Positions 1 to 64,000 of a DNA stretch of 64,000 bases are shown piece by piece (positions within the stretch are counted from its first letter, which is position 1; each line of letters starts with the position of its first letter). The stretch covers positions 6,409 through 70,408 of the forward strand of contig JADGEM010000011.1 in the NCBI GenBank assembly GCA_016744375.1. Direction: 5' to 3'. A program made the position numbers and the translations under genes. The notes under the pieces were generated by a model. The model saw only the letters and a program-made list of their open reading frames with translations, ran no database searches and was not told where the DNA came from. The stretch is from Gammaproteobacteria bacterium (GTDB lineage Bacteria; Pseudomonadota; Gammaproteobacteria; GRL18).

Positions 1-65
1 TTTTATGTATCAGCTACAAAAAGAGGCCATTCTGTACATTGATAACCTAAGATTACAATAATCGC

Positions 66-1499
66 TCACAGTGACATAATTGTTCTTTTGTTATCCGAGA
101 TAAAGACATTAATCCGGTCTTTAGCCGACTCACATGTCTTCCGGCATGGTGTTGCCAGGATCAGGACACTTGAGTGCTGAGATGACATCAGCGGCTTAAA
201 CAATTCTAGAAGCTTTGCGGCCATCCGATTATCTACCTTATACCCAGCAATGGAATATTGACTGGCCACAAGAATGCTCTTCCCGCTATCCGAATGTAAT
301 ATCTGCTTGAATGCAAAACCATGCTCACTGCTTTGCTGGGTCACTTGCCATGCATTGGAATAAATATGGTTTTTATAATACACCAGTTCTTTTCCAGGGT
401 GCTGTTGTGCATAATGCCTGAATGACACCTGCAATCGCTCCCCATTAACCTTAAACACCTCATCAAGTCGTCCATCAGCACCAATGAAAACAGGACGAAG
501 CCACATTTTGGGCTGTTGCTCAGTATCACCACTGAAAACCGGCAATGCCTCAGCCAGAGTATTATCATTAACAGCAGATGAAATTGACATGGGTGGGATA
601 AACAATGCCAGACAGGCCACTAAATAAGGTGCAAAATGGTAAGTTGAAGGCTTTATCTCATGAGTTTTTTCAACCGGCATTTCATCTTTAAACCAGAGGC
701 TATAACGACCTGCCAGATAAAAAAATGGAATTAAAGTAAAAGCAAATAGTATCCAGCCGAAAAAATCATGATTATTGATCAAATCCGATTGCATGTTCGT
801 TACATGTCCGACAATAATAATGATATAAACACGCAGCCAATTGGCCAATAATGCGAAAAACACCGCTGTCAATATCAGAGCAGTTCTTGTCCGCCATTGT
901 GTATAATTCTGATAGGCATACAAGGCCGCAAGCGTCAAAGCAACAATCAGATAGCGTAATCCTGAGCAACCGCCTGCCACTTCAAATACCCCTTCCGGAA
1001 TGGTGACCATGACACCCTCAATGTAAACTGGAATACCAATAAATCCAAGGAAGACGCCATTAATCCAAACCGTCACATCCTGTAATAATTCAACCAGGTA
1101 GTCCCAAAAAGGAATGGCGCAGTATAAGAATAAAGCTGGAAAGAAAAACTTCTGCCCCTCCTTTACGCCCAGAACAATTAAAAAAAACAGACACAGCATA
1201 ATGGGTATTAAAATCTGATGAATGACTTCAATATCTGCAAAATAGGATAATACCCACAAAAAAGAGCACAACATAAGAACAGGGACAAATAAATAATTCA
1301 CCTTAATTTTTTCATAGTCTATTCGTTGAATTTGCTGAAACAAGAGATAGATAACAATGATCAGAACCAGATAACCATGAGAATAACTTTCGTCAAAGCG
1401 ATTCCATCGTTCAAAGAAAGATGACCAGGTTGGCAAAAAGAAATAAGCAAACCCAGAAAAAAATAATAACAAAGATGTCCAATGCAAATATTTATTCAT
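66..1499 (-). CDS. xrtA: Exosortase A with C-terminal EpsI-like domain
   Basis: Multi-TM N-terminus with YSHGYL, GGCSGLRYL (catalytic Cys), NWLRV (Arg) and NHDFFGW (His), followed by a soluble EpsI-like domain; PEP-CTERM context. Confidence 0.95.
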   Translation of the reverse strand: MNKYLHWTSLLLFFSGFAYFFLPTWSSFFERWNRFDESYSHGYLVLIIVIYLLFQQIQRIDYEKIKVNYLFVPVLMLCSFLWVLSYFADIEVIHQILIPIMLCLFFLIVLGVKEGQKFFFPALFLYCAIPFWDYLVELLQDVTVWINGVFLGFIGIPVYIEGVMVTIPEGVFEVAGGCSGLRYLIVALTLAALYAYQNYTQWRTRTALILTAVFFALLANWLRVYIIIIVGHVTNMQSDLINNHDFFGWILFAFTLIPFFYLAGRYSLWFKDEMPVEKTHEIKPSTYHFAPYLVACLALFIPPMSISSAVNDNTLAEALPVFSGDTEQQPKMWLRPVFIGADGRLDEVFKVNGERLQVSFRHYAQQHPGKELVYYKNHIYSNAWQVTQQSSEHGFAFKQILHSDSGKSILVASQYSIAGYKVDNRMAAKLLELFKPLMSSQHSSVLILATPCRKTCESAKDRINVFISDNKRTIMSL

Positions 1500-1506
1500 T
1501 ACTGTT

Positions 1507-2367
1507 TCAGGCCTGCTTAAAATCCGTTAATTTCCTAAGCATCATTTTTACCGGCCGCTTAAACGGCAGAACCAGGTATCGATAAAAAAAAGAAAAAAAG
1601 CGCCTGTTTGTCGGTATTCTCCAGCCAAGCCCGGCATCAATCACCAGAAGACAGGGGGTGCATTTCCCACAGGGTTGAATCCTCTTTGTCGGGTTGTGGC
1701 AGAACCAGGTCATCTTCATTATTTTTTTCCAATCCTGTTGAGTGACAATTTCAGCCATTTGACCCTTGGTTAGTTGAATCGTCGGGAAAGAAAAATATTG
1801 AAAAAGGGTATTTTCCTGCATCATTTTAAATTTTGGATCAACACGAAATTTTGATTTTGAATAGCTTGATTTTAAGTCGCTTGATTTTGAACCACTTGTT
1901 TTCGACTGCTTTAGCTGATCATTGTCTGTCTGCTCACAAACAAGTTCTTCAAAATCAAAGTTTACTTTACTATGACCCGGCTTGGCTTCAACAGACAGCT
2001 GCATATCAGTAATGCCTCTCTCCTTACAGAAACGGGCAAGCCATTCGTATTGACTGCCCAAATGTTTTTTCTTAGTGATAGAATAAAAAGCATTGCTTAT
2101 TTCTGCATCGGCAGCAATATCATCCACTGAAAAATACTGTACCGTTTGAAATAATTCCTGAGTGTGAGGATAATCCTTCAAAATACGCTTCTTTATACGA
2201 GACAGAGCCCTAATTTCAAGGCCAGTTGAAGGACGATCGGGATCAATCAAATAATAGGGGGTCACAGAGCACTTATCAATATTCAGCAACCTTAAAAGTT
2301 GGAACGTAGAATCCCAACCGCCGGTCCATAATAAGCGAACATGATTATTTGATGATACGTCGTTCAT
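1507..2367 (-). CDS. QueC-like PP-loop ATPase (adenine nucleotide alpha-hydrolase fold)
   Basis: N-terminal LLWTGGWDS (SGGxDS variant) and C-terminal TWFC-x9-CGKCTPC, resembling the QueC zinc site; 7 bp upstream of xrtA. Confidence 0.7.
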   Translation of the reverse strand: MNDVSSNNHVRLLWTGGWDSTFQLLRLLNIDKCSVTPYYLIDPDRPSTGLEIRALSRIKKRILKDYPHTQELFQTVQYFSVDDIAADAEISNAFYSITKKKHLGSQYEWLARFCKERGITDMQLSVEAKPGHSKVNFDFEELVCEQTDNDQLKQSKTSGSKSSDLKSSYSKSKFRVDPKFKMMQENTLFQYFSFPTIQLTKGQMAEIVTQQDWKKIMKMTWFCHNPTKRIQPCGKCTPCLLVIDAGLGWRIPTNRRFFSFFYRYLVLPFKRPVKMMLRKLTDFKQA

Positions 2368-2397
2368 ATAAAACCTATATAATTATTAGTGCCCCCA

Positions 2398-2424
2398 GTC
2401 AAAAATTTTAACATAATTTTTGAC
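2398..2424. promoter_or_regulatory. Perfect 10-bp inverted repeat in divergent promoter region (candidate operator)
   Basis: GTCAAAAATT-N7-AATTTTTGAC; the right arm overlaps TTGACA (2420-2425) and the left arm reads TTGACT on the minus strand. Confidence 0.45.
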
Positions 2425-2498
2425 ATAGTTTTTAACTTTCTTTAATTCCATTTAAAAATGCTCTATGCTACTTTATAGTCCAAAATCAAATAACACAG

Positions 2499-3629
2499 AT
2501 GCACATAGACCAGCAAACATATCACATAGCACCAATAAGCCAGATTGATTTCTACAAAATGGAGTCACAATGGCAGCATTGTTTAAAACAATCTGAAGCT
2601 AACCCACTCTTTTCAAGTTGGATATGGCAGAAAACCTGGTGGGAGATCTGGCAGCCGCGTTTAAATCTTACACTCTTTTTACTTGGCATTTATGAACAAA
2701 ATTCCTTAAACGAACATACCTTGATAGGCATAGTGCCATGTCATACCTACATAAGTAATAATCGTCTCAACTTAAAGCATACACGATGCGAATGGATCGG
2801 TGCATACTCTGCGAATGATGACTCAATCCGCTCAGAATATTTAAACTTTATTCTGCCCGCCGGACTTTATGACACTTTATTGCCCATTATTTTCAACTAC
2901 TTCACACAACACGTTGATGAAATAAAACTTCGCGATCTGGCTGCTAAAAAACAAACAGCTCAATGGCTTAAACATCATTATAGCAATGCCAGCTGTACAC
3001 AAGACACCGGCATTAAAATTCCAACCAGTGATGATTTTTCTACCTACCTCACCCGGCTTGGAAAAAACACAAGGCTAAAATTATTTAACCGTAGAAAAAA
3101 ACTTCAAACTCATCATATAAGCAGTGTTAACTCAAAGCAGGAAGTGGTTCAATTTTTTAAAGATCTGAACAGTATGCATCTTAAACGATGGGGAAAAATC
3201 TGTTTTTCAGAACACAGTGTTATGTTTCATAGTAAAGTTTCTGAATATTACCTTAAGCAACAGCAACTCAATGCCATCTGTCTCTACGAAAACTATCACG
3301 ACAAAAAAAAGAAGCTGCAGGCAGTCTGCTATGACATAACCATTGATAACGTAAGATATAACCTACAACTTGGTTTTTATCCTTATCCTAATGATAAAGT
3401 TTCTATGGGAACATTAATGCTTGGCTTTGCCATCGAACAAGCTCATAAAATGCCATCAGTAAAATACTATGACCTATTAGCAGGAAATGGTAAAAATACA
3501 AATTATAAGCTGCATTTTAAAGGTGATATTCAAACCTTTATTTCTTTCTCAATTCCCTTAACTTATCGATTAAAGATGGAGAATGTACTTAAAAAGAAAT
3601 ATCATCAACTAAAACAATTAGTAACATGA
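2499..3629 (+). CDS. GNAT-family acyltransferase, CelD/BcsL type
   Basis: PLFSSWIWQKTWW, LTRLGKNTRLKL, VSMGTLMLGFAIEQA and YYDLLAGNGKNTNYK follow the Acetyltransf_6 pattern. Confidence 0.8.
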   Translation: MHIDQQTYHIAPISQIDFYKMESQWQHCLKQSEANPLFSSWIWQKTWWEIWQPRLNLTLFLLGIYEQNSLNEHTLIGIVPCHTYISNNRLNLKHTRCEWIGAYSANDDSIRSEYLNFILPAGLYDTLLPIIFNYFTQHVDEIKLRDLAAKKQTAQWLKHHYSNASCTQDTGIKIPTSDDFSTYLTRLGKNTRLKLFNRRKKLQTHHISSVNSKQEVVQFFKDLNSMHLKRWGKICFSEHSVMFHSKVSEYYLKQQQLNAICLYENYHDKKKKLQAVCYDITIDNVRYNLQLGFYPYPNDKVSMGTLMLGFAIEQAHKMPSVKYYDLLAGNGKNTNYKLHFKGDIQTFISFSIPLTYRLKMENVLKKKYHQLKQLVT

Positions 3630-3658
3630 ACCAGTCAACTCAATAAATAAATACAAAC

Positions 3659-5248
3659 ATGCACTTATATAACCTGTCTAAGTTTCTTTTAATCAGTTTA
3701 CTGCTTTTACAAGCCGGCTGTTCAACATTAGAAGAAGTAATTAACCCCACTTGGACACCTGAAATTATTTCTAACAATTCAGCACACTATATGCCAGATT
3801 TTTCTTACGCTGGTTATCAATGGGGAGAAAAAAATATTCCTGATTTACAAGGAAAAATTTTTGATGTGACACAATTTGGTGCTATGCCTGACGATTACAT
3901 CGATGATACATTATCAGTCCTGGCTACATTAAAATCCGCACATGAATATAATGGACCCGTTGTTATTTTTTTCCCACCTGGGCGTTTCATTCTTAGTGAA
4001 ACACTCCCTGTTAAAAGAAGTCATATCGTTATTCGCGGGAGTGGCGGGCACTCAAAGAAAAATACCACTTTATATTTCCCTAAACCAATTCTTGAAGTAA
4101 GACAGATACCAGAACATATCATTAAAAAAAAATCTTATATTATTAGAGAGAATAAGAGAGTCAATGGAAGGTTCTATTCTCCCGTATCCTGGACAGGTGG
4201 TTTTATATGGACAAGTTCAGATGGTATCAAGAAAAATAAACTCAGAACGGCTGTTATTTCAGGCAATCAAGGTGGCCAGACACTAGCAATAGAGCCAACA
4301 GATAATATCAAAACAGGCTCAGTGCTTCAGATAAGATGGTGCTCATCTGATTGCATCGATTCAGATGGCCTTTTAAGTCATACGGTCAATAATCAATTGG
4401 TTAATATTGGTTCAAAAACAAGAAAATTGGTTAAAAAAGGGCTTATCAGACAGACTGTCACCGTTGAGCACATAATAAATAACAGCATAACTATAAAAGA
4501 AAAATTACTGCATGACATTCACCCAGATTGGGGCGTCACCCTGAGTCACACTAATTTTCTAAATGAGGTTGGCATTGAATCATTGCGTATTGCTTTTCCT
4601 GATAGTTATTACCAGGGGCATTTAATGGAAGCAGGATACAATGCTTTATTTCTAAAAAACCTATTACATGGTTGGGTAAGCGATGTATTAATTACAAATT
4701 CAGACAATGGTATCATTATACAAAAAAGTAAAAATCTTACGATCGAAAACATAACACTTAATGGCAGAGAAGGACATCATTCAATAGTAATATCAAACTC
4801 AAACAATATTCTAACAAAAGACTTTCACTTATTATCTAAGGCGAGACATGGACCCAGCATGGGTTATGCATCAAGGCTCAATGTTTATACAAATGGTGAG
4901 ATCTACAATTCACCCTTAGATCAACATAATGGTTTAAACCAGCAAAATTTGTTTGACGACTTGCAGCTACAGATTTATGATATTGGTCAGCTGTTTAATC
5001 ATGGTGGGGCTAAAAATCTTCGTCCAACCAGCGGTGCTTTTTCAGTATTTTGGAACATTGAAGTTGATTTCAAAAAAAATGGCCTCATTACCCTAAATGA
5101 TGCACCATCTGCACGACTAATAGGGTTACATGGCTCCCTCCCTATAAAACTGAATTATGGACCAGATGCTTACATTAAAGGGCTTAATGACTCTAATATT
5201 AAACAAAAATCTCTATACCAGTATCAACTACAAAAAAGATTGCAATAA
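3659..5248 (+). CDS. Lipoprotein with parallel beta-helix (pectate_lyase_3/GH28-related) polysaccharide-processing domain
   Basis: Lipobox LQAG-C; MPDFSYAGY, FDVTQFGAMPDD and VIFFPPGRF; repetitive beta-helix-like C-terminal half. Confidence 0.7.
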   Translation: MHLYNLSKFLLISLLLLQAGCSTLEEVINPTWTPEIISNNSAHYMPDFSYAGYQWGEKNIPDLQGKIFDVTQFGAMPDDYIDDTLSVLATLKSAHEYNGPVVIFFPPGRFILSETLPVKRSHIVIRGSGGHSKKNTTLYFPKPILEVRQIPEHIIKKKSYIIRENKRVNGRFYSPVSWTGGFIWTSSDGIKKNKLRTAVISGNQGGQTLAIEPTDNIKTGSVLQIRWCSSDCIDSDGLLSHTVNNQLVNIGSKTRKLVKKGLIRQTVTVEHIINNSITIKEKLLHDIHPDWGVTLSHTNFLNEVGIESLRIAFPDSYYQGHLMEAGYNALFLKNLLHGWVSDVLITNSDNGIIIQKSKNLTIENITLNGREGHHSIVISNSNNILTKDFHLLSKARHGPSMGYASRLNVYTNGEIYNSPLDQHNGLNQQNLFDDLQLQIYDIGQLFNHGGAKNLRPTSGAFSVFWNIEVDFKKNGLITLNDAPSARLIGLHGSLPIKLNYGPDAYIKGLNDSNIKQKSLYQYQLQKRLQ

Positions 5249-5271
5249 ATTAAATACTATATGATATAAAA

Positions 5272-6585
5272 ATGATTAAATACTTGCGGACACTGTTAAA
5301 CAACGAAAACAGTAAGGCAATCAATAATAGCACCTGGCTTATCATGGAAAAGATTATTTCCATGGGTTTAAGTTTATTCACGGGCATATTGATTGCCCGA
5401 TATATGGGAGTAGAACTATTTGGCCTTTATAGTTATCTGCTAGCACTTACATCACTCATGGGTCCTTTGTGTGTCATGGGACTCAAAGGTATTATTACTA
5501 AAGAACTCATTGAAACGCCAAGTAAGGCCAATACTATATTGGGTACAGCATTTATAATACGCTTATTGGGGGGAGTAGGTGCTTTAGGCATTATTGTACT
5601 GTCAAGCATCTGGTTACTAGACACCCCAAATGAACGTATATTATTAGTCATTTTAGCCATAGCACAAATTTTTATTGCCGCCGAACTTGCTACAACATGG
5701 TTTGAATATCGAGTAGAAATTCAACCCATTGTAAAAATGCGAATTTCTCTCTTTTTTCTCAGTGCAATATTAAAAATTTCTGCGGTATTCCTTTCTCTTT
5801 CACTATTCACCTTTGTAGTTATCACGGCAGCAGAAGTAGCTTTTCGAGGCATTTTTGCACTGATATTATTACAAAAAAAATCCCGGCTGGTATTCAGACT
5901 TAAGTTTAGTCAATCCTATGCAATGAAATTTGCTAAAAATGGCTTTTGGCTCGTTCTTTCTGGATTTGCTGCTATTATTTATTTAAAAATTGATCAGATA
6001 ATGCTAGGTAATATGGTCTCAAATAGTGCTGTTGGGCAATATGCTGTCGCATCACGATTTTCCGAAATTTGGTACTTTATCCCTATTGCAATTACAACCT
6101 CTTTTTTCCCTAAATTATTAACGGCTAGAAAAAAATCTCAAGCTATATACACCAGACAACTACAGAATTTATGTGATGTGCTCTTGTTATTAGCTCTCAT
6201 AGTAGCTATCCTGATGACTTTTTTAAGCAACTGGTTTATACCCTTTATATTTGGAGAGGAATACAGCCCTGCAGGTAATATTCTTGCTATACATATATGG
6301 GCTGGGCTTTTTGTCTTTATGCGTGCATTATTAAGCAAGTGGTTAATTGCAGAAGGGCTGTATTCTATGTCATTATTAACTCACGGCGTGGGTGCAATAA
6401 TTAATATACTCTTAAACTATTTCCTGATCCCACTTTGGCAAGGAGAAGGTGCTGCAATTGCAACAATTATTTCATATGCAAGTGCAGGATATTTTTCACT
6501 GTTCTTTCATTCTAGTACTCGCCCAATGGCTATAATTATGACACGTTCATTAATTTTCCCTTTTCACTGGCTTAAAAAAATATAA
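5272..6585 (+). CDS. wzx: Wzx-type polysaccharide flippase
   Basis: About 12 TM segments; IYLKIDQIMLG, VGQYAVASRF and GEGAAIATIISY are typical of the MOP/Wzx family. Confidence 0.9.
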   Translation: MIKYLRTLLNNENSKAINNSTWLIMEKIISMGLSLFTGILIARYMGVELFGLYSYLLALTSLMGPLCVMGLKGIITKELIETPSKANTILGTAFIIRLLGGVGALGIIVLSSIWLLDTPNERILLVILAIAQIFIAAELATTWFEYRVEIQPIVKMRISLFFLSAILKISAVFLSLSLFTFVVITAAEVAFRGIFALILLQKKSRLVFRLKFSQSYAMKFAKNGFWLVLSGFAAIIYLKIDQIMLGNMVSNSAVGQYAVASRFSEIWYFIPIAITTSFFPKLLTARKKSQAIYTRQLQNLCDVLLLLALIVAILMTFLSNWFIPFIFGEEYSPAGNILAIHIWAGLFVFMRALLSKWLIAEGLYSMSLLTHGVGAIINILLNYFLIPLWQGEGAAIATIISYASAGYFSLFFHSSTRPMAIIMTRSLIFPFHWLKKI

Positions 6586-6598
6586 GAATAAATTTATT

Positions 6599-7666
6599 AT
6601 GTATATTATTATTAGAAATATAAAAAAAGCACGAGCAGTACAAAGAAAATTTTTTAAACTTATTGATGAAAATCTGGTAAAAATTTGCTCATCTCATCCC
6701 TTCTTGAGTTCGTTATATTATTTGCTATTTAGTCGCCAATTTGATCGTGAACATCAGGCTGTGCTAAAAGGCAGGCTTAAATATAAACTTTCTGAAAAGA
6801 AACCGGGGCACAGTAGTATACTTCTGCGTCGTAACATTCATCGCCTGGAAAAAGGATTAATAATGCGGCCGCAAAGAGCACTTTTTGCCGCAAATTATAT
6901 AGAAGAAACCATAATATGCTTTGAAACATGTTGTAACATATCAAGCTTTGAAAAAGATGAACTTCAATGGGCTCGAGATGTGCTCTACAAATATTTTAAT
7001 ACCATTGAAATGACCGATAAAATACAAGGTCTCTTTGAAAGGTATAAGTCAATAAATAAAGACAAACCTATATCAGAACAAGATAAATGTGCTGCACCCT
7101 ATCGACATGATACGATAACACCTTCAGATATTACTTACGAACAATTTTATCAGCTATGCATTCAACGCCGCTCAGTAAGGTGGTATGAACAACGACCTGT
7201 AGAAGAAGATCTTATTCAAAAAGCCATTGCAGCTGCCACATTAGCACCAAGTGCATGTAATCGGCAGCCTTACCGATTTGAGGTAATAAATGATTCAATT
7301 AAAGCATCTGAAATCGCTTCCATTGCAATGGGAACTAAGGGATTTTCTGAGAATATACCCTGTCTGTTAGTAGTGATAGGCAATCTGAGTGCATATCCAT
7401 TTGAGCGAGATCGACATATAATTTATATTGATGCAACTCTGGCGATAATGCAATTACTGCTTGCGCTAGAGACGCTGAGCTTATCATCCTGTCCCATAAA
7501 TTGGCCCGATATTGAGCATCTGGAACAAGTTTTAGCTGAGAAGCTTAAACTGGATCATAATGAGAGACCTATTTTATTAATTTCAGTTGGTTATCCTGAT
7601 GCATCAGGTATGATTCCATGGTCTCAAAAGAAATCTGTTGAGCTGCTAATGGGAGAAAAAACGTGA
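6599..7666 (+). CDS. Nitroreductase-family (FMN-binding) protein with N-terminal extension
   Basis: RRSVRWY, APSACNRQPY, YIDATLA and SSCPINW motifs. Confidence 0.85.
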   Translation: MYIIIRNIKKARAVQRKFFKLIDENLVKICSSHPFLSSLYYLLFSRQFDREHQAVLKGRLKYKLSEKKPGHSSILLRRNIHRLEKGLIMRPQRALFAANYIEETIICFETCCNISSFEKDELQWARDVLYKYFNTIEMTDKIQGLFERYKSINKDKPISEQDKCAAPYRHDTITPSDITYEQFYQLCIQRRSVRWYEQRPVEEDLIQKAIAAATLAPSACNRQPYRFEVINDSIKASEIASIAMGTKGFSENIPCLLVVIGNLSAYPFERDRHIIYIDATLAIMQLLLALETLSLSSCPINWPDIEHLEQVLAEKLKLDHNERPILLISVGYPDASGMIPWSQKKSVELLMGEKT

Positions 7667-7761
7667 TGTTATAAATAGGTCGCAAAATGGAGGCTACAGT
7701 TAAGGACTCAGTAAACATTTGTAATCATAATCCTTTTAATATTAAAACTATTAAGATGAAA

Positions 7762-8655
7762 CTAGCTCCTTTTGGGTGAAAAACCAATTGCAAGTCGAAC
7801 TTGTTCATATATCCCAATATATTTAAGTGAAAAAATTATAGATGAAACCTTCAACTTCATCCAAATACCTTTAATCGATCTATTTTTGAAGACTTTTATT
7901 ATTCTTTTTATTGGAGGGAACAATGCTCGTATAATTAAAGAACTGTTCATTTGTATGTTATTGGAATTATCAATTTGAGATACACCACCTGCAACTCGTT
8001 TTGTTTTCTTCGAAAGTTCAGAAAACAGGTGTCTTGCTGGGTGAAAGATTATTGCGGTCTCAGAATATATTAGTTGTAAGCCTGTATTGTATACTCTGTT
8101 TCCCCATTCCCTATCTCCTCCTGATTTCATATCAGAGTTAAATAAACCGACTTTATCAAAAATATTTTTTGATGTGAATAAATTACCTGCTCCGCTAAAG
8201 TGTTTCTCTTGAATATATTCGTCTTGTTTAAAATAAGTTATACTGTCATATACTTCTACAGCATTTGGTTTGTCAGGAACTGAAAATAAGAAACCTACTT
8301 TGCCTCCAATTAAGCCCGCTTCCGGGTTTTCAATCAGTTTATTTATTCCATTTCTTAGCCAATCTTTATCAGCAATGCAATCAGAATCAATGAAGGCAAA
8401 ATGCGAATATTTGGCAGCCTCAATACCTGCATTCCGAGCAGCATAAGACCCGGTCTTTCTCTCAATTAAAAAATGAACATTTTTAAATTCATTCACGACA
8501 TCGATAGGGCTGTGTGTTGAACCATTGTCAACAACAATGAGTTCTATTTTTTCTGAAGAATATGATTGTTGGATTAATGACTGAAGACATTTCCTTAAGG
8601 CAATTGCATCGTTATAGACCGGAATGATTACTGTTATTCCATCAATTTTTTTCAT
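7762..8655 (-). CDS. GT2 glycosyltransferase
   Basis: VIIPVYND, LIVVDNGS, YAARNAGI, FIDSDC (DxD) and GGDREW. Confidence 0.92.
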   Translation of the reverse strand: MKKIDGITVIIPVYNDAIALRKCLQSLIQQSYSSEKIELIVVDNGSTHSPIDVVNEFKNVHFLIERKTGSYAARNAGIEAAKYSHFAFIDSDCIADKDWLRNGINKLIENPEAGLIGGKVGFLFSVPDKPNAVEVYDSITYFKQDEYIQEKHFSGAGNLFTSKNIFDKVGLFNSDMKSGGDREWGNRVYNTGLQLIYSETAIIFHPARHLFSELSKKTKRVAGGVSQIDNSNNIQMNSSLIIRALFPPIKRIIKVFKNRSIKGIWMKLKVSSIIFSLKYIGIYEQVRLAIGFSPKRS

Positions 8656-8743
8656 TATTCACCTACACACCTGCTAATATTTTCCAACTACTGTAGAGTA
8701 TTATATATTGTAGTTTTTCAACCTGTAGAATTGATATAATTAT

Positions 8744-9886
8744 TTAACAATCTAATTCGCTTAAACAGTTTTCTACTTTTTCCCACATATTCCTTGCTGC
8801 CTCTTTTTGAATATCTGAAGCGGCTTCAATTTTTTGTTTAACTGAAGCATAATATTTTTTATCAAATAAATTGGTTAGTATAGATATCATTGCCTCTTTT
8901 TCTACAGGAATAATTAGTTCTGAACAAGAATAATCAGCAAGTAATTCTTTATATTTATGGCTCCAGCCCGTAGCAATAACGGGAACACCTTGACTCAGTG
9001 CACTTACTAATCCATGGAACCTGGAACTTACAACTAAATCACAAGTGCCTATAATTCCTTTTATATCAAGTGGACTAATAGGCTTTACAATTTGAATAGG
9101 CACATTTATTAAACCTGTGATTTTCTTTGCTAAACTATTATCTTCATGGCTTTCATGAACTAAAATAAATGGTTTTTTCCCTGTCGCTAAACATTGATTG
9201 ATACCTGAAACAAATATGTCAATATATTGATTTGAAATATTATCTTTAGTCATTTTTAACATTTTTGAATTTGGAATAAAAGCTATTCTACATTCGTTTT
9301 GATCATGATACTCTGGAATGGTACCCTTGAGTAAGTTTGTAAAATCTGGTGCCCTGAATATATTGGAAGAATTGGGTGCTAATTGGGTTAAATAATTAAA
9401 AGATATATTATCTCGAGCAAAGACAAGATCAGCATTATTCAAAACTTTTTTCATGGTGTTAGCATTTTCTATTTTTTCAAATGGGCCAAAGGCTTGTGGG
9501 AGAAGAATAACTTTTTTCCCTTGTTTTTTCCAACGAGTTATGTGGTTTGCTATGCGTTGCTGCATTTTTTTATTTGGCCACTGATCACCGTAAGCAAAGC
9601 CTGAAGCATCAAAAACAGCATTGATTTCTTCTTCCGTTATTAAACCAAAGCGGTGCCTTATTTGTTTTGGAATAAGTCGCCCTAATCGTCCAACTTGCAT
9701 ACCTCTTACATAAAACCAAATTTTTTGGTATAGGTCATATTGACAGTGCATTTCAAAAAAAGGAGGCATAGGTTCAGATGCAAAAGAAATTTTTGAGTAA
9801 TGAGATTTCATATGAGAAAGAATTGCAGCCAACATTAACTCTGCTCCTTTATTACGAGTTCCAACCCCAAGAATATCTATTAACAT
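8744..9886 (-). CDS. Polysaccharide pyruvyltransferase family protein (WcaK/AmsJ-like)
   Basis: NKGAELM, PQAFGPF, VFARD and SRFHGLVSALSQGVPVI. Confidence 0.88.
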   Translation of the reverse strand: MLIDILGVGTRNKGAELMLAAILSHMKSHYSKISFASEPMPPFFEMHCQYDLYQKIWFYVRGMQVGRLGRLIPKQIRHRFGLITEEEINAVFDASGFAYGDQWPNKKMQQRIANHITRWKKQGKKVILLPQAFGPFEKIENANTMKKVLNNADLVFARDNISFNYLTQLAPNSSNIFRAPDFTNLLKGTIPEYHDQNECRIAFIPNSKMLKMTKDNISNQYIDIFVSGINQCLATGKKPFILVHESHEDNSLAKKITGLINVPIQIVKPISPLDIKGIIGTCDLVVSSRFHGLVSALSQGVPVIATGWSHKYKELLADYSCSELIIPVEKEAMISILTNLFDKKYYASVKQKIEAASDIQKEAARNMWEKVENCLSELDC

Positions 9887-10047
9887 TTTTCCTCTCTCAT
9901 TGATAATTCCGCTATTTTTTTAGACAATGGTATCATTCTGATGTGTCAATACTCTTCCAGGCAGTTCTTTCATAAAGCTATAATTGGAATAGAGTTGCAA
10001 CCCTTTACTTTAGTCATTTAGTGTCAAGCCATTTTTTAGCATATATA

Positions 10048-10398
10048 TCACCGATATGCCAAAAGCAGGTAATTAGTTACCTGGATATTTGAGCAGCATT
10101 TATATAGACACTTAGACAACCTGTTTTCATGAGCACTAGTTTCAACATCAAGAAATACAAAAATAAATGAGGTATAGCTAAATATCTCTATTTCTTGCTA
10201 CATAGGCATCTGTCTTATCTTTTTTCAGTACAATAACACGAGAAAAAGACTCAATGACTGCAATTGATCCATCTGTTAAATTATTAACTACAATAATAAT
10301 ATCAATATTTCTAGTAGTGAGATTGCTGCTTCAAAGCAACTTAATGTTGAAAAAAGTCCCACTTCATCGTTATAAATTGAATTTAAAACTGAGATAGT
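10048..10398 (-). pseudogene. Degenerate GT2 glycosyltransferase N-terminal remnant
   Basis: Three frame-shifted pieces translated by hand: TISVLNSIYNDEVGL / NIDIIIVVNNLTDGSIAVIESFSRVIVLKKDKTDAYVARNRDI* / YTSFIFVFLDVETSAHENRL. They are colinear with the GT2 at 7762-8655 (ITVIIPVYND..LIVVDNGS..SYAARNAGI..FAFIDSD). Confidence 0.7.
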
Positions 10399-10495
10399 TT
10401 GCTAGGCTAGAAACTCAAATACATTAAATATAACTGTTCATTTTTAGGAGGTACTTTTACTCGCCGCTATAAAATAATAACAGAAACACCCTCAA

Positions 10496-11353
10496 TTATA
10501 GTAATATACTATTCCATTCTTTCCACTTTGTTGTATCTAAATTATAATTATGTTTAAGTTCATTAATATCAGTTAATAAATCATTTTTTATTTTTTCCTT
10601 AAGCTCATCATCCAGAACAGAGGACTGTTTTATGTTTTTATTAACATAGCGTCTAAATATTTTATTACCTACCAAGAATTTTTTTATTTTGTTCTTTATT
10701 GGTTCTGGTACGTAGTGTCTAAATTTGAGCAAAAGTTTAAATTTACTCGACAGCATAACATTATATTTCTCATTTTTAGGTTCAAGATATTGATACTGAA
10801 AGTTATTTGATATATTTAAAAAATTACTCACTCGATTAGAAATAGCAATTGGATCTAAAATGAAATCCTCAAATTGTAACAATAAGATACTTTCCTTGCC
10901 GAACCTTTCTGCATATTCATTAATCTGAGCAGTATAAGAAGAATAATGAATTGAGTTCTTAAGTACTTTCTCAGAAATTTTTGCATTTATTATTGTATTC
11001 TCAATCATAGCCGTATGGCCTAACTGTGAGATTATACGGCTAATTGGATCACGCACTATGTATATAAACTTGAAGTTACGAGCAGTCTGCTTCATGTTTT
11101 CTGCAGCATTAGGAAAAACTGGTACCTTCGTATAACTTGTTGATGCTTCTAATGCATATTTATGTATAGAAGAGTCCCAACTCCAGAGCTTTTCATAATA
11201 TCCCATCCCCTTTTCTAATTTTTCTTTTCGTACGAAAAATTCAGGCTCTTTGTCTTTTGCCGGACAAATTTCAGGGTGTTGAGCAATATATTCAAACAAC
11301 GATGTTGTCCCACTTTTCATCGAACCAACAATTATAACAAACTTATTTATCAT
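10496..11353 (-). CDS. PAPS-dependent sulfotransferase
   Basis: 5'-PSB loop GSMKSGTTSL, AQHPEI, KEPEFF, EASTSY and 3'-PB motif VRDPISRIIS. Confidence 0.9.
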   Translation of the reverse strand: MINKFVIIVGSMKSGTTSLFEYIAQHPEICPAKDKEPEFFVRKEKLEKGMGYYEKLWSWDSSIHKYALEASTSYTKVPVFPNAAENMKQTARNFKFIYIVRDPISRIISQLGHTAMIENTIINAKISEKVLKNSIHYSSYTAQINEYAERFGKESILLLQFEDFILDPIAISNRVSNFLNISNNFQYQYLEPKNEKYNVMLSSKFKLLLKFRHYVPEPIKNKIKKFLVGNKIFRRYVNKNIKQSSVLDDELKEKIKNDLLTDINELKHNYNLDTTKWKEWNSILL

Positions 11354-11400
11354 TTTTGCCTCATATAAAAGCTTGCATTTTTACCTCAAATAAAAGCTTG
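11351..11400 (-). repeat. 25-bp tandem duplication of RBS plus start codon, creating a 5-codon uORF (MQAFI*, 11361-11378)
   Basis: Minus strand reads CAAGCTTTTATTTGAGGTAAAAATG CAAGCTTTTATATGAGGCAAAAATG (2 mismatches); the second ATG starts the sulfotransferase. Confidence 0.85.
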
Positions 11401-11432
11401 TCTTGTTAAGAGTTTTTAAAATAGTTTTTATT

Positions 11433-12353
11433 TTATTGAAATAGTTTCCGAATTTCTAATGGTAACCTACTTATAAGAGAAGATGGAAAAAATATAATAA
11501 CCACCAGCTTGACGACAAATAATAGTTTAAAAGGTGTCAAAGTTATTGCATTAAAAGCAATACTACGAGCCACCTTTGTCTGTCCATCCTTCCAATAGGC
11601 TTCAGCTATTCTTACTTGTTGTGCCAAATAAAAAAGTTTATTTTCATCAAATATATTTGCATGTTTTTCCAGTAAAACCTCTCTTGCTTTGATCAAAGAT
11701 TTTAAATTGCTTGTAATACCAACTGTCTCATAATAGTTTACAAGCGGCTTTTGAATAAAACAGAAATCATATTGCTCAGCTAGCCTAGTAAACCAATCTA
11801 AATCAATAAATCTCGGTAATGTTTCATCAAACATGCCTATATTGTCAATGCATTTTTTTCTTACTAAAGAGGTCTGCATTCCTATACCAAACACCTGATA
11901 ATCAAGTGATAATTCTGAAATTACTACCCCCCTGAAAACAACTGGGGATTGCCAAATATATTTTTGTCCTAGTTCATCTATTCGGTTCATATTGCTATAA
12001 CAAACAGCTGTGTTTTCATCACATAATTCCATGATATCAACCTGAGAATCTAACTTATTTGATAACCATTCATCATCACTATCTTGAAAAGCAATATATT
12101 TACCTTGAGCTAATTTAAGTCCATAATTTCGAGCAGCACTCGCACCTTTATTTTCCTGCCAATAATATCTAATATTTTTCTTGTCAAACTGTCTGGAAAT
12201 TATTTCACTCGTATTATCAGTTGACCCATCATCAATAATGATCAACTCAAGGTTATTATATGTTTGTGAAAGTACACTTTGAATCGCTCGACCGATTGTT
12301 TCTGAACGATTATAAGTAGGTAAAATCACAGACACTAATGGATTATTTTTCAC
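11433..12353 (-). CDS. GT2 glycosyltransferase
   Basis: VSVILPTYNR, IIIDDGSTD, ASAARNYG and FQDSDD. Confidence 0.93.
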   Translation of the reverse strand: MKNNPLVSVILPTYNRSETIGRAIQSVLSQTYNNLELIIIDDGSTDNTSEIISRQFDKKNIRYYWQENKGASAARNYGLKLAQGKYIAFQDSDDEWLSNKLDSQVDIMELCDENTAVCYSNMNRIDELGQKYIWQSPVVFRGVVISELSLDYQVFGIGMQTSLVRKKCIDNIGMFDETLPRFIDLDWFTRLAEQYDFCFIQKPLVNYYETVGITSNLKSLIKAREVLLEKHANIFDENKLFYLAQQVRIAEAYWKDGQTKVARSIAFNAITLTPFKLLFVVKLVVIIFFPSSLISRLPLEIRKLFQ

Positions 12354-13233
12354 TTTTTACACCCTGAAAATCAAAAATAACTTTCCAAAATGCAACTAAA
12401 GGATCCCATTTTTGGTAACGCCATGCTCTAACCATTGCTCTAATCAAAAAATAAATAAAATGTGCCTGAATAAATAATATTTTTTCAAATAAATTAGTTG
12501 ATATCTTTTCACTAAGCAGCCAATGCCCTCTAGCGACATGGAATTCATAAAAATATTCTCCTTGTTTAGAAGAAGCCGTACCTTCATGAAAAATAGTCAC
12601 TTCATCAGCACAGCAGATTTCTTTACCCATATTTTTTGCACGCCAGTTTAATTCAATATCTTCACCATACATAAAAAAATCTTCATCAAAAATATGCCCT
12701 TTAGAGTTTACTAATACTTTATCAACCAATAAACAACATCCCGTAAGATAAGGCTCAGCATTTTTATTGGGTGCACTTCTTACGTGCCCCAAATATTTAT
12801 TATACCCTCGAAAAGAAACAAGTTCCCCTCCCCAATTAATACGAGGGGATACTAATGCTATATTTTCATTCAATGAACATCTTTTAACCAACGTTTCAAT
12901 AGTTTTAGGAATCAGTATCGCGTCATTGTTCAATAATAAATAGTAACTGTGCCCTTCAGTTTTTTCTATATCTTTTTCAACAGCGGCATTGATTCCCGCC
13001 CCAAACCCTAAATTTTTTTCATTAACCAAAACTTCTACTTTAAAAGAAACTTCTTGCGACATAAGTATATCTTTTATGGATTGAGTTAATAATGCTTCTG
13101 CCTTGTCGCCTGAATTATCTACAATGTAAAGCGTGTCAAACTGCTGGCCAATTAATGACTCGATACATTTAAGCGTAATATTGAAATCAAAATAATTGAG
13201 AACAATAACACATGTAGTCACTTTACCTGACAT
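12343..13233 (-). CDS. GT2 glycosyltransferase (rhamnosyltransferase-like subgroup)
   Basis: VIVLNY, NLGFGAGIN, LLLNNDA, GCCLLV and FFMYGEDIE. Confidence 0.88.
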   Translation of the reverse strand: MSGKVTTCVIVLNYFDFNITLKCIESLIGQQFDTLYIVDNSGDKAEALLTQSIKDILMSQEVSFKVEVLVNEKNLGFGAGINAAVEKDIEKTEGHSYYLLLNNDAILIPKTIETLVKRCSLNENIALVSPRINWGGELVSFRGYNKYLGHVRSAPNKNAEPYLTGCCLLVDKVLVNSKGHIFDEDFFMYGEDIELNWRAKNMGKEICCADEVTIFHEGTASSKQGEYFYEFHVARGHWLLSEKISTNLFEKILFIQAHFIYFLIRAMVRAWRYQKWDPLVAFWKVIFDFQGVKSEK

Positions 13234-14240
13234 TTTGTATCCAAATTCATTTGTTTAAACAAACCAATATAGTTATCTACCATTCTGTCAACCGAAAAAT
13301 ATTTATTTGCATCCAGATGTGCATTTTCACCCATTAACTCAAGATGCTCTCTATCCTTATCAAGTGCCTTTATAGAATGAACAAAACAATTAATATCATC
13401 CAATTGACACAGTTTACCATTGTAATTATTACGTATTACTTCAGGTAAGGATGACGTGTTGTGGCTGATAACGGGTGTGCCACAAGCCATTGCTTCCATA
13501 ACAGATAATGGCAAGCCTTCTAAACGAGTCGGAAACAGAATTAAATCAGCTTTTCTATATTGTTCTCGCACCTCTTCATGATTCATTTTCCCTAAAGGGA
13601 TCATATTAGTGTGCATTGCGGGGGAACCTTTTACTCGAAGACCGCTGGTATAGAAAAGCTTATACTTATTACCTAGCTTTTCCATAATTTGTGGTAACAA
13701 GTCGGCACCTTTTCGTTGACTAAAATTACCTACAAATAAAAGCCTAAAAATATCATCTCTATTTTCAGCAGGAAACATAGGGGTAAAAAAAACAGTATCG
13801 ATGCCATTTAAAATAACTTCTGGGAAATCACCATTAATACAATGATGGTAAGCCTTTGCGGTTGATTGACTTACAGACACAATTAGATCTGCCGATATTT
13901 GAGACTTATTCTCAAACAATTTGACTAAAGTATTGTGAAAAATTGATTGAGCAAAAGACTTATAAGGCTTAAGCAAAGGATCTAAAACAAATAGGTGCTG
14001 TACTGCGATAAGCTTTGCCCCTTTTCGTTTAAAAGCAAAGCCATTCCAGGTATTTGTCAAGATAATATCAACATTTTGAGGTGACCGAATAAACTTGAGC
14101 GGCCAAGGAAAGTATTGCAGAAAATGAGGGTATTGACTGACAACAACCTCAACTCCTTGCCGTTCTAGTCCAGAAGCCAAAGTTTTTGTAAAGGTATCTG
14201 TACCACTACCAGTTTTAATATAGGGCAACCACACCTTCAT
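13218..14240 (-). CDS. GT4 glycosyltransferase
   Basis: LFVGNFSQRKG and FPTRLEGLPLSVMEAMACG (EX7E). Confidence 0.93.
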   Translation of the reverse strand: MKVWLPYIKTGSGTDTFTKTLASGLERQGVEVVVSQYPHFLQYFPWPLKFIRSPQNVDIILTNTWNGFAFKRKGAKLIAVQHLFVLDPLLKPYKSFAQSIFHNTLVKLFENKSQISADLIVSVSQSTAKAYHHCINGDFPEVILNGIDTVFFTPMFPAENRDDIFRLLFVGNFSQRKGADLLPQIMEKLGNKYKLFYTSGLRVKGSPAMHTNMIPLGKMNHEEVREQYRKADLILFPTRLEGLPLSVMEAMACGTPVISHNTSSLPEVIRNNYNGKLCQLDDINCFVHSIKALDKDREHLELMGENAHLDANKYFSVDRMVDNYIGLFKQMNLDTKCQVK

Positions 14241-14262
14241 CTAAAGACTCATAAACCTAAGT

Positions 14263-15333
14263 TTAATTAAGACTGGAATAAACATTTTTGGTCTCCTTTG
14301 CCACACGTTCCCATGAAAAATGATTCTGAAGTGAAGTAAATGCATTTTTAGCAAAGCTTTCTCTTTCATCATCAGACCATTCAAGTATTTTATTTATTTG
14401 CTTTAACCAATCAGTGACGTCTAACGTTTTTACCAAAAAGCCAGATTGCCCAGTAATAACAGCATCTGCTATCCCTTCAATATTTGATGCAATCAATGGG
14501 CTACCGGATGCTGATGCTTCTAAAGCAACAAGACCGAAACCTTCAACATCAGTATCACCTTGACTAGGAATATTTGGCATAATAATTATAGATGCTCTTT
14601 TTTTAAGATATTCTAACTCACTATCTTCAATAAAACCTAACATTTCAACTTGCTTGCTTTGACATAATACTTTTTCTTCATCAGCATCCCAGACTTTTCC
14701 AACAACCTTTAAAATAATACCATAGGGAAGTTTGGGTAAAATATTGGATACAAACCAAGCAGCGCCCTTTCTTTTTACCAAGCGGCCAACAAATAAAATA
14801 TATTTATTTTTATCAGCTGGATGAAAGTCTTTATTTTTTAGCCTGACACCAAGTGGTATCGCAATTGATTTTCCTAGTCCCATTTTGTCAACCAAATGAG
14901 AAGTATTATGGCTGTTGGTTATAATCATATCTACAGCATTAATACGTCTTTGACACCACTTGATGAATCTGCTGTAAATAAAGGGGGAAAGTCCTTTTCT
15001 GTTGCCATAAATAATGTCTAAACCATGCACTGTAATAACGCGCTTTCCATCAGGATAAAATTTTGAATGAACCCATGCTAATGGAAATAATACAAAATCA
15101 CCAAAATGGATGGCGTCATAATCTTTTCGGTGGCGAAACAAATAATATATTGATGTAATTAAAAAAGAAAGAAGTGCAAAGATCTTAGGTGGTTTTCCAT
15201 TGTTTTGCCCAGGAAGGTTACGTACAGTTAAATTAACACCTTGTTCCTTTAAAGCACGACATAACTCTATGCTATACGTTTCCATACCACCAATGGCCGG
15301 AGACCATTTCCGAGTAATAAATAGTATTTTCAT
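14263..15333 (-). CDS. GT4 glycosyltransferase
   Basis: GGMETY, FVGRLVKRKG and EGFGLVALEASASG. Confidence 0.92.
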   Translation of the reverse strand: MKILFITRKWSPAIGGMETYSIELCRALKEQGVNLTVRNLPGQNNGKPPKIFALLSFLITSIYYLFRHRKDYDAIHFGDFVLFPLAWVHSKFYPDGKRVITVHGLDIIYGNRKGLSPFIYSRFIKWCQRRINAVDMIITNSHNTSHLVDKMGLGKSIAIPLGVRLKNKDFHPADKNKYILFVGRLVKRKGAAWFVSNILPKLPYGIILKVVGKVWDADEEKVLCQSKQVEMLGFIEDSELEYLKKRASIIIMPNIPSQGDTDVEGFGLVALEASASGSPLIASNIEGIADAVITGQSGFLVKTLDVTDWLKQINKILEWSDDERESFAKNAFTSLQNHFSWERVAKETKNVYSSLN

Positions 15334-15359
15334 CTAATTAGTATATCATCAGCACATTA

Positions 15360-16310
15360 TTATTTTGCAGGTTTTTCTAGCTCTAATCGCTTTACTTTTT
15401 CTAAATTCATTTCCAGTAGCTGCCTATTAAATGATATCAAGTCAGCAATCAAACCGCCTAGAAAAGCAACAAATCCCATCAGAATCAGAACACCGCTTAA
15501 CACTAAAGACTGTAAGTGACCAGCACCGCCAGTCGTAAAGTAAAAATATAAAAAACGGACAATCGGAACTAAACCAGCCAATGTTAAAAGACTACCCATA
15601 ATAAAAAAGACTTTCAAAGGCTGATACATGGCATACATACGAACAATCGTTGTCACCTGGCGCGTAATGAAACTCGGTATACTCTTAAACAGACGTGATT
15701 CACGCGTTTTTTCATTGGTTTCAACTGGTACAGAGATGATCTTCATATCTCTTTTTCCTGCCTGAATCACCATTTCAATTGTATAGCTGAAAGATGAAAG
15801 AACATTAAGTTTAATCGCTGACTCACGAGAAATAGCTCGGAATCCACTCACAGTGTCAGGCACCCAGATCCCTGCGAGTTTACGGACTATGCCGCTGCCA
15901 AACCATTGCATGAACTTTTTACCCTTAGAAAAATGGGCAATTTTATGGGTTTCGCGATCACCAATAACAATATCTGCTTTATCTTCCAGCACTGGTTTAA
16001 CCAATTTTGCTATATCCCAGCCCGCATATTGGTTATCACCATCGGTATTCACGATGATATCGGCACCCTGGCGCAAGCATTCATCAATACCCCGTCGGAA
16101 ACTTCGTGCTAACCCCATGTTTCTTTTATTAATAACAATATGATCAACACCCAGCTCTTGTGCCACCTCAATAGTTCTGTCAGTGCTGCCATCATCAATA
16201 ATGAGCACTTCCACCTTATCAATGCCTTCGATTATTTTTGGAATATCAGCGTAAGTCTGAGGCAGGGTTTGCTCTTCGTTATAACAGGGAATCTGAACAA
16301 TGAGTTTCAT
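15360..16310 (-). CDS. GT2 glycosyltransferase, polyprenyl-phosphate sugar synthase (DPM1/GtrB)-like
   Basis: IPCYNEE, IIDDGSTD, NTDGDNQY and DTVSGFRA, plus two C-terminal TM helices. Confidence 0.88.
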   Translation of the reverse strand: MKLIVQIPCYNEEQTLPQTYADIPKIIEGIDKVEVLIIDDGSTDRTIEVAQELGVDHIVINKRNMGLARSFRRGIDECLRQGADIIVNTDGDNQYAGWDIAKLVKPVLEDKADIVIGDRETHKIAHFSKGKKFMQWFGSGIVRKLAGIWVPDTVSGFRAISRESAIKLNVLSSFSYTIEMVIQAGKRDMKIISVPVETNEKTRESRLFKSIPSFITRQVTTIVRMYAMYQPLKVFFIMGSLLTLAGLVPIVRFLYFYFTTGGAGHLQSLVLSGVLILMGFVAFLGGLIADLISFNRQLLEMNLEKVKRLELEKPAK

Positions 16311-16710
16311 AAATGTACTCTAATCAAAATGGATAATTTTTGTGCCCGTAACCTCTTCTTTATCTTAAAAAAGAGTTCCGAGGCGGTTGCATATGGAGAA
16401 CAACCCACTAATTTAATTGTATTCCATAATACTTATAAATCAACAGACCTATAATATACTGTTTTTCAAGTTTAATTTATCATACTATTCCTACATACAA
16501 AGCTTATTTAATACAATATCCTAGACCTTCATTTTTCAGCTTCCATCCCCTCCAGTAGTCAGTACTTTGTTGGTGAGATTGAATTTAGTAGTAAATAATG
16601 ATACTACCTAAAACTTATACATTGGAGAAGAATTAAACACAGCACCTCCCAATGATATCTAAACAGCTTAAAAAAAACTGATAACATTATAATTTTAAAC
16701 AGGATTTTAC

Positions 16711-18258
16711 TTGCTTTTTAATTCATATATTTTTATATTTATCTTTATGCCTGCAACTCTTATTGTGTATTACGCGATTGGCAGACAAGGTCATTATAGA
16801 ATTGCAATGTCATGGTTAGTAGGTTCTTCTCTCTTTTTTTACGCCTGGTGGAATCCAGCCTATTTAGGTCTGATTTTAGCTTCAATCTTATTTAATTATG
16901 CACTTGGCATCCGATTAGCTAGTATTAAAGGTCTTTCCAGAAAGAAGCTCTTGTTAACAATAGGTATTTCCTTTAATTTAGGATTAATTGGCTACTATAA
17001 ATATGCTAATTTTTTTATAGACAACCTAAATTTATTATCTGGCTTTAATGTTCAGATTCAAACAATTATTCTTCCCCTGGCAATTTCTTTTTTTACCTTC
17101 CAACAAATTGCTTATTTAATGGACGCCTATAAAGGGGAGGCAAAGGAATACAACTTTCTGCATTATTGTCTTTTTGTCACCTTCTTTCCACAACTCATCG
17201 CAGGACCAATTGTTCATCATAAAGAAATGCTCCCTCAATTTTGCAAAGATAAAACCTATCAATTTAACCCGTCAAACTTATCAATTGGCTTATCAATTTT
17301 TTTTATAGGGTTATTCAAAAAAGTTGTTATTGCAGACAATTTATCATTAATTGCTAATCCTATATTTCTTGAAGCAGAGCATAGTAATACACTAGCTTTT
17401 GTCGAAGCCTGGCAAGGTGTGTTTGCATATACTTTTCAGTTATACTTTGACTTTTCAGGTTATTCAGATATGGCTATTGGTTTAGCCAGGATGTTTGGTA
17501 TTTTACTACCTTTGAATTTTGCTTCTCCCTATCAAGCAACAAGTATTATTGACTTTTGGCGTCGTTGGCACATTACTTTATCTCGATTCTTAAAAGACTA
17601 TTTATATATACCCCTGGGGGGAAATAGAAAAGGCCCTATAAGGCGATATTTAAATCTTATAATGACAATGATACTAGGCGGCCTTTGGCATGGAGCTGGA
17701 TGGACATTTATTATTTGGGGCACTTTACACGGTTTTTATCTAGCCATTAATCAAATTTGGAGAATGTTTTGGAAAAATCCAATTAATTCATGGTGGTCAA
17801 TTGGCATTGCAAGGTTACTCACTCTATTTTTTGTCATGGTAGGCTGGGTGTTTTTTAAAGCAGAGACAATAACTGGAGCAATGAATATATTTAAAGGTAT
17901 GATGAATTTGCCTCATACATTCTCAGGGCGTCTTGGATATTTTGAAATATTTATTCAAGAGCTTGGTTTTAAATTTAATGGCCCCTGGATTTCACAACAA
18001 GATATTAACTTGATTTACTGGTTATTCTTCTTTATTGTTATTTTATGGTTTATGCCCAATACTCAACAAATATTTTATAGATACACATCGGCCTATAACT
18101 ATAAAATCGAGAATCATCAACCTGCTCTTTCTCAACGTATTTTTCCACAATTGTATTGGAAACCAACAATAAAATGGGGTATCTTTATTGGCATCGTGGG
18201 AGCAATAGCTTTGATGAGTCTTTCGCAGGTTTCAGAATTTCTTTATTTCCAATTTTAA
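16711..18258 (+). CDS. MBOAT-family O-acyltransferase (AlgI/DltB/PatA-like)
   Basis: LPLAISFFTFQQIAY, FPQLIAGPI, DFSGYSDMAIG, FWRRWHITLS and GLWHGAGW; TTG start. Confidence 0.95.
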   Translation: MLFNSYIFIFIFMPATLIVYYAIGRQGHYRIAMSWLVGSSLFFYAWWNPAYLGLILASILFNYALGIRLASIKGLSRKKLLLTIGISFNLGLIGYYKYANFFIDNLNLLSGFNVQIQTIILPLAISFFTFQQIAYLMDAYKGEAKEYNFLHYCLFVTFFPQLIAGPIVHHKEMLPQFCKDKTYQFNPSNLSIGLSIFFIGLFKKVVIADNLSLIANPIFLEAEHSNTLAFVEAWQGVFAYTFQLYFDFSGYSDMAIGLARMFGILLPLNFASPYQATSIIDFWRRWHITLSRFLKDYLYIPLGGNRKGPIRRYLNLIMTMILGGLWHGAGWTFIIWGTLHGFYLAINQIWRMFWKNPINSWWSIGIARLLTLFFVMVGWVFFKAETITGAMNIFKGMMNLPHTFSGRLGYFEIFIQELGFKFNGPWISQQDINLIYWLFFFIVILWFMPNTQQIFYRYTSAYNYKIENHQPALSQRIFPQLYWKPTIKWGIFIGIVGAIALMSLSQVSEFLYFQF

Positions 18259-18259
18259 A

Positions 18260-19261
18260 ATGATTATCAATAGTTATAACTTATATATTAAGAGTGTTTT
18301 TATTTCATTAAGCTTGCTCTGCAGCCCCTTGTTACTATTAAATGTCCTGGTTGATCCTTTATGGCATTTTTATGGCAACATACTAACAAATCAAAATTTT
18401 GCATTTAATGAAAGAGAGTCGAAATTAAACTTATTCTTTCAGAACCCTGAAAAATATGATTGTTATATTTTTGGCAGCTCAAGAACCACTTTGTTAAATT
18501 CCAAAGAAATAGAAGGTTATAACTGCTTTAATTTTTCTTTTTCTAGCGGCAAAGTCGGTGAATTCCTTGCTTATGCACAATATCTAGAAAAAAAGAATTA
18601 TTACCCAAAACTTATCATCGTGGGTGTTGATGGTGAGAACTTTTTTTCCAGTAAACTAAGTGAAAGCATTCCTGGATTTATAAAAAACAATAAAAGTCCA
18701 AACAATTTTCTGAAAGATTACCTTTCAATTGATTCTTTCATTTTTTCATATAGGACCTTATTTGGACATTCCCCTCTAACCCGATATTACGATAAGCAAT
18801 TTACAGCCAAAATCCTACACGATGCACCCAAATATAACCCCAAAAAAAATACCTCAAAAAAAGCCACACAAACTCGACACAAATTGCACACTAGCTTCAT
18901 CCCAGGTAATTTTGAATTTTATAATAAAATAAAAGAAACATACCCCAAGTCTAAATTTATTTTTTATGTTCCCCCTATCAGCAAATGGCGAATTGAACAG
19001 AAATCAAAAAATGGAAGACTTGATGACTATATCAAAGCTATTTATTCGATTAGCAAACTCAAAAGCCCTGTTTATGATTTTTCTATTCCATCAAAATACA
19101 CTTCTTCATTAAACAATACCTATGATGGTTCACATTTTAACGCTAAAACAAATTCATTAATAACTAAATCAATTAATACAGGAAAAGCACAATTTGGGGA
19201 AAGAATTGATAGAATTGAATACATTCAATATAAAAATCACTTTATCAATACATTAAAGTAA
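18260..19261 (+). CDS. Membrane-anchored SGNH-like periplasmic partner of the MBOAT (AlgJ/DltD-like)
   Basis: N-terminal TM then VDPL, IFGSSRT (Ser nucleophile-like) and DGSH (DxxH); 1 bp after the MBOAT stop. Confidence 0.65.
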   Translation: MIINSYNLYIKSVFISLSLLCSPLLLLNVLVDPLWHFYGNILTNQNFAFNERESKLNLFFQNPEKYDCYIFGSSRTTLLNSKEIEGYNCFNFSFSSGKVGEFLAYAQYLEKKNYYPKLIIVGVDGENFFSSKLSESIPGFIKNNKSPNNFLKDYLSIDSFIFSYRTLFGHSPLTRYYDKQFTAKILHDAPKYNPKKNTSKKATQTRHKLHTSFIPGNFEFYNKIKETYPKSKFIFYVPPISKWRIEQKSKNGRLDDYIKAIYSISKLKSPVYDFSIPSKYTSSLNNTYDGSHFNAKTNSLITKSINTGKAQFGERIDRIEYIQYKNHFINTLK

Positions 19262-19642
19262 AACCATTGTCATCGCAAAAATGAACATTCAGCAATCCTT
19301 TTCCCTCAATCTCATTAAAGACCTGATGATAGCGTTTTTTGGAAAAGTGTCTTTCCAGTGAACTTGGGTGCAAATTATTTAACATCATTAGATATTGTGT
19401 AGACTAGCCGTCGACTAAACAAAGCATATGAATTACAGTAGCACTTTAAATAGTCCATTTAATCATTAGTTTGTATATTTTTTCCTACAACAAATAGCAT
19501 ATAAATAGATTATTATATCCCGACTTAAAAAAGCCATAACATCACAGGATGTCAATTTTCATGAATTTTGGCAATACACCTTAAAAAGCGAATATATCCT
19601 GTATAGTATATCACCAACCATTTCTGATAAAGGTATAGAATT

Positions 19643-21277
19643 TTGAGCACAGCAAAAGTTTTTTCCATCATCAGTTTGGCTTGTCTTTCAGTATTATTAC
19701 TTTTATCCGTCTCTGAATATTGGTATCACAACCCTGACAGTGGGATTTACGTAGGAACTGCATTTAATATCCTTAAGTTTGGTGAATATACTTTTAATAG
19801 CCTCCCAAACCTTCAATATTACCCTGGATTCTCCACTTTATTAACAATACCCATATCCCTCTTTGGTATGGATTTTTATTTCCTTAACCTATTTTCAACT
19901 TTAATCGCTATTTCAGTGTTATGGATGATAAGTTTATATTTCAATATAAGCCGTTACGGTCCAATCATCATATTGATACCATTAATCTTTTTAAGTGGTG
20001 CAATTTTTCAACAACAGATCATTTATATTCGAACCGGTGCACCATTCTTACTGCTTGTTTTATTCTCGCTTTTTTTCTGGCGTAGCTATTTAAACACTGG
20101 TTCAAAAAAGACCTTATTAGCATGTTTATTCTTTGTCGCTATATCACCTTTATTTCGATTTGAAGGTTTATTCCTTATTTTAAGTTTTTCATTAGCATAC
20201 CTTTATTATCAATACAGCAAAGAAAAACAGATTGTCTCCAGCATATTATCAACTGGATTGATATCAATTATTATTTTTCTTCCGTTTGCCCTATGGACCT
20301 ATAGAAATTTCCAACTTCATACACCAGACACAATCAATATGGCAAATCAATTCTTCTTTGGATTAAAAGGTCAACGTTTTTATGCACCGGATTACTTTAA
20401 AGTGGATTGGATTAATTCGGGTAGTTGGAAATATGGAGCCTATCACCTGTATCAAACAATTCGAGACATTTCATATTCATTTATTGGCAACACTATTGAT
20501 CTGACAAAATTTTCAGGAGAATTATTCAGACTATTTTTTCTGCTTACTGTTGGCTTTTTTGCGTTATATGGCTTAAAAGAGTGGTTTAAAAAAGCCACTA
20601 TTTTAGAAATATCATTTGTTATTCTTCTAACTTTATATTTTGTAAATCGCTCTCTATCATCGAACAATCTCTATACTGTTACCCGATATTGGTTACCATT
20701 ATTGCCTTTTTATATTGCCTTTGTTCTTATCGGTTATAGACAAATAATAGATAATCAAAAAAATAAATATTTGATATTGTTCATCAGGTTATCATCCCTG
20801 ACACTATTATCTGTTATCTTTATCAACGGCATTATTGTTTTTTCATCGATTAAAAACAATGACAAAAAGGAAGAGTATTATAATCAGGCAACTCTTAGCC
20901 TCCAGTCGATGTCTGACTATTTCAAGAACAATACAGCCAATGACACCACTATTGCAACCACAGACTTTGGTGTATTACCACTGTACATAAAAAGAAAAAG
21001 CTTTCGCCTGATTAATGATGACAACTATAACTACCTATACTCACTAAAAATAATACAAAAGTATCATACAAAATACTTAGCCATCCTTGATGAAAATGCG
21101 GCTATTTGGCCTTCTTCAAGAGCTATGGTAATAATGTACCCTGATATTTTCCAATTGGTCAGGCACTTTAACCCTGAAAATAAAATAGGACCAGCCGCTA
21201 GTATTTATAAAATAGACCTAAAAAGAGTTGACTCAGAAATTGTCGTTCAAAAAGAAATAATACAACAGAAAAAATAA
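19643..21277 (+). CDS. GT-C fold multi-TM glycosyltransferase (ArnT/PMT-like)
   Basis: First loop PDSGIY..YYPGFS, PLFRFEG, TRYWLPLLP, about 11 TM helices and a soluble C-terminal domain; TTG start. Confidence 0.6.
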   Translation: MSTAKVFSIISLACLSVLLLLSVSEYWYHNPDSGIYVGTAFNILKFGEYTFNSLPNLQYYPGFSTLLTIPISLFGMDFYFLNLFSTLIAISVLWMISLYFNISRYGPIIILIPLIFLSGAIFQQQIIYIRTGAPFLLLVLFSLFFWRSYLNTGSKKTLLACLFFVAISPLFRFEGLFLILSFSLAYLYYQYSKEKQIVSSILSTGLISIIIFLPFALWTYRNFQLHTPDTINMANQFFFGLKGQRFYAPDYFKVDWINSGSWKYGAYHLYQTIRDISYSFIGNTIDLTKFSGELFRLFFLLTVGFFALYGLKEWFKKATILEISFVILLTLYFVNRSLSSNNLYTVTRYWLPLLPFYIAFVLIGYRQIIDNQKNKYLILFIRLSSLTLLSVIFINGIIVFSSIKNNDKKEEYYNQATLSLQSMSDYFKNNTANDTTIATTDFGVLPLYIKRKSFRLINDDNYNYLYSLKIIQKYHTKYLAILDENAAIWPSSRAMVIMYPDIFQLVRHFNPENKIGPAASIYKIDLKRVDSEIVVQKEIIQQKK

Positions 21278-21280
21278 TAA

Positions 21281-22810
21281 ATGAATGTAAATAAGACAAT
21301 TTTAATAAGAGGATCAACACTCCGAGTTATACAAACATTTGTTGGTATGGGCATCGGCTTCTGGATGCTCCCATTTTTAATTACTAATCTTGGCAAGCAT
21401 GATTATGCTCTTTGGGTGTTAGTTGCCAGTGTGGTATTTTCTTATTATTTCCTTGATCTAGGGCTTTCGCATGCTGTCACACGTTATGTCGCAAGATATA
21501 TATACGTAGAAGAATATGAACGAGCAAACAAGATAATTAATACATCCCTCTTCATTTACAGCATCCTTGCTATCACTGTATTTACGGCAACTGTTTTTGC
21601 TGCACTTTTTATTGCACCAACAATGGTTGAAGATAGTCATGACTTAAAAACTGTTCAGGCTATTTTGCTAATATCAGGCTTATCCATTAGCTTTGAATTT
21701 CCCTCTAAAGCATTTCCTGGCGTCATTAGTGCTTACATGAGACATGATACTGTTGCAATAGTTCGGACAATTGCGCAAATTATTAGGGCCATTGCTATTT
21801 ACTTTTTTATAGGCAATGGTTTTGGTCTTGTGACACTTGCTATCATTTCATTTGTTTCTAATATTATAACAACCATTTTTTTTATCTATTATACCTCTAC
21901 CCTTTTCAAACAGCTTTCTTTTGGAAGAAAATTCATTTCAAAAAGTGATATTAAAGAGCTTTTCCACTTCAGTAAGTGGACATTTATCAGCGACATGACC
22001 CGATTGTACAAAGACAAGATGGATATTTGGCTCATCGCTTCATTTATTTCAGCTTCTGCTGTAACAATTTATTATGTGGCTGTACGCCTTACAGAATACG
22101 CAACTCAACTGGCAATGCAGGCTCTGGGTATTACAGGGCCAATTTTTACAAAGTTATATGCAAAAAAAGAAATCGACAAGATTAATACCACTCTTATCTT
22201 TTTTGTCAAAATGTATTTATTGATATTCGCTGTATTTACATCTGGATTTTATACACTCGGTGAAAGCTTTATATACGCCTGGGTTGGCGATGAAATTGAC
22301 TATAAATTAGCCTATCAGTGCCTTTTAATCTTATCGACAGGAAAGCTCTTTGCATTATCTACATCCCCCTTTATCAGCTTGTTAATGACAATAAAAAAGC
22401 ATAAATATGAAGCCTATTTATCTGCTTTTGATTCAATAGTTGCCACTCTGTCTGCTTTATATCTAATCCCTACTTATGGAATTCTCGGCGCTGCAATTGC
22501 TTTCTCTGCAATAGTCGCAATTATTCGTAGCATTGTCATCCCATTAATTGTGATTAACTTTATTGACATCGATATCAAACACCTGATCTATAGAGGCTCT
22601 ATTTTTTTACTGTATTCATTACTGATGACAGTGATAATAAATCAGTTTATACAGAATGCTTCAGGTTGGCTTGAAATACTTTATTATTCTCCTATTATTG
22701 CAACTGCAATTCTGGGTGGTACTATATTTTTATTTGATCGTGAAGAGAGGCTTAAAGTACTGGAATGGGTCACGCACAAAATAAATAAAACAAAGGAAAG
22801 CACTCTATAA
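21281..22810 (+). CDS. wzx: Second Wzx-type oligosaccharide flippase
   Basis: About 14 TM segments; LDLGLSHAVTRY, KDKMDIWLI, YYVAVRL and YGILGAAIA. Confidence 0.88.
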   Translation: MNVNKTILIRGSTLRVIQTFVGMGIGFWMLPFLITNLGKHDYALWVLVASVVFSYYFLDLGLSHAVTRYVARYIYVEEYERANKIINTSLFIYSILAITVFTATVFAALFIAPTMVEDSHDLKTVQAILLISGLSISFEFPSKAFPGVISAYMRHDTVAIVRTIAQIIRAIAIYFFIGNGFGLVTLAIISFVSNIITTIFFIYYTSTLFKQLSFGRKFISKSDIKELFHFSKWTFISDMTRLYKDKMDIWLIASFISASAVTIYYVAVRLTEYATQLAMQALGITGPIFTKLYAKKEIDKINTTLIFFVKMYLLIFAVFTSGFYTLGESFIYAWVGDEIDYKLAYQCLLILSTGKLFALSTSPFISLLMTIKKHKYEAYLSAFDSIVATLSALYLIPTYGILGAAIAFSAIVAIIRSIVIPLIVINFIDIDIKHLIYRGSIFLLYSLLMTVIINQFIQNASGWLEILYYSPIIATAILGGTIFLFDREERLKVLEWVTHKINKTKESTL

Positions 22811-22915
22811 TTTAGACAATAACTAACTTTCCAAACCAGTAAAAATAGTTGACACGAGGACATGAATATCATTGAGTCTGTGAAAAATCAATCTCAGAAG
22901 ATCCAAAAAAATGAA

Positions 22916-24118
22916 TTACCGCTTAAGTAAATAATCACGAATCCATTTTTGTTTTGTTGGAGTATTTTTTACATCTGAGAACTCAAGTGAGATAGCACTC
23001 CAATTACGATATCGAAAACCATAATAGATGGACTTAAGCAATGATATACAATATTTCTTAATCATTTTCCGATAACAAGAATTAACCGCATCCTTATCAT
23101 CTAAAGAAATGGATCTTGATGAAATCATATTAAGGATTTTTTCACGATCAGTATTTTCTGCTATATGGGGGCGCCCCTCATGATCTAGAATAATTGGAAT
23201 AACTTTTATTCTATCCACACCATCAACTGACACATCAACTTCCAACTGAAAGCTAAGATGACATTCATTAGAATTCCCTCTCATATAATTTGAAACAGGG
23301 GTTACATAATTTCCTAAACTGTAGGCAATCAAAGCACCTTGATAAATTTCAAGTCCTTGAATAACATGAGGGTGATGACAAAAGATAAGATTGGCACCTG
23401 CTTCAACTATTTTTCTACAGAGTGATATTCGATCAGGTGCGGGTAACTCTTGAAACTCAGCATCCATGTGGAGATTAACAATTTTTACACTTGTCTCATG
23501 TGCACAAGCCTTTAGATCTGAGATTATATTGCTTAATATCGCTTCGGCACAACCAGCCTTATTACTACTAGCAACATGATTTCCCGTCCTAAAGGAATAT
23601 GCTAAGATGCAGACTGAAATACCTTTCTTTGTCAGCCAAACTGGCTTCCGAGCTTCATTTTCATTCCTTCCAGCACCCACAACTTCAATACCAGCATCAC
23701 ATAACGAATCTAAAGTTGTTTTGAGGCCTTCTTCGCCACCATCCATAGTATGATTATTTGCCAGAGTCACTACATCAAAGCCAGCAGATTTAATCCCATT
23801 TATTGCACATACTTCAGATATTAGATGAGCTTTAGGTCCTAATACGGAATATGCTGATTCAACCAGGATCGTTTCAAGATTACCTATTCTCAGATCAGCA
23901 TGCCGAAGCCCCTCAGTCATATTTTCAAATAAATATTCAGCCCCATGCTGGCGCATCGCAATAAAAGACTCCGCATGGAAATCAAAATCACCCACTGCAA
24001 TAATTTTAATTGATGATCCTGATGATCCACTCGTATCTCGAAGAGTGGTCTCTCCATTCCCTTCAATAAGCATTGTACCAATATTTTCAAAGTGATTGGT
24101 TTTATCTCTATTCATCAT
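22916..24118 (-). CDS. CapA/PGA_cap-family metallophosphoesterase-fold protein
   Basis: AVGD, IGNLE, LANNHTMD, LHMDAE, HHPHV and YSLGN motifs. Confidence 0.88.
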   Translation of the reverse strand: MMNRDKTNHFENIGTMLIEGNGETTLRDTSGSSGSSIKIIAVGDFDFHAESFIAMRQHGAEYLFENMTEGLRHADLRIGNLETILVESAYSVLGPKAHLISEVCAINGIKSAGFDVVTLANNHTMDGGEEGLKTTLDSLCDAGIEVVGAGRNENEARKPVWLTKKGISVCILAYSFRTGNHVASSNKAGCAEAILSNIISDLKACAHETSVKIVNLHMDAEFQELPAPDRISLCRKIVEAGANLIFCHHPHVIQGLEIYQGALIAYSLGNYVTPVSNYMRGNSNECHLSFQLEVDVSVDGVDRIKVIPIILDHEGRPHIAENTDREKILNMISSRSISLDDKDAVNSCYRKMIKKYCISLLKSIYYGFRYRNWSAISLEFSDVKNTPTKQKWIRDYLLKR

Positions 24119-24355
24119 TATTAATCTTTAATCTTTTCATTCAGCTATATACTTTTCTTTTAATAATTCAGGGGATTCATCCCATATAAACATTTTCCCC
24201 TAGCTCAAAGTTATAAAGCATATGAGAAAAGTTACCAGGAACTTTACGAATAGAATTTTTACTGTAGACAAAATAGCAGTTCCAAATATCTGTACTCAGG
24301 AACATTGTCAGAGAATAGAGTTTATCAAAAATATGAGTAATATTTTTCCAAATAA

Positions 24356-25300
24356 CTATTTTCCTAATAAAGCAAGAACCCATCCCTTATAGGCACTTAA
24401 TTTACGATGATAAAGTAAAGATTGTGAGTACGCACTACGAGCTTCAGAAAATTGTTTTGCTTTTCTCAACGCGAAACCAAACATTCGATACAGTTTTCCA
24501 AGTCGAACATGGACAATTTTAATATTTTCATTATCGTCCAAATGATCGAGTTGCATCTCCAAGCCCTTTATCATAGCAGGAAAACGAGATACGCCTCTTG
24601 TTGAAATACTATTTAAGCCCATTCTATAACAATGCATTGTTCGGTCTAAAAATAGGAAATCCCAGCCTCCTCTTGCTATTCGTCTCCACATATCAATATC
24701 ATCAGCATTCTTCATGGTTTCATCAAAATCACCCATTAAATCAAGAGTATTTCTTGGACATACAACACTCGATGTTCCTACAAAATTTGCATTTAACAAG
24801 TGATAATAAGCATGCTCTGCTGGTAATAAATAGACTCCATCAATTTCAGTTGGAACAAGAGACTCACGAAAATTCGTATATTCATGCAAGTAGCTGTCAT
24901 TTGTACGTTGGCCTGCTGAATTTATTGTGCAAAAATCAGTAAATAAAAGTCCAACAGAGGGGTATTGGACAATGGCATCCACTGATTTTTCTAGTTTTTC
25001 TGGTAACATAACATCATCCGCATCAAAAAATGCAACAAAAGGAGCTGATGATTGTTTTATCCCGACATTCCTAGGTCGAGAAGGCCCACCTGAATTATCA
25101 ATTCTAATACTGTGAACAGTATCTTTTCGATTTATTAGTAGGTTCGGGGTCTCATCAGTCGAGCCATCATCTACAACCCATATTTCCAAATTGTTTTCTG
25201 ACTGCACCATAACAGAATCAAGTGATTCATCCAGATATGTAGCTGCATTATATGCCGGGATCACCACTGCAATTCGAGCATCATAACAACTTTGTTTCAT
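24356..25300 (-). CDS. GT2 glycosyltransferase
   Basis: VVIPAYN, VVDDGSTD, GPSRPRNVG and FFDADD. Confidence 0.92.
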   Translation of the reverse strand: MKQSCYDARIAVVIPAYNAATYLDESLDSVMVQSENNLEIWVVDDGSTDETPNLLINRKDTVHSIRIDNSGGPSRPRNVGIKQSSAPFVAFFDADDVMLPEKLEKSVDAIVQYPSVGLLFTDFCTINSAGQRTNDSYLHEYTNFRESLVPTEIDGVYLLPAEHAYYHLLNANFVGTSSVVCPRNTLDLMGDFDETMKNADDIDMWRRIARGGWDFLFLDRTMHCYRMGLNSISTRGVSRFPAMIKGLEMQLDHLDDNENIKIVHVRLGKLYRMFGFALRKAKQFSEARSAYSQSLLYHRKLSAYKGWVLALLGK

Positions 25301-26343
25301 GAGCTACATCCAGCATCAGTAGATGCATTATTGATGTAGTTTAAAAAAGCATTACAAAAATATTCTTCTGGTGATGGATTTTCTACACTTCGCACTACCC
25401 AGGCACCCTTAATTTGTTCATAGCAACGACTTCCTCTCATGAGCGTATACAGTCCAAAATGCACACATTGATATTCAATTAATCCATATTCATCACCATT
25501 GAATTCGGCTATATCTAGAGAAGCCCAGGGGGTATTGAGTTTTTTAACAACGTGTAATGCATAGTCAAGAAGTGAATCTGATGGAACTTCATCAAAACTA
25601 AATTTTCCACTGCCTGATGCACGGAAATCTCCCTCTCTGGTGTATCGTTTTAAACAAAAGCATGTTTCACCAAACACAAGTATTTTCCAATCATGGGACA
25701 GCCCTTCTATGAACTCCTGCAAGATAACTCGGCCAACAAGAACTGGATATTTATTTTTGTATAGAGTAATTTTATCATTGTATGAACGCTTATTCTTAAA
25801 TCGTCGAAGAGGATTTGATGCAGGTGGATGTATATGTGTCATCACCTTCTCAGCGGTAGCCATTAGTTCATCATTTGAACTAATTTTAAAGACACCTTTA
25901 CTTCCAAATCCTGCGGGGGTCTTTAATACCAGTGGAAAATGAAGCTTGGGTAAAATATCATTAATATCTTCTCTTGTTCCTACCAACTCTGCTTTTGGAA
26001 CATCTAGTCCAAGCTTTTTCTTAAGAAGTTCTTGGAAGAATTTATTTTCATGAGAGCGAAATAACGGAAAGTCAGGAACAAGATCAGCACCACAAAGCTC
26101 AGCATACAATAAACAATCTTCAATATACTGAGAAAACTCCGGGTACTGTGCACTAGCATACCAAATGTATTTTCCTGAAATTTGTGAAGGCTCAAGAGCC
26201 ATAAAAGCACAATGAGTTAAAACATTGACTTCACAACCAGCTCGCAGCAAATGCGACTTAATAAGCGAAATATCTAAACTCTCTACCTCATGTAATTTCT
26301 GAGGGATTCCATGCAAACTATGTGTGATTAATATTACATCCAT
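25297..26343 (-). CDS. RimK-like ATP-grasp ligase
   Basis: PLVLKTPAGFGSKGVF, ILQEFIEG, DWKILV, DFRASGSG, SLDIA and LIEYQ; ATGA overlap with the downstream GT2. Confidence 0.8.
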   Translation of the reverse strand: MDVILITHSLHGIPQKLHEVESLDISLIKSHLLRAGCEVNVLTHCAFMALEPSQISGKYIWYASAQYPEFSQYIEDCLLYAELCGADLVPDFPLFRSHENKFFQELLKKKLGLDVPKAELVGTREDINDILPKLHFPLVLKTPAGFGSKGVFKISSNDELMATAEKVMTHIHPPASNPLRRFKNKRSYNDKITLYKNKYPVLVGRVILQEFIEGLSHDWKILVFGETCFCLKRYTREGDFRASGSGKFSFDEVPSDSLLDYALHVVKKLNTPWASLDIAEFNGDEYGLIEYQCVHFGLYTLMRGSRCYEQIKGAWVVRSVENPSPEEYFCNAFLNYINNASTDAGCSS

Positions 26344-26557
26344 ACTCTAAACCTTACAATCAAACCTAACTTAAATATAAATCCATTATAATTTATAACA
26401 AAAATAGTATCTCACTGCTTAAATTTACCCAATTAATTTTAAAAGAAATATATTCTCAAGTCCATGATATTGGTATTTGGGTTTCACCTTTTAACTTATA
26501 CTAAACTTAGGATAGTTACCAATTATCACCCTTGCTAGTTGTAGCAAATACTTATCT

Positions 26558-27769
26558 TTATCTGTCTACAATCTGAATTTCTCTAGTAGAAATCACTTGA
26601 CCATTATCATCTTTAATATGCTCATAATAAGCGCCCGCTTTAAGGCCTCCCTTGTTGAGTACGTATTGAATATCAGTTTTGGTGCTTATATTGAGCCAAG
26701 ATATAATTTCTTGATCTTCCATTACAGTAGACTTTGCATAATCCTCATTATCTGTAATAACAACTGTAGCCCATGAACCCGTCTGGAAATTCATATCATC
26801 TGTGAAGAACTCAACCGTTTGTTTTGAATTTCCAATATAATTTTGAACTAGAATACGATTAATTCGATATTTTCCATTGTACACCATCATATTATCAGGG
26901 TATTTACCAAACTTATCACTTCTGGAAGGCATTAAACGAGTGCCGTTTTTATCCGTAATATAAATACGGAATTTTCCGTCTCGTTTACCCTTTGTGCCAG
27001 TATATATCTCATAGGTCAGTTTAAACCATCTGTTATTTGTATCTGGTAATGTTCCTGCAACCCAGTATGAAGTCTCTACATCTTTATCGCCCGGGCTGTA
27101 ATCAATCAAATCAGAACTTCTAATACGGTTAAACATGGCAAAATCAGGATAAAAGTTTTGCTGGTTATTTAATCGTGTCATCTTCCATTGCCACCAGTTA
27201 GATGTATCACGATTTAATTCATTTGCTTTAGTCCAGTATGACCAGCGAAATTTAGTATTCACTGGTATGCCTTTGATTTCTGTTTTTAATGCAGCATTAG
27301 CTCTACTAGTTTCTTCAGGTGGTTTTGCTTTTGAGTAGATTACTTTGCCACGAATAGAGTCCACTTTAGCATAACTATGTGATGCGTTATTTGTATACCG
27401 TGTCTCCTGACCAAAGTGCCAGCGACCCATTTTCTCAAATTTAGTGTCTGTTTCTTTATTTTCAATAATACCGTTAACTCCCCCCTCGAAGTTATACTCT
27501 GTTATTCTTCTTTTATAATTACCATTTATAGATACTGTAACTTCACTGCCATGAACTACTCCTATGTTGCACCGCTCACAGTCTAGATTTATGGACTCCG
27601 CTGGAACCACTGGTGATCGCTCTACTAGCTTAGTTGGTTTAATGACTTCTGGATCAATGGGTAACCCTGCAGAAGCACAAGTATTACCTAATACAGCGTT
27701 CATACAAGCGTCATGTGAAAAAAAAACTGTTGTTAATAGCAGTAAAATTATAAGAAAAAAAATACGCAC
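26558..27769 (-). CDS. Hypothetical secreted protein, aromatic-rich beta-sandwich (lectin/polysaccharide-lyase-like?)
   Basis: Signal peptide MRIFFLIILLLLTTVFFS, four Cys near the N-terminus, Trp/Tyr/Lys-rich mature region (FRWSYW, NWWQWK, RWFKLTYEIY). The fold guess is weak. Confidence 0.5.
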   Translation of the reverse strand: MRIFFLIILLLLTTVFFSHDACMNAVLGNTCASAGLPIDPEVIKPTKLVERSPVVPAESINLDCERCNIGVVHGSEVTVSINGNYKRRITEYNFEGGVNGIIENKETDTKFEKMGRWHFGQETRYTNNASHSYAKVDSIRGKVIYSKAKPPEETSRANAALKTEIKGIPVNTKFRWSYWTKANELNRDTSNWWQWKMTRLNNQQNFYPDFAMFNRIRSSDLIDYSPGDKDVETSYWVAGTLPDTNNRWFKLTYEIYTGTKGKRDGKFRIYITDKNGTRLMPSRSDKFGKYPDNMMVYNGKYRINRILVQNYIGNSKQTVEFFTDDMNFQTGSWATVVITDNEDYAKSTVMEDQEIISWLNISTKTDIQYVLNKGGLKAGAYYEHIKDDNGQVISTREIQIVDR

Positions 27770-27933
27770 GATATTACCCCTTATAAAATTATTATTGATT
27801 GAAAATGTTCACTATAATCTCCATCGAATATTAGAAAACACTCATGGGTAGGATTTTAATAACTTGAATTAGAGATTTACAAATGATCAAATAGTTGTTC
27901 CCACACACCTATTCATCATAAATAAAGCTTCAA

Positions 27934-28116
27934 ATGAACATTAACATAATTACCAAAAAACTAAAACAAGTCTTAAGTGAAAAGAAATTAAACCTTCTGG
28001 AAAAAGAAACTGGGTTTACCCAGAGAAAAAGGAATATTACCGAATCTCAATTGGTTATAACCATCTATGCACTGGGAGACAAACACGCACGGCACTTGTC
28101 AGATAGATTGAGCTAA
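27934..28116 (+). mobile_element. IS4-family transposase N-terminal fragment (remnant)
   Basis: LNLLEKETGFTQRKRNIT..LVITIYALG..LSD resembles IS4 N-termini (xGFxxRxRKI..L..L..xLAD); stops after 60 codons with no DDE domain. Confidence 0.6.
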
Positions 28117-28139
28117 AAAAATACATTGAATTCTAAGAT

Positions 28140-28886
28140 TCACCTTTTAGGATTGCTTGCATGAAGTATCACCATCCAGGCATACTTCCTTAGAAAAGGA
28201 ATATGAAAAACCAACTTATCAAAACTGATAAGAAACTTATAAAGCATATTAAAAAAGAATGTTTTTCTAAAAGGTACTGCTAATAATGAAAATAAAATAA
28301 AATATTCAGTTTCAATTGTATTAAAATATTGCTTCAATAAATCAAGATCTTTCTGCATAAGAGGGTGTTCATCCTCAGTTCTCATCTTTGGCGTTAGATT
28401 TCGATATAAATTGATAAAAGGGTTATGACCTAAAGGCTCTGAGAAAACTATTCTCCCATCCTCTTTCAAAATTCTGGATAATTCTTGATAGGACTTTAAT
28501 ACATCCAGATGATGAATAATTCCAGTCCCAACTACTATATCAAATGTATTATCATCAAAATCAGTTTCCTCTGCATCCATTACAAAGTAGTCTGCATCAT
28601 ACTCAGTTTTGCTTATCGCTTCTTTAGCAATTTTTATCCCTTCAGGTGAAATATCAATGCCTGTTAATATTGCACCATATTCCAACCATTGTTTTGATCC
28701 ACTGCCCTTACCACAGCCATACTCCAAAAGCTTCTTGCCATCACTATGCTTTGCTATTAATTCATTATAACGATCATTTAAGTGATAAGTGACAGAGTAA
28801 TACTTACCAGCATTTTTTCTTACATTAACCTCTCCATATTGAACATCATGAAAAGCCTTCTCTTTTTCCAGACGTTTTGTATCCAT
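28140..28886 (-). CDS. Class I SAM-dependent methyltransferase
   Basis: LLEYGCGKG (motif I), GIDIS, MDAE and GIIHHL. Start moved to the ATG at 28886, which follows a GAGGA RBS. Confidence 0.9.
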   Translation of the reverse strand: MDTKRLEKEKAFHDVQYGEVNVRKNAGKYYSVTYHLNDRYNELIAKHSDGKKLLEYGCGKGSGSKQWLEYGAILTGIDISPEGIKIAKEAISKTEYDADYFVMDAEETDFDDNTFDIVVGTGIIHHLDVLKSYQELSRILKEDGRIVFSEPLGHNPFINLYRNLTPKMRTEDEHPLMQKDLDLLKQYFNTIETEYFILFSLLAVPFRKTFFFNMLYKFLISFDKLVFHIPFLRKYAWMVILHASNPKR

Positions 28887-29158
28887 TTTATTCCTCAAAT
28901 CGCTTTATAATTTCCAATCAATTGACAGTTTTTCATTTATTAGATAATACTGATTCATCTTTCAATAAAAACTCCAATTATTCCTCACAAAAAATATAGT
29001 TTGGTGATCTAGAATCACATGTCTTTATGAGCAATTTATTTAATAAATAATTCGCCATAAGTCGTGTGTCTTTTCTTTTTATTCAATGCATTTATTTTTG
29101 TAACATTACTCATAAGTTTGAGTTTATTGTAAGGTATATTACTGCATCTATTGCGCGG

Positions 29159-30481
29159 TCAATACCTACTTATTTCACCTGCATCAGTTAAGCCATAATT
29201 ACTGAGATAGATTTTAGCCATCCGATGAATAACAAGCGCCAAACCAATTGCAAACCACCAATAAACCTCATATAGGTCCATACCAAACAAACCTAAAAAC
29301 AGATGTACGATCAAATAAAATGAAACAGCTTTTGATGCTGCAATCATAAAAGAAATATTTTTCTCATCTTCACATATTTCTCTATTTTCATCCTGTTTTA
29401 TTTTATCTAGAACCTCATAAAGCATTATACGTCCAGATTTCAAAATCTTGAAAAGAGTGGCTATCATTAATAACCAGACAATAAGCCCCTGGATACCTAA
29501 GTTTGTCAAAATTTCTAAATACAAACTATGAGTATCTTGCACTCGCCCAAAGTAAAATGCGCGAATTTTTGGAAATGCATGAATACCAACACCAAAAGGA
29601 TGTTTGATTGAAATATCAATCGCATCTTTAATGATCTGTATTCTTGCATCTGAAGAATGCCCTTCTTTTTCTTTTTGTGTAAAAATTGACTCAAAACGCT
29701 CATAATATTGTTTAGGCAGAAAACTAACTAATAAAATCCCCGAAAAAAGCAGTGCAAAAAATATTTTCATCTTTCCTTGTGATTTAAGTAATAACACGAG
29801 AAAAAAACCCAAAAAGGCAACATACCCCGAGCGGGAACCTGTATAAAGAACCACAATCAACGCAAATACAAACATAACTAGTAAAAATGCTTTAAATAAT
29901 TTGCGAACCTGAAAAAATAAAAAATAGATAAAGGGAATCATAGAAACAGCAAAAGCAGCAAATGAATTAGGATGCTCAAGAATAGGTATTGAACCATGCA
30001 AGCGCATAATTCCCTGGTTTTGCCACACTAAAGAACCACTTATCCAACCATTAACACCCTCAAACAATAATCGGAAACAAACTAACATATAAAATGCTAT
30101 GAAAAAATTAAAGGCTTTAGGTGAACGAATGAATGCCACAATAAACAATGCCAACATTGAAAACTTAAACACTCTGTCAATAAAGAAATTGACTGAGCTA
30201 TCATAATCAAAAGAAAATGGTATCTGTATGATCAAAACGATGTAGTAGAGAATGATATATTTTCTGAGTATTGTTCCTTCATCTTTATGTACGATAAGGG
30301 AGAAAACAGCAATAATGGATAACAATGCACCTAAGACAAACTCAAAACGAATAGCAGCCAGAAAATCAATCCTTACCGCCACTTGTAAAAACTGAGCAGC
30401 CATAAAAACACAGAGTAATAAAACAAATACTTTATTCTCGGTAAATTCTACCATTTCATTATTTTCAGCTTGCCTGATCAA
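29159..30481 (-). CDS. O-antigen ligase / Wzy polymerase family protein
   Basis: About 11 TM segments, HPNSFA, YTGSRSG, periplasmic loop with R..I and GVG, and DTHSLYLEILTNLGIQG. Confidence 0.85.
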   Translation of the reverse strand: MIRQAENNEMVEFTENKVFVLLLCVFMAAQFLQVAVRIDFLAAIRFEFVLGALLSIIAVFSLIVHKDEGTILRKYIILYYIVLIIQIPFSFDYDSSVNFFIDRVFKFSMLALFIVAFIRSPKAFNFFIAFYMLVCFRLLFEGVNGWISGSLVWQNQGIMRLHGSIPILEHPNSFAAFAVSMIPFIYFLFFQVRKLFKAFLLVMFVFALIVVLYTGSRSGYVAFLGFFLVLLLKSQGKMKIFFALLFSGILLVSFLPKQYYERFESIFTQKEKEGHSSDARIQIIKDAIDISIKHPFGVGIHAFPKIRAFYFGRVQDTHSLYLEILTNLGIQGLIVWLLMIATLFKILKSGRIMLYEVLDKIKQDENREICEDEKNISFMIAASKAVSFYLIVHLFLGLFGMDLYEVYWWFAIGLALVIHRMAKIYLSNYGLTDAGEISRY

Positions 30482-31452
30482 TTGCCATATACCTCAGACA
30501 ATAATATTTGAAATTTTATTTCCCATGTTTTATCAATAGTTGCTCGAAATTCAATCATTTCTTGTGTTATTTGAGAATTATTTGACACAGCAGTTCGAAT
30601 GGCGTCTGAAATGCCATCAGCTGAATTATCACAATAAACCGCTCCATTTGAAAAATAGTTTTTCAATGTTTCGGAGTCTGATGTGACTAAAGGTTTCCCG
30701 AGGGATACAGCTTCATATGCACCACATAACAATAAATGATCAGCCGTAGTTAATACAAGAATAATATCGGCCTCATTAAGTAATGACTGGTATTCATCTT
30801 CTCGTAAAAAACCGGTTAATGTCACATTATTTGACCATTCTGCCTCATTAGTATTTTTGGGCTTACCTGTAATAAAAAAATTCAGGGTGGGATTTAATGC
30901 AAATGCTTCTTTGACTGCTTCTAGTGGCTCATCAATAGCATATGAACATATATAAACAATATTGGTCGTCTCATGAGACAAACTATAAGCGCCTGATTGA
31001 CTGAGAGGTAGATGCGGTATGGCATCGGGCAAGACAACAGCCCGCCCTCCCCATGATTCAACTAGTTCTTTTAAATGTGTATTAGTTACTATCGTTAAAT
31101 CTGATTTTTTTATTGTGTATCGACTTATCCTATGGAAAAGCCTCCACTTAAACTGTGGATTTAATGCCTCTGAAAGCCTGAAGTTTGAGTGACGATCAGC
31201 CACTAATTTATAGCGAAAAATTGGTTTTAACCAACATGCTATTAAATTTAACATAATCGATGGATTTTGAATAAAAAGAGTATCCGGCCTTTGTAAAAGC
31301 AAAACCCATAGTGTTTTTAAGCTATTTATGATAACTTTAAGCGCATAAATTTTTCCAGGCAACATCGTGAACAACCTGACATTGAGTCGATTGGACAGTT
31401 CCGTAGTCCGTCTATGCTGTTCCCAGGAAATCCATATTGCTTTTTGTTTCAT
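30478..31452 (-). CDS. GT4-like (GT-B) glycosyltransferase
   Basis: SYAIDEPLE, TGFL..EY and LLCGAYEAVSLGKPLVTSD. Confidence 0.75.
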   Translation of the reverse strand: MKQKAIWISWEQHRRTTELSNRLNVRLFTMLPGKIYALKVIINSLKTLWVLLLQRPDTLFIQNPSIMLNLIACWLKPIFRYKLVADRHSNFRLSEALNPQFKWRLFHRISRYTIKKSDLTIVTNTHLKELVESWGGRAVVLPDAIPHLPLSQSGAYSLSHETTNIVYICSYAIDEPLEAVKEAFALNPTLNFFITGKPKNTNEAEWSNNVTLTGFLREDEYQSLLNEADIILVLTTADHLLLCGAYEAVSLGKPLVTSDSETLKNYFSNGAVYCDNSADGISDAIRTAVSNNSQITQEMIEFRATIDKTWEIKFQILLSEVYGN

Positions 31453-31459
31453 TTGTTCC

Positions 31460-32653
31460 TCAATTCATTTCACTCGTGAAATAATCATGTTTGCCTGATA
31501 ATTTTTTCAATGGGCCATAACTAATATTATAATCTGCATGATATCCCAGCTTTTCATCAAGAATTGACATAATTTTCTCTGTTATCCTCTGAGAGTCTGG
31601 CTCAACATCATCAAGAGTGCAAATTTCAATATTAAATTGCTGAACTGATTTTTGCGTTATTCTGAACTGATGAATTGGCAGCAAGGTTTCATGAATAAGT
31701 TTCATTGCCTCTGAAAAGATCCCTGCATGACAGACTTTCCCTTCGGGGAGATAGACTATTCTTTCTTGTGAGCGGCCATTGACATCGGCAAAATTGTCAC
31801 AAGCCGTATAATAAGCTTTTTTTTCTGAGAATGCAGCACCATCCCCTAGTTGATATCGAGATAATTCCTGATGACAAACATCGGTAATAACCAATTGGCT
31901 ATCTATTTTTTCAATAATTAAGTTTGGGTTAACAATAGTGTAGACACCATTTAGCTTCATCGCAATAATATCAAATTCGGTACATCCATACTCCACCATT
32001 ACAGGGGCCTTAAACACCTGTTCCAATAGTGTGATCTGGAAACCAGCAATGGACTCAGCAGTGCAAATCACAGATTTTAAAGGCGGTGGAGTTATGCCAT
32101 ATTTTTGATAGGCTTTTGCAGTTGCCAAAAGCATTGAGCTATAACCGTACAGATAACTAGGCCGATAAGCAACTAAGCGATACAATGCTTTTTCATCCCA
32201 ACTCATATCACAAAATAGCTTACGATGCAGAATTAAGTTTTTTATACGCTGCTTAAGACCCTGTGTTTCTTTTCTCCCCCAAAACCTTGCCTCACGCTCT
32301 CCCAAACGTATACCCACCTGCTGATAACAATATTGCCGGACAGCTTGTTGATCAGCAATTTGTTGCCGTGAAAAAGTTAAAACCATTGGAATACCACTAC
32401 TACCCGAAGTTTTGCGAGTTACAAAAGCCGTTCCTCTTGTTTCATTATCACGTATAAAATCTTGTTTGGTTAACAGTGGATGGCTATTAAGATAAGAGCT
32501 AATATCAGTGCCTAAAGCAGTAGTATGGTAGCCAGAAAGAGACGCACAGTTTTGCATCAGGGCTTTCACCTTTTTATAACTCTGTTTAAATGGGATTCCT
32601 TGAAATAAAAATGCAAGAGGAAAGACCATTCTAGTGTAAAGGAAATTAATCAT
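31460..32653 (-). CDS. CapK / phenylacetate-CoA ligase-like adenylate-forming enzyme
   Basis: KTSGSSG, YGCTEF and RYQLGD. Confidence 0.82.
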   Translation of the reverse strand: MINFLYTRMVFPLAFLFQGIPFKQSYKKVKALMQNCASLSGYHTTALGTDISSYLNSHPLLTKQDFIRDNETRGTAFVTRKTSGSSGIPMVLTFSRQQIADQQAVRQYCYQQVGIRLGEREARFWGRKETQGLKQRIKNLILHRKLFCDMSWDEKALYRLVAYRPSYLYGYSSMLLATAKAYQKYGITPPPLKSVICTAESIAGFQITLLEQVFKAPVMVEYGCTEFDIIAMKLNGVYTIVNPNLIIEKIDSQLVITDVCHQELSRYQLGDGAAFSEKKAYYTACDNFADVNGRSQERIVYLPEGKVCHAGIFSEAMKLIHETLLPIHQFRITQKSVQQFNIEICTLDDVEPDSQRITEKIMSILDEKLGYHADYNISYGPLKKLSGKHDYFTSEMN

Positions 32654-33758
32654 GGGCTAGTGCTTTCTGGTAGAAAGAGCTATATTTATTAGCCATGGCA
32701 GCACTTGAATAGAGCCTTATAAAACTCAATTTTGCTTGCTCAAATGGTTCTTTACTCAATAAAGTTGAACTTATACCTTGAGACAATTCCTCGGGTTCAT
32801 CAGCGGCTACAAGTTGCCCAAGCTGCCCATGCTCAAGCAACGAGGGAATCCCTCCAACTTGTGTTGCAACTATAGGGCATTCAGCACGCATACATTCAAG
32901 TAATGTAATGGGTAAACCTTCTGTTCGTGAGCTATTAACAAAGACATCAAATAATGGAATGTATTGACTAGCATGTTGCACATAACCAACAAACCATACT
33001 GATTTTTCAATACCTAACTTACTTGCCTGCTCCATAAATTCATCTCGTAATCTACCTGTACCCATAATAACTAAATGAGCACCAGGAATTTTTTTTAAAA
33101 CATGGGGCCATGCCGCTAATAAAACATCATATCCTTTTTCATAAGATAGCCGGCCAATCGCTCCAACAACTGGTGCAGATTGCTTCAGAAACCTTAATTT
33201 TTTGCTCAAGTCATTATAAGGTATCTCTGGTAACTCTGTAGAAATCCCATTTTGAATAACTGATAACTTCTGTAATGTCTTCCCTTTTATAGCAGGGTGA
33301 GAACACATGGTTTCTGAAACAACCGCAATGCCAGCCGCTCTGGAAAGCAATAATGAATCTAATTTTTCATAAAACCATATTTTCGTCCAGTACTTAATTG
33401 ATGTCCATCCATGCAATGTTATCACATAAGGCATTTTTCGAACAAAAGAAGGCAGCAAGCCAAATAAGATATTTGCCTTGTAACCATGGGAATGAAGAAT
33501 ATCAAACTTATCTTTTTTGGCAAAAGATAATATTTTCAAGGCACCCACAAGATTGGGGCCCGCGCGCATTCTAAAAAGATGAACCGGTACATTTTCAGTC
33601 CGGCAGATTTTTTCAATGGGCTTTTCTTTATCGTATAGTGTTCCTATACTGCAGATTTGAGCATCCATGCCTTGTTTCCTCTGTTCTTTAACCAGTTCAA
33701 GTAAAACTGCTTCGGCACCATAGAATCCGCCACTGTCAATTAAATGAAGAATTTTCAT
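32646..33758 (-). CDS. GT4 glycosyltransferase
   Basis: GGFYGAE, LHSHGYK, GRLSYEKG and SSRTEGLPITLLECM. Confidence 0.93.
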   Translation of the reverse strand: MKILHLIDSGGFYGAEAVLLELVKEQRKQGMDAQICSIGTLYDKEKPIEKICRTENVPVHLFRMRAGPNLVGALKILSFAKKDKFDILHSHGYKANILFGLLPSFVRKMPYVITLHGWTSIKYWTKIWFYEKLDSLLLSRAAGIAVVSETMCSHPAIKGKTLQKLSVIQNGISTELPEIPYNDLSKKLRFLKQSAPVVGAIGRLSYEKGYDVLLAAWPHVLKKIPGAHLVIMGTGRLRDEFMEQASKLGIEKSVWFVGYVQHASQYIPLFDVFVNSSRTEGLPITLLECMRAECPIVATQVGGIPSLLEHGQLGQLVAADEPEELSQGISSTLLSKEPFEQAKLSFIRLYSSAAMANKYSSFYQKALAHD

Positions 33759-34717
33759 GATAACGTCTGATATCGTATGCCATAGATGACTTTCTCAAAC
33801 TCATAAAAATTTGTGCCTATAGGGTAGCGTGTGATCCCCCATATATCTTCCAAAGGACGAGCTGAGGGGTAGGCAGTAATGCCATAGTCATATTCCGCTG
33901 CCTGCAGGGCATTTACTGTTTCATCATTGAAGTCATCAGGCAGACCATTGGGATAACAAAATCCTTTAACCGGTTGCTGAAGATGCGCTTCAATGAGTGA
34001 TTTAGAGTCAGATACTTCTTGTATCAGGGCATCACCTGATACCTGAGACATTAAAATATGGGACATTGAATGACATTCAATGTCAACAATGCTGGAGGAC
34101 ATTTCTTTTAATTGCTCCCATGAAACCAGTTGATATTCATCGGGTACTTCGTCTGGCAAAATCACTTTCAGCTGAGTTTGCAAGTCAGAAAAAAATTCTT
34201 CTCGCTTTAATTGCGTCAGCGTCAAGCAGTGATCGGCTATTACTTCCCAAGTGTTCTGGGCCTTTACTTCCAGCCCTCCCATGGGTGTTGATATTGTTTT
34301 TTCCTGACTATAATCCAGTAAATAACGCAATTGATCCGGCCAGAACCAGAGTCTTTGTTCCACAAATCCCGCAGTTACAAAAAAGGTCACCGGCAGCTCT
34401 AATTCACGCATAATTGGGTATACATGGTCATAAAAATCCAGATAACCATCATCAAACGTAACCACGATAGTGTTTTCAGGGATTGATTTATTCTGTTTGT
34501 ACTGTGATATCAGTGCCTTTAACGATATCACGTTGAATTGCTGTTTTATCTGTTTCATCTGCTTGAGAAATTCATCGGGATGAATTGCACGGCCGGAAGC
34601 ATCCGGAAAAACCCGATGATACATTAGAATTCTAGGATGATGCCGTGCCAGCCATTTAAAAACATGGAAGCCCCCGCTCATCTTACTTATATAGAACAGA
34701 ATTTTATTCAGTATCAT
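33755..34717 (-). CDS. Polysaccharide deacetylase (CE4/NodB)
   Basis: LMYHRV, VTFDDGY, HSMSH and FCYPNG. Confidence 0.92.
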   Translation of the reverse strand: MILNKILFYISKMSGGFHVFKWLARHHPRILMYHRVFPDASGRAIHPDEFLKQMKQIKQQFNVISLKALISQYKQNKSIPENTIVVTFDDGYLDFYDHVYPIMRELELPVTFFVTAGFVEQRLWFWPDQLRYLLDYSQEKTISTPMGGLEVKAQNTWEVIADHCLTLTQLKREEFFSDLQTQLKVILPDEVPDEYQLVSWEQLKEMSSSIVDIECHSMSHILMSQVSGDALIQEVSDSKSLIEAHLQQPVKGFCYPNGLPDDFNDETVNALQAAEYDYGITAYPSARPLEDIWGITRYPIGTNFYEFEKVIYGIRYQTLS

Positions 34718-34726
34718 CCTACAATC

Positions 34727-35626
34727 CTACACCTTTCGAATAACCAGTTTAATCAAGGCTTTCCAGGTCGGCCAATAGCCTGGGTCATAGCGCATTGATT
34801 TGAGCAAATAGGTGAATGGTTGCCAGATTTTGCCTTCGCCTTTAGCAATGGCCATCGCCAAATTGGTATAGGTATCGGCCCAGGCGGCACTGACTAAATC
34901 ACGAGCCACTACATCTGGATGCTGCTGTAAAAACTTGTTCATTATTTTTTCAGCATTGGCATATCGCCCACGATAATTTGATGACATCTGGCCAGACCAG
35001 ATCCGATAAATATAGGTTTTATCCGGGATATACTGAAATTCATATTCAATGGAGTAACGTAACCATAAATCCCAGTCAATACCCATCGGCAAAGCTTCAT
35101 CAAAACCACCCAGTTTATCGATACATTCATGGCGAATAACTGCAGTGCCAAATGGAATAAAATTCTTGTGGATCAATTTGTCGGTGATCTGTCCACTATA
35201 GCGTGCATAGGGCTGCGGCTTTTCCAATGGCTGTCCATTTTCATCAATATAGCTGACCTCAGAATAGACCACACCCACTTTTGGATCATCAAAACAGACC
35301 AGCTGTTTTTTTAATTTATCCACATGCCAAAGGTCGTCAGCATCACAAAAAGCAATAAATTCACCCTGACATGCCTTGAGGCCGGCATTTTTTGCTTTAG
35401 GTTGGCCCCTATTTTCCTGTGGCAGGTAGTGGACTCTGGGATCTTTTATAAATTCAGCCATGACCTCAGAAGTATTATCTTCCGAGCCATCATCAATAAC
35501 AATAACCTCGTAATTATTATAGCTCTGCGCTAAAACAGAACGCATTGTTTCGGCCAGGTACTGTCCCATATTGTAGGTCGCAATAACCACACTGACAAAT
35601 GGCTCATTCATTCTTTCACCCTGCAA
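34727..35626 (-). CDS. GT2 glycosyltransferase
   Basis: VSVVIATYN, VIDDGS, FCDADD and DWDLWLR. Confidence 0.93.
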   Translation of the reverse strand: MQGERMNEPFVSVVIATYNMGQYLAETMRSVLAQSYNNYEVIVIDDGSEDNTSEVMAEFIKDPRVHYLPQENRGQPKAKNAGLKACQGEFIAFCDADDLWHVDKLKKQLVCFDDPKVGVVYSEVSYIDENGQPLEKPQPYARYSGQITDKLIHKNFIPFGTAVIRHECIDKLGGFDEALPMGIDWDLWLRYSIEYEFQYIPDKTYIYRIWSGQMSSNYRGRYANAEKIMNKFLQQHPDVVARDLVSAAWADTYTNLAMAIAKGEGKIWQPFTYLLKSMRYDPGYWPTWKALIKLVIRKV

Positions 35627-36957
35627 ATAGAAAATCGATATTTTCCAGAAATTTCTTGTGGAATGTGCTCAACATCCTGCACTTTATAATTCACTGCCTC
35701 ACCAAAGACAAGGGTTAATTCGTCCTCCAGTTGTTTGTCGGTGTCTTGCTGAAAATCCTGACCTTTTACACGATTAATGACCAGATCTTCCATACTTTCC
35801 TGAACAAGCTGCATCTGCTCTATGCCTGGAATTTTTGTTAAAGTGCGTTCCACCAGTGAGATGCCTGAAACCATATCTCCAGAAGATGTCAGCAGAAAGT
35901 CAGCCACCCGACCTTCCAGTTTTTCCATCATGGGTTGACCGCGGCCACAGGCACATGTGCGCTGTGAAGGCACACCAACATCGCCCACCTGATAACGCAG
36001 CAGCGGCATTCCATGATTATTAAAATCAGTGACCGTAATTTTACCGGCTTCCCCTGGAGCAACTGGTTTATCGGCATCATCCAGGAATTCAATGTACAGG
36101 TGTTCAATATTTAAGTGAAAACCATTGTGCTGCTCACATTCACTGGCAATTAAGCCCACTTCTTCACAGCCGTAGCGATCCGTGACAGCACATTGAAACA
36201 TCTTCTCAATGACCCGACGCTCATGCTGCAGTAACATCATTGAGGTTGCAATCACCGCATTGGGGCGTAAGTCTGTAATCTTTTTTTGCTGTAGAAACCG
36301 GGCAAAGACATAAATCGAATGCGCATGCCCGAAAATGGCTTTTGGGGGTTCTTCTCGCCACTGCTCAACAAAGGCTTGCATGGATGATTCACTCAGCGCC
36401 ATAGTATCCAGATATATCATGCGATCCAGGCAAAAATTCCTGATTTTTTGTTTCAGGGTACGTGCCACGGGAGGATTACCCCATAATGCGGCTCGTTTTT
36501 GGCCCATCAACCACCCGGCCCACATATCGCTGTGGATGGCGGCGGCATTTCGGTTTTCCTGACAGGTTTCGTCAAAATACAAATCTAATGACACCCCTGT
36601 GGACCCCCCTGTCTTTGCCCGAACTAATTGTTTCTGCTCATATTCTGAGCTAATGAAATCCGATAGATGATTACGAATATCAAGCTTACTGGTCACAGGA
36701 ATTTTCTGAAAATCATCAACGCTCTTAATATCATTCACATTGATATTATGTGTTTGAAATAAAGCATTATAATAGGGAGAATGTTCAGCAGCATAACGCA
36801 CAGTTGACATGAGCTTATCCCATTGCAAATGCTGCAGATCTTTCAATGGTAGCCATTGGCTTTGTTGTAATTCTGATAATACCTTGAGCTTTTGACTCTT
36901 ATCACGCCAGTCCCACAGCGGATAGAAAATATACCTCGATATTTGTTCAATTATCAT
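35608..36957 (-). CDS. Second CapK / phenylacetate-CoA ligase-like adenylate-forming enzyme
   Basis: KTGGSTG, RYGCEEVG, LLRYQVGD, EGRVAD and SGKYRF. Confidence 0.88.
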   Translation of the reverse strand: MIIEQISRYIFYPLWDWRDKSQKLKVLSELQQSQWLPLKDLQHLQWDKLMSTVRYAAEHSPYYNALFQTHNINVNDIKSVDDFQKIPVTSKLDIRNHLSDFISSEYEQKQLVRAKTGGSTGVSLDLYFDETCQENRNAAAIHSDMWAGWLMGQKRAALWGNPPVARTLKQKIRNFCLDRMIYLDTMALSESSMQAFVEQWREEPPKAIFGHAHSIYVFARFLQQKKITDLRPNAVIATSMMLLQHERRVIEKMFQCAVTDRYGCEEVGLIASECEQHNGFHLNIEHLYIEFLDDADKPVAPGEAGKITVTDFNNHGMPLLRYQVGDVGVPSQRTCACGRGQPMMEKLEGRVADFLLTSSGDMVSGISLVERTLTKIPGIEQMQLVQESMEDLVINRVKGQDFQQDTDKQLEDELTLVFGEAVNYKVQDVEHIPQEISGKYRFSICRVKE

Positions 36958-36969
36958 TCGAATTCCCTT

Positions 36970-38046
36970 CTATGAAGTAACTTGCTGATACACATTTAAG
37001 GTTTCCATCACCATATTGTCTATCGTAAATTGATTAATAATTTTCTCATAGCCTTTCTGGCCAAATTCTTCTGCCTGCTGCTTATCCTGTAAGAGTTGTA
37101 TCAAATACCCAGCTAAGGCATCAATATCACCGACTCGATATAGGAAGCCATTGCAATCCGACTCAACCAGTTCAGGGTTACCACCGACATTTGAACAGAC
37201 AACTGGCTTACGATGTGCCATATATTCCATAATGGCATTTGACAAGCCTTCTGATTCCGAACATAAAACGGCCACCTGAAATTTTTTGATATAGTCCGTT
37301 ACATGCTCCTGAGCACCGGCAAAATGGACTGCATCCTGTACACCACACTGGGCAGCCAATAATTCAAGAGCTTCTGCATCACCGCTACCAACAAATACGA
37401 CGCTAGCATCAGACACTTTCTGTCTCACTATTTTCAGTGCTCTGATTAAATCTGCAAATCGCTTAATCGGGCGAATATTGGCAACCAGCCCAATTTGATT
37501 CTCATTGTATGAACTATGTGTCTCAGGTATCTTATTTTGTGGCAGTCCATTATAGACTACATAGACCTGCTGCTCTGGTATATTCTCATGTTCAATTGTC
37601 ACACGCTTAACGGCCTGACTATTGCAAATACATCCCTGGTGAAATTTTGCATTAAAACGTAGAATTTTCAGTACATTTTTTGTGTACCAGAACCCCATAT
37701 CTCTTCTTGAGATAATCACCTTTAGACCAAAGAATCTCAATATTGCTGGAGCAATCACTGAGGCATCATTAAAATAAATATGCACCAGTTCAAATTGATT
37801 GCGACGACAATATAAGGCCAGTTTTACCAGACGAATAAGCGTCATTATATGGAACATTTTTGAGATATTCAGGTTCATGACCTTACAGGGGAACTGACCT
37901 GATTCTGTATAGTCGCTGGAACGGAATACTGCTAATTCTGTATGGATATTTTTTTTCTGCAGACCATTTACTAATGCATAAAGCTGTCCTTCTGTCCCAG
38001 CATATGGGCTTTTAAAATGATCCATTAAAAAAAAGATTTTATTCAT
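36970..38046 (-). CDS. GT4 glycosyltransferase
   Basis: AGTEGQ, SRRDMG, ANIRPIK and SESEGLSNAIMEYM. Confidence 0.93.
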   Translation of the reverse strand: MNKIFFLMDHFKSPYAGTEGQLYALVNGLQKKNIHTELAVFRSSDYTESGQFPCKVMNLNISKMFHIMTLIRLVKLALYCRRNQFELVHIYFNDASVIAPAILRFFGLKVIISRRDMGFWYTKNVLKILRFNAKFHQGCICNSQAVKRVTIEHENIPEQQVYVVYNGLPQNKIPETHSSYNENQIGLVANIRPIKRFADLIRALKIVRQKVSDASVVFVGSGDAEALELLAAQCGVQDAVHFAGAQEHVTDYIKKFQVAVLCSESEGLSNAIMEYMAHRKPVVCSNVGGNPELVESDCNGFLYRVGDIDALAGYLIQLLQDKQQAEEFGQKGYEKIINQFTIDNMVMETLNVYQQVTS

Positions 38047-38060
38047 TATCCAACTCTTTG

Positions 38061-39215
38061 CTAGCTACGGGGCTTCCAGATCACTTGTTTTTCTTTTTTC
38101 ACATATCGTATAAATGCATGAGCTGATGAAATATTGAGCAATGCAAAATAGTACGGTAAAGAAAAATACACAGGGCTATTAGTCTGTCCTCTTCTTAAAA
38201 AGCCCATATAAGCAAAAACATAGAAAAGGCATTGCAGGAAAAAAATTAATTGATACAAAGGGTGCTCTGAAAAAAGCACGACATTTAAAGCAAAGAGTGC
38301 AATGAGAGGCATAAACGCCAGATAGCGTAATAGTTTGTGTGACAGGAGTTGTATTGAGAACAGACCAAAACGAAACGGGTTAAATAATTGCCTCATATCA
38401 TGCAGTGCCCACATTGCCCTGAGGCCCACACGTACCCGCATTCGATATTCCTGAGAGTCATCACTGACCACATGCTCTTTCAGGATGGCCTTTGATTCAT
38501 ATGAGACTTTATAGCCCTGTTCCACCACTTTCAGCGGCTGCACAAAATCCGGCAGCTGATCGGCATTCAGTGATTGATAGAGGGTCTTACGCATGGCATC
38601 AATACCACCATCGACACCTATTACTGAACCAATGCAGGTTTCTGCTGAACGAATAATATTTTCATATTTCATATACGAGCTGCAGCCGTCACCAACCATG
38701 GAACCATCCGCATTGACATAGACCATTTTTCCAGTCACATAGCCAACGTCTGGATTAAAAAAATTGGCAACCAAATAGCTCAGCGCATCCTCTTGATAGA
38801 GTGAGTTTGCATCTGAAAAGACAATAATTTCACCACTTGCCATCGGTACTATTTGATTCAAGCCCGAGGTTTTACCCTGACGGGGGGCTTGCCTGAACAG
38901 GGTAACTGGGATTTCTGCATTGGAAAAAGATTGCACAATCTCATCGGTTTTATCAGTGGATTCATCTGAGACAACAATGAGTTCAAATTTGCTTTTGGGG
39001 TATTTTAACTCGATTTTATTCTGGATTGTTGCCCTAATGTCTTTTTCTTCATTATAGGCGGCGATCAATATACTCACAGTGGGTTCATATGAATCATCAG
39101 GATCTATGGTGTTTGAATTCATAGCCAATAGTTTTATGATTAGTGGGTAACCTATGTAAATATAAAAAACACAGAAGGCACATAACCAAAAGGTGATTAT
39201 TGTTATCATACTCAA
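38061..39215 (-). CDS. GT2 glycosyltransferase with flanking TM helices
   Basis: ILIAAYNEE, VVSDES, FSDAN, DGGIDA and RMRVR. Confidence 0.9.
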   Translation of the reverse strand: MSMITIITFWLCAFCVFYIYIGYPLIIKLLAMNSNTIDPDDSYEPTVSILIAAYNEEKDIRATIQNKIELKYPKSKFELIVVSDESTDKTDEIVQSFSNAEIPVTLFRQAPRQGKTSGLNQIVPMASGEIIVFSDANSLYQEDALSYLVANFFNPDVGYVTGKMVYVNADGSMVGDGCSSYMKYENIIRSAETCIGSVIGVDGGIDAMRKTLYQSLNADQLPDFVQPLKVVEQGYKVSYESKAILKEHVVSDDSQEYRMRVRVGLRAMWALHDMRQLFNPFRFGLFSIQLLSHKLLRYLAFMPLIALFALNVVLFSEHPLYQLIFFLQCLFYVFAYMGFLRRGQTNSPVYFSLPYYFALLNISSAHAFIRYVKKEKQVIWKPRS

Positions 39216-39242
39216 ACGCCTGGATTGATAAAGCCGCTGTTA

Positions 39243-40271
39243 TTAAGTTAAATCCTGAACGTACCAGTCCATTGCTTCTTCCAGGCCGGCATCAATGACA
39301 TGCGTTGGTTGATAGCCCAGCAACTCCTCCGCTTTGGAGATATTTGCTTGAGAATGACGGACATCTCCAGCGCGAAAGTTTCTATAAACAGGTTCCATTT
39401 CTTTTAGCTCAGGGACTCTGGCTCTCAATTTATCCTGAATAAAATGAAACAGTTCATTTAAGGAGGTTCGATGATTTAAAGCAACATTATAAACCTGGTT
39501 ACTAGCGCCCTCATTGTCTGTAGTAGCTGCAAGAATATTAATCTGCATAACATTTTTGATGTAACAAAAGTCCCGACTGGTTTCACCATCGCCATTGATG
39601 TATACTTCTTCGCCCTTCAAAAGGCTGGCAACCCACTTAGGGATCACGGCAGCATATGCACCTTGCGGATCTTGTCGCTGGCCAAAAATGTTAAAATATC
39701 TGAGGCCTATGGATTTAAAGCCATAGGTTTTTTCAAAGACTTCTGCATAGAGTTCATTAACCAGTTTTGTTACTGCATAAGGTGACAGTGGGCTACCGAT
39801 TTTATCTTCTTCTTTGGGCAGGTCCGGGTGATCACCATAGGTTGAGCTTGATGCTGCATAAACAAATCGCTGAACCCGGGCATCTTTCGCTGCAACGAGC
39901 ATATTCAGAAAACCTGAGATGTTATTTTCATTGGTGGTAATAGGATCTTCAATGGATCGAGGCACGGAACCCAGCGCTGCCTGATGCAGCACATAATCAA
40001 CGCCGCTGCAGGCCTTTACGCAGGTTTCAGGGTTGCGGATATCACCTTCGATAAAGATGAAATTATTCCATTGCTCTGCGGAGACGAGTTCATTTACCTG
40101 ATCAAAGTTATGTTGATGGCCGGTTGAAAAATTATCCAGCCCAATGACTTTTTGATTAGCCGCAAGTAATGTTTCCAGCAGGTTTGAACCAATAAAACCC
40201 GCAACGCCTGTAATCAGCCATGTTTTGGGCTTAGCGGCAAGTTCACTCAGTGTTTCATCGTATTTGTTCAT
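39243..40271 (-). CDS. tviC: UDP-GlcNAc(A) C4 epimerase (TviC/WbpP)
   Basis: [28 protein letters not shown] (YxxxK) and GDGETSRDF; adjacent to tviB. Confidence 0.9.
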
Positions 40272-40275
40272 TTAG

Positions 40276-41553
40276 TTATAACCGTCCGTCAACTTCATCT
40301 GCTTTAAGTAAGTATTTAATATCGTATACAACATGGTTCTCTTTGCCCAGTTTATGAATTTCTTCTGCTCCCATTTTGGCAAATTCATCATGTGAAACCG
40401 CTAAGAGAATGGCATCATAATGACTACTATCAGGTGCTTCTATTGGGCTTATATCATATTCTTTCTGAGCTTCTGCTTTATCAACCCATGGGTCATATAC
40501 ATCAACGTTGGCACCGTATTCTTCCAGTTCTGAAATCATATCGGTCACTCGAGTATTTCTCAGATCGGGGCAGTTTTCTTTAAAGGTTAATCCCATGATC
40601 AGTATACGTGCATCACTAATATGAATTCGTTTTTTCAGCATCAGTTTAATCACCTCTGAAACAACATACGCACCCATGTTATCATTCAGCCTTCGACCGG
40701 CCAGAATCATCTCAGGGTTATAACCAATTTCCTGAGCTTTGTGAGTCAGGTAATAAGGATCAACACCGATGCAGTGCCCGCCGACAAGACCGGGACGAAA
40801 GGGCAAAAAGTTCCATTTGGTGCCCGCAGCAAGGAGCACTTCTTCTGTATCAATTCCCAGACGATTGAAAATTAATGATAATTCATTAATCAGTGCAATA
40901 TTCACATCTCGTTGGGTATTTTCAATTACTTTTGCCGCTTCAGCCACTTTGATACTGCTGGCTTTATGGGTACCTGCTGTAATAACGCTTTGGTATAAGC
41001 TATCCACATAATCTGCAATATCAGGTGTTGATCCTGATGTGACTTTCAAAATATTGGTAACGCGATGCTCTTTGTCTCCTGGATTAATCCGTTCAGGACT
41101 GTAGCCCGCAAAAAAATCCTGATTAAATTTCAGGCCGGAGAATTTCTCAACTTCCGGCAGGCATACTTCTTCTGAAGCGCCAGGATAAACGGTTGATTCA
41201 TAGATAATTACATCGCCTTTACCCACAACTGTACCTAGCATGGCACTTGCTTTAATCAAAGGCGTTAAGTCAGGATTTTTGTTTTTATCAATAGGTGTAG
41301 GCACGGTCACGATATAAACATTACAGGACTTTAGATCATCAACAGAGGTGGTGTATTCTAACTTAGCTGCTTCTTTTAACTCTTTATCGCTGGTTTCTAA
41401 TGTACTATCTATGCCTGATATTAATTCATCAACTCTTTGTTTATTAATATCAAAACCCACAACAGGTATTTTTTTACCAAATTCAACCGCCAGCGGTAAT
41501 CCGACATAGCCCAAACCAACAATTGCCAGTTTTGTGTTTTCTAAGCTTATCAT
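40276..41553 (-). CDS. tviB: UDP-N-acetylhexosamine 6-dehydrogenase (TviB/WbpO)
   Basis: [34 protein letters not shown] (catalytic Cys) and [10 protein letters not shown]. Confidence 0.93.
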
Positions 41554-41574
41554 TTTTATATCCTGTCTCTCTTC

Positions 41575-42636
41575 TTATTTTACGTCGTAATATTCTTTAT
41601 ACCATTGAGCAAAGGCTTTGATACCTTCATCAACACTGGTGGATGGTTTGTAGTCTACATCTTTGATTAAATCAGCCACATCTGCATAGGTATCAGGCAC
41701 ATCACCCGGCTGCAAGGGTAATAAATTCTTTTCAGCTGTTTTCCCCAGATGTTTTTCCAGTGTCTCAATATAGGTCATTAATTCTACCGGGTGTTGGTTG
41801 CCAATGTTATAGATACGCCATGGTGCAGGACTGGTTGCGGCATCAGGGTTTTCTCCATCCCACTGCATGTTGGGCTCGGCAACCTTGTCAAGCACTCGAA
41901 TAATACCCTCAACAATATCATCAATGTAAGTGAAGTCTCTTCGGTGTTTACCATAGTTGTACACATCAATGGCTTTGCCTTCAAAAATAGCCCGAGCAAA
42001 TTTTTGCAAGGCCATATCCGGGCGATCCCAGGGACCATAAACAGTAAAAAATCTTAGACCTGTAGTGGGCAGATTATACAAATGGCTATAGGTATGCGCC
42101 ATAAGCTCACCCGACTTCTTTGAGGCTGCATAGAGTGATATGGGGTGATCCACATTGTCATGAATGGAAAAAGGCATACATTCATTCAAGCCATAGACCG
42201 AACTTGAAGAGGCATAAACCAGATGCTTAACTTTGTTATGCCGACAACCTTCCAGTATGTGAGCAAAACCAACAATATTACTATCAACATAAGAAAGAGG
42301 ATTTTCAATGGAGTAACGCACACCGGCCTGAGCTGCCAGGTTCATCACCTTATCAAATTTCTCATTGGCAAATAAATCTTCCATTGCCTGTCGATCAGCC
42401 AGATCCATTTTTATAAAGTGGAAGGTGCCTTTTTTGGGAGAGCCTTCAGCTTGAAAGGAGCCTTCAGTTGCATTTAATAAAGAAGCCTCTACTCGTTTTA
42501 ATCGTGCTTCTTTCAGTTTGACATCGTAGTAATCATTTAGTATATCAATACCAACAACATCATCACCCCGGGCCAGTAACTCTTCCGACAGTTTTGATCC
42601 GATAAAACCGGCAGCACCCGTCACCAATATTTTCAT
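41575..42636 (-). CDS. UDP-glucuronate 4-epimerase (CapI/LpsL-type SDR)
   Basis: [27 protein letters not shown] and RPDMA. Confidence 0.9.
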
Positions 42637-42667
42637 TTATAATCCTTTTCAAACAATCTTGTTAATG

Positions 42668-42720
42668 GCTTTTGCTTCTCCCTTTGACCAAAAGTTAGGT
42701 GCCCTGAGGCGAGCAAAAGC
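42668..42720. other. Intercistronic stem-loop
   Basis: GCTTTTGCT (42668-42676) and AGCAAAAGC (42712-42720) are perfect reverse complements between the deacetylase and epimerase genes. Confidence 0.4.
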
Positions 42721-42736
42721 AAATGAATAGCCTTTG

Positions 42737-43582
42737 TTATGTATCTTTTAAAAAGATTTCATCCATTCGGCCCCAGTTGAAGTCTTTAAACAAACGGATG
42801 AGTCTTTTTTCTGTTTTGTGTAAATTCAGATAATGTCTGAAGCGTGATTTCAGGCTTGCTTCGTGTTGTCTTGGCTGCTCCGGATCGATTTCCCAGGGAT
42901 GAAAATAAAAAATAGCAGATTGTTGATCGCGGCGGTTAACCTGTTGAATATTCCATCTTGAAATGGCATAAGGGTAGAATCGAAAAAAACCACCACCGCC
43001 CGCAGGAAAATTTTTGTTAATAATTTTTACTGTCGTTACTGGAACTTCTAATAAACCGCTTTCACATCGATAGGCAAAGCGTGGCGCATCCGGAATACCA
43101 TAAAGATCGTGTTTGACCGGGTAAACACTTGAGCTATAAAGATAGCCTGCCGCGCTCAATTCATCATGAGCCCAAAGATTGTCTTTGCTTATTGAATAGC
43201 TGGGCGCGCGATAGCCCGTAACCTGAACACCTGACAGATCTTCCAGAATTATTTTTGCTTTAGAAATATCATCTCTAAACTCCGAACGGGACTGCATCGT
43301 AGCTCTTTGATGGCCATAACCATGGCTTGCCAGTTCATGTCCCTGAGCAATGATTCTTTTTACGATATCCGGATAGCGTTCAGCAACCCATCCCAAAACA
43401 AAAAAAGTACTTTTTATATTATGGGATTCAAATAAATCCAGAATTATATTGGTATTTTTTTCGACCCGATGAGACAGTTTATCCCAGTCCGACCGTGCAA
43501 TGCATTGTTCAAATGCCGAAACCTGAAAGTAATCTTCAACATCAACCGTCATGGCATTTTTAATATTTTCTGTTTTAACCAT
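42737..43582 (-). CDS. XrtA-system polysaccharide deacetylase (TIGR03006-type)
   Basis: MTVDVEDYFQV, ASHGYGH, GYRAPSYS, GGGFFR and YFHPWE; canonical position after the ATPase. Confidence 0.93.
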   Translation of the reverse strand: MVKTENIKNAMTVDVEDYFQVSAFEQCIARSDWDKLSHRVEKNTNIILDLFESHNIKSTFFVLGWVAERYPDIVKRIIAQGHELASHGYGHQRATMQSRSEFRDDISKAKIILEDLSGVQVTGYRAPSYSISKDNLWAHDELSAAGYLYSSSVYPVKHDLYGIPDAPRFAYRCESGLLEVPVTTVKIINKNFPAGGGGFFRFYPYAISRWNIQQVNRRDQQSAIFYFHPWEIDPEQPRQHEASLKSRFRHYLNLHKTEKRLIRLFKDFNWGRMDEIFLKDT

Positions 43583-43590
43583 TTTGTTGA

Positions 43591-44751
43591 TTAAAATTTC
43601 TTATCTAGCGATTCTTTAAAAGCTTTTATCTCTTCTTCAACTCGACTCTCAAAATCTTTTATGGTTTCTTCAATATCAACAAAATCAGAAGGTAATTCCC
43701 TTGCGGTTATTTCTTTTTGTTTTACTTCTGGCTTAATTAACTCAGCTTTTGCTTCAATTTTTAGTGCTTCAACTTTTGGTACTTTAACCTTAGGCGCTTC
43801 AATTTTTGGCGTCTCAACTTTTGGTTCGGACTTGGGTATTGTGACTGGTTCAGGTTCAGACTCCATTGCTGAATCATCATATTGCTCTCCACTTAAAAGC
43901 AGGTTTATCTCATCATGACGCTCAGATTTTATCGGACTGGTGATCTCGTCAGCAAGTTCATCGGCAACAACTTTAATATGTTCTTTTGTAAAAAAATCAA
44001 TTTCTTCAAGGTATCCAAAAAGGAGAATGCGATCACAAAAAACATTAATTCGCCTGGGCACACCTTCAGTGAGATCGTGGATTAAAGTCAGAGCAGCATC
44101 ATCAAATAACTCACCACCATGCCAACCGGACTCAGTCAGCCGATATTTTATATAATATTTTGTCTCCTCTGGCTTTAGAGGGCCAAGGTGACATGAAGCA
44201 ATAACACGCTGGCGTAATTGCTCCATGTTCTCATGCTGAAGTGTTTTGATAAATTCTTTTTGTCCTACTAAAAAGCTTTGTATCAAGGGCTTATTATTCA
44301 CCTGGAAATTTGACAGCATCCTGAGTTCTTCGACCGTTTTAGCCGGTAAGTTTTGCACTTCATCAACAACAAGAACAACTCGCCGTCCTAACTTATTGGC
44401 TGAATTTAAAAAGGCTTTAAATTGATTTAATAACGCTGCTTTACTGAGTCCTTTTGAAATCAGTTCAAAGGATTCGCAGATCATTTCCATTAGGTCATGT
44501 TCTTCCAGATGAGTCGTGACCAGTTCTTTAGCAATATAAGTCTGGTGATCCAGTCCTGCAATCAGATTCTTTACAATAGTTGTTTTGCCCGTCCCGATAT
44601 CACCGGTTATAACAATAAAACCTTCACCCTGGCTTAAACCATATTGAAGATAAGACAGCGCTCTTTTATGCCCTTTACTGGCAAAAAATATTTTTGGATC
44701 CGGCGTCATCTGAAACGGATTATGGGTTAATTTATAATAATCTTTATACAT
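43591..44751 (-). CDS. XrtA/PEP-CTERM-associated ExeA-like AAA ATPase (TIGR03015-type)
   Basis: PFQMTPDP, Walker A GDIGTGKT, Walker B VVDEVQ and GVPRRIN. Confidence 0.92.
   Translation of the reverse strand: MYKDYYKLTHNPFQMTPDPKIFFASKGHKRALSYLQYGLSQGEGFIVITGDIGTGKTTIVKNLIAGLDHQTYIAKELVTTHLEEHDLMEMICESFELISKGLSKAALLNQFKAFLNSANKLGRRVVLVVDEVQNLPAKTVEELRMLSNFQVNNKPLIQSFLVGQKEFIKTLQHENMEQLRQRVIASCHLGPLKPEETKYYIKYRLTESGWHGGELFDDAALTLIHDLTEGVPRRINVFCDRILLFGYLEEIDFFTKEHIKVVADELADEITSPIKSERHDEINLLLSGEQYDDSAMESEPEPVTIPKSEPKVETPKIEAPKVKVPKVEALKIEAKAELIKPEVKQKEITARELPSDFVDIEETIKDFESRVEEEIKAFKESLDKKF
43751..43825 (-). repeat. Five imperfect 15-bp in-frame tandem repeats encoding PK(V/I)E(T/A)-type pentapeptides
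   Basis: Plus-strand units gcttcaatttttagt / gcttcaacttttggt / actttaaccttaggc / gcttcaatttttggc / gtctcaacttttggt. Confidence 0.85.
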
Positions 44752-44762
44752 GGATTAGACTC

Positions 44763-46181
44763 TTAAAATCTTTTTGTCAGATTCACTGAAATAGCATTTT
44801 CTGTGTATTCATCTCTAATAATATCGGCGCTGTTATCTCGATAAGATAATCTCAAATCACCGGACATATCTTGAGTTAATTGATGACTCAGTGTTAGATT
44901 GAGGCTGGTCCGTCTTTGGGTATTACGAGTCAGTTTGTTATCTAATTTTGACACTGATATCCCAGTGTGCATATTGGTTCGCCGGGCCAACTTTAAACCC
45001 CAGCCTAAATTGATTCCAATATCTTCTTCGTCTTTTCTGTCTGAATCTGAATAATAACGTCGATCCTGATATGCACCCAGGGTGAACGTTGACTTTTTAA
45101 GCTGGTATGAAACATCACCTACAAAACGACGACTCAAATAATAGAGTGAATTAAAATTGCTTAATGGAGTGACCGTTCCATCAGGGTTGGTCACAGCACC
45201 TTCACCATTTGAAATAATTTCTGTCCGGCTATCAGTAATGGTATCATCGTATTTAAAATGCCAGATTAATCTTCGTCCCTGATGTCTAAAATCCAGTAAA
45301 TAGGTCGTGCCAAAAAAGCGGTGACCGACTTCTGCGGTCAAACTGGTCCGTGAACGAGGATTCCACACAACGCCAACTCGCCAGCCAGTACCATTATCAT
45401 CTCTGTCACTTCTGCCATCACTATAATCTTCGTAGCCTGTTGTATAAGTAAAATCCAGTTTACGTGAATAATGATAGCCTAATAAGATTTTATAGGCTTC
45501 TCCATTTGAATCTCGGCTCGTATCATAATCAACATCTTCATAAACGTAGTCAAAGTTCCAGAAATACTGATTGAATGCTTTACCGCTTGCCAGTGATAAT
45601 GTTGCTTTTTGCCCTACGCTGTCACTCCGAGAACTGTTTTTAAAACTCAAATCGTTGTAGTTGTATTTTAATTCGGAGTCAACTAAATTACCCCATGACT
45701 TTATCCAGGAAGGCGCAATTTTATAGGTGTATGTTTCGGTTAAATTTTCAGAACCACTGATACCATCCGATGAAGCATTTCTATTGTTATTAAGCAGTTC
45801 CTGTGTCACTGTTGCATTGAGATCGAGAAAAATGGAGTTTTCAACAATTTCAGATAAAGCATTGGCATATAATCGATGCTGAAGATCATTTAAATCACTC
45901 TCTGATGCATATAATAATCCTGTTAGAGTATAATCGAGGTAGCTTTTTACTCTGGCACCGTCTTTGCTAAATCTTATTCGTGGAGCAACAACACCAAAGA
46001 CACTTTCTTTCTCGTTGGTGTGATCCAGATCAATGTTATCAGAATACCCCATTCCTACCCGGATTGATGGGTCAAGCTCGATATCTTTCCCTTGCGCGGC
46101 AGCCATAGTAAAAGTACACATTAATATTGAAAATATGCGACAGCTTTGGCTTATTTTTCCTGCTCGTTGTATCTTCATCAT
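44763..46181 (-). CDS. PEP-CTERM system outer-membrane beta-barrel (TIGR03016-type)
   Basis: Alternating beta-strand pattern, YSDNI, GHRFFG and C-terminal Phe beta-signal (NLTKRF). Start placed at ATGATG (46181), just after the kinase stop. Confidence 0.85.
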   Translation of the reverse strand: MMKIQRAGKISQSCRIFSILMCTFTMAAAQGKDIELDPSIRVGMGYSDNIDLDHTNEKESVFGVVAPRIRFSKDGARVKSYLDYTLTGLLYASESDLNDLQHRLYANALSEIVENSIFLDLNATVTQELLNNNRNASSDGISGSENLTETYTYKIAPSWIKSWGNLVDSELKYNYNDLSFKNSSRSDSVGQKATLSLASGKAFNQYFWNFDYVYEDVDYDTSRDSNGEAYKILLGYHYSRKLDFTYTTGYEDYSDGRSDRDDNGTGWRVGVVWNPRSRTSLTAEVGHRFFGTTYLLDFRHQGRRLIWHFKYDDTITDSRTEIISNGEGAVTNPDGTVTPLSNFNSLYYLSRRFVGDVSYQLKKSTFTLGAYQDRRYYSDSDRKDEEDIGINLGWGLKLARRTNMHTGISVSKLDNKLTRNTQRRTSLNLTLSHQLTQDMSGDLRLSYRDNSADIIRDEYTENAISVNLTKRF

Positions 46182-46185
46182 CGAC

Positions 46186-47091
46186 TTACTCTGCTCCATA
46201 GCCATAGCCATAGCCATAGCCATCCTCTTTTCCTGAACGTGACTTATTGATAACAAGGCCAATAACCGCGTCCGACGGCAATTTAGAAATTGCATTTTTG
46301 ACATCAATCATGGCAGTTGTATTTTGCTCAATGACAAAGACGATCTGTCCGACATTTTGTGCCAGGATACTAGATTCATTGGTTTGCAGTATGGGAGGTG
46401 AATCAATAATTACCACACGATCACTGTATCGCTGCGACAGCTCATCAAACAGCTGCAGCATGACATCACTGTTAAACAATTCAACGGATAGTTTGTGTTT
46501 GATCCCTGCGGGCAAAAGCGTTAACTTGGGAATATTAGTGGTCAGTAAAACATCGGATAAATTATCTACATCACCAGACAGGTAATCAATCAGTCCTTTA
46601 TCGGTTTTAATGTTCAGCACATTTGAAATAGAAGGTTTGAGAACATCGGCATCAACTAATAAAACATTAAAATCCAGCTCCATCGCCATAGACATCGCTA
46701 AATTAACAGCATTGAATGATTTTCCCTCACCCTGAAGCGCACTGGTAACTTGTATTAGATTGGCTTTTCTTATGGGATGTGCACTTTTACCTTTGATATT
46801 TTGCAGCAAGGGCGTTTTAATACGCCTGAATTCTTCATTGATTACACTATTTTCATGATCAGGGACTAAAATACCCAGGTCGCTCAGATGTTTCGTATCG
46901 ACGTCAATGCTATTAATAGATCTTGGCTGAGTATCATCATTCAAAATCTCAGTTTGAGAGGCAACAGCAGTAACCACTACCTCATCACTTGCTAAGCTTT
47001 GATCATTTTGAGCAGGACGCTTTGTGTGCAGAGGTGCATTTTTAACAACTTCTGAACTTTTTTTTCTTAATGCTTTTTCAATTATATCCAT
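46186..47091 (-). CDS. XrtA-associated tyrosine autokinase (Wzc C-terminal-like BY-kinase)
   Basis: Walker A SALQGEGKS, A' LLVDAD, B IIDSPP and C-terminal tyrosine cluster GYGYGYGY. Confidence 0.93.
   Translation of the reverse strand: MDIIEKALRKKSSEVVKNAPLHTKRPAQNDQSLASDEVVVTAVASQTEILNDDTQPRSINSIDVDTKHLSDLGILVPDHENSVINEEFRRIKTPLLQNIKGKSAHPIRKANLIQVTSALQGEGKSFNAVNLAMSMAMELDFNVLLVDADVLKPSISNVLNIKTDKGLIDYLSGDVDNLSDVLLTTNIPKLTLLPAGIKHKLSVELFNSDVMLQLFDELSQRYSDRVVIIDSPPILQTNESSILAQNVGQIVFVIEQNTTAMIDVKNAISKLPSDAVIGLVINKSRSGKEDGYGYGYGYGAE
46198..46221 (-). repeat. Perfect (GGCTAT)4 hexamer repeat encoding the kinase tyrosine cluster
   Basis: Plus strand ATAGCC x4; reads GYGYGYGY in the kinase frame. 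Confidence 0.95.
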
Positions 47092-47145
47092 AAGTTATTC
47101 ACAGTATTAACAACACACCCTCATTATATACAAAACACTTTTTGG

Positions 47146-48672
47146 TTAGGCTACTTGCGCAAAAAGATACCAGCTCACAATTAAACCATAGCAAGCAAAA
47201 AGCACCACAACTAAAGAAAGATAACTAAAGACCATAAAGCCTCTCCTTCTCTTTTGAGCCGGAGAATCATTAGCACTGACATTACCTAAATGGGGCAAGC
47301 CCAGTAGCTGAGAGACCTCATAACCCGATGTAACAACCGGTCTTATTTGTGAAAAAAAGAAGGCAGATACAATTCCAAAAATAATGCCAACACCTAATAT
47401 GATTGATGACAGTAAGATTCGCTTAGGTCCAACAGGTTCATCTTCATATCTGGGTGCTTCCAGGACTTTAAACTGTACACTCTCTGTTGTCTGGTCAACA
47501 CTTTGAGAAATCAACGCAGATTCTTTGCGGTTTAGAAAGTCTTCATATTTTTTCTTGGTAATTGAATAATCTCGATTCAATGCAATTAAGCGTATTTCCA
47601 CTTCAGGGACAATATTAGCCAGGCGCTTCAGCTCTACAGCTCGTTCTTCAAACACTGTGACCCGAACTCTTAAAGCCTCAGATTCTGCTTTTGCCTGGCG
47701 ATAAGAGGCTTTCATATTCTGATAGGCTGCACTTTCTTTGAGAACATTATTCTCAATACCGGATGCCTGCCTTTTTTTCATTTCCTGCGCCTGATTTTTC
47801 TGTAAGTCTGCTATCAGACGCTGCATTGACAGGACATCCGGGTGGCTGTCGGTATAATTTAGTAAGAGGTCATCCAGCTTTTTTTCGAGTAATTCAATTC
47901 TGCCATCATACTGCGTTTTGAATTTTAAGGCATTGACTTGTGCTGACAAGCCATGGCTTAATGAAATTTCTCTTTTTTCAGACTCTTTGAGCTGTAACTT
48001 TGCCTGTGCTAGTTTATTTTTTGCACCTTCCATACGAGAAAAATAATCACGTCCATCAGAGGGTAATAAGCCCATGTTTTCCTGTTTAAAGTTTTTTCTC
48101 CGGACTTCAGCAGTTTCCAGTCTTTTTTCATATTCTTCAATCTTACGATTAAGAAATTTTCTTGCAGCTCTTGAATCTTCAACACTATCACCAATGCTGT
48201 TTTCAATGAATACCGTAATCACTGACTGGACCACAGTCTGTGCAACTTCTGGACTCTCACTTGTATAGGACAGATTATATACATTTGGACTTCTTCTGCC
48301 GCCCGGTTTCCTGAATGTTATGCTCCGTTGCAGTTTTTCTACTAAATCATCAAGTTCCTTATCATTAGTGATGGTCAGGTCTAAATCAGCAAGTCGAATA
48401 ATTTTTTCCACATTTGGACGAGTTAATAAGGTTCGAATCATCAAATTAATTTGCTGTTGAACATTATATTGAACCGTCAGGCCCTTTAATAAGGGCTTGA
48501 GTACGGATTGTGTATCAATATAAAGCTTAGCTTTGGATTGATATTCATTAGGCATTAAATAAATCACGCCCCAGCCAATGAAACAAACCAGCCAGGTAAT
48601 AATCATTGCTTGCCAGCGCTTATTCCAAATACCTTTAAGATAGCCGAGCAGTTGTTGTACAATCTCCTGCAT
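47146..48672 (-). CDS. XrtA-system polysaccharide chain-length determinant (Wzz/Wzc N-terminal, TIGR03007-type)
   Basis: N-terminal TM, large coiled-coil periplasmic region, YTDSHPDV, P..P.GPKR and C-terminal TM helices. Confidence 0.92.
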   Translation of the reverse strand: MQEIVQQLLGYLKGIWNKRWQAMIITWLVCFIGWGVIYLMPNEYQSKAKLYIDTQSVLKPLLKGLTVQYNVQQQINLMIRTLLTRPNVEKIIRLADLDLTITNDKELDDLVEKLQRSITFRKPGGRRSPNVYNLSYTSESPEVAQTVVQSVITVFIENSIGDSVEDSRAARKFLNRKIEEYEKRLETAEVRRKNFKQENMGLLPSDGRDYFSRMEGAKNKLAQAKLQLKESEKREISLSHGLSAQVNALKFKTQYDGRIELLEKKLDDLLLNYTDSHPDVLSMQRLIADLQKNQAQEMKKRQASGIENNVLKESAAYQNMKASYRQAKAESEALRVRVTVFEERAVELKRLANIVPEVEIRLIALNRDYSITKKKYEDFLNRKESALISQSVDQTTESVQFKVLEAPRYEDEPVGPKRILLSSIILGVGIIFGIVSAFFFSQIRPVVTSGYEVSQLLGLPHLGNVSANDSPAQKRRRGFMVFSYLSLVVVLFACYGLIVSWYLFAQVA

Positions 48673-48712
48673 TAATCTTCCCTATTTTTTTAATTAAAAC
48701 CAATAAACCAGC

Positions 48713-49354
48713 TTAGAACCAGGCCTCTGGAATAATGATAATATCACCGGGAAGAATATCAATATTGGCATCTAAATCACCATCTTGAAGCAAGTCCTCA
48801 ATGCGAATGGTATATTGTTTCTGCTGTCCAGCTTCAACTCGCGCAAGAATTGCTTTGTTACCATCAGCAAATTCTGTAATACCGCCAACGGCTATCATTA
48901 AATCTAAAAGAGTCATGTCTTCAGTGTAAGACAGAGCTTTAGGTGACGCCGCCTGGCCTATTACCCGAACCTGTTCCTTATATGGCCCTTCAAAGCGAGC
49001 AACAGTCACTGTTACAATGGGGTCTTTTATGAATTTGGCCAGTTCGGCTTCTATGAGAACGGCAACTTCTTTGGGCGTTTTTTCACTGACATTTATATCT
49101 TCTACCAGAGGCGCATTAATATAGCCGTCAGGACGAACGGTGACACTGCTAGATACTTCAGGGTTTCTCCAGACAAAGATTCTGAGGCTGTCTCCAGGCC
49201 CTATATGATAAATAAAATCATCAGGATTTGTGGTTAAAGGAGCGGCAGGCTGGCTTTGTGGAAGCTCTGGGTAAACAGGATTACTGCAACCATTGATCAA
49301 TAAAACTGCTCCAGCGAGAGCAAATAAAAAAAGTAATTTCCGTTTCAAACTCAT
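48713..49354 (-). CDS. wza: XrtA-system polysaccharide export lipoprotein (Wza/OPX family)
   Basis: Lipobox LING-C, YHIGPGDSL, VRPDGYI and SLBB domain ILPGDIIIIPE. Confidence 0.93.
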   Translation of the reverse strand: MSLKRKLLFLFALAGAVLLINGCSNPVYPELPQSQPAAPLTTNPDDFIYHIGPGDSLRIFVWRNPEVSSSVTVRPDGYINAPLVEDINVSEKTPKEVAVLIEAELAKFIKDPIVTVTVARFEGPYKEQVRVIGQAASPKALSYTEDMTLLDLMIAVGGITEFADGNKAILARVEAGQQKQYTIRIEDLLQDGDLDANIDILPGDIIIIPEAWF

Positions 49355-49425
49355 GATTTATCCCCTGTAGATACCTTTAGTAGAGTAATTATGCTGTATT
49401 TATCAATTTTACACATAAAAACCAC

Positions 49426-49473
49426 ATTATACTACCTTCATAGCCACCTTAAGCATAGTAGAAAAATCCTACA
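49426..49473 (-). promoter_or_regulatory. Candidate promoter of the wza operon
   Basis: Perfect TATAAT on the minus strand (49431-49426) with an upstream imperfect dyad TGTAGGATTTTTCTACT (49473-49457); no good -35. Confidence 0.4.
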
Positions 49474-49485
49474 TCAATGCTTTTT

Positions 49486-51786
49486 TTATAAGGCCTGACC
49501 TGTTTTATGGTAAAAGATCACAATCAATGCAGGAAGTAGAATCAAGTCAAAGATCAATGCAATAAAGAGACCTATGGCTGTCAATAGGCCAAAATGTGAA
49601 ATGGGCACAAAATCAGCAGTCGCCACCAGAAGGAACTGGGCGCAGAGAATCATTGTGGTCACAACGATAGCACGGCCAGTTTTATAATAACTTTGCACCA
49701 GAGCATAAAGAACACTGCAGCCGCTATCCAGCCTTTTTTTATAACCATAAAGAAGATGGACAGTGTCATCAACAGCAATACCAATTGCAACGCTGGCAAT
49801 CATTGCAGTGGCCATATCTAACCAGATACCAAAAATTCCCATAAAGATAAAAATGGCGGCAATGGGTGATAAATTTGGCAGCATACTGAGTACAGCAATT
49901 GATAGGCTTTTCCATAGATAGAGCATAATTAAAAAGATCATTAAAACTGCAACCAGCAGACTGTCTATCTGACCCGAAATTAATAATCGGTCTTGATCAG
50001 CAAACAAACGTCCTTCACCACCCACAGCCCAGGTCATTCCAGAAATATTATCCTGCAGATAGTTTTCAATTCGTTCAATAACAGTTCGTATATTTCTTGA
50101 GTTATGCTCATGCAAACTGATCACAATTCGAGTTTTGTTAAATTCTCTATCAACCAGCTCATAAACTTCATCCCCATCATAAATAAAAAAATACTGACTG
50201 ATCAATGGATCATTATCCGGTAATTTTAAAAATGCCGGATCGTTATAATTCATCGCACGGTGCATATCCTCAAGAAAATCAACCAGGGAGATAGCTCGAT
50301 CAATCTCAGGCTGCTGCACAAGCCAATTGCTTAATTGCTCAATTTGTTCCAGGTTTTTCAGTTTTTTTAAACTATCCCGCGCATCACCCGTTAAAACCAC
50401 TTCCAGCGGCATAACCCCTGTGAGTTTATCTTCGACTAATTGTGTGTTTTCTGTAACAAAGTGTCCTTCTGGAAAAAATTTGAGTAAATTGGTTTCAGCA
50501 TTTACCTTTAAAATAAACGGGCCGCCAATAACAAGAAGCAATAGCACAAATGCTAATGCCCAGCCTGCCCTTCGGATTGACAGGGCAACAATTGACTTTA
50601 ATAATTTATCAAGCCAGTTGACTTTATGCTTTTGACTTGACCAATCATTTTTATCAAACTGAATGAATACTGGGGGAATAATAAATAGCACAAGAAAACA
50701 TAAGAGAGTCACACCAGATGCTGCAATCAAACCAAAATGTCCAATCGGCAGAATAGGGCTCGCTGATAATGAAGCCAGCCCCAGCACTGTGGTTAATGCC
50801 GTGAAAAAAACCGGTTTTTTAACCTGCTTTAAAGCAAAGCTAACTCGTTTTTTACCCTGATAATGGTAGGAAGAAGCCAGCTTTAGATAACTATAAAAGT
50901 GAATTAAAAATGCGGTGGTCAAAGAAGCCAGCATGGGTGCTAACATTGATGCAATCATGGTATAAGGCACAGAAAAAACGACAAAAAGCAGCATCGCTGA
51001 ACTCACCACTGCACCCGTTGTGATCCCAGCAACAAGCACAGCGAGGCCCTGTCTGAAAATAAGCCAGATAAATAACAAGCCGACAATGACCGTCCCGGGA
51101 ACAAACTTAATGGTATCTCTGACCGTTGAACGAAATTGCTCAATCTCCACCACAACGGGCCCGGCCCGTGCAATCACATGATCGATTATATTATTTTTTG
51201 TCAGTATCTCGTCTACTCGCACCATTAAATCAATTCGCTCAATGGTTGAGTGAATTTTTTCAGGGCGTATCATGATAGCCATATAATGAGGCGTATGACT
51301 GACAGTCATCCCGCTGGCAATTCGATCAGATTGTGCAAACTGATATCTCGCCAGTGCCTTGCTTATTTCATCTCGTTTTTCTTTGCCTAATAATTCTGAG
51401 ACCTCAAAACCATCTTCTGTCCCTTCAATATGTTCCATTTCTGTGACACTGACAACTCTTTCAACGTTAGGCTCACGCTTTAACTCCTGAGTGACGCGAT
51501 GCAAGCGTTCAAGAAACTGATCACTGTATAAATCATCGCCCTGAAATAAGATTATGGCATTTTGATCACCGGGAAAAATTTCTTCTAAGTCCTTTTTTAA
51601 AACAACACCCGCCTGATCAGGTGGCAAATAGACCTCTGGCGCATTATCAAAAACGATTTGGGTTAGAAACAGGGAAGGAAGGACATTAAGTAAAATCAGT
51701 AACAAAAAGGGCGGGAAAGTAAGGTATCTCAACATACGCTTTAGCAATGAAGATTTCAGCTCTGAGCTCAAAACTGACCTCTCCAC
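49486..51786 (-). CDS. MMPL/RND-family inner-membrane transporter
   Basis: Two MMPL repeats (about 12 TM plus two periplasmic domains) and GIAVDDTVH in repeat 2. The true start may be the TTG at 51771 overlapping the upstream TGA. Confidence 0.9.
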   Translation of the reverse strand: MERSVLSSELKSSLLKRMLRYLTFPPFLLLILLNVLPSLFLTQIVFDNAPEVYLPPDQAGVVLKKDLEEIFPGDQNAIILFQGDDLYSDQFLERLHRVTQELKREPNVERVVSVTEMEHIEGTEDGFEVSELLGKEKRDEISKALARYQFAQSDRIASGMTVSHTPHYMAIMIRPEKIHSTIERIDLMVRVDEILTKNNIIDHVIARAGPVVVEIEQFRSTVRDTIKFVPGTVIVGLLFIWLIFRQGLAVLVAGITTGAVVSSAMLLFVVFSVPYTMIASMLAPMLASLTTAFLIHFYSYLKLASSYHYQGKKRVSFALKQVKKPVFFTALTTVLGLASLSASPILPIGHFGLIAASGVTLLCFLVLFIIPPVFIQFDKNDWSSQKHKVNWLDKLLKSIVALSIRRAGWALAFVLLLLVIGGPFILKVNAETNLLKFFPEGHFVTENTQLVEDKLTGVMPLEVVLTGDARDSLKKLKNLEQIEQLSNWLVQQPEIDRAISLVDFLEDMHRAMNYNDPAFLKLPDNDPLISQYFFIYDGDEVYELVDREFNKTRIVISLHEHNSRNIRTVIERIENYLQDNISGMTWAVGGEGRLFADQDRLLISGQIDSLLVAVLMIFLIMLYLWKSLSIAVLSMLPNLSPIAAIFIFMGIFGIWLDMATAMIASVAIGIAVDDTVHLLYGYKKRLDSGCSVLYALVQSYYKTGRAIVVTTMILCAQFLLVATADFVPISHFGLLTAIGLFIALIFDLILLPALIVIFYHKTGQAL

Positions 51787-53732
51787 CCGAAAGTCACCAT
51801 CGTATTATTTTCATAAAAACCACCCAGAGTATTATCATTACCATCCAGATAATGAATGGCGGAATACATTTCAAAGGGTTCCCAGCCAAGATAGGCTACT
51901 TCGGGTGAAATGTAGATGTCTTTTTCATCAAGGCCAAGATTAAAACGACCACTCAGCTTCCAGCGGTTATTGGAAAACAGTGTTTCAACTTCACCGCTTA
52001 AGTTAACAATATTATCTCGATCGATAATTTTTTCTTTTTCGTCAATATGAGAACCCGACAATTGAAGATTTACCCGAGTATCACCATCACCCGGATAAAA
52101 TTCTGCGCCACCGGCCCATTTTAACCCATCATAGGTCTCATATTGAAGGCGACTGGTGGTAGCAGGCAAATCAGAAAACCAGGCGGCTTCAAATCGAAGT
52201 AAAAAATACCCAGCCTGAAATTCTGTATCGCCGCCAATCACCCAGCTTCTTGGATGTTTCTCTATCAGCGCATATTTCTCCTGATTCATCAGTGCCGGAT
52301 TAGCAACAATCGTAGGATTGATCTGATAATAAGGGGTAGAAAGTTTAACTCTCTGAACGGTTAAATCAAAGTCCATGGAGTTAAGAGTGGTACTATAACG
52401 AATACCAAAACCACCATCCGTTTCATTGATATCATCATCAATTTTACCATTTTGCAACAACGTCTTTAATAAGGGGGTGGAACCAAAACCCAGGATCGCA
52501 CCTTCTTCAATGTTAACCGGATACCAGACATTTTCTTTATCGGACAACTCCGCTTCTCTGAAGTAGGGTAAATAGACAACATCTAACTTACCATTGTCAA
52601 AGAAAAATTCTCCTCGAACAATTGGGGCCGAACGGTAAGCTTCACCCCATTCAAATAACACCCCCCTGCTCATATCCAGCGAAGAAACATTATCTGTAGG
52701 TGAAAACGTATCCATTTTACCCCAGCGAACCGTATCAGAACCGACCGTTAAACGCATGGATTGATCACGATAGCGCAAAAAGTTGTTGCCATAATCAAGA
52801 TTTAGTTCATCATTATCAGCACCTTTATCACCATGTTGATAATTGCCATCAAGTCGGGCAGCAATCTGGACTTCCCAATTGCTTGATAACTGCCATTTTG
52901 CATGAGCTGATGCATTGATGTATTCAACATGATCCACTGAAGAAGATGATCGGGTAAATAATTCGGTTTCCAGCTGTATTTTATCTACAGCCCACTCAAA
53001 ATTATCGCCAGTGCCTTCATCGTCATCTTCAATTGACATTTCATAGGTGATGTCAGAAGAATCAGACATCACAACAATCATAACCTCATCATCAAGCTCA
53101 ATATTTTCTTCTTGAGTGGCTAATACAGACTCTTTTTCAACTGTACTTTCAATAGCAGGCTTCGACATAAGCGTTGCCGGGGCTAGTATGTCAGATTTTT
53201 TTACAATTGCTTCTGGAGCGGGTGCTTTATCAGGGAGGCTTTTATTTACAACTGCCGGCTTCATGAGTGAAGATGGCTTAGGTCGTTCAAATTTGGGAGC
53301 AGGAGGTTCACGCAGCATAACGATATAGCGGACTAGTTTAATCTTATCAGTATGCACTTTAACATTTTTCATACCCAGGCGACGCAGCCGATTAAATGTT
53401 TTACCAATACTTTTTTTACTTAATGATTGACGAACAATAATTGAATAGCCTCGTTCATAGCGTCCCTTAACCACTTCAAGCCCGGAAAAACCTTGTTTAT
53501 CAATTAATTGTGCCTGTTTAAAGGCATTGCCCCATTGTGTATGCCCTTTTAATAATACGGTATAACGTTGTTTTTGCTGCTTTTGAACGGTTAAGTTACT
53601 CCGTTTACCCCGTGCTTCCTGCTCCTGTATAAAACGATCGGCTCGTTCTTTGGTCGAAAATTCATAGGGTTGCACTGCATATAAAGGCTGTAAAAAAAAC
53701 AGACATGACAAACTTATCAGATACTTAAACAT
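51768..53732 (-). CDS. Outer-membrane beta-barrel (DUF1302-like) with N-terminal SPOR-like domain and Pro-rich/acidic linker
   Basis: Signal peptide; two basic beta-alpha-beta repeats (YTVLLKG..AQLIDKQGF; YSIIVR..NRLRRLGM); PAP linker; TVRWGK, DVVYLPYF and C-terminal GWRGQF. Confidence 0.65.
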   Translation of the reverse strand: MFKYLISLSCLFFLQPLYAVQPYEFSTKERADRFIQEQEARGKRSNLTVQKQQKQRYTVLLKGHTQWGNAFKQAQLIDKQGFSGLEVVKGRYERGYSIIVRQSLSKKSIGKTFNRLRRLGMKNVKVHTDKIKLVRYIVMLREPPAPKFERPKPSSLMKPAVVNKSLPDKAPAPEAIVKKSDILAPATLMSKPAIESTVEKESVLATQEENIELDDEVMIVVMSDSSDITYEMSIEDDDEGTGDNFEWAVDKIQLETELFTRSSSSVDHVEYINASAHAKWQLSSNWEVQIAARLDGNYQHGDKGADNDELNLDYGNNFLRYRDQSMRLTVGSDTVRWGKMDTFSPTDNVSSLDMSRGVLFEWGEAYRSAPIVRGEFFFDNGKLDVVYLPYFREAELSDKENVWYPVNIEEGAILGFGSTPLLKTLLQNGKIDDDINETDGGFGIRYSTTLNSMDFDLTVQRVKLSTPYYQINPTIVANPALMNQEKYALIEKHPRSWVIGGDTEFQAGYFLLRFEAAWFSDLPATTSRLQYETYDGLKWAGGAEFYPGDGDTRVNLQLSGSHIDEKEKIIDRDNIVNLSGEVETLFSNNRWKLSGRFNLGLDEKDIYISPEVAYLGWEPFEMYSAIHYLDGNDNTLGGFYENNTMVTFGWRGQF

Positions 53733-53735
53733 CTG

Positions 53736-54557
53736 TTACTTCCTTGATAACTGTTTAACAATATCTTTTTCACGCAGAGGATCTTCCAGATATTTTTGTG
53801 TAAATAATTCTGACGGTATGCTTTGATCATACAGAATTTCATTGGTTTGAATATGGGTTTCATGATGTGATTTTAAGTCCTGTGTGACGGCTTTTAAAAT
53901 CGTCCAGAATCCCTGTTTTTTCCCAACCTGCTTAACCAGGCTACGTTTCACTGGTTTACTCTCACCATTCTGATAAAAATCAATACGTAAAGGAATCAAT
54001 GACTTAACATGTATCCAGCTGACCCGTTTATCATAAACCGAATTGCCCTTAGAACTTGGTATGCTTTCAAGAACAATCGTCTCCATGCCGTTTAGCTTTT
54101 CTTTTTTTACAATACGATGCGTATCTTCACTCACCCTGCGATCACGTAAATCTTCATAAAAGATATCAGAGCCAACAAAACGCCCCCCCTTTCTTTTTGA
54201 TGAAATCCGACGAGATTTTTTAACTGCGGGAAGAAATATCCATTGATCAGAGTCCTTATCCGAATAATAGTCAATGGTCAGCAAACCGGTATTCTTAATA
54301 TCCTGAGGTTTTTTAAAGCGTATTAATGAAAGTGTATTGCCATTGGGATCGTCCAGGCGAAAGCTATTCATCTGGCGTAATCTTGGTTTGTGGCCTTTTT
54401 CAACAAGCGCCATAATGCCAACAGAATAGGCGTTATCACCATCAGGGCGGTTTGATACCGCAGTCGCCAGCTCAAATCCAGAATCATAAGAATGGCAAAC
54501 AATAGGAAATAAAAAGGTGCTGACTATAAAAGTTATTGGATACTTGAACTTATACAT
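53736..54557 (-). CDS. LolA-like outer-membrane lipoprotein-sorting protein
   Basis: DIKNTGLL, DQWIFLPAVKKSRRIS and FVGSDIFYEDL; signal peptide. Confidence 0.88.
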   Translation of the reverse strand: MYKFKYPITFIVSTFLFPIVCHSYDSGFELATAVSNRPDGDNAYSVGIMALVEKGHKPRLRQMNSFRLDDPNGNTLSLIRFKKPQDIKNTGLLTIDYYSDKDSDQWIFLPAVKKSRRISSKRKGGRFVGSDIFYEDLRDRRVSEDTHRIVKKEKLNGMETIVLESIPSSKGNSVYDKRVSWIHVKSLIPLRIDFYQNGESKPVKRSLVKQVGKKQGFWTILKAVTQDLKSHHETHIQTNEILYDQSIPSELFTQKYLEDPLREKDIVKQLSRK

Positions 54558-54729
54558 GGTTGAAGCCTTACGAGCAACCCCCTCAATCCCTCTTTCTAAT
54601 CAAGGAGGAATTTAAGAGCCTGGATAAACGGATGAGCGGATGAGCGCTGTTAAATATACTTAAGTTTAGTATAGATTTGGTTTTTTTGTAAGACAAGGAA
54701 AAAAACCTGCCCCGCCACCCTATAATTAT

Positions 54730-54746
54730 CGTCAGAATTCTTTACA
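54730..54746. promoter_or_regulatory. Candidate upstream activator site for a sigma-54 enhancer-binding protein (PrsR-type)
   Basis: CGTCAG-N5-TTTACA imperfect dyad about 90-105 bp upstream of the inferred start site; AT-rich tract in between. Confidence 0.4.
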
Positions 54747-54809
54747 ATATAAGATATAAAACTTTTAATAATTTTTTTATCTTATTGTATTATTTGAATA
54801 TTTTAAATA

Positions 54810-54825
54810 TGGCCTGGTATTTGCT
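54810..54825 (+). promoter_or_regulatory. Sigma-54 (-24/-12) promoter of the PEP-CTERM gene
   Basis: TGGCCTG-GTAT-TTGCT with exact GG-N10-GC spacing, about 100 bp upstream of an AGGAG RBS. Confidence 0.75.
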
Positions 54826-54926
54826 TTATTTTAAATAGAGTATAAATTTGTCAAACAAGTTGTATCAATGTTTATTATATTTATTTAAGTTCAGCTTACC
54901 TTATAAGAAGACCAGGAGTTATTAAA

Positions 54927-55775
54927 ATGAAACTTTCTTTCGCAACAAAATCAATCGCTGCCGGCGTTGTTTTGCTTTTTGCAAGCAATGTTAGCGCCGA
55001 TGTTATTACGGACTGGTCATTTGACCTTAATTCAGGCTTTACCGCATGGGAAGATACTGAAGGTGCTGGTACAATAACAGCAACCGACCCAGTTGACATA
55101 ATCCCAGGTGGAATTTCTGATGACGGTTATGCCAAGTTAGCATGGGGTCATACACGTAGTCCTTTATATCAGCAGAGTAATCTCGAAGTGAATACTCCCA
55201 TTATTGCTGATCGCTCAATTGCATTATCAGACGTGGGCGGAGGTCTCTACTCATCTGCTATCACTGATGGAACCTTACTCACTCATAATAACTGGACAAT
55301 TGGTACTGGCATAGAAAATGGTACAGCAAAATGGTCTTTGGGGTCTGCCACTTTAACTGATTACTTTCAGTTAAAATCTCCAGGTCACGATCAGGCTGCA
55401 CGTCTTGATCCATTTAACATTGAGTTTACAGAAACGTTGAATGCAGCAACTTGCTTCCCAGGTGCAGCAACTGCTTGTGATGATATTTTTGTTATTACTA
55501 ATCCAGAAGCTTTAACTCAGTCATTTATTATTGATGATTATTCTTATTCACTGACTATCTTTGCTTTAGGTGTTGGTGTATTAGATGATGCGATTTGTGG
55601 TATGGCTGGAGTAGCTAACGGATGTTTTGGTCTGACTACACCTGAAGGTGAAGACAGCCCAGTTCAGTTCAAACTTCTGTTAACTGCCAGAAATGTACCT
55701 GAGCCTGCTTCTCTTGCTCTATTAGGCCTGGGACTTGTTGGTTTTGGTTTTGGTCGTCGTAAAATGAAGGCTTAA
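54927..55775 (+). CDS. THxN-family PEP-CTERM surface protein
   Basis: Signal peptide (ASA-D), LTHNN motif, Thr/Ser/Asp-rich body with two Cys pairs, and C-terminal VPEPASLALLGLGLVGFGFGRRK. Confidence 0.95.
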   Translation: MKLSFATKSIAAGVVLLFASNVSADVITDWSFDLNSGFTAWEDTEGAGTITATDPVDIIPGGISDDGYAKLAWGHTRSPLYQQSNLEVNTPIIADRSIALSDVGGGLYSSAITDGTLLTHNNWTIGTGIENGTAKWSLGSATLTDYFQLKSPGHDQAARLDPFNIEFTETLNAATCFPGAATACDDIFVITNPEALTQSFIIDDYSYSLTIFALGVGVLDDAICGMAGVANGCFGLTTPEGEDSPVQFKLLLTARNVPEPASLALLGLGLVGFGFGRRKMKA

Positions 55776-55834
55776 TTATTTGCAAATCTATCTACTTCTA
55801 AGATAGTTTAGCAAAATAATTTAAGCGTGATTCC

Positions 55835-55864
55835 AAAAAACCCAGCTTTTTAGCTGGGTTTTTT
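55835..55864. terminator. Intrinsic (potentially bidirectional) terminator
   Basis: AAAAAACCCAGCT-TTTT-AGCTGGGTTTTTT perfect hairpin with A/T tracts, 60 bp after the PEP-CTERM stop. Confidence 0.9.
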
Positions 55865-55910
55865 GTTACACTCTATTTTATTACACTTTGCTAAGGGGCT
55901 ATAATCTATT

Positions 55911-56990
55911 ATGAATTCAATATTACATTTTCTTGCTTCTTCTATTCATCAATCCCCTTCTGCAGATAACTATCAACCCTGGCTCATAAAATGGGATGAG
56001 AAGACTCTCACAGTCACTTATGACTCAGGACGAGTTAAAGATCAGACTTTTCCTCCTGAGAATCCAGCTACTCTACTCACTATTGGTGCAACACTGGAAA
56101 ATATTAAACAGGCAGCCACAGCCATCGGGCTCGAGCTAAACTTGCAAATACCACAAGAATTAGACTTGTCAGAGCTCATTTACTACCATGCTGACATTAA
56201 TACCCCACATAAAGAAATAAGTCTGTCAAAAAAATCAATCCCTTTATTTAACCGCCATACTAATCGCCTGGCCTATAAAAAAAGCCCCTTATCTCCAGAT
56301 ATTATAAAAATGTTAAGCGATCAGGAGCAAGGCCCTGCACGGGTTGTTATTTTTGAGCATAAAAATGAGATTCAGGAGATTGCACAAGTTGTCAAAAAAG
56401 CATCCGAAATTCGATTTCAGACGGAAGAAGTTCATGAATGGTTAGGGAAAAGCCTTCGCTTTAGTGATGAAGGTGGCTCTAATGGTAAAACTGGAGATGG
56501 ACTAGACACTCGAACTTTAGATCTGCCTCCAGGTGGTCAGTTGTTTTTACACTTGATAAAAAGCTGGAGTCGGATGAAGTTATTAAATAAGATTGGTGCT
56601 TATAAACTTCTTTCAATTATTGATTCAGCACCAATACAACAGGCACCTTGTCTGGTGGCCATTATTGGTCCAACAAAATTCCAGGACATACTTGCTGCGG
56701 GCCAATTAATGACTCGTGTCTGGATAGAGCTGAATAATCATGGCATTGCCGCACACCCCTATTTTGTTATATCGGATCAACTCCATCGTCGTGAAGCCAA
56801 TCTTATACCTGATGAATTAACAGAACTGGCAGATTCTATACACCAATCTTCTCAAAAAATATTCCATCTGAAGGAAGGTGAAACCATTCAGATGCTTTTA
56901 AGAGTCGGATACCCCAAGAAAATACCTATTCCATCTAAGCGACTGAAGTTAAATAAAGTCTGCACAGGTTTTGAAATAAAAGAAAACTAA
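55911..56990 (+). CDS. Nitroreductase-like (Acg-type, two-lobed FMN-binding) oxidoreductase
   Basis: SPSADNYQPW, RHTNRLAY, AGQLMTRVW..GIAAHP and MLLRVGY. Confidence 0.8.
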   Translation: MNSILHFLASSIHQSPSADNYQPWLIKWDEKTLTVTYDSGRVKDQTFPPENPATLLTIGATLENIKQAATAIGLELNLQIPQELDLSELIYYHADINTPHKEISLSKKSIPLFNRHTNRLAYKKSPLSPDIIKMLSDQEQGPARVVIFEHKNEIQEIAQVVKKASEIRFQTEEVHEWLGKSLRFSDEGGSNGKTGDGLDTRTLDLPPGGQLFLHLIKSWSRMKLLNKIGAYKLLSIIDSAPIQQAPCLVAIIGPTKFQDILAAGQLMTRVWIELNNHGIAAHPYFVISDQLHRREANLIPDELTELADSIHQSSQKIFHLKEGETIQMLLRVGYPKKIPIPSKRLKLNKVCTGFEIKEN

Positions 56991-57007
56991 TTACAGCAAG
57001 TGAGTAC

Positions 57008-57889
57008 TCATCCAGATTTTGCCTGTTTAGCCTTCATTAATTGCTTTTTAGCTATGTATAAACCCAGGCGTTGAATCGGATTACTATTACCCCATGGTCG
57101 CCAGGTTGTCTTAAGTTTATTTTCAAAAACATCAAAATGGAGTCCCCAGGGAGCAGCTACTACTTTGCCTCGCTGCAGCAAAACCTTAAGGGCATAGGTT
57201 GCCGCCATACCTGCACAAAGATCGCAAGCCATTGGGGTTGACGGTCCTTTATGAGCATCAAGATCGATTCGGCTGTCATCAACTAAATAAGGCATTTGCA
57301 GCATAGAAGGTGATAAGCCCAGTAAGAAATGCAGTAATTGATCAAATTCTGACTTACCATCCATTTGAAAATACTCTTCGAATGACATCTTTCCGGGAAG
57401 AAAACATAATAAGGCTGACCCCATCCCCAATGGCGCAGCAGTAACCGCTGGAATTCCCTTCTCATGACAGGCAGCAAAAACTGCTTTGCGTGCATCTAAT
57501 GCAAAAAAATCCAGGCCATCAATGTAAAGATCAACGCCATTTAAAAAATCATCCAGATTTTCATTGTTCACACCCTCAGGATATTTTTTAAGATCAAGTT
57601 CAGGATTTATATCCTGTGCTAATTCCGCCATAACATCCACTTTTGTTCGATTAATGTGGCTTATTGAGGCACCCGCCTGACGATTAAAATTAGCCAATTC
57701 AAAAATATCTAAGTCCGATATATTAAATTTCCCAACCCCTAGGCGAGTCAGGGTGATCAGATGACTACCACCAACACCACCCAGACCAGCTATGGCAATA
57801 CGCTTATTGCGTAACAAGGCCTGTTCGGACTCAGTTACCCAGCCAATATTGCGTGAAAAAGCAGTCTCATAATCAAATGCTTTATCCAT
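57008..57889 (-). CDS. ThiF/MoeB/E1-family adenylyltransferase lacking the Zn-binding CxxC pairs
   Basis: AFSRNIGW, AGLGGVGG, DLDIFELANFNRQ and IDGLDFF. ATG at 57889 follows an AGGA RBS. Confidence 0.92.
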   Translation of the reverse strand: MDKAFDYETAFSRNIGWVTESEQALLRNKRIAIAGLGGVGGSHLITLTRLGVGKFNISDLDIFELANFNRQAGASISHINRTKVDVMAELAQDINPELDLKKYPEGVNNENLDDFLNGVDLYIDGLDFFALDARKAVFAACHEKGIPAVTAAPLGMGSALLCFLPGKMSFEEYFQMDGKSEFDQLLHFLLGLSPSMLQMPYLVDDSRIDLDAHKGPSTPMACDLCAGMAATYALKVLLQRGKVVAAPWGLHFDVFENKLKTTWRPWGNSNPIQRLGLYIAKKQLMKAKQAKSG

Positions 57890-57906
57890 AGTTATTTCCT
57901 TAAAGT

Positions 57907-58713
57907 TCAATCAATATAATTTAGATAGGGCTCTTTAATTTGAAGATAAATCCATTGATATAATTCGACCAATTCAGGACGCATATTATCCAATGCTGAC
58001 TGTGTCGTACAAAAATAGGGCGCCCGAATACCATGATAATCAATATCCTTTCCTGCTTTTTGAAACAGAATGCCGGAACGCTTTAGAAGTCTTGGCAAAA
58101 ACGGCTCCATCATTGCAAACACATTGGTTCGTCCTGATAACTCTGTCAAAACAGTCGCCGCAAGGAAAGCGGCAATGGCAATCAATAAAAAAGTTCTTTG
58201 TTCTTCTTTGGTAAATTCCAGGTTAATATCACCAAAACGAGTCAATGCTTCACCAGAACGCTTTCTAAAGACACCATCAACCGCTAAACGAGAAATTTCA
58301 CATTGTGTTTCACGGTCAAGATTTAATTGTTTGATAAAATCCAAATCAAGACTTGTCGCACAGAACTTCTCAAATGGCAGGAGGTCAAACGGTGGTTGGG
58401 CCTTTGAATTAGCAGGCACCAGACGTACACAGGCTGCTGGAATTTTTGTAGAGATGTGGGTAATTAAACAGTGTAATGAGAAATCATCATATTCATCCTT
58501 TTCCATTTCATCAGGACAACTTTCAATGGTTTCAAATTTGAATTCTTTACAATAAACATTATAACGTATGTTATAAACTTTTCGTTTATCTTCAGGCGCA
58601 GTAATAAATTCAACGATAAAGTATTTTTTGAACAGTTCAACCATTGTCTGGTCTTTGTTACTTGTTGGCTCTTTATCCATTAGCTCTGTCTCAAGTTTAG
58701 AGTTTAATAGCAA
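57907..58713 (-). CDS. PEP-CTERM/exosortase-associated N-acyltransferase (ExoAT, TIGR03694-type; FeeM/LuxI-like GNAT)
   Basis: VYNIRYNVYCKE, EKDEYD, ACVRLV, EISRLAV..FRKR and AMMEPFL..LKRSGI..YHGIRAPY. The true start is probably the ATG at 58680 or 58644. Confidence 0.9.
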   Translation of the reverse strand: MLLNSKLETELMDKEPTSNKDQTMVELFKKYFIVEFITAPEDKRKVYNIRYNVYCKEFKFETIESCPDEMEKDEYDDFSLHCLITHISTKIPAACVRLVPANSKAQPPFDLLPFEKFCATSLDLDFIKQLNLDRETQCEISRLAVDGVFRKRSGEALTRFGDINLEFTKEEQRTFLLIAIAAFLAATVLTELSGRTNVFAMMEPFLPRLLKRSGILFQKAGKDIDYHGIRAPYFCTTQSALDNMRPELVELYQWIYLQIKEPYLNYID

Positions 58714-58718
58714 GGAGA

Positions 58719-59192
58719 TTATAAATGTTTCTCAATATCATGGGCTTTCAGTCCCCATGCAAATAAATCATTAACCCGGTGATTGGCACGATGCAGTCTG
58801 CCTATTAATATTTCAAACAAATCTTTGTAAAACAAATAGCCCTGTGTCGGGTGAGCATCAAGATAGATTCCTAGTTTTTCGCCATTGACTTCCACAAGAC
58901 TTCCGTCCGAGATTGCACGTACCGATGCGCTTCGGACCTGAGATTCATAGAGAGCAATTTCACCAAAGATATCACCAGGCTCAAGCTCCCAGATACCAGC
59001 CTGAATGTGTTTATTTCCTTCTAACTCAATATTGCCTGCAACCCTAAGTTTGCCTTCTTCAATAAAAAATAAAGCCCCTCCCTCTTCACCTTCTTCAACA
59101 ATTATTTCATTGTCACAAAACACCCGCCGCTGCCAAGCTGAATTCTCTGGAAAATGTGGATCACCCAAAATATCTTTCAGAATATTATTCAT
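58719..59192 (-). CDS. Stand-alone cyclic nucleotide-binding domain protein (no HTH)
   Basis: IVEEGEEG..LFFIEEG and phosphate-binding cassette FGEIAL..RSASVRA. Confidence 0.9.
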   Translation of the reverse strand: MNNILKDILGDPHFPENSAWQRRVFCDNEIIVEEGEEGGALFFIEEGKLRVAGNIELEGNKHIQAGIWELEPGDIFGEIALYESQVRSASVRAISDGSLVEVNGEKLGIYLDAHPTQGYLFYKDLFEILIGRLHRANHRVNDLFAWGLKAHDIEKHL

Positions 59193-59326
59193 GAATATTG
59201 TCTCGCATTATCTGATGTACTCCTCGACTTTCAGTATAGACACAAAAAGTTTAATATGCCATAGACTGAAATCATTTTAAGTGCTAGATTCTAAAGGGCA
59301 ATACTCAAAAAATTTAGGAGGATGTA

Positions 59327-60268
59327 ATGGCCTCACCCCACATCGCAGAGCAATTTGAACAAATTCACATTGATATTACACGCAATGCCACCGACGACTT
59401 TAATTTATTTCATGATAGTCATGGATGGTCACGAATTTTTCAAAATCCCTTTCAGGGTCCCATTGTTCTTGGTTTTCAAATTGAATCATTAATCGAGAAC
59501 AAGGTTTATCAGCATAGACAAAGCCATAACGAACTGGAAATTATTAATCAACACAAGCTAAATTTCAGTAATTATCAATTTTCATTCGCTAAAGCGATTA
59601 AAGCTCAAGAAAAAATTAACATTGATGTTAAGAAAACAATTATTTCAGAAAGTGAAAATTATACTTTAAGCAATCGTATCAGCGTAAAAACAGGTGGTAA
59701 GCTAGCATTGATCGGCTTTAAAAGAGAATCACAAAAACCGCTATTTCTAAATGAAGTCTTTCAGGGTGAACACAGCTCTGAGCATGAGATAAATACTGAT
59801 TTCACTCAACATACTGATCGAAGTTTTATAAATATAAATCAGGTTCGTTATTTTTTAAAAAAAAAATATATGAATGCAAGTAATGCAAAAAATTTTTTAT
59901 GCGGATCATTAGTTGATCAACGATTATTTTTTGATGAATTAGAGCACAAGTATCTGTTCCCTGAAATTTTCCCTTGTTCATATATTTCTTGTGCCTTGCT
60001 GGAAAAATCACTCTTTGAGCATCTTGATTTTGAAAAAAATCCAATGGTGTACAGCTCACACAAAATCAGTATCGACCGCTCATTATTAACTCTATTAAGA
60101 AGTAATCATGTTCTTAATATTATAATCACTCAACAAAAAAGCAATGACCCTAACACTCCAATTCAGTCTTATGAGTGCTATGGGCTAGTTGAAAAGAATG
60201 CTGTTCTGTTCCGGGCTATTGTCGAATTGATACCATTAGCAGCTATATTGAAAACAGTAAAGAAATAA
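59327..60268 (+). CDS. Putative double-hotdog (MaoC/R-hydratase-like) protein
   Basis: RNATDDFNLFHD..GPIVLGFQ resembles the hydratase-2 motif (GDxNPxH..G.IxHG), followed by beta-strand runs and a second similar half. Confidence 0.5.
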   Translation: MASPHIAEQFEQIHIDITRNATDDFNLFHDSHGWSRIFQNPFQGPIVLGFQIESLIENKVYQHRQSHNELEIINQHKLNFSNYQFSFAKAIKAQEKINIDVKKTIISESENYTLSNRISVKTGGKLALIGFKRESQKPLFLNEVFQGEHSSEHEINTDFTQHTDRSFININQVRYFLKKKYMNASNAKNFLCGSLVDQRLFFDELEHKYLFPEIFPCSYISCALLEKSLFEHLDFEKNPMVYSSHKISIDRSLLTLLRSNHVLNIIITQQKSNDPNTPIQSYECYGLVEKNAVLFRAIVELIPLAAILKTVKK

Positions 60269-60294
60269 TGTGCTTTGGTTGTTGTATGATGAAC

Positions 60295-61539
60295 CTATTG
60301 ATGTACACTGCCATTCACTATCGGTTTTTTTAAGAACCGAATGGATTGACTGCCATACTCAATATTTCCTTCTGTTTTCTCAAATTCCAGATTCATAACC
60401 ACATCATCCACTGGCACATGCGCTGAACGAGCAATCTGTTTCGGCCCTATTTTTGCAATGCGCACATTCGAACGTTTACGATCAGGTGTTGCTGAGTGCC
60501 ATAATTTTTTTAATTCAAATTGAATTCGAACAGCCTGCGGAGCAAAAATCTGCATCATTGCATGATCATCCATTTCCCGGAGGCGTTTTGCAAAATTACT
60601 CAGCAGCTTTCCCATATAATCAGGGTTTTCTTTTATCATTGCCAGGAGATATTTATGTGAAATGACAACCACTTCGGTATTACTGAGCGCGGTTGCTGTT
60701 GCTGAACGAGGATTATGATCAAAAATAGCCAGCTCACCAAATAATTCACCTTTTGAGAGGTTTGATAAAACCATTTCATTGCCAGAGTCATCTTTCTTGG
60801 AAATAGAGATCCACCCATCTTCAATCACGTAGGCATTTTTTGCCTTGTCTCCCTGATAAAACAGACTTTCTCCTTTTGAAAGCAGAATTCTTTCAAAAGG
60901 TGACTTTATCTTCTTATGAAACCAGATTGAATCTTTTTCTGTGTAAAAATCTCCAAAGGCCCATTTAAAAACTTTTTCAAGCGGAGCAACCATTGGTGTA
61001 AGCCTATCCCCGATGGATTCGCACCATTTTGTCTCCCCAACAACTTCAAAACCCATACGACCATAGAGGGATTGAGTTTCTTCACTTATCGATATCATCA
61101 CATGACTGCCGCCAAAGCTATGCATTGTGGCGATTGCTGTTTTCAACATGGCATGAATGATATTTCTTCTGTTTCGCCACTCTGCCTTAACGGCCAACAT
61201 ACCACTGCTCACAATGGAAGGAGTGACTTCATCTGAGCCATTATTAAGTTGAGATATTTTTTTTCTGCAGCTTGAAAAATCAAAATAAACTTCTGGAGGC
61301 AAACCAATTTCAGAGTCCTTATTGACTCTTATGCAGGCAACGGGTTCATCGTCATTGTAGGCAATAATATTGGTGGCTTTTGGTATGGTATCAAAACGAT
61401 CGACAATTCGTCCTTTGTTCTCACAAGAGCTTGAATCCAGTGAAAAGCGCCCTTTATTTACCACATACACGTCATAGCGCAACTTGAAAACATCGTCCAG
61501 CTCTTTCGCTGTATGAGCAATTTTTAATTTGATAGACAT
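60295..61539 (-). CDS. FeeM-like N-acyltransferase fused to a cNMP-binding domain and a degenerate Crp-type winged HTH
   Basis: Residues 1-190: ELDDVFKLRYDVY, RIVDRFD, LAVKAEWR, LYGRMGF. About 210-325: FYQGD..YVIEDG..FGELAI..PRSATATA. C-terminus: RIQFELKKL..IGPKQIARSAHVPVDDV..EGNIEY. Confidence 0.85.
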   Translation of the reverse strand: MSIKLKIAHTAKELDDVFKLRYDVYVVNKGRFSLDSSSCENKGRIVDRFDTIPKATNIIAYNDDEPVACIRVNKDSEIGLPPEVYFDFSSCRKKISQLNNGSDEVTPSIVSSGMLAVKAEWRNRRNIIHAMLKTAIATMHSFGGSHVMISISEETQSLYGRMGFEVVGETKWCESIGDRLTPMVAPLEKVFKWAFGDFYTEKDSIWFHKKIKSPFERILLSKGESLFYQGDKAKNAYVIEDGWISISKKDDSGNEMVLSNLSKGELFGELAIFDHNPRSATATALSNTEVVVISHKYLLAMIKENPDYMGKLLSNFAKRLREMDDHAMMQIFAPQAVRIQFELKKLWHSATPDRKRSNVRIAKIGPKQIARSAHVPVDDVVMNLEFEKTEGNIEYGSQSIRFLKKPIVNGSVHQ

Positions 61540-61668
61540 TTCTTTTATCGTCCTGATACGATTTATAATAGCGTTAACTATAAACTAGTACCTGAACAGA
61601 TTTGTTTTGGCACTAGTGGAATCTCTACCATTCCCCAAAATTTATTATTATTATTTAGGATAGAATCT

Positions 61669-63999
61669 TCATTGTAACTTATTAAATAGTATTTTGACAT
61701 TTTCTTTGTCAGAATAGGTTTTTTCTATATTTATTAAGGGCTTGAGGACTTGCAAAGCATTTTCTTTATCTCCGGACAAATAGTACGCCTGTGCCAGATG
61801 GTACTGAGTTCCATAAGCATCGGGTGATAGTTTAACTGCTTTTTTCAAAAAGCGAATACCTTCCTCTGCCTTACCCTGCTTAACCAGTATATGACCATAA
61901 GTGTCCAGAATAGTAGCTGACTCCGGAGATATTTCATACGCTTTTTTTGCAAAAACAAGTGCCTGAGGATTTTTTTCCTGAGCATAGGCCCAAGCCAGGT
62001 TATTTAGCACCAAAACATGATCAGGATTAACTTCCAGGACCTTCAAATAGTGCTTAATAGCTGAATTATACTGTTGTTTATTGAGGTAAATGCTTGCTAT
62101 TTTCAGGTGAATGACAGCATTAGTCTTATTATTGCTTAATGCCTGATCCAATAACTCCAGTGCTTCACCTTCTCTTTCAGTCTTACTCAGCAGATCTGAA
62201 AGAATCAAAGCCAGTTGATGATTTGGCTTAACTTTATAGGCCTTTTGAAAGCTGGCTATGGCTTCTTCAAATTTATTTTGTTTACGATAAATTTCCCCTT
62301 TTAGTTGAGCCCCAAAGACAAGCTCCGGAAATTTTATTTCAGCCAGGTTGGCAACATCAATTGCTTTATCAAATTTCTTCTGTTCAATATAGAAATTTGC
62401 TTTCATTAATAATGGCTTTGGACTATCAGGGCGGATACTAATCACCGTATCAAGAAGCGACATGACTTCTTCTTCACGCCACTGATCTTTAGCCAATATT
62501 GCCGCCAGGGTTAATCGATGGGTTGTATCCAGGTTGTTGTTATTTATAATCGTTTTCAGTGTTTTGACTGCTTGCTTATCTTTTTTATTAATATATTGTG
62601 CATTCGCAAGGAATGACAAAGCTAATGAATTTTCAGGGTATTCCTTTAATAACTCCTGTGCTAAAGGTATTATTTTTTCCGGTGTTCCCTGCTTAACATA
62701 CCAGTTGCTTAATACTCTTGCCATTGCTTCCATGGTACTAAAACTATAGTCTGCCTGTTTTAAGGCTTTTCTTAATTGTTTTTCTACTTCAGCAGGATCA
62801 TTCTGTTTTTCAGCAATCGAAGCCAAAGCCATGTAAGCTTTTAAATCTTTAGGGTTTAACTGGTTTATCTGATAGTAATAATTTTTTGCTGTGGACAAAT
62901 CACCTTGAGCGATTGCAAGTTCTGCCAGCCCTCCATAGGGTGGAATGTATTTATTATTTTCTTGAATAGCTCGATCATAATTTGCCTTTGCAGCTATCAT
63001 ATTTCCTTTTTTGTTTTCCACAACTGCAAGCCAATGGTACAAGGGAGCCAGTTCCTCAGGCTTTCTATTCATTAACTTTTTAATTATATCTTCTGCCTTT
63101 TGGTACTCTTTATTTTCTACATAGGTAGAAATAAGCAGGATGTATGTTTTCTTATTAACACCTTCTGAATCAACCATTTTTTCCAGGCGATTCATAGCAT
63201 TCTCAACTTCTCCAATTTTAAACTGTCCCTCAATTAATTTTTTCTGTATAACTTCATCATCTGGGGCCAGGTCATTTGCTCTTTTTAAAACATCAACGGC
63301 TTTATTGTAATCACCGGAAAGCAGATAGGCACGTCCCAATGTTGTTAAGACTGCTGAATTACTGTTTATTTTTGATTGCTCAATACCGCTCAGAATAAGG
63401 ATTGCCTGCTTAGCATTCCCTTGATCCTGTAAATAAACATTAGCCAGTATGTTCTGCACATTAATATTGTCTGGGTTCGAAGAGAGGTACTGGGTTAAAT
63501 ACTTATCTGCCTGATTGTAATTACCTTGCCCAAAGTGAGCAGCTCCCAAGATAGCCATTGACTCTAAATGATAAGGACTGACTTTTAATACATTTTGTGC
63601 AGCAACCTGAGCCTCTTTATAATTTTTTTCCTTTAACTTAATTTGAGCCAGCATATAATTTGCCTGAGGATGATTTCTTATCCGATCAAGCACAAACTGA
63701 ACATCAGTTTCAGCACCATTGAGATCATTTGATTGAATTTGGATAACGGCTCTTTTAAGATATAGGATCAGGTTATTTCCCTGCAATTTAATTAATTGAT
63801 TGTATTTTTCAAGAGCCATAGAAAAATCTTTATTTTTAACGTCGATACTTGCACTTATTTGTAGTGCTTCAGTATTCTCAGACTCAAGTTTGAACGACTT
63901 TTCAAGCCACTGACTTGCTACCTTATAATCATTTTCCTGGACTGCAATATTTGCCAGCCCATTATAGACCTGTATGTTGGCTCCAGAATCGAGCAATTC
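61669..63999 (-). CDS. prsT: PEP-CTERM system TPR-repeat protein PrsT (5' end outside window)
   Basis: More than 15 TPR-like repeats ending LNNLAWAY..ALVFAKKAYE..LDTYGHIL..QYHLAQAY; the reading frame is open to the window edge. Confidence 0.9.
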   Translation of the reverse strand, partial: ELLDSGANIQVYNGLANIAVQENDYKVASQWLEKSFKLESENTEALQISASIDVKNKDFSMALEKYNQLIKLQGNNLILYLKRAVIQIQSNDLNGAETDVQFVLDRIRNHPQANYMLAQIKLKEKNYKEAQVAAQNVLKVSPYHLESMAILGAAHFGQGNYNQADKYLTQYLSSNPDNINVQNILANVYLQDQGNAKQAILILSGIEQSKINSNSAVLTTLGRAYLLSGDYNKAVDVLKRANDLAPDDEVIQKKLIEGQFKIGEVENAMNRLEKMVDSEGVNKKTYILLISTYVENKEYQKAEDIIKKLMNRKPEELAPLYHWLAVVENKKGNMIAAKANYDRAIQENNKYIPPYGGLAELAIAQGDLSTAKNYYYQINQLNPKDLKAYMALASIAEKQNDPAEVEKQLRKALKQADYSFSTMEAMARVLSNWYVKQGTPEKIIPLAQELLKEYPENSLALSFLANAQYINKKDKQAVKTLKTIINNNNLDTTHRLTLAAILAKDQWREEEVMSLLDTVISIRPDSPKPLLMKANFYIEQKKFDKAIDVANLAEIKFPELVFGAQLKGEIYRKQNKFEEAIASFQKAYKVKPNHQLALILSDLLSKTEREGEALELLDQALSNNKTNAVIHLKIASIYLNKQQYNSAIKHYLKVLEVNPDHVLVLNNLAWAYAQEKNPQALVFAKKAYEISPESATILDTYGHILVKQGKAEEGIRFLKKAVKLSPDAYGTQYHLAQAYYLSGDKENALQVLKPLINIEKTYSDKENVKILFNKLQ

Positions 64000-64000
64000 T

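Follow-up and report, generated by a model that had tools for sequence, protein, structure and literature searches.

Here, we describe a gene whose product joins a FeeM-type N-acyltransferase to a whole Crp protein, found in a stretch of gammaproteobacterial DNA of 64,000 nucleotides, the full length of which is called the window throughout. At the level of sequence and fold, the C-terminal half of this product amounts to a whole Crp protein, and its cNMP-binding cassette is intact. The explanation that we put forward, tentatively and by analogy with known systems, is that the window protein may be a cAMP- or cGMP-gated, dimeric N-acyl amino acid synthase in which the Crp scaffold would act as an allosteric switch; among the explanations considered, a cNMP-gated enzyme, here encoded in a biofilm-polysaccharide (PEP-CTERM) gene cluster, is the most likely because the recognition helix lacks any basic residue. 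New here are the existence of a large, always-fused family, the derived nature of the helix erosion in the clade to which the window protein belongs, and the regular prsT/XrtA/PEP-CTERM neighborhood of the gene. We know of no other case in which a whole Crp scaffold, HTH included, is carried by a biosynthetic enzyme, and the fusion therefore offers a natural case for testing how an allosteric module made for DNA binding gets re-used. If the proposed reading is true, cNMP-gated GNAT enzymes would be known in just two kinds, of which mycobacterial Pat was the first, and a built-in cNMP sensor on a synthase would offer a direct experimental handle on the relation of cAMP to lipid, polysaccharide and PEP-CTERM protein sorting. 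Furthermore, the family is present in cultured marine bacteria (Pseudomaricurvus, Sedimenticola, Terasakiella and Thalassospira) and is thus open to testing.

Architecture of the fusion protein

The features of the gene, of its product and of the surrounding locus are collected in Table 1. The N-terminus of the protein agrees with the family consensus, and the annotated start is therefore right. An AlphaFold2 model of the full protein reached a pLDDT of 83.8 and a pTM of 0.79.

Table 1. The fusion gene, the parts of its product and its neighbors, in window coordinates
Feature	Position	Strand	Evidence and remarks
XrtA	66-1499
ThiF-like adenylyltransferase (PRK08223)	57008..57910	-	NF006077 E 2.6e-131; 4-base overlap with ExoAT
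ExoAT, PEP-CTERM/exosortase-associated acyltransferase	57907..58713	-	TIGR03694 E 3e-59, 200 bits vs cut-off 112
Free-standing 157-aa cNMP-binding protein	58719..59192	-	PF00027 E 8e-16; first gene of cNMP / ExoAT / ThiF-like unit
Convergent 313-aa gene	59327..60268	+	also adjoins the fusion in 5 related loci (tblastn: L003, L022, L024, L028, L033)
Fusion gene, FeeM-type acyltransferase plus complete Crp module	60295..61539	-	single ORF, ATG start, 414 aa plus stop; Pfam
FeeM-like GNAT-fold N-acyl amino acid synthase domain (predicted), residues 1-200	60940..61539	-	PF21926, domain model, Foldseek
Linker, residues 201-215	60895..60939	-	low model confidence, pLDDT about 50
cNMP-binding beta-roll, residues 216-305	60625..60894	-	PF00027 E 2.4e-24
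Phosphate-binding cassette GELFGELAIFDHNPRSATATAL, residues 264-285	60685..60750	-	alignment to CRP and conservation
C-helix and hinge KRLREMDDHAMMQIFAP, residues 306-334	60538..60624	-	model, hhalign, conserved residues
Winged helix-turn-helix domain, Crp topology, residues 335-405	60325..60537	-	secondary structure, Foldseek
Recognition helix F PVDDVVMNLEFEKT, residues 376-389	60373..60414	-	hhalign register, family table, charge comparison
prsT, XrtA/PEP-CTERM TPR protein	61669..63996	-	TIGR02917 E 1.6e-143, above cut-off; directly upstream, 129-bp gap, runs off the window

The original prediction, made from the letters of this DNA, had described a FeeM-like GNAT followed by a cNMP domain with GE and RS ligand residues, a C-helix and a winged-HTH-like tail in which PVDDVVM replaces the usual recognition helix. 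This anatomy held up in every detail, as documented below, and the domain-architecture search proposed with it found the same arrangement in at least 195 protein clusters of 400-445 aa, family members being about 400-420 aa long; the three-part architecture is thereby confirmed as real and not a product of chance. As to function, the prediction had offered either an allosteric cNMP switch or an enzyme-regulator that still binds DNA, and both of these alternatives remain live.

An acyltransferase related to FeeM

The Pfam FeeM model (PF21926) matches residues 16-183 of the window protein well above threshold (E 3.9e-20, 72.7 bits against a cut-off of 27) and is matched by all of the 42 fusion-family relatives compared. 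When the acyltransferase domain was modeled separately (pLDDT 90.8) and searched against the PDB with Foldseek, ranks 1-6 were all chains of FeeM 2G0B (E 1e-11 to 1.5e-9, TM 0.68-0.81); generic GNATs and AHL synthases came next. The residues R21, D47, D50, R71, R125 and Y159 are kept in all fusion members, including deep branches down to 31% identity, and the first four of them match the conserved N-terminal motif of an AHL synthase, the reference in this case being RpaI and not FeeM. By homology, the domain would be expected to acylate an amino acid at its amino group, with acyl-ACP or acyl-CoA as the donor of the fatty acyl chain. In Thalassospira, the gene of the homologue overlaps one for a SAM-dependent methyltransferase, in an operon of biosynthetic type.

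Some fusion members are called Crp/Fnr regulators in public annotations, as would be expected if the GNAT-like domain had lost catalysis and only sensed acyl-ACP or acyl amino acids, the protein then being purely a regulator. We regard this as very improbable, given the near-invariance of polar residues common to the AHL-synthase/FeeM signature, the quality of the domain model with FeeM as its nearest structure, and the erosion of the recognition helix, which also argues against a purely regulatory protein.

A predicted cNMP sensor with an intact cassette

The cNMP_binding match of Pfam spans residues 220-305, and the PDB sequence matches of this roll are the nucleotide-binding domains of Crp, PKA and PKG. 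Within the cassette, G268, E269 and R278 are invariant among the 42 relatives and S279/A280 nearly so; by hhalign the cassette residues align to G71, E72, R82 and S83 of CRP, and the cassette is retained in 10 of 11 distant representatives of the family. The family profile aligned to Escherichia coli CRP with an hhalign probability of 98.7, covering CRP 26-197 and running without gaps from the roll to helix F, so that the C-helix and hinge (residues 306-334) are gapless against CRP R122-D138. A long helix occupies residues 307-332 in the AlphaFold2 model, with F316, R321 and F332 conserved. In the linker that precedes the roll, W206 is invariant among the 42 relatives, and a 'FWLDNF' stretch seen in relatives resembles, when read by eye, the N-terminal 'EWFLSH' helix (helix A) of CRP. 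Of nucleotide cyclases, the host genome encodes one of class I and three of class III.

Many members of the Crp/Fnr family use other ligands, as is the case for FNR, CooA, NtcA and CprK, and the equivalent of CRP T127 in the window protein is Met. Both points would suit a cNMP-like pocket that binds no cyclic nucleotide, or that binds some other ligand, with the Crp half reduced to a constitutive dimerization scaffold; this is quite improbable in our judgment, as the G, E, R and S that contact the ribose-phosphate are kept across the family, which is unusual for members that do not bind cNMP.

A Crp winged helix with an eroded recognition helix

Beyond the C-helix, the AlphaFold2 model continues with a helix (335-349), a strand (360-362), two helices (366-373 and 377-389) and two further strands (393-395 and 400-402), in the order that defines the Crp winged-HTH topology. 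With Foldseek, the C-terminal half aligns to whole chains of CRP, GlxR, Vfr and NtcA over 189-217 columns (target TM 0.7-0.78, E down to 3e-18), cAMP-bound CRP and GlxR being the closest folds. The winged-HTH core residues L343, W347, V380, L384 and F402 are invariant in the fusion family, and the domain is clearly under purifying selection.

Such a complete fold, nearest to cAMP-bound regulators, speaks for a bifunctional protein, in which the Crp half would bind DNA in response to cNMP and control the XrtA/PEP-CTERM neighbors, acyl amino acid synthesis being the task of the N-terminal half; signal synthase and regulator would then be united in a single protein. Several other observations point the same way: most members have A370 and V380 at HTH positions 5 and 15, as in the canonical pattern; R360, K363, R376, R381 and R382 are conserved in most members; the gene adjoins the regulatory gene prsT and, at one related locus (L001), lies near prsK/prsR-type genes; and the regulator annotations mentioned above are in keeping with it. 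The charge of the whole winged-helix domain also favors it, being +6 in the window protein, with values of 0 to +12 for nearly all members, whereas the DNA-binding domain of CRP has +2; an argument against DNA binding built on this charge was rejected because the domain is net positive and only helix F is acidic.

It is helix F itself that makes a bifunctional protein unlikely. The hhalign register, gapless through the HTH, places S179-R180-E181-T182-V183-G184-R185 of CRP exactly on P376-V377-D378-D379-V380-V381-M382, so that the base-contacting R180, E181 and R185 of CRP (the E--SR motif) become V377, D378 and M382. There is no Lys or Arg in residues 376-387 of the window protein and the helix has a net charge of -4, whereas the seven Crp/Fnr proteins taken as genuine have +1 to +2. 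Across the family, acidic residues are conserved at three positions of this helix (E377, E/D379 and E385). The Crp HTH models HTH_Crp_2 (PF13545) and Crp (PF00325) match none of the 42 fusion members at E<=1, whereas, as a positive control, all six canonical Crp/Fnr paralogues of the same genome match both (E 1e-10 to 1e-16). Moreover, helix F is the least conserved segment, with a pairwise identity in the window's clade of 0.48 as against 0.72-0.75 for the enzyme and the roll, and of 0.44 as against 0.53-0.55 when its six exposed positions are compared family-wide; in deep branches of 31-40% identity, the enzyme and cassette residues are invariant while helix F varies freely.

A shared operator was sought among all 5+5 inverted repeats (spacer 0-10, at most one mismatch) in the intergenic DNA up to 5 kb from the gene at 58 loci. 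In this crude search no GC-containing palindrome was enriched, and only AT-rich low-complexity patterns reached 16-22 loci, compared with 14-17 in shuffled sequences. Footprinting of the aligned 260 bp upstream of the gene gave no signal in three clades, the sequences being too diverged.

The state of helix F differs between the window's clade and the rest of the family. Most fusion members carry 'VRE[DS]EV[RL]RVLE' at this position, Pseudomaricurvus hydrocarbonicus JCM 30134 (helix VREDEVRKVLE) being an example of the majority type, and outside the window's clade about half of the members have Arg or Lys at position 382; the window's clade is without the arginines at 376, 381 and 382, and 11 of its 16 members have no Lys or Arg in the helix at all. 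Because most members keep R376, R381 and R382, the erosion is a derived, secondary state of the window's own clade, in line with its place on the tree. Since these arginines are kept together with the canonical HTH pattern, the ancestral module of the family may bind DNA; for the window protein, DNA binding is unlikely.

A large family in which the Crp half is always fused

When 1.84 billion representatives were scanned in full with the Crp half as query, the matches were the fused family and multi-cNMP proteins; a close Crp relative standing on its own was not found. Every shorter near-full-length match that was inspected as a possible free-standing Crp donor starts inside the acyltransferase and is therefore an N-truncated fragment. 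Two further candidates for separate genes were also discarded: an apparent split into FeeM and cNMP genes (L102) is an artefact of scaffolding, the sequence there containing a run of N and a segment that is duplicated, and the internal stops in two genomes (G129 and G271) are simply natural stop codons. One genuine free-standing FeeM-like relative exists, at L101 (240 aa, 60% identical). On the sequences compared, the fusion is a large conserved family whose Crp part is always fused. No account of such a fusion was found in the literature on N-acyl amino acid synthase, FeeM or exosortase joined with cyclic nucleotide or Crp.

The fusion gene in XrtA/PEP-CTERM loci

The fusion gene is associated with XrtA/PEP-CTERM loci and is a regular neighbor of prsT. 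In the window, genes for an export protein, a chain-length determinant, a tyrosine kinase, a TIGR03016 outer-membrane protein, an ATPase and a deacetylase all score above cut-off, and PEP-CTERM substrates are encoded near the fusion gene. An XrtA/PEP-CTERM marker lies within 10 kb of the fusion in 38 of 50 loci, and a PrsT-like gene ends at most 600 bp upstream of it in 17 of 50. XrtA itself was found above cut-off in 8 of 10 carrier genomes as against 68 of 401 (17%) genomes overall. The link is not universal: there is no marker at the Thalassospira locus, and no XrtA was seen in G068 and G076.

On its other side, the fusion gene faces a convergent gene whose product matched nothing in Pfam, in NCBIfam or, by sequence, in the PDB; the 'double hotdog' label given to it earlier could not be confirmed. 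Beyond it lies the cNMP/ExoAT/ThiF-like unit, in which ExoAT is, judging from its sequence, another N-acyl amino acid synthase beside the fusion enzyme, to which it is distantly related. The trio occurs in four related loci as well (L002, L003, L004 and L033), and the ThiF-like gene in 19 of 50. The free-standing cNMP protein shares only 23% identity with the cNMP domain of the fusion, and homologues of it occur in 18 of the 300 further genomes of the class that were sampled. A cNMP/ExoAT pair acting in trans was considered as a general arrangement and rejected, as none of the 18 carrier genomes has ExoAT within 1.5 kb; the pairing is confined to the close relatives of the window.

A possible mechanism

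In a cNMP-gated synthase, the Crp half would, by analogy with CRP, dimerize through the C-helix and bind cAMP, or possibly cGMP. The ligand would then re-orient the hinge and the winged-helix domain, a movement that in CRP brings the DNA-binding helices into position, and the acyltransferase would be opened or closed. The winged helix would have been retained for its structure or for protein contacts, in the window's clade without the basic residues needed for reading DNA, and the product would couple the second-messenger state of the cell to the lipo-amino-acid step found alongside the XrtA/PEP-CTERM loci for exopolysaccharide and protein sorting.

An evolutionary extension of this mechanism is conceivable, although we hold it with greater doubt. 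A complete Crp/Fnr factor may have been exapted as an allosteric regulator, its winged-helix domain, released from DNA and swung by cNMP, turned into a movable lid or docking element on a FeeM-type synthase, with cAMP directly switching the synthesis of a lipo-amino acid needed by the XrtA/PEP-CTERM sorting and exopolysaccharide system and the transition still in progress. If this is true, most clades, with a basic recognition helix, and the window's clade, without one, would display that transition as it proceeds.

Comparison with known systems

The acyltransferase half passes the Pfam threshold of FeeM, which is also the nearest solved fold, with only 12-13% identity; FeeM has no regulatory domain, whereas in the fusion a whole Crp protein is attached. 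With the LuxI-type acyl-homoserine-lactone synthases (RpaI, BjaI, LasI and TofI), the fusion has the fold class in common, and the N-terminal motif R..Y/F-V...D..D...R of RpaI aligns to it, but Pfam Autoind_synth is matched by only 1 of 42 fusion members (E 0.07) and FeeM is structurally closer.

ExoAT belongs to the same kind of locus and the same broad enzyme superfamily, and a true ExoAT is encoded 1.6 kb from the fusion. According to PMC11072679, ExoAT has been linked to N-acyl amino acid synthesis (Craig et al., 2011, as cited there) and is required for polysaccharide band formation in Methylomonas LW13. The fusion is not a member of this family, scoring 19.8 bits against the TIGR03694 cut-off of 111.95; its enzyme part is 25% identical to the ExoAT of the window over 67 residues only, and ExoAT has neither a cNMP nor an HTH part.

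In comparison with the Crp/Fnr family (CRP, GlxR, Vfr and MtbCRP), residues ~200-405 of the fusion reproduce the roll, cassette, C-helix, hinge and winged HTH. Unlike CRP, the window protein carries an enzyme at the N-terminus of the module, lacks the HTH_Crp_2 and Crp signatures, has its base-contacting residues replaced and has an acidic recognition helix.

The closest parallel in principle is Pat (Rv0998/MSMEG_5458), in which, as in the fusion, a cNMP-binding domain is joined to a GNAT-fold acyltransferase. To our knowledge, Pat is the only characterized cNMP-GNAT fusion, and this precedent, together with a weak match of the cNMP part to the Pat model (NF058543) and the PEP-CTERM substrates encoded nearby, would suit a cNMP-gated protein acyltransferase whose possible target is a lysine or the N-terminus of a PEP-CTERM or exopolysaccharide-machinery protein. 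We consider such an activity improbable: the GNAT of Pat is a protein lysine acetyltransferase, whereas fold and HMM of the fusion are FeeM/AHL-synthase-like and not Pat-like; the fusion is not a member of the Pat family (38.7 bits against a cut-off of 460, with only the cNMP part aligning); and the domain order is reversed, the cNMP domain of Pat being N-terminal and without a C-helix/HTH module. Mycobacterial Pat is activated by cAMP through its fused cNMP domain (PMC5861322). By analogy, allosteric activation by cAMP of the same kind is the likely working principle of a cNMP-gated N-acyl amino acid synthase built on a Crp scaffold.

Domain organization and predicted fold

The fusion gene is a single ORF whose coordinates coincide with those of the original prediction (see the table). 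In the AlphaFold2 model of its product, built from 42 relatives (pLDDT 83.8, pTM 0.79), behind the beta-roll come a 26-residue helix (307-332), a second helix (335-349), a strand, two more helices (366-373, 377-389) and a beta-hairpin. The top 50 Foldseek matches in the PDB are solely Crp-family proteins (MtbCRP, GlxR, E. coli CRP with and without DNA, Vfr and NtcA), aligned over 189-217 columns and along the whole Crp chain, DNA-binding domain included, with a target TM of 0.7-0.78; these alignments agree with the HTH-like C-terminus that had been proposed. For residues 1-201, modelled separately (pLDDT 90.8), the six best fold matches are FeeM 2G0B, generic GNATs and AHL synthases ranking lower. 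By its fold matches, the protein is thus an enzyme of FeeM type with a complete Crp behind it. The order first read from the sequence (FeeM-like GNAT, cNMP domain, C-helix, winged-HTH-like tail) is borne out by Pfam domains, the model and Foldseek. The last 110 residues have no Pfam match, and no NCBIfam model covers the whole protein, the best being CRP (70 bits vs a cut-off of 266, over CRP positions 31-155).

Features of the window around the fusion gene and at its far end
Feature	Position	Strand	Remarks
Exosortase XrtA	66-1499	-	TIGR03109, 243 bits
Acg/Rv1355c-type nitroreductase-like gene	55911-56990	+	
Free-standing 157-aa cNMP-binding protein, ExoAT (TIGR03694) and ThiF-like adenylyltransferase	57008-59192	-	Tight unit, 4- and 5-base junctions
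ThiF-like gene	57008-57910	-	
313-aa gene	59327-60268	+	Convergent with the fusion, 26-bp gap
Fusion gene	60295-61539	-	Single ORF, 414 aa

Recognition helix and cyclic-nucleotide cassette

The register was set with hhalign, comparing the family profile with E. coli CRP; the CRP of the window's genome has a nearly identical HTH. The alignment (probability 98.7) has no gaps from the C-helix to the recognition helix, helix F. It pairs CRP G71, E72, R82 and S83 with G268, E269, R278 and S279, and CRP S179-R180-E181-T182-V183-G184-R185 with P376-V377-D378-D379-V380-V381-M382, so that the proposed replacement of the usual recognition helix by PVDDVVM was right to the residue. In the window protein, helix F (376-387) contains no Lys or Arg and has a net charge of -4. 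The charge is +1 to +2 in E. coli CRP and six canonical Crp/Fnr paralogues of the same genome, and spans -5 to +2 elsewhere in the family. None of 42 family members matches the HTH_Crp_2 or Crp Pfam models at E<=1; as a control, all six canonical paralogues match the Crp HTH models (E 1e-10 to 1e-16).

In most members, helix F reads Q-V-R-E-[DS]-E-V-[RL]-R-V-L-E, acidic E377, E/D379 and E385 being conserved alongside R376, R381 and R382. In the window's clade (16 proteins), R376 is replaced by P/H, E377 by V/I/L, R381 by V/I/M and R382 by M/T/S. Because this clade is nested among members of the majority type in a midpoint-rooted tree, and its sister groups show intermediate helix F states, the erosion is a derived state. 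Of the folded domains, the winged helix varies most across the family (pairwise identity 0.46 vs 0.53-0.55), and within the clade helix F varies most of all segments (0.48 vs 0.72-0.75). The winged-helix core (L343, W347, V380, L384, F402) is invariant, and the family retains the canonical HTH pattern of Ala at position 5 and Val at position 15; the domain is net positive overall and clearly still selected, which speaks against a simple "dead domain" view. R21, D47, D50, R71, R125 and Y159 of the GNAT and the GE...RS cassette are retained even in branches of 31-40% identity.

That the Crp half still binds DNA is the main rival reading, which we consider improbable, if by no means negligible; the window protein is a less likely candidate for it than members of the majority type, and a crude palindrome search and upstream alignments revealed no operator, which is weak evidence against it.

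Distribution of the family

A word-indexed search found 195 homologous clusters at E<=0.001. Among the matches listed (120 of 195), nearly all are of 400-445 aa, with identity down to 43%, and the domain-architecture search called for by the original prediction found FeeM and cNMP_binding in every one. Named sources are gammaproteobacterial (Sedimenticola, Pseudomaricurvus, Cellvibrionaceae, Porticoccaceae, Piscirickettsiaceae, Ectothiorhodospiraceae), some Alphaproteobacteria (Terasakiella, Thalassospira) and one Burkholderiales MAG. Present in 10 of 401 genomes sampled from the class and absent from both other sampled genomes of the same genus, the fusion thus belongs to the sparsely distributed accessory genes. 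Two copies are present in some genomes (G068, C108:6322-7533 and C27:38539-39738; loci L035/L036).

Scanning all 1.84 billion representatives with just the Crp half added fused members down to 31% identity and found no close free-standing Crp relative. All shorter full-coverage matches inspected start within the acyltransferase domain and are hence fragments, and apparent split genes are explained by an assembly artefact or natural stop codons. Free-standing FeeM-like relatives exist and are rare. A genuine one (locus L101, 4001-4723; 240 aa, sharing 60% identity with the fused enzyme domain) has no Crp part downstream and adjoins LolA-like (TP_0789-like), 627-aa and Poly_export genes resembling the window's 49486-54557 block.

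Genomic context

The window is an XrtA/PEP-CTERM exopolysaccharide locus, in which genes for the export protein, chain-length determinant, tyrosine kinase, TIGR03016 outer-membrane protein, ATPase and deacetylase all score above cut-off. Since about 59 kb separate the fusion from XrtA, at the opposite end, essentially the whole window is one such region. The prsT gene, on the same strand, ends 129 bp upstream of the fusion. Downstream follow the convergent 313-aa gene, the cNMP/ExoAT/ThiF-like unit, the nitroreductase-like gene and a THxN PEP-CTERM protein. The 313-aa gene matches no sequence in Pfam, NCBIfam or the PDB and recurs directly downstream of the fusion in five related loci (L003, L022, L024, L028, L033); its D-x-N-x-x-H stretch (DFNLFHD) is reminiscent of a MaoC hydratase motif. 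The ThiF-like and Acg/Rv1355c-type genes, separate and divergent here, correspond to the two halves of the fused PRK14851 and PRK07877, and in L001 form one 665-aa gene.

The fused and ExoAT acyltransferases, like the fused and free-standing cNMP domains, are just 23-25% identical, so the locus has two independent pairings, in cis and in trans, of an acyl-amino-acid synthase and a putative cNMP sensor. The cNMP/ExoAT/ThiF-like unit is found again in L002, L003, L004 and L033; homologues of the free-standing cNMP protein occur in 18 of 300 other sampled genomes of the class, none with ExoAT within 1.5 kb, and the in-trans pairing is confined to close relatives.

Flanks were long enough in 50 related loci: a gene for PrsT, a ThiF-like protein, ExoAT or polysaccharide export lies within 10 kb in 38 of them, and a PrsT-like gene ends immediately upstream of the fusion in 17. 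XrtA exceeds the cut-off in 8/10 carrier genomes vs 68/401 overall, related genomes not being independent. The link is not absolute: carrier genomes G068 and G076, 99-100% complete, have no XrtA at E<=1e-30, and of all sampled genomes it is G076 that encodes the protein nearest to that of the window. A 33%-identical homologue in Thalassospira lucentensis (L070, 10001-12096) has no PEP-CTERM neighbours at its locus and shares 4 bases with an overlapping TIGR00027 SAM-dependent methyltransferase gene, whose product might methylate the carboxylate of the homologue's product. Diguanylate cyclase and phosphodiesterase genes flank this homologue.

Proposed mechanism and known systems

Judged by sequence and fold, the window protein combines a FeeM-type enzyme whose polar core residues are conserved with an intact cyclic-nucleotide cassette, a C-helix and hinge like those of CRP, and a winged HTH with an acidic recognition helix. 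The enzyme would take acyl-ACP or acyl-CoA and an amino acid as substrates, the pocket of the Crp half would bind cAMP or cGMP, the C-helices would dimerise, and ligand binding would be relayed to the enzyme as in Pat, the cAMP-activated mycobacterial protein acetyltransferase (PMC5861322). By this analogy, we give somewhat less than an even chance to the protein being an active, dimeric, cNMP-binding and cyclic-nucleotide-gated N-acyl amino acid synthase with a Pat-like relay. The window's genome encodes a class I cyclase and three of class III, and has 16 cNMP-domain matches.

Public records label family members generically or as Crp/Fnr regulators, and no description of a FeeM-type synthase combined with Crp was found in the literature. 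The window protein falls outside both the ExoAT and Pat families by their membership tests, and outside DNA-binding Crp proteins at the signature level. According to Craig et al. (2011), as cited in PMC11072679, FeeM-type synthases are linked to PEP-CTERM systems. Each part is of a known kind: FeeM-type synthases, their PEP-CTERM link, Crp and cNMP-gated GNATs.
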